From NCBI GenBank assembly GCA_051294375.1, contig CM119268.1, positions 2,451,917 to 2,476,934 on the forward strand: DNA of 25,018 nucleotides, written 5' to 3'. The notes below the pieces were generated by a model, which worked only from the letters and a program-made list of their open reading frames with translations, had not been told where the DNA came from and ran no database searches. The translations under genes and the position numbers were made by a program. This stretch comes from Paraspadella gotoi (taxonomy: Eukaryota > Animalia > Chaetognatha). Every line of letters begins with the position of its first letter. Within the stretch, counting starts at the first letter, position 1. Positions 1 through 25,018 of the stretch are shown here, in pieces.

Positions 1-838
1 GATATCGAGTATAGACGCCGACTTGATATTCGCCGGATGTCTCGGCGCCGCCGCCGCTGACGCCGCCCTTCACGCCGCCAACCCTGCCGGCGCTTAGCCG
101 AGCGAACCGATCCCCGGTGTAGGCCATGGAAAAGTCGGTCACGGCCGCCAAGCGGCCCGTCAAGGTGCGTCGGCCGAAGTAGGCGCCGCTGCCGCCGCTG
201 CTGACGCCGCCGTAGTAGCCGGCAACCCGAGGGACGAGAGAGACGACGAGAGATCCGTCGATCGAACCTTCGTCGCCGTCGCCGCCGCCGCCCCCGCTGA
301 ACTTCATCGGCGCGGATTTGGACGCCGTCTGAGTCGGCGCCGAACCCTCGTGAATTCCGGCGTCGAGGCGTTGACCGTCGAGGACTTCGTCGAGAAGGGT
401 CGCCTCCGCAAAGTCCGCGGACAAACCGTTGGAGGTTGGTTCCTTTGTCGTTGTTGTCGTCGTCGTTGTTGTCGGAATGATGATCGTCGATGGAGGCGGC
501 GGAGGCGGGGAAACTTCGTCGTTGTTGTTGTAGCCTCTTCCCATCTTCGTGTCCATGACAACGAACGCCCTCTCTTCTTCGTCGTCGACGAGCGAAGGAT
601 CGACGCAGACGCGATTTCGGAAGACCTTACCTCGAGGGCAGGACATGAGGAAGGACTGACCCCGCTCGCACATGTAGAACTTACTCACGTCGTCGGGAAA
701 AGCGAAGTTGCCCGAGGGTAAGGGGCAGATGAAGGAGGAGGAAGAGGAGGAGGAGAGGGAGGCAGAGGTAAGGGATGGGTGGGTCCAGGGGATCGTCGAC
801 CAGAGGGTGAGGAGAAGGGGGATGAGGAGAGAGGTCAT
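1..838 (-). CDS. Secreted chitin-binding type-2 (CBM14/peritrophin-A-like) mucin-like protein, 3'-partial (runs off the window)
   Basis: Manual translation gives 279 codons with no stop, from ATG 838 (context ccaccATG) to the window edge. The N-terminus MTSLLIPLLLTLWSTIPWTHPSLTSA is hydrophobic and signal-peptide-like. It is followed by FICPLPSGNFAFPDDVSKFYMCERGQSFLMSCPRGKVFRNRVCVDP (733-596), matching the CBM14 pattern C..G.F.P..C..FY.C...(M).CP.G..F....C, then PPPPPP/TTTTTTTTT and a Gly-rich segment (GYYGGVSSGGSGAYFG). GC-rich against AT-rich flanks. Absent from the ORF track because no stop lies in the window. Confidence 0.85.
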   Translation of the reverse strand, partial: MTSLLIPLLLTLWSTIPWTHPSLTSASLSSSSSSSFICPLPSGNFAFPDDVSKFYMCERGQSFLMSCPRGKVFRNRVCVDPSLVDDEEERAFVVMDTKMGRGYNNNDEVSPPPPPPSTIIIPTTTTTTTTTKEPTSNGLSADFAEATLLDEVLDGQRLDAGIHEGSAPTQTASKSAPMKFSGGGGGDGDEGSIDGSLVVSLVPRVAGYYGGVSSGGSGAYFGRRTLTGRLAAVTDFSMAYTGDRFARLSAGRVGGVKGGVSGGGAETSGEYQVGVYTRY

Positions 839-1639
839 GGTGGGAGGGTAGGAGGAGGAAGAGGAAGAGGAAGGATTTTTTTTTTACCTTCGAAGGCTTA
901 AAAATGTTTTTATGTCTACATTTTAAATGATAAAATTGTTTGATGTCCTTTTATTTTTTTGTTTGTTTTTATTAAAATTTAGCTTATTTGTGATTTTTTT
1001 TTTAAAAAAAGAGAGAAGAGCCAAAATATTGTTTCGTTTACCAGAGTTCAAAACGAATAAATCGGGTTTAATATAATTTTGATTTAACAAAACTTTTTTT
1101 TTCATAAATTTGTTTTATTCTTTTATATTCCTTCTTTGTTCTGAATAAAGAGAGAGTTAAATGAGAGAGAGATGGAGACGAAGAGATTTCTCATGAGGGA
1201 GATCCGATGATCCACCAAGATATGTTACGTAGACAGGAGATATAGGATGAATCGAAAAAAAGGGTAGAGAGGAGGAGGTAGATGTAGTGAAGAGAAGAAG
1301 AGAAGGGAGAGTTGAGAGGAATTCATGATGCACGTGATCTGTCACCGAGCATCTACGCACGAAGATTCGATTACGAAATGAATCTGTTCGGAGGAGTGAT
1401 CTGTACTCTAATAGAAATAAGAGGCGAAGGGGAGGCGATCACGCGTCTGGAAAAGAGTCGAATGCGAGTTCGGGGGCCTCGGAAGAACGAATTTTTTTAT
1501 GGCTCGATCAGGGCCCGCGGTTGAGGGCAAACCTATCCAAAAATTGTATATGTAGTTAACTCTTTTCTGGTGTTGACTCTTAATTTTGTGCGGGGATTAG
1601 ATGCATAGAGTTGGGTGGGAGAGGGGAAGATCAGGACAG

Positions 1640-1653
1640 GGAGAGAGAGAGGG

Positions 1654-1718
<65 letters not shown>

Positions 1719-1740
1719 GATGGAGGGAGGGGAGAGAGAA
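1640..1740. repeat. Imperfect (GA)n microsatellite
   Basis: Visible GA dinucleotide run. Many similar GA/CT tracts occur across the window (e.g. 3770-3815, 3926-3948, 4517-4551, 5421-5468, 5660-5783, 9866-9938, 13267-13330, 17324-17354, 22618-22655). Confidence 0.95.
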
Positions 1741-2078
1741 ACTGTCTTGAGTCGAGCCAACTTCTGATTGCAAAATCATTTCAGAGGAAAAAAACGATAT
1801 TTTTGCGACGAGATATTTTTTTTATTAGAAAAATGAACAAAATGAAAAATATATTGCAAATATCAACGAATAAACAAAGATATGAAAATAGTTAATACCA
1901 AGCAGCGGTAAGCGTTATGAAATGTATTATGAGACTGCAAAAAAAAATATATATGGAAAATTAAAATATTACTAACAATACATAGCTAACCAATCGATGG
2001 ACTTAACCGAAGAGATGTACAAACGATATGTACAAAAACGAATATTAAATCTAAACAAGCAAAAGATCGAATAAACTT

Positions 2079-2135
2079 CATGTATGTTTGTATCTATGTA
2101 TGTATTTATGTATACATGTACGTATGTATGCATGT
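2079..2135. repeat. Degenerate (TATG)n tetranucleotide microsatellite
   Basis: catgtatgtttgtatctatgtatgtatttatgtatacatgtacgtatgtatgcatgt. Confidence 0.8.
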
Positions 2136-2797
2136 CGGGTTCGTGAATCACAAGGCAATCACTAATGACAAGAGCGACAGTTTAAAAGGAGAGAATAATC
2201 GAAGAATAAAATCAAAGAAAAAAAAATGATATCAAGAGAATGAGATTCTTTTCTGTATGAATAATGAGGGAAGGGAGATGGGATGGAAATACACAATTTC
2301 ATACAATTGAAACATTCTTTGAAACATTATACCACTTCATTGATAGGGAAGCGAGGTACTCTGGGAGTGAATAAACGAGACTGTGATAAAGTCTTGATTG
2401 AAAGCTTGCAGGGAATAGGAAAAAGGAAAAGGGAAAGGAAAGGAGGAGATGTGAAAGGAAGAAAAAGGGAAAAGAAAAGAGAAAGGAAAGGGAAGGAAAA
2501 AGGAAAGAGAAAGTGCTAAGATGCGGATGTGGAGAAGGTCATGTAGTCACTAGTCTATGATATGAGAGGACCTCTAGACTCGGTACCGAAAAGCAAAACA
2601 TTCAAGGACAATATCGGTTGCACCCTGTATGATGAAAAAGAAAAAGAAAAAAAAAGGGGGAAATATGTAAAAGTCAAAAAGTGTGGGTAGCGTGTTAATG
2701 GGAAACGGGGGGCAGTCACAGGAAGGGTGTGAAAGGGGGGCGACGCTTATCGGACGTCCGGGCGTCAATGTCTCTAAAAGGCGACTCTTGGCTGACG

Positions 2798-2851
2798 AGG
2801 TCATAAAAAGTCGCATGAGGTCAAAAAGGTCAAAAGAAGGCGGAGAGGTCA
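2798..2851 (+). promoter_or_regulatory. Cluster of four co-oriented AGGTCA nuclear-receptor half-sites including a perfect DR3
   Basis: AGGTCA at 2798, 2818, 2827 and 2846. Positions 2818-2832 read AGGTCA-AAA-AGGTCA. A fifth copy lies at 2536. Function is inferred only. Confidence 0.4.
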
Positions 2852-3228
2852 GAAAAGTGGATCCTTTCATCGAAATGTTATTCGTTTTTCCGAAAATGTT
2901 TTAAGTTGCCGCAAATGTCGTAAATCTTTGGCTGAGAATCATTGTGATTCGCTGTGATTCTTAATTCCCGATTTAACCCGGTGTGAATATTCACAGAACC
3001 AAATATCCTTTCCTTCCTGGATTATTGTCTAATTTTAATGTTAAAAAAAAAAGCATCATAAAGAAATCGCTTAATCAATCAATCAATAATCATGTATTAG
3101 TAATGATCTTTTCTCGTAATTCGGCCAAGATCGAGAATTTTACATTCCCGATACATTTGAAAAGAACTAAATCATAAAAGTATTCACAAAAATCAAAGGT
3201 TCGATTGAAAAAGTTAAATCAGCTTTTT

Positions 3229-3646
3229 CTAATTCTGACATTTAAAAGTTTGCTCGTTGACCTCACTCGAGGGAAATCGCAAAAAGGTAATGCTGATTCC
3301 GGGCACCATAGTTCTACCATCTACCATCGACTCTTTGCTGCGACCTTCACCGCTTAAGCTATTAAACTCTTTGCAATTTGCGAGATTTTTTTCCGTCTTA
3401 AATTTCATATTCACAATCTCGTCCCCTTTCTTTGCTTTGCTCATTGTTTCCCCAGCCGCAGCATCATTTTCTACCCCAGCAGCATCGTTCACTTCCCCAG
3501 CCGCAGCACCATTTCTTATGTAGAACCAGATTTGCTCGTAGTCTTCGTCCGAGTCGTTGAGGATCCCGTGGGGGACGTTGGAGGGAATGAAGACGCCTTC
3601 GCAAGAGTCGGCCGAGAGTTGGATGACTTGCCCGTCGAGAAGGAGA
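3229..3646 (-). CDS. Exon 2 of cupin-fold (DddK/DddW DMSP-lyase-like) protein: cupin motif 2, C-terminal extension and stop
   Basis: Acceptor tttgtttAG|T at 3648-3647. The phase matches exon 1 (AG+T = Ser). Encodes LLLDGQVIQLSADSCEGVFIPSNVPHGILNDSDEDYEQIWFY..., fitting cupin motif 2 G-x-x-x-P-x-x-x-x-H-x-x-x-N, and stays open to TAG at 3231-3229. Confidence 0.85.
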
Positions 3647-3956
3647 CTAAACAAAAATATGGATTCATTAATTAATTGAATAATTGATTAATTCGAGTTG
3701 AGTTAGTTATTGGTCGCGATCACACACGGGATTTTTATCAAATTATTTTTGTTGTGTGTGTGTGTCCCTCTCTCGCTCTCCCTCTCTATTCCCCTCTCTC
3801 TCTCTCTCTCTCTCTTTCGTTTATATCTTTAAATACTTTTCAACTTGGAAATATCATTTTGTAAATTGATGTATCTTTTAGGGGCACAATGTAGCCCAAA
3901 GCCCGTTTCCTTAATACAATTCAATTCTCTCTCTCTCTCTCTCTCTCTCCTCACAC
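3647..3956 (-). other. 310-nt phase-2 GT-AG intron of the cupin gene
   Basis: Donor TGCAG|GTGTGA, acceptor tttgtttAG|. AT-rich and contains two (GA)n tracts and a (CA)n tract. Removal joins cupin motifs 1 and 2 in frame at canonical spacing (TKGSC-S-LLLDG). Confidence 0.85.
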
Positions 3957-4216
3957 CTGCACGATCCTTTCGTCGGAAAGTAGACTTCGGCGGGTAAGTG
4001 TCGATGGTAAGTGAAGGTGTTTCCGGGCCTCACCCTCATTCTTCCGCACTGCGCCTCTTCGGCGGCGAAGTAATGCGTCCATTCGATGCAGTTGTCTTCG
4101 CTCAAACCCGGGGTGCGAAAATCCATCCATTCCGCGGGCAAAGGGGTCCGCTTCAGTTCCCATCTTCGGGAAGACGCCGTCTCGGTTGATGTAGTTTTTG
4201 TTGCTGCAGTTTTCAT
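3957..4216 (-). CDS. Exon 1 of cupin-fold (DddK/DddW DMSP-lyase-like) protein: Thr/Ala-rich leader and cupin motif 1
   Basis: ATG 4216, 260 nt. Encodes ...AEWMDFRTPGLSEDNCIEWTHYFAAEEAQCGRMRVRPGNTFTYHRHLPAEVYFPTKGSC with the metal-binding G-x5-HxH-x3-E-x6-G motif (HRHLPAEVY at 4006-3980). The true start may lie further upstream (see findings). Confidence 0.85.
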
Positions 4217-4389
4217 CGCTGCTGTAGTTGATGCTGTAGTTGATGCTGGAGTCGTAATTTGGATCGATAATGTAGTTTTCGCGGAAAAAAATATTAAACT
4301 TTGTTACTTTGTTCCTGAGAAATAGCCATATTGTGGCGAATCTCAAATGATTATCAAACTAATTAGTAATTAAACTAAATCGAAAGAAA

Positions 4390-4515
4390 TTTGATTGGTG
4401 AGAATAAGTTTCACTTGTCACAGGAAATGCATTCTTAATTTCACCGAAATTTACTCGAGGCCCATATCATACTCGTTATTTACCGCCTCATTCACGTGAC
4501 CTGAGATTGACCTGA
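4390..4515 (-). promoter_or_regulatory. Candidate proximal promoter of the cupin gene: perfect DR5 overlapping an E-box, plus a CCAAT box
   Basis: Minus strand reads AGGTCA-ATCTC-AGGTCA (4513-4497) continuing into CACGTG (4498-4493; GTCACGTGA). CCAAT on the minus strand at 4398-4394. Located ~180-300 bp upstream of ATG 4216. Confidence 0.4.
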
Positions 4516-4595
4516 CTCTCTCTCTCTCATCTCTCTCTCTCTCTCTCTCTCAAGTATGACGCCGTCCAATAAGGTGCAGTTTGAACTTGCTATAA

Positions 4596-4870
4596 GGGGA
4601 CAGTTTTCAACTGCGCCCTCTTTCTGTTCACAGAAAACTGTCTTTTTTTCCCCTCTGTTTTGGGGAATCCCTACCACTATTTTTTACGGGGATTACTGTT
4701 TGAAGCCTTCTGCCTTATCCACGGCGGGGAATCCCCCGCCACTATCATTTTGATGGGGAATTGACGTTTGAAGCCTATCCCCGCCGTGAAACATCATCAT
4801 GGGCAGTCCTTGTTAATAAAAATATTTCAACTGAAAACATAACAAACCTTAACAATCCTAATTTAAAAAT
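4596..4870. repeat. Copy of a dispersed repeat family with an internal ~65-bp tandem duplication (GGGGAATCCC...CCACTAT...TTTGAAGCCT)
   Basis: 4662-4725 and 4726-4785 are diverged direct copies. Related fragments lie at 5482-5517 (inverted), 5866-5893 and 16042-16057 (ttgaagccttatccac). Confidence 0.55.
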
Positions 4871-4919
4871 AAATAATTTATTTGCATTTTCGATTTCATT
4901 CCTCAACCTCTATTTTATT

Positions 4920-4999
4920 CTGCTCTCTCTCTCTCTCTCGTCTTTTCTCTCTCTCTCTCCTCTCCTCTTTCCTCTCTCTCTCTTTCATCTATATCTCTC

Positions 5000-5036
<37 letters not shown>

Positions 5037-5165
5037 TCTCTCTTTTAATCTGTATCTCTCTCTTTTTCTCCACTCTATTTCTTTTTTTTTCTATTTTGTC
5101 TACCTCTCTCTCTTTCTTTTTTTTCATATCTCTCTCTTCTCTCTCTCTCTCTCCTCTCTCTTTCT
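4920..5165. repeat. Long imperfect (CT)n / pyrimidine-rich tract
   Basis: Almost purely C/T for ~245 bp. Source of the spurious SL/ER-rich ORFs in the track. Confidence 0.9.
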
Positions 5166-6292
5166 CAGTGGTATTAGAAGCGTAGTGAAAGTTATATGCA
5201 AAAATTCTAAATTCACTTATGAACAACATACTATCAGTGAACATTAATTATTAAAAAAAAAAATTTACGTTCTTTCAATTTTCGCAGTAGGCTATATTTA
5301 TATATAGTACTATCCTTATAAACCAAAAAAATTAAAAAGAAAGCAAGAAAAATTCAAATCTGTGACCCTCATTGTTATCGCCATTGAGATACCTTGAAGC
5401 CCAAAAAAACAAAGAACGTTTGAGAGAGAGAGATAGAGAGAAGAGATAGAGAGAGAAGAGAGAGAGAGGGCCATTTTCTCGTCCCCCCGTCATGAAATTG
5501 GGGCGGGGATTTGCCGGGAAATGAAATCCCCGGCGAAGACCGGCGCCGCAGGGCGTAGTTGCGGGTGAACTTATAGTTTCTCTTCCCCCGAAACTGCGCG
5601 AAGTTTAACAGAGTTTAAAACTGCAAGGATATGGCCCGCGTAATTATCTCCATCCCGTTTCTCTCTCTCTCTCTCTGGCTCTCTCTCTCTCTCGATCTCT
5701 CTCTCTCTTCTCTCATCTCTCTCATTCTTCTCTTTACTCATCTCTCGCATCTCCTCATCTCCTGCTCTCATCTCTCTCTCTCTCGTCGAATTTTTGGTGA
5801 AAGCCGGCTTTTCTTCTTCTCTTCCTCTCCTGGAACCTATTGTTCTCAGTAAAGTTAGAGAAATAAGGGATTCCGTTCTTCACTATTTTATGGCCAAGGT
5901 CCTCAACGATTCTTTTACGAAATAGTTTCAGGGATTTACCCACTTATTGTTATTGATTCGCTCACTCATCGATTGATTTTGTCCATTCAAAATATACTCA
6001 TTGAAAATTAAAGTAATTTAATATATTTTGTTTGGTCTCTTTCTCTCTCTCTCTTAGTTATTTCTTTGTTCCTTTTTTTGGAAAGCATACGTAAAAAAAA
6101 AAAAGAAGAAATTACAATTTTCGTTTCCTATAAAATTGTTTTCATTCTTTTTTCAACTCCTTCTCTTACTTTTCCCCACCCACTTTTCGTATCTTTATCT
6201 TTCCTATCATGTATNNNNNNNNNNNNNNNNNNNNNNNNNAAGCTTGTGAATTTAGTATTAAAAGATATTCTCGAGAGAGACGAAATTTATTG

Positions 6293-9057
6293 ATGAATGG
6301 TGAGGCGTGGCCCGTAATACCGAAGTGAAGTTTTACTCAAGAAATTGTCGTTTCAAATTTCAACAAATAATTGTCTAAGAATAGAACAAGAGTAACAAAA
6401 TGTCTAGCGAGGGATCTGAGCTGCGACTTTGAGATAATAAGATTGGCATTGTATAGGAGATGATATGAACGTGGGAGAGGAAATGAGGAAGTGGTGTAGA
6501 GACAAGAAAGTGATGATTCAGAAAAGAAATCTAATTGAATTCTCCAGTGTGAAATAGAGAGACGCCGAGTATAAGTTGCAATCCTGTCTTGCTCTTAAAC
6601 AGAACTGAATGGATAATTGTGCCAAGCTTATGTTCTGTGATGTAGTAGAGATCTTAGAGTGAGATAGGGTTATAACTTGTAGGAATATAAGAGAAATAGA
6701 ATCAATCATGGGCCTATATCAGAAGACCGTATTAAGTAATAACGTAACTTCAATTATCGTCTGAGTAGGTTTTATGCATACCATTGTGTTGAGAACTGCA
6801 AATAGATTAAGGTAAATTGTGAAAGGTCAGAGACGAAAAAAGAGAGAGAGAGAGAGTAGAGAAGCGTTTTCTAACAAGAATTGAAAAAAAGGACAGTAAA
6901 AGAGAGAGAACAGGTTATAGATTGGGACAAGTAGGACTCAGAGAGAAGAGTGTGGTGAAAGACAAATGAAATACAGTAAAATACATTAAGCAATGTAGCA
7001 CATTTTTAAATTAATTATTTTCATGAGAATTGGGTAGTTTAAAAACAAAGTTTTACAACACATTATAAAAGTTAATGGTTAGCCTGTTTTTTTAAATATC
7101 GTCGAAGTTAGTGAATGAATATTAAAATTATATGTTAAAAGTTTGAGTTTTTAAATACAATTGACATTATTGTTTTTCCAACTTCTAATTAACACCTCGG
7201 CTTTAATTATATACTTGCGACCCTGTTTTAGTCTGAGCATCTTGTATATCATCTGGACTTCAGATCTGTTGAGACGTTGACCTCGTTTCCTTTGGCACTT
7301 TATTGAGGGGTCAGGAGTTTCAGTGCCGAGTTGGCGTGAATTATTTGTCAAGGAACCATATTGCTTTTTGTCTTTGCGATGGCTCCCTCCAAATCGCTTG
7401 ACAGTGAGAAAAGCCTCATAGGCTGAGGATATTCGCGTTGTGGGCGCAAATCATCATTCCTACACAAAACTTGATTTGTTGGATAAGCATAAGATTATGG
7501 TGAGCTCAATTAACACTTTTTTTCATGTTTTCACCTAGAGGAGACTGAACAGTCCTTCAAAGTACTGTGCTATATTCCATTGTTTAGTCCCATAAAAACT
7601 ATGTTTTTCTCCTTAAATTAAACAATTGACACTAATAATTTTGGGAGAGAATTGTCGAACTTTCATTCGACATTCCTCGCGGATGGGAAGGGCACTCAAT
7701 TATAGTACTGTTTGTGGCTGTTTGAGTGCCAGGAATCGTGTATTTTTGTCTCTCAAGATTGTACAGTAAGATCTAACCATTCGATAAGACCCACAAAGAA
7801 TTGACGCTTTTTGCGTGAAGTTCATATTCAACATATAAACGTATGGTATATCAGAGACACTAATTGAAGTGAGGCATTCGCACCAGATCGCGATGAGGAG
7901 TGTGTCGTTATGAGTTGATATTTATACTTGGTGTAAAATCACAAGACTCCAATCAACCACGAAAGGACGACACATTTGCATAGAATATTTACAACAATGA
8001 TCTTACATAGCTTTATAAACGGACTGATGCCACGTATACATATCAATCCGCACAAATGTGTGTCTGTTGGAAAAGATATAATAATTTTGTTCACCGTCTC
8101 CACGATCCAAGGCTGCCGAGAATCTCAAAACAGCTACAGAATTAGGAAAAGACTCCTCCAAGGCAGGTATTAGTATTAATTCTGTCGATATTAACTATCT
8201 CTTTTATATCTATATTTTTTATTTTATTGTACTTTTAGATGATCCTATTCTGTATGAGAGACCTTTTCCAGCATGGTTTTCTTGATTCTATCTCTAGAGC
8301 AGCAGGCCGCAACTACGTAGGGCATGTCGTTTGCTTGAGATTGTTCGACAAATTATGGACTCTAAGTGTACATCTGTTACTTTCTATGTTACCAAATATA
8401 TCCACTTATTGTACAAATCACTCCAAGAATCACCGCCGCTCTGACATTATACTAAGTCCGCCTACGCATTATTTTTGTGCGTCTTCTAATGATAAGTATC
8501 ACGAGTTATCGACCTCGAACGGTGAATGATCAGCTCGATCTCACCGCAACCAGCTACACTCGAAGGGGCAACCCTATTAGCAGATATTTGACCTTTTGAA
8601 AATCTCAGTTAAATGAAATGGGATAATATTTAATATTGGTTATACCAATGTTTCATAAATCTATACTATTCATCATAATTTTTCGTTCGGTTTGGATCAA
8701 TTTTGAATTAAGAAGTTAAAAGTAAGAAAAAAGAGAACTTGAAGGGCCCGAATAGCTCATTGCCCGGAACTGTGCCCCATACACAAGAGCATAAAGAGTT
8801 ATTATATCAATTTCGGAGGTATGATTACACAGTGTCAGGTCAAGCATGAATGGCGGTTAGGACATGAGTCGAATCGAGCGAAGAGGCAGTGAGCAAGCCT
8901 AAGGGAGGAGCACATGACCAGTGGTGCAGGTTATCGGCTTTTGTTCATTTAAACCACCATTTTCTATGAAATATTTAGTGTTCAGACGGAATACACGAGT
9001 ATAAACCTTATATTGCTCGAAAACCTTACTTCCGTGTTAAGGCCCACGCCCATTCAT
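6293..9057 (+). mobile_element. Possible decayed (or error-laden) DNA transposon bounded by diverged ~40-bp inverted repeats, with broken spliced coding remnants
   Basis: 6293-6334 aligns with the reverse complement of 9020-9057 at 32/38 identities with one 4-nt gap. Inside are ATG 6400, a stop-interrupted coding-like frame to a donor AAG|GTAAAT (6812), and a clear 72-nt intron-like segment 8167-8238. No target-site duplication was found. Confidence 0.35.
8167..8238 (+). other. 72-nt GT-AG intron-like segment
   Basis: GCAG|GTATTA ... AT-rich ... tttattgtacttttAG|ATG, between two more GC-balanced coding-like blocks. No frame across it is free of nearby stops. Confidence 0.5.
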
Positions 9058-9834
9058 TACAGCGTTATATATTTTTTTTCGGCTGTCTGTGTCAAATTTG
9101 AGACAAACTACGAATAAGTTGTTAAAAAGAGAAATTAGATAGTCCTTGACGTGGTGTTTTTTAACTATATATCGTGGTGAAAAATCCCTATGTTATAGCA
9201 TTACAACAACTCTTTTCATTTAGCGAGACATAATCATTAATCCATTTTGCGCCACATATTTTCCTTTTGCATCAGACTAGTTCCACTTGATGCTCTGATT
9301 CGGGTTTTCTATCTATCAAAACATTTTTTGGTCCTAAAGTACAGGCTTTTTAAAGTACAGAATTTAAGAACAAAAGAAATGAACTAAGGGAAACCGGGAA
9401 CACAGAGAAGTGAAGAACTATAAGTTACCGAACTGAGTGTGATCTTTGAGTGCTCAGGAGGTTTGAGCTCAATAAATATAATACAGCACATCTCAGGTAT
9501 CCTTCCACTTTATTCTTTCTTCCTCCGTCCTCGTCCTCTTCTCTTCTCTTCTCTTCTCTCTTTTTTCTTCCTATCTTCTTTCTCCGGTGTTCTTTCCTCT
9601 TCTCTTTCTCCTCTTCTCTTAATCTTCTCTTCGTGCGTCAATCTTGCTATCGTCTTTCTTCGGCCGTCTATAGCCTTTGCGCCTCTCCTTACTAGTTCTT
9701 TACTATCTCTTTTCCCTCTCTCATTTCTTGCTCTTCTCTTTTTTCCATCTCTCCCTCTTCCCTTCTCTGTTCTCTCCTCACTTCCTATATTTCCTCCAGC
9801 GGTTTTTCGAAGCCAACATCGAATCAATCTACGA

Positions 9835-9861
9835 TTTTGAACGCAAATTAAACTCCGCGTC

Positions 9862-9897
<36 letters not shown>

Positions 9898-9903
9898 CTA
9901 CTT

Positions 9904-9934
<31 letters not shown>

Positions 9935-10257
9935 CTCTCAATTCAACCTTTCAATATCTGTCTAGCCCAAGAGAGACAGATAAACGCATGGAGCGAGCAT
10001 GGCGCGCGACCTTTCGGGTCGATCCATACACGACTAAGGTTGATTTTATCAGACGACGATGCTACCTCAAGAAAAAGTAAGAAAGATTTTCGCGAGAAGA
10101 AGGAAAGGAGACGAAGAAAGAGAGAGAGAGAGACGAGGGTGAGGAATCGGGTAAGGTGGAGTGGACTTGTTTGGCAAAGGGGGTAAGTTAGAGCGGAAAG
10201 TGGGTGAGAGAGAGAGAGAGAAAGAGAGAGATTCGGACTTTTAATTTGCGATCAAAA
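9835..10257. mobile_element. MITE/foldback-like element, ~420 bp, with ~24-bp terminal inverted repeats
   Basis: Left ttttgaacgcaaattaaactccg (9835-9857) versus reverse complement of right (10234-10257) ttttgatcgcaaattaaaagtccg. Inside the left arm is a (CT)n tract and inside the right arm a (GA)n tract. Confidence 0.45.
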
Positions 10258-11007
10258 AAAAAATAATGCAATAAAAAATATGTTTTGTATTACAGAATAC
10301 TGGTGGATTGAAATAAGAGTACTTTTAGAACAAATAAAAAAAATTAGTAGATTGAAATCATAGTGGGCCGGCGAAAGTCAAAGTTGGTTTAATTTGTTAA
10401 ATAATTTGTTAACCTTCGACTCCGAAGTAAATTCTAAAGCTTATTTTTTACTTTTTTTTTCATTTTTTCTCTCAGTCGAAATCTTCTTTTTCGATCGAAG
10501 CCAAAAAGCGGAAATTTGGCCGCGACAATTTTAAGTCACAGAATTNNNNNNNNNNNNNNNNNNNNNNNNNNNNNNNNNNNNNNNNNNNNNNNNNNNNNNN
10601 NNNNNNNNNNNNNNNNNNNNNNNNNNNNNNNNNNNNNNNNNNNNNNNNNNNNNNNNNNNNNNNNNNNNNNNNNNNNNNNNNNNNNNNNNNNNNNNNNNNN
10701 NNNNNNNNNNNNNNNNNNNNNNNNNNNNNNNNNNNNNNNNNNNNNNNNNNNNNNNNNNNNNNNNNNNNNNNNNNNNNNNNNNNNNNNNNNNNNNNNNNNN
10801 NNNNNNNNNNNACGACGACTCTCCTAACCATTAACCATTCTACATTGCGAGACTTAATATCTTATCCCGAGTTGAAGGTGAGACCTTTCAAATTCTCGAG
10901 TATCGAAAATAGCGAGAAAAATAAAGGCAAGAAGATTAACAAATTCCATTGGTTCATAGCGAACGTGGCGATGCTTTACCTGCCAATAGACATTAGACAC
11001 TAGTCGT

Positions 11008-11114
11008 GACCTGGTGGCTCATTGAGTACAGTCATCACCTGTCGACCAGTCATTGAGTACAGTCATCACCTGTCGACCATGAGGTACTGGCGTTCAATCC
11101 CAACCCTGGAACCA
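11008..11114 (+). mobile_element. tRNA-derived SINE-like head containing a 31-bp tandem duplication
   Basis: A-box-like TGGCTCATTGAG (11015) and B-box-like GGCGTTCAATCCC (11089-11101), ending ...ggaacca. 11019-11049 is duplicated at 11050-11079. Stems are too degenerate for a functional tRNA. Confidence 0.35.
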
Positions 11115-11356
11115 ACTCGAGGAAATGTGAGGTCGGCCTCTGACCGCTTGAGGGCGCAAAGACCCCTTAATCCATGGATCCAAGCGCCTTACACCGTTAC
11201 GTGGCGATCGGAAGTCGGCGTCACGCGACTCTGAATGACGCCAATTTCACCCGAACTGGCACCGAAAGTGGCACGGAAAGTGGCGCAAATTTAACAGGAA
11301 ATGGCGCCAATTGGCGTCACTTTGTCAGGAAATGAAAAGGACGTGATCGGAAGTTC

Positions 11357-11558
11357 CTTAGAATCAATGCCATTCCCTTAAAATCAACGCCATTCCCCTT
11401 TGAATCAAAGCCATACTCCTTAGAATCAATGCCATTCCCCTTTGAATCAATGCCATTCCCCTTTGAATCAATGCCATTCCCCTTAGAATCAATGCCATTC
11501 CCCTTTGAATCAAAACCATTCCCCTTTGCGTGGATGTCATTCACCTTTGCCTCGATGC
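11357..11558. repeat. 21-bp minisatellite (consensus CTTTGAATCAATGCCATTCCC), ~8 good copies plus 1-2 degenerate copies
   Basis: Directly visible tandem array. The minus strand reads as the heptad (SKGNGID)n. Confidence 0.95.
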
Positions 11559-12897
11559 TTTTATTCCACCCGCTGGNNNNNNNNNNNNNNNNNNNNNNNN
11601 NNNNNNNNNNNNNNNNNNNNNNNNNNNNNNNNNNNNNNNNNNNNNNNNNNNNNNNNNNNNNNNNNNNNNNNNNNNNNNNNNNNNNNNNNNNNNNNNNNNN
11701 NNNNNNNNNNNNNNNNNNNNNNNNNNNNNNNNNNNNNNNNNNNNNNNNNNNNNNNNNNNNNNNNNNNNNNNNNNNNNNNNNNNNNNNNNNNNNNNNNNNN
11801 NNNNNNNNNNNNNNNNNNNAATTTCCTTTTCCTTTTCCTTTTTTTCCCTTTTCCTTATGCTTCCGATCGTTTCCTTCCTTTAACTCGCTCTAATTACCTC
11901 TTTACATCTTTAATATTTTTTTTTACAATTTATCCTTTTTCTACGTGGCTCCGCCCGTCGAGCACCTTCACCGCTCCGANNNNNNNNNNNNNNNNNNNNN
12001 NNNNNNNNNNNNNNNNNNNNNNNNNNNNNNNNNNNNNNNNNNNNNNNNNNNNNNNNNNNNNNNNNNNNNNNNNNNNNNNNNNNNNNNNNNNNNNNNNNNN
12101 NNNNNNNNNNNNNNNNNNNNNNNNNNNNNNNNNNNNNNNNNNNNNNNNNNNNNNNNNNNNNNNNNNNNNNNNNNNNNNNNNNNNNNNNNNNNNNNNNNNN
12201 NNNNNNNNNNNNNNNNNNNNNNNNNNNNNNNNNNNNNNNNNNNNNNNNNNNNNNNNNNNNNNNNNNNNNNNNNNNNNNNNNNNNNNNNNNNNNNNNNNNN
12301 NNNNNNNNNNNNNNNNNNNNNNNNNNNNNNNNNNNNNNNNNNNNNNNNNNNNNNNNNNNNNNNNNNNNNCTTTCTTACTTAGTCAATCTTCATTTTTGAT
12401 GAGAAGAAAATTAGCTTCAAGTTCTTTTCTCTGTTAATTGAAACTTTTGAGATTTTTCGATTAGACTTCGTCAGAAATTGATGAGAAAATTGATTGAACT
12501 AGAACGTGAGCGCTCTCTCTCTCTCTCTCTCTCTGCCCCACTCTGTCTTTCTCTCTGACCCTCGCTCCCTCTCTCTTTCCTTCTCTCTCTCCCCCAGACG
12601 GAAATATTTTACGTCACGCTCGTTTGTTTGTAATCGTTTCACATGAAGCCTACAGAATAAATATGACCTCATCATGGNNNNNNNNNNNNNNNNNNNNNNN
12701 NNNNNNNNNNNNNNNNNNNNNNNNNNNNNNNNNNNNNNNNNNNNNNNNNNNNNNNNNNNNNNNNNNNNNNNNNNNNNNNNNNNNNNNNNNNNNNNNNNNN
12801 NNNNNNNNNNNNNNNNNNNNNNNNNAAAAACCCTTGATTCCTAAAGGAAGGGTTTAGGATTATTGCAAAAACTTTCAATCGTTTTAGTTAAGTCTAA

Positions 12898-13000
12898 TAA
12901 TTAATTTAAGTTCATATTGTCATGTTGTCGTATTGTCTTATAATTAATTTAAGTTCATATTGTCATATTGTCTTTTAATTAATTTAAGTTCATATTGTCA
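12898..13000. repeat. Three-copy tandem repeat TAATTAATTTAAGTT(CATATTGT)n
   Basis: Copies start at 12898, 12941 and 12976. Confidence 0.9.
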
Positions 13001-13739
13001 ACGCTTCTTTAGGAAGAAGGAAAAAGAAAATTTCTGAAACATTAAAAATCCATAGAATAACTACATTGTCTTTGTTTTGGTTTAAAAAAAAAACGTCAAA
13101 CTCACAAACTAACGAAAAAAACTAACTTATATTGCATTAACACACAATAGCTAGTTCAGTTAAGGGCAGGATAGATGAGCAAATGAAAACCAACAAATTA
13201 AATACATTCATTAATTTCTTTGAACACTTTCAAATTCAAAAAACCGAGAATTCTTTAAAAGAAAATTCTCTCTCTCTCCTCTCTTTCTCCTCTCTCTCTC
13301 TCTCATTCTCTCTCTACTCTCTCTCTCTCCTCCTCTCTCTCTCTCTTCTCTGTCTTCCTCGAATTCCCGATCTGTTCAGTGGAGTGGTCCTCCGACTTTT
13401 CCGTCCGCAGCAGGTATAGAAAAGGCCCCGGTTTCTTTCTTTTATCTTCAACCTCTCGCCATAATCGTCTCGCTGTCTCCACAGTATCCGTCATCCGTCG
13501 TCTCTCCGCCTCGTCGTCCTCTACTCGTCTTGCGGTCGTCTATCCCGGGTTCCCCCGCATCGGCCCTCCTTCCGTCCTTCCTGCATAAAGTCATTCTTCT
13601 TAGGTGTCAACATCTGCGGCTCTATCTGCTCGCCGCTACTTCTCTTTGACCTTTACGCCGGTTTTGCACGAAAGACCCGCAGTTGACCGAGCTCACGTCC
13701 CCCAGGGTATAATCTCGTCCGGCCGGAGTTTTCCAAGAA

Positions 13740-15420
13740 CCGATGCGACGGAACTAAACCGACGGATGCCCACGAGTGATGCCGATGACGATTGCACGAC
13801 CCGCCACGACTAGATACCCGCGACGGCGCCCACGAACATGACGAATAACGACGATGACGATGATGCGCGGACGACTCCCTGCCACGAACCGATAGCGACG
13901 AGACCGAAGATGGTACGATTAATGACGATGCCCACCCGATGTATGGAGAGGATGACGACGAACGACTTTAAGATAGCGACGATCTACGGAACGCATCGTA
14001 CCGATAACCGAACACATTTGACGACCATGATGGATGACGACATTGACAAAGGCCTGGATAGCGACCGACGACGCCAAAGATGCCTCCTGATAACCTGACG
14101 TATGACGATGTTATGCCAGACGATGCCACGAGATCCCAGCGACGTCACGGCACGCATTGATGAGATAACGATGAGGACCCGATCCCATGCCCATTGTCCC
14201 GAGCGACCCGATTGCACGACGACCGACTAACCCGATAGCGCCTATGACGACGAACGAGCCACATAACGGCACGCATGACGATGATGGTAGACGGATGATG
14301 ACGCACGACCTAGTAGCGCCCGACGCTAACGAAAGAGATGACGATAACGACGATGACGATGATGGAGGGACTGGTATGACCGACTGCCCGAACGAACTAA
14401 GCGATGCCGACCGATCGACGAAGATGAACCCGATAACAATGCCATGATGATGATGGAGGATGATGCACGCAAGATAGCGACCGATCGCCCCCCCCCCCAC
14501 GCCACCACCATTGATCAATTCACGGACGCCCGATTTGACGATTTGATGGAGACGATGACCGAACCCGATCCAGCGACGACGATCCACGACACATGTGCCA
14601 CCGTCACAACCCGATTGACGCGCGCATGATGGAGACACGATGACGAAGATTAGCCGACCGATAGCTCCCGCCGACGCCACGGGAACATTGATCTCGATTT
14701 AACGACGCCATCCCGACGACTCTGATGGGAGACCCGATCATGACCTGGAAGATTCCCCTTAGCGACCGACGCACCAGAACCATGGCCCCCCCGATAACGA
14801 CAATGACGACTATGACGACGACTACTAAGATAGCGTCGACGACTAAGATATCAACAAAGACCCTGGTGATTGATAGCTTTTGCATACCAGAAGCCAAAAA
14901 TTGAAACTGAGTAGAAATAATAATTTATTCATAATGAATTAGCACAGTACTTTGAAGATGATTATGATGATGATGATGAAGATGACAACAACCATGGTGA
15001 TGATGGCAGCATTGACAAAGACCACAGGAGAAACCGAGCCAGAATTAAAAAATAATGATGACATAGACGACAAAGACGACTATGACGAAGACAATAACGA
15101 CGAAGATGGAAAAGACGACAGAGAGGATGACGACAATGATGAAGTAAAAAATGACAAAGAGAAAGACGACTAAGACGATGACGATAATGACAACGACGAT
15201 AAAGATGATGACGATGACGATGACGACAATAATGATGACGAAAAAGATGAAAAAGATGACAGAGACGACGACGACGACGAAGTAAAAAATTACAAGGAGG
15301 ACGACGAGAAAACCGACGAAGATTAAGACGATGTCGAAGACGACGACGACGACGACGTGTTCGCAATGAGGAGCAAACAACAACAACAACGACAACCGCC
15401 AGACAACATCGTATCAAGAA
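13740..15420 (+). repeat. (GAC/GAT)n-rich low-complexity region: noisy in 13740-14850, cleaner in 14950-15420
   Basis: Dominated by GAC/GAT/AAC triplets. In-frame stops (e.g. TAA 15171) and frame slips break the Asp-reading frame. Confidence 0.85.
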
Positions 15421-15563
15421 AGAACGAGCGTCGTATCGCGGAAGAGAAGCGACGAAACAACGAGAGAAATTTCTAAAAATAGATTCTTAGCGTCGGAGGC
15501 AAAACCCCGCTCCTTTTCAGCCGAAAGGAAAAAAAAAAGAAGAAAAGAGAATTGAGGGAGCTC

Positions 15564-16166
15564 TATTTTCGAAAAGCGCCCCAATTATATTTTTTTATAC
15601 CTGAACTCAATTTTAACTTTTATATTTAAACCAAATATGATTAGTCAATCCTTAAACCTTAACCCAAAACTGAAACCTTTAACCCTAATCACTAACCTAA
15701 ATCGCTCTGATGGCTGGATCTTGGTGAGAAGTTTCATGGTTCCAGCCTACAGGTCATTATTATTACTATCGCTTACCTATGCTTACCTTTTTCTTATTTC
15801 CAGTTCTTGATCTCTAAAGACTCATTAAATTTTGTGATATTGATACTCTCAGAAGGGTGTGCAAAAGACGGAAAACCCCGCTCATCACGATCCCCAATAG
15901 TCCTTACTCTGTGGGAAAATAAGAATGGCCATAAACTGCTTTGGGGTGTGGAAAACCCTTAAGCCTAGTTTCAAGCCCAGGACTTGTTCTATGGCTGCTA
16001 GAGGGGGTTAAAAAAATTGCGGATAGTCATCTTCAGCCCACTTGAAGCCTTATCCACAATCTTTAACCTAATCCTCATTTTAATCCCTAACCGTAAACCA
16101 AATATTAAAATCTAAAAATTCATTCAATTCTGAATTTAGGATGAAATGGGGCGTTCTGGGAAAATA
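15564..16166. mobile_element. ~600-bp non-autonomous element with inverted ends and two degenerate telomere-like (TAACCC) tracts
   Basis: Left tattttcgaaaagcgccccaattat versus reverse complement of right tattttcccagaacgccccatttcat. TAACCC/TAAACC-like runs at 15650-15700 and 16062-16100. Shares ttgaagcct(t)atcc with the 4596-4870 repeat. Confidence 0.4.
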
Positions 16167-16189
16167 AGTCCAATTGTGGATCTTTCATT

Positions 16190-16400
16190 GGAAGAAGAGG
16201 ACGAAGAAGACGACAATGATGAAGACGACGATGACGATGAAGAAAACGACGATGATGACGATGACGGCGTCTCGGGTGATGATGACGACGACGAAGAAGA
16301 CGACGACGAAGAAGACGATAACGATGATCACGACAACAACAAAAAAGACGACGGCGATGAAGATAAGAACAACGACGAACACAAAGACGAAGGCGAAATG
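16190..16400 (+). repeat. (GAC/GAT/GAA)n block, open as a poly-Asp/Glu reading frame (ORF 16146-16442)
   Basis: Triplet repeat block. The acidic frame is uninterrupted for 98 codons, but its ATG sits in the flanking inverted repeat. Confidence 0.8.
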
Positions 16401-16921
16401 AAGAAACAAGAAACACTGGACAAAGTAAACAAACAAATATGATCTGATTNNNNNNNNNNNNNNNNNNNNNNNNNNNNNNNNNNNNNNNNNNNNNNNNNNN
16501 NNNNNNNNNNNNNNNNNNNNNNNNNNNNNNNNNNNNNNNNNNNNNNNNNNNNNNNNNNNNNNNNNNNNNNNNNNNNNNNNNNNNNNNNNNNNNNNNNNNN
16601 NNNNNNNNNNNNNNNNNNNNNNNNNNNNNNNNNNNNNNNNNNNNNNNNNNNNNNNNNNNNNNNNNNNNNNNNNNNNNNNNNNNNNNNNNNNNNNNNNNNN
16701 NNNNNNNNNNNNNNNNNNNNNAAAAAAAGTCCCAGCGATTCGTATCGGTTTCGATCCGAGTCAAATTACTCCTTCGTGACGTCAACGATATGATTCTCAC
16801 TTCCGCCAAATTTTTAAACTAAGGTCAAAACAGAGAGAAAGCAAAACTAGGGACGACTGTTTCCCAAAAAAAAAAATCAATTTCCGACGAAATTTATCAT
16901 CAAAAAAATTCGTTTTTTTGA

Positions 16922-16992
16922 ATTAATATCGTTTCCGGTTTTGAATTATATTAATATTAATATTAATATCGTTTCCGGTTTTAAATTATATT
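16922..16992. repeat. 40-bp-period tandem duplication
   Basis: attaatatcgtttccggtttt(g/a)aattatatt at 16922 and 16962. Confidence 0.85.
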
Positions 16993-17323
16993 CTCACATT
17001 TTGTCATTAGAGTTTAAAACTTTTCCCAATAACCACAGCGAAAAAGAAGGACACTATGCGAAAATCAATTATTTTTCGACATCGATTAAATTATATATAT
17101 TAAAAAAAATAAGGATATAAGGAAGCTCATTCTCTTTAATTNNNNNNNNNNNNNNNNNNNNNNNNNNNNNNNNNNNNNNNNNNNNNNNNNNNNNNNNNNN
17201 NNNNNNNNNNNNNNNNNNNNNNNNNNNNNNNNNNNNNNNNNNNNNNNNNNNNNNNNNNNNNNNNNNNNNNNNNNNNNNNNNNNNNNNNNNNNNNNNNNNN
17301 NNNNNNNNNNNNNNNNNNNNNNN

Positions 17324-17357
<34 letters not shown>

Positions 17358-17458
17358 CATATTATTAAAGGTATTTCTTTTTTTTATTTAAAAAATCTTT
17401 TCATAAGCTGCCTTAAAAATTTGAAATTTAAAACTTGCTTTCCTTTTATTCTCAAGAG

Positions 17459-17556
17459 TATTCACTATTCACTATTCGCTATTCACTATTCGCTATTCAC
17501 TATTCACTATTCACTATTCACTATTCACTATTCACTATTCACTATTCAGCATTCAC
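17459..17556. repeat. (TATTCAC)n 7-bp tandem repeat, ~14 copies
   Basis: Directly visible, with two TATTCGC variants. Confidence 0.95.
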
Positions 17557-17774
17557 TCATAATAAAATATTCTCTGCGTCGCAAAAGAGTTTTCCGGAAA
17601 TGTGATTTGTCATTTTTCCCTGTCATTGTTTTTTAATTTTGACAGCAGAAACGATCAATCAATTTCGTGGTTTATTAAACAATAAATCATTTAGTTTCGA
17701 ATCGGGTTCGATCCGGGGACCTGAAAGTTAAAGAGACTTTCTCTGTCTCTGTCGTTCAATTCTTTGTAGTCAGT

Positions 17775-17895
17775 CGTCTTTGTCGTCGTCGTTATATCGA
17801 CTTCGTCGTCTTCTCCGTCATCGTCTTTTTCTTCTTCGTCGTCGTCGTCGTCTTCATCGTCGTCGTCGTCATCGTCGTCGTCTTCATCATCGTCG
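17775..17895 (-). repeat. (GAC/GAT)n block on the minus strand, abutting a 25-N gap
   Basis: tcgtcgtcgtcttcatcgtcgtc... Confidence 0.85.
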
Positions 17896-17959
17896 NNNNN
17901 NNNNNNNNNNNNNNNNNNNNATAAAGAGAGGGATAAATCCTCCATTAAAGATTCCTAAG

Positions 17960-20900
17960 CATTTTGTTTAAAGATGACTGTTTCCTGCCAGAGCAAAAAA
18001 TCATTCCCTGCCATGAAAACATCACTTATAATAATTTTAGTAAAAATATTGCCTGCCAAAACCCAGAAATTATTCCAACTGGCTGGGTAATAACAGAAAA
18101 AACATCTTAGGGCCAACGGAGATTGTCCGTACGAATTTCTCTTTGAAAAATGACTGTTCCTGCGCAAGAAAAAATCATTTCGACTGAAAAATCCCCTTTC
18201 AACTTTCTTATGTATATATATATATATCTCTAGCCAACAGAAATTATTCTGTGTGCAGACGAGCAAACCTGCTAATGAGAAATTTCCTTTAGGTTTTTTG
18301 GTTTCAAAAATGACTGTTCCTGGCCAGCAAAAAAAATTCCTGCCAAAAAAAAATCCCTTTAAATATTTTTAGTAAAATCGTCCTGCCAACAGAAATTATT
18401 CCTGCGTGAGAAAAATATACGTGCAATAAATTTCCTAAGCTTTTGTCCAAAAAAATTACTGTTTCCTGCCAAGCAAGAAAATCATTCCTGGCCCATGAAA
18501 ACCCCTTTATTATTTTTAGTAAAAATAGTCTTGCCACAGTAGAAATTATTTCCTGCTGCTGAAAACAACATCCTGCCCCCAACAGATTTTTACAGCATTT
18601 GTTATGAAAAAATGACTGTTCCTGCCAGCAAAAAATCAATTCCTGCCATGAAAAATCACCCTTTCAATTCTTTTAAGTAAAATAATCCGGCCAAAAAGAA
18701 ATTAATGCTGCTGTGGAAGAAAAAAATCCATGCTAATAGATTCCTTGGATTTTGTTTCAAAAAATTGACTGTTCCTGCCAAGCAAACAAGTCATTCTGCC
18801 CATGAAAAATCCCCTTTAATATTTTTAGTAACACATAGTCCTCCGAACAGAAAATACTTCTCCGCTCGCTGCGCAGCAAAAACATCCCTGCCAAAAAAAG
18901 ATTTCCTTCGATTATTGTTTAAAATAAATGACTGTTCCTGCCAACAAAAGTCATCTGCAAAAAACATTTTTACACCTTACTTCTTTTAGTAAGTACGCTT
19001 CCCTGAACAAGAACATTATTCCTGCATGTCCAAGAAAAAAATCCCTGCAAAAATTTCCTAAGTTTTTTGTTTGAAAAAATGACTTGTTCTCGCACCGACA
19101 AAATCATCCTGCATGGAAAATCCATTTAATATTTTAGTAAAATAGTCCTGCCAAACGAGAAATAATCATGCCTGTAGAGAAAAAAAATCCTGCTAACAAG
19201 ATTTCCTACAGCTTTTGTTACAAACAAATTCAACTGTTCCTCCCAAGCAAAAAGTCATTCTCGCATGAAAAAATCCCCTTCTTAATATTTTAAGTAAATA
19301 GTCTGCCAACAGAAATTAATTCCTGCTGTAAGAAAAAAATCCTGACTAATAAGACTTTCCCTTGGATTTTGTTTGAAAAAGAAACATGTTTTCCTGCCAG
19401 AAACAACGTCACTTCCGCTAGGAAATTCCCTTTACATATTTTTAGTAAAATAGTCCGCCAAACGAAATTATTTCCTGCTGTAAGAAAAAATCCTGCCAAA
19501 GAGATTCATACGATTTTTCTTTGGCACACCAATGACTGGCTTCCTTGCAGCAAAACATCATTCCCTGCCAATGAAAAATCCCCTTTACAATTCTTTTAGT
19601 AAAATAATCCTGGCGGCAAGAAGAAATATCCTGCTGTGAGAAAAAAAATCCTCAGTAACTAAGGGAGATAGTTCCTCGTGGAAGTGTTTTTGTATTAAAA
19701 AATGACATTGTGCCTGCCCAGCAAAAAATCATTCCTGCCCAATAGAAAAATCCCACTTTAATATTTTTAGTAAAATATCTGCCAACAGAAATTAAATCAT
19801 GCTGTGAGAAAAAAATCCTGCCAAAAAAGATTTCCTAGCTTTTGTTAAAAAAATTTCACTGTTCCTCGCAGGCACAAAAAGTCATTCCTGCCATGAAAAA
19901 TCCCCCTAATATTTTGTAGTAAAAATAGTCCTGCCAACAGAAATTTACTGCTGTAGACAAAAAATCCTGCTAAATAAGATTTCCTTGGATTTGTGTTTGA
20001 AAAATGACTGTATCCTGCCAGCCAAAAAGTACAATTCCATGCCTATGGAAAAATCCCCTTTTAAATTATTTTTAGTAAAATGTCCTGCGCAACAGAAATT
20101 ATTCCCTGCTCGTAAAAAAAAATCCTGCCAAAAGAGATTTCCTACGATTTTCCTTTGAAAAAATGACTGTTCCTGCAGCAAAAAATCATTCTGCCATGAA
20201 AAATCCCCCTTTCCATTCTTTAGTAAAATAAATACCTGCCAAAAAGAAAATTAATCCCTGCCTAGTGAGAAAAATCCTGCCTAATAAGATTTCCTTGATT
20301 TGCGTTTTAAAATCGACCTGCGCTTTCGCACGACAACACACCAAACTGACAACGAAAAGTCCCTTAATATTTTCTCACGTAACATAGTTGAACAGAAATC
20401 AATCCTGCGCTCGTGAGAACAAAACTCTGTCTAAGATCTTTCACACGCTTTCGCGTTTTAAACAACTCGCATGTTTCTTTGAGACTAAAACATTTGGCGC
20501 ACAAAATCTTTTTCACTCTCTCACTTTCCTATCAAAAGTCGCGCAACGAAATTAATCCATGCTGATAGGAAAAAAATCCTGACTAAATAGATTTCCTAAA
20601 GCTTATTGGTTCAACCAAAACTTAACATTCTCCGCCACAAAAAAGTCATATCCTCGCCATAGAAAAAATCCCATTTAAATATTTTTAGTGAAAAGGTCCT
20701 GCCAGAACAATTATATCCTGTCTCTCCAGAGGAAAAAAATCCCATGCTAATAAGATTTCCCAAGCTTGCTTCAAAAAAGACTGTTCCTGCCCAGCAAAAA
20801 CTCATTCCGCCACGAAAAATCCCACCAATCATTTATTTTGTTCCTGCCCACGAAAAATTAATCCTGCTGTAAAAAATACTTGAGAGCCAATCAATCCAAT

Positions 20901-21005
20901 GCCCTGCCAACCGGAAAAAAATTCTGACCTGTTAAAAAATACGTCTTTGATGCTACTAATTCTTTTTATCCCAACGAAGTCCCTGCTGGTCGAATCCTGC
21001 CAAAA
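17960..21005. repeat. Satellite array, ~19 monomers of ~150-155 bp, AT-rich with recurring CCTGC and A-tracts
   Basis: Landmark tgactgttcctgcc recurs near 17975, 18151, 18311, 18457, 18613, 18766, 18929, 19080, 19231, 19385, 19533, 19703, 19857, 20005, 20164 ... 20779. Approximate consensus: aaaaatgactgttcctgccagcaaaaaatcattcctgccatgaaaaatcccctttaatatttttagtaaaatagtcctgccaacagaaattattcctgctgtaagaaaaaaatcctgctaataagatttccttggattttgtttg. Confidence 0.95.
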
Positions 21006-22299
21006 GAGCAGTAACCACCGTTTCCGATCTGTCCGTCCCTTCTAGATCCATTCGAGGAATCATTAAATCAATTCTGCCAACTGTAGTATTAGCAAGCTTG
21101 CAGCTCCGAGTTTTAAAGTCAGTACGTCGAGGTACTTAACTGATTCATTTTTTTTCAAGAGCCTTTCTTTTTTTTTCCTCTTACAAGCATTAAAAAAAGT
21201 TCTTTTGTGCTCAGAAAAACTCTCATTCTATTTCGACTAAAATCACGTTAATACATCTCCTTTTTTTTTATTCCTTTTCAAAAACAATCTTTTTTTAATG
21301 ATTACCGTCTCCCTCATCCTCTTTCCAACTATATCCGTCTTTCCACTCACTTATCTTTTACAGGTGAAACCTTACCTCAATTTACCTTAAAACTCGCTTT
21401 TCTTCGAATACACCGCCTCCTTTCTCGTGTCATCACTTCACAGTGTTATTATATCACACATCAACACTCATCCCGTGGATCAGGTTTTTCGACACTCCCT
21501 GCAGGCCGCTCCTCAATGGTAGGGTTTAAATCTCGGACCCGATTCTTCCCACCTTTATCCCTCACCATCTGTACCCCTCATCCCACTCACCCACGCCTCT
21601 CTCTACACTTGCAATCTCCCATACCCATCCAATCTCCCTTCCCCGCTCAGCACCTGGCTCCGGCCGACAGATGTAATTCCCCGGCGAAGAGATCCACAGC
21701 AATCGTTCACACACGTCCTGCGACCGCCGTTGGGCGCCAACTCCTATCCCGCCGCCCACCGAGCCGCACAGCAGCGCCCGCGGAGATGAGCTTGGCTCTA
21801 GGTCGTGGACGTAGCGCTTGAAGGATGGCAGATGGCCAGGGATAGAGCGACGAGGGCTATCAGCACCATGACCTGATGGTGGAGTAAAAGGGATGAAGTG
21901 GTGGACAAAGTAAGTCGTGAGAGTTGTACAGACGAGCGAGTGATAAGACTCTGAGTATATCACTTGGTGAGTAGAGGGCGAAGGAGCGATGACGAAAAGG
22001 AAGAGATCTACAAGGTGGGGGCGGGGCGGGGGGGGGACGAGTGGGTTAGGAATGGGGTGAATCCAAAGGGGGATGTGTATGGACAGGGGGTTGAAAATAA
22101 TTAAATTGATTCACTACATAATACTCCTTTAAGTTGAAATTTCCTGGCATGTTGTATTTTTTTTATCTCTCTATCTCTCTCTCTCTCTCTCTCTATCTTC
22201 TCTCTTCTCGTTTTCAAGAATTACTTCTCTAAAGTCTAATAATCGTTACAACGAACAAAAAGCATAAACTTGGTCCTGTGAACAAGTTGGTCTCGTCCC

Positions 22300-22320
22300 G
22301 CGTCGTCGTCGTCTTCATCG

Positions 22321-22352
<32 letters not shown>

Positions 22353-22386
22353 ATCGTCGTCGTCGTTTTCATCGTGGCGTCATCGA
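22300..22386 (-). repeat. (GAC/GAT/GAA)n block with an 18-bp super-period (tcgtcgtcgtcttcatcg)
   Basis: Directly visible, about 4 copies of the 18-mer. Confidence 0.85.
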
Positions 22387-22613
22387 CCTCTGAGCAAAGT
22401 CTTAGGCTAAATCCCTCCCTCTGAACGCAATGCAGGGTACGACCTTTAATTCATTGCCGCACGAACAGAATATCACACATACATTGTGCGCATGACCTCA
22501 TACCTCTGACATTCCTATTGCAGTTTGCAAGAGAAAGAGTCCTTGTTGCGTTTCAACATCGATTTGAGTCGGGAGTCGTGGCAACGAGGTGAGGCAATTT
22601 CTCGTGATGGATG

Positions 22614-22657
<44 letters not shown>

Positions 22658-22683
22658 GCCGTTACACGAAACGCGGCTTCTAT

Positions 22684-22813
22684 TGACGTCAGCAATGACG
22701 CGTTCGGTGACGCGTTCGCAATTTCGCTTCCCGCGTTTCGCCTCCTCACGATCGTCGTGATATTCACTTTCGTGACGCGGGTTTTGTGACGCACTAGTTA
22801 GATTCGTGACGCG
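22684..22813 (+). promoter_or_regulatory. CpG-rich homotypic cluster of TGACG motifs (one full CRE palindrome)
   Basis: TGACGTCA at 22684, TGACGCG at 22695, 22708, 22773 and 22807, and TGACGCA at 22787. Confidence 0.3.
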
Positions 22814-24284
22814 ACGTGGCGTTCCCACAAACCGGATTCGCCCTTCCCCCTCCTCCTCCTCCTCCTCCTCCTCCTTCCCCCCCCCTGAGGCGATAAAGGA
22901 TCGAATGTCATCGAAGGAAAAAAATATCTCGATTTCAACTTTGAAATCAAATCTTTTATTTCTTTTCCTTTTATTTTCTTCTTTCTTTTCTATTTTCTTT
23001 TTCTTTTTTTTCTTTTATCTTTTCTTTTATTTTACTTTTTCTTTTTTTTTTCAATTCTTTTCTCTTTTTCGTTTTTTTTTNNNNNNNNNNNNNNNNNNNN
23101 NNNNNNNNNNNNNNNNNNNNNNNNNNNNNNNNNNNNNNNNNNNNNNNNNNNNNNNNNNNNNNNNNNNNNNNNNNNNNNNNNNNNNNNNNNNNNNNNNNNN
23201 NNNNNNNNNNNNNNNNNNNNNNNNNNNNNNNNNNNNNNNNNNNNNNNNNNNNNNNNNNNNNNNNNNNNNNNNNNNNNNNNNNNNNNNNNNNNNNNNNNNN
23301 NNNNNNNNNNTTCTTTTCTTTTCTTTTCTTTTCTTTTCTTTTTTCTTTTTATTTTCCTTTTTCTTTTCTTTCCCTTTCGTTTCTCCTAAATCCCAGATCT
23401 AGTGTCGCGCTCGGAATCCATTTTTCTTCGCCCCCCNNNNNNNNNNNNNNNNNNNNNNNNNNNNNNNNNNNNNNNNNNNNNNNNNNNNNNNNNNNNNNNN
23501 NNNNNNNNNNNNNNNNNNNNNNNNNNNNNNNNNNNNNNNNNNNNNNNNNNNNNNNNNNNNNNNNNNNNNNNNNNNNNNNNNNNNNNNNNNNNNNNNNNNN
23601 NNNNNNNNNNNNNNNNNNNNNNNNNNNNNNNNNNNNNNNNNNNNNNNNNNNNNNNNNNNNNNNNNNNNNNNNNNNNNNNNNNNNNNNNNNNNNNNNNNNN
23701 NNNNNNNNNNNNNNNNNNNNNCTGGTAAGAGATCTATCCTCGCTGACGTTTCCTTCTCAGATTAAAATTTTGTTTTGGGATTTAATCTCTGAGAATTCAT
23801 CGCTTTTTCTATTATTACATCATTTTCTTTACATAAATTTATCATTTTATTTGTCTGCATTAGAAGGAAGAGCAGCAATGAATTAATTCATGCTTCATCA
23901 TTGAAGTAATTTCGTTTCCACGAAAGGTCAGTCATTTGGTAGTAGGGACGAACAACGATACAAATTGGCAGGGAAGACCCGGTCAGTAATAATAACGATA
24001 GCTTATTTATTAAATGAATGGATAATTTTTATATTGGTTGTACCAATTTCATAAACCGATCAGGTAAACACGAAACAGCCTCTCACATTTTATTCGGTTC
24101 ATCTTCATGGCAAAGACGCCTTAAGTCAGACCTGTCAACGACAAAGCGCTTAGACAAAAGAGAAACAAATGAAAAAAAAAGAAACAATAAAAAACAAAAC
24201 AAAAAAACAACAAAAAAAACACGGAATTAAAAGGACGGCTTTTGGCACCGAGTGTTCTTTTGTTTCGTTCGCGAGATGTATTTG

Positions 24285-24569
24285 GCGGCATTGAGCGGCA
24301 TCGAGGGGCATTGATCGGCATTGAGCGGCATCGAGCGGCATGGAACGTCATTGTACATCATTGAGCAGTTTTGAGAAATATTGAGCGGTATTGAGCGACA
24401 TTAATTGAGTGGTATTGAGCATCATTGAGCGTCTTTGAACGACATTGAGTAGCTTTTAGCGACGTTGAGCAGTACTTAGCAGCATTAAGCGACAGTGAGC
24501 GGCATTAAGTGCCACTGAGCGGTATTTAGCGGCATTGATCGGCATTGATTGCCTTTGAGCGGCTTCGAG
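24285..24569. repeat. 10-bp minisatellite (consensus GCGGCATTGA), ~28 degenerate copies
   Basis: Directly visible. Best conserved at both ends, with one phase slip near 24401. Confidence 0.9.
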
Positions 24570-24689
24570 AGGAGAATCCGGTGACAATCTCAGGCGTCGG
24601 TTGAAAGAAAAAAAAATGTTGAAGGGTGAGGAGACCGGCAACCCTGTGAGCAAGCTCGTTGTTAACCAACTTAGGGACATCTCTTAGAG

Positions 24690-24955
24690 CGACTTTTTGG
24701 GCAACGAGTTTGGTGACCCTTTAGTCGGCTTTGAGGGAAACATTGTAGGTAACTTTGTGACCACATGGGTGACCCTGCGATCAACATTGTCTTTGTCCGA
24801 GACCCTGTAGGTGACACTGTGATGGACTTTGTGGAAGACCTCGAGAGTGGCTTTGTGGGCGACGCTGTGGGGGAATCTTTGGGCGGCCTTGTCAGTGACA
24901 CTATGGGGGACTTAGCGGGAGCACTGTTGGGGAGGTTGTGGGCGAAGCTGTGGAC
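24690..24955. repeat. Degenerate 12-bp minisatellite (GGGYGACNYTGT-like); minus strand reads as broken T-x-x-P repeats
   Basis: Units such as gggcgacgctgt, aggtgacactgt, gggcgaagctgt and gggcggccttgt. Confidence 0.7.
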
Positions 24956-25018
24956 GTGGCTTCTTACTGCTTCTTCCGCGTCTCCATCTCTCGCTGCCCA
25001 CTTAAATTTCTATCGGCT

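Follow-up and report, generated by a model that had tools for sequence, protein, structure and literature searches.

Gene organization and splicing

The window, that is, the whole stretch of 25,018 nucleotides that was analysed, contains on its minus strand a spliced gene for a cupin protein. The frame runs from an ATG at 4216 to a stop codon ending at 3229 and encodes 225 amino acids once 310 nt have been removed between a GT donor at 3956 and an AG acceptor ending at 3647, the intron interrupting codon 87. The features of the locus are the following.

Coding exon 1, 3957..4216, minus strand: the first 86 codons plus two bases of codon 87, encoding a leader rich in Thr, Ser and Ala that is followed by the first half of the cupin (W46 at 4081, H71 at 4006, H73 at 4000, E77 at 3988, Y79 at 3982); covered by record 9 of run X5
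Intron, 3647..3956, minus strand: 310 nt, GT-AG, phase 2, GC 36%; contains (GA)n and ATTA repeats
Coding exon 2, 3229..3646, minus strand: second half of the cupin and a 94-aa tail (V111 at 3576, H113 at 3570, Q125 at 3534, W127 at 3528, Y129 at 3522); X5 record 9 shows no further skip
Tandem repeat, 3450..3514, minus strand: 21-nt unit, present 2.8 times where the tail begins, at the place of the Phe117/Tyr122 segment of the DMSP lyase DddK
5' region on the X5 contig, 4217..4402, minus strand: polymorphic 12-nt repeats; the frame stays open above the ATG as far as 4303
Short upstream frame, 4329-4294, minus strand: 11 codons in a phase other than that of the main frame, within the region covered by the X5 contig
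Start of the 3' untranslated region, 3000..3228, minus strand: the X5 contig extends 644 letters past the aligned stretch

Four nearby GT-AG pairs leave the frame open. Record 9 of run X5 aligns in two segments, record positions 1-443 to window 4402-3960 and 445-1093 to window 3648-3000, so that 310 nt are skipped, a size that among the four pairs only the 310-nt intron has. This joint is arithmetic on two aligned segments of a single contig; none of the listed runs is recorded as RNA, and the guess that X5 is an RNA run rests on the GT-AG skip. The skip is absent from the DNA run X2, where one contig reads 12 nt into the intron. A profile of the protein family described below, built without the rows of the window protein, scores the product of the 310-nt splice at 100.0 bits versus 89.4, 83.8 and 81.0 for the three alternatives, and the closest relative, P0126, aligns with the spliced protein across the junction free of gaps (46 identities in 87 positions). 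The gene is real and is spliced. The intron and the 225-aa product are those that an earlier note on this DNA had read from the letters alone, and the junction it had singled out for checking, 3957/3646, is the one at which the probable RNA run has a contig lacking exactly 310 nt; its residue numbers (W46, H71, H73, E77, Y79, H113, Q125 and W127) are likewise all correct. An upstream coding exon or a signal peptide was considered and rejected, as X5 is unbroken to 4402 and members of the family start near codon 1.

Run X2 also contains a second, divergent version of the gene, either another copy or an allele; over 3962-4324 it shows 26 differences along with two gaps. In its coding part three changes are silent and three replace residues 1, 9 and 12, with none listed in codons 30-85; the ATG at 4216 is lost, an in-frame ATG lies 14 codons upstream, the frame stays open, and 48 nt upstream are exchanged for 15. 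The distribution of these differences, together with the moved start codon, suggests a loosely constrained leader in front of a conserved core. The ATG of the 11-codon upstream frame sits in the portion that is replaced in this copy. The second copy is also seen at window 3497-3658, and in X2 the contig depths, near 85, 170 and 258, point tentatively to three copies with a common exon 2 core.

Host and genomic surroundings

The stretch is present in nine of the 11 runs listed; these nine come from three studies and are all labelled as the same organism, one of them possibly being the source of the window itself; it was unmatched in runs X10 and X11, from other organisms, which is no proof of absence. 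The (GA)n tracts of the intron match those found elsewhere in the window, and the same-strand gene that follows downstream encodes a peritrophin-A chitin-binding domain (CBM_14, E 5e-7). As judged from the sequence, a (GA)n-bearing intron beside a peritrophin-type gene fits an invertebrate genome and argues against a bacterial contaminant, in agreement with the case that the earlier note had made on the same three grounds, namely the intron, the shared (GA)n tracts and the animal-like neighbour.

The open frame with this domain, at 2-838 on the minus strand, leaves the window; it combines a hydrophobic N-terminus, the single CBM_14 domain, a Thr-rich stretch and a Gly-rich region, and is likely to encode a secreted chitin-binding protein. 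Elsewhere, at 13800-16440, there are long tracts of low complexity, rich in GAC/GAT and in Asp/Thr/Met, whose plus-strand frames are fragmented. Some 3 kb of degenerate repeats at 17950-20800, with words that recur in the translated frames, may be a satellite or the remains of a repeat array. Rfam matched nothing in the window.

A small family of cupins with copepod members

An HMMER scan of 1.84 billion representative proteins, of which the best 150 of 2009 matches were considered, gave bit scores against the spliced protein of 107 for P0126, 74 for P0243 and 46 for P0208, versus 37 for DddK. A second profile round returned 14 matches among 871 candidates, 13 of which belong together; the fourteenth, P0290 (E 5e-5), is placed elsewhere in the tree. 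As these searches were non-exhaustive, the count of 13 stands for a family that may be larger. P0126 is 53% identical to the spliced protein, the group of P0243 and P0282 is 40-43% identical, and the copepod group, which includes P0208 and P0285, is 28-35% identical; the identity to DddK is about 33% over a shorter stretch of 72 residues. Two members carry organism names, Acartia fossae and Calanus glacialis, both copepod transcriptome entries. The other 11 comprise eight ENA, JGI or Logan proteins and three from the source 'merc', which we take to be a catalogue of marine eukaryotes. By sequence comparison the spliced protein belongs, as a divergent member, to this small, uncharacterised cupin family, in which those that carry names are copepod proteins.

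Pfam Cupin_2 is above its cut-off in P0126, P0243 and P0208, and exon 2 of the window gene reaches E 0.0019, below the cut-off. With the Pfam DMSP_lyase model (PF16867, threshold 27 bits) P0208 scores 17.7 bits, P0243 15.7 and P0126 nothing; the DddK protein P0015, at 21.9 bits, is also below the threshold. Exon 1 alone yielded two candidates and no match in a word search, and no NCBIfam family.

No family member was confirmed in 185,579 prokaryote genomes of GTDB by two motif scans (8 and 142 pattern matches), nor in viral contigs by two further scans (4 and 180 pattern matches); a separate scan of viral contigs with a loose motif gave one chance match, and tblastn against plasmids returned generic cupins or chance matches only, and against phages nothing. 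In metagenomes a strict motif retrieved SAR11-type DddK and one DddK-like group, with a best score of 37 bits against the spliced protein, and a search with profile A6 was likewise dominated by SAR11-type DddK and one DddK-like group (best 120 of 1222 matches). Two full-length members, P0280 and P0291, lie on ENA contigs of 838 kb and 199 kb, and since P0280 is whole on its 838-kb contig, a prokaryotic family member is possible. P0289, a fragment of 69 aa with unrelated ends, resembles the family only at about residues 84 to 120 of the window protein; it looks like a single exon from a further family gene with introns.

Phylogenetic position and origin

The phylogeny was based on 56 rows and 130 columns, including 12 family rows with that of the window protein; no bicupins or near-copies were included, nor the fragments P0288 and P0289, and of the SAR11 proteins five were kept. 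The 12 family rows form a single clade (99/96), in which the window protein lies beside P0126 on the longest branch of the family (1.75), and one subclade unites members from two copepod genera. SAR11 DddK and five relatives make up a separate clade (100/100) with the window protein outside it, and a third clade (100/99), composed of ten proteins judged fungal-like by eye, excludes the family as well. Grouping of the window protein with SAR11 DddK was rejected by the AU test (p-AU 0.021, with the caveat of a long branch), so the nesting among marine bacterial DddK sequences that the earlier note would have taken as a sign of horizontal transfer gives way to a clade of its own in which the only named members are eukaryotic. 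Two deeper placements are both allowed: the family may be sister to the broad DddK clade (p-AU 0.58), or it may lie outside all DddK-like proteins (p-AU 0.57).

These results leave a direct transfer of dddK into the lineage unsupported. The patchy range of the family makes it plausible that the family as a whole is of ancient bacterial origin, and such a remote derivation from bacteria is probable, the motif scans of 185,579 genomes having confirmed no close prokaryotic member.

Structure and profile searches

Exon 1 alone, searched against the PDB, matched DddK entries in four of its five matches (best E 0.025). The profile A15, which consists of the family and the window exons and holds no DddK row, also placed DddK first, at 53 bits, versus 38.5 for the next entry, an oxalate decarboxylase, and 26.5 for DddQ; this bears out the earlier description of the protein as a cupin resembling DddK and marks DddK as its closest solved relative by profile. 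A PDB search with profile A14 was set aside as biased, that alignment containing DddK rows.

Models of two relatives support a single-domain cupin fold, both matching cupins, and differ in how far they single out DddK. With the P0126 model (mean pLDDT 65, core 80-90) Foldseek returned six DddK chains on top, at E 8e-10 versus 2e-7 for the next protein. In VIA-align the same model ranked DddK fourth, at Z 12.4, tied with TM1287, TM1459 and BacB (12.7-13.0), and for the model of the copepod protein P0208 (pLDDT 80) Foldseek put DddK at rank 3. The Atlas search gave generic Cupin_2 clusters with tied scores, one row in ten being auto-named as the DMSP-lyase family.

The active site compared with known lyases

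In DddK of Pelagibacter ubique (PDB 5TFZ, 6A53) the metal is reported to be held by His56, His58, Glu62 and His96, with Tyr64 as catalytic base, and the substrate cage to consist of Tyr21, Trp26, Phe108, Trp110 and Phe117, with Tyr122 anchoring the carboxylate (PMC10686828, PMC12582016). In the alignment H71, H73, E77 and H113 of the window protein match the four ligands and Y79 matches the base, as the earlier note had proposed, and this set of His, His, Glu, Tyr and His is kept in all 12 family rows, the N-terminally short P0286 included. The Tyr two residues after the Glu is unspecific, being found also in four of the ten unrelated cupins of the alignment.

The cage is a different matter. 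Two of its five aromatics persist, Trp26 as W46 and Trp110 as W127, while Tyr21 is exchanged for Asp (in a loosely aligned column), Phe108 for Gln and Phe117 for Ala. Tyr122, a change of which reportedly costs DddK more than 90% of its activity on DMSOP (PMC10686828), has no aligned residue in the window protein; Tyr stands at this position in none of the 12 family rows and in 33 of the 34 DddK-like rows. The Phe117/Tyr122 segment, in the form F-x4-Y, was found in none of the 11 relatives. The earlier account of the cage, with both tryptophans kept and Gln125 in place of one cage Phe, thus holds for what it named, and falls short in that Tyr21, Phe117 and Tyr122 are also without equivalents. 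Judged by these two defining pocket features and by the tree test, the window protein is not a member of DddK.

The family has features of its own. At the position of DddK Phe112 there is a Tyr in all 12 family rows (Y129 in the window protein). A family-invariant Cys (13 of 13 rows in alignment A17) is replaced in the window protein by Val, and at the cage position of Q125 its relatives have Phe, Leu, Val or Ile. The 94-aa tail, which begins with the 21-nt repeat, has no family match; the idea that its end hides the C-terminal strand of the family was rejected, as 90 of 500 shuffled sequences scored as well.

Common to the window protein and DddK are therefore the cupin fold, the metal set, the Tyr base and the equivalents of Trp26 and Trp110; unlike DddK, the window gene is spliced and eukaryotic, and its product belongs to a separate clade and carries the long tail. 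The metal core with a Tyr two residues after the Glu is a general feature of cupin lyases, described as H-x-H-x3-E-x-Y plus a distal His for DddW (PMC4437653) and for DddQ and DddU (PMC11497337), and it is present in the window protein; for DddW of Ruegeria pomeroyi and for DddU this likeness is by motif description only. DddK, DddW and DddQ/DddU are said to share little beyond this core, DddU being less than 15% identical (PMC11497337), from which it follows that pockets vary among true lyases.

Eukaryotes are not without cupin lyases. DddF, described as an active fungal cupin DMSP lyase about 30% identical to DddK and reported from ascomycetes only (PMC13738216), runs counter to the statement of the earlier note that the known eukaryotic DMSP lyases, of the Alma family or fungal DddP, are not cupins; the same paper cites DddW in Aspergillus (PMC13738216). 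Like the window protein, DddF is eukaryotic, has a single cupin domain and is a distant relative of DddK. Its existence makes activity in distant DddK-like proteins more likely and at the same time lowers the novelty of a eukaryotic one. DddF is delimited by an identity of at least 40% to the A. melanogenum protein; two fungal-looking proteins are 29-35% identical to the window protein, and the ten proteins of the fungal-like clade, judged by eye, keep the Phe117/Tyr122 segment, unlike the family considered here. In animals, the candidates for DMSP lyases are the Alma1-like (DL-L) genes of corals, which are thought to have been acquired horizontally and whose activity is described as not fully validated (PMC10349084, PMC10901607); their products have a racemase fold and are unrelated to cupins. 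A literature search that reached few subscription papers found no animal cupin DMSP lyase.

Proposed function

The reading that we tentatively prefer, at a probability of roughly 40%, is that the window protein is a DddK-like, metal-dependent lyase that would act by beta-elimination on DMSP or a related onium-propionate. H71, H73, E77 and H113 would bind a divalent metal, to which the carboxylate of the substrate would be coordinated, and Tyr79 would take the alpha proton, yielding acrylate and a neutral leaving group, which would be DMS if the substrate is DMSP. Less securely, W46, W127 and Y129 may form a rebuilt pocket that replaces the DddK lid of Phe117 and Tyr122; by strand alternation Y129 would point to the side on which positions 108 and 110 lie, and one might guess that it could take the place of Tyr122. 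For a lyase we counted the conserved core of the DddK set, the first rank of DddK in the profile search and in the Foldseek search with P0126, the activity of DddF, the variation of pockets among true lyases, the origin of the named or labelled relatives (Acartia fossae, Calanus glacialis and the three 'merc' entries) in marine plankton, and the second copy with its open frame and no listed change in codons 30-85. Against it we counted the lost cage and Tyr122, the unspecific nature of the Tyr after the Glu, the tie in VIA-align, the third rank with P0208, the long branch and the Val in place of Cys.

A serious competitor is that the family performs some other cupin chemistry, as an isomerase, epimerase, dioxygenase or different lyase, on an unrelated small molecule, its likeness to DddK being one of ancestry. 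The absence of the DddK lid throughout the family and the presence of a conserved Cys and Tyr peculiar to it are what one would expect in that case; two of the three structure-search results fail to single out DddK, the Atlas clusters are generic, and the tree allows the family to lie outside all DddK-like proteins. This is countered by the lead of 15 bits that DddK holds in the profile search and its clear lead in one Foldseek search, and by the sister relationship to the broad DddK clade, which the tree allows equally.

It is less probable that the family consists of lyases of which the window copy is degenerating or has been repurposed, with little or no activity. The window protein has the longest branch of its family, Gln at a cage position and Val for the family Cys; a repeat-derived tail replaces the C-terminal segment of the family, and the start codon varies between copies. 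Yet the frame is intact, a spliced contig exists, all five core residues are kept, and codons 30-85 show no listed change in the second copy.

A recent transfer of bacterial dddK or dddW into this one lineage, followed by the gain of an intron, is very unlikely and largely refuted. DddK-type proteins are indeed the best characterised matches, and the family is patchy, with no named member from a model organism among the matches listed (the best 150 of 2009, and the second round), but DddK, at 33% identity, is surpassed by relatives at 53% and at 40-43%, the window protein shares a clade with copepod proteins to the exclusion of the SAR11 DddK group, and the two motif scans confirmed no family member in the 185,579 prokaryote genomes.

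That the stretch stems from a co-sequenced symbiont, parasite or food organism, or that the copepod records are dietary contaminants, the family then not being animal, would agree with only two of 13 relatives bearing organism names and with the prey that plankton transcriptomes may contain, but is made most improbable by the recurrence of the stretch in nine of the 11 listed runs, all nine from three studies and labelled as one organism (one run possibly the source of the window), by the shared (GA)n tracts and adjoining peritrophin-type gene, and by a subclade that spans two copepod genera.

Implications

The gas DMS, released by the cleavage of DMSP, is climate-active and serves as a feeding cue. 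Should the preferred reading of a DddK-like lyase extend to the relatives of the window protein, marine invertebrates, copepods among them, would have cupin DMSP lyases of their own, of old bacterial origin, independent of DddF and with a rebuilt pocket; this wider proposal, itself rather doubtful, would mean that grazers release DMS and acrylate from dietary DMSP enzymatically themselves, and not solely by way of algal or gut-bacterial lyases. Animals, abundant grazers included, would then join the enzymatic sources of DMS, and the family would represent a new pocket design that dispenses with the Tyr122 lid of DddK. The candidates for such a function are the window protein, P0126, the copepod proteins P0208 and P0285, and P0280. 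If they are not lyases, they still constitute an uncharacterised family of metal cupins in marine eukaryotes.

The searches also brought up many DddK-like proteins, for example P0158, P0177, P0150, P0218 and P0006, in which the Phe117/Tyr122 segment is retained together with the catalytic core; on the strength of their aligned residues they are candidate DMSP lyases outside SAR11.
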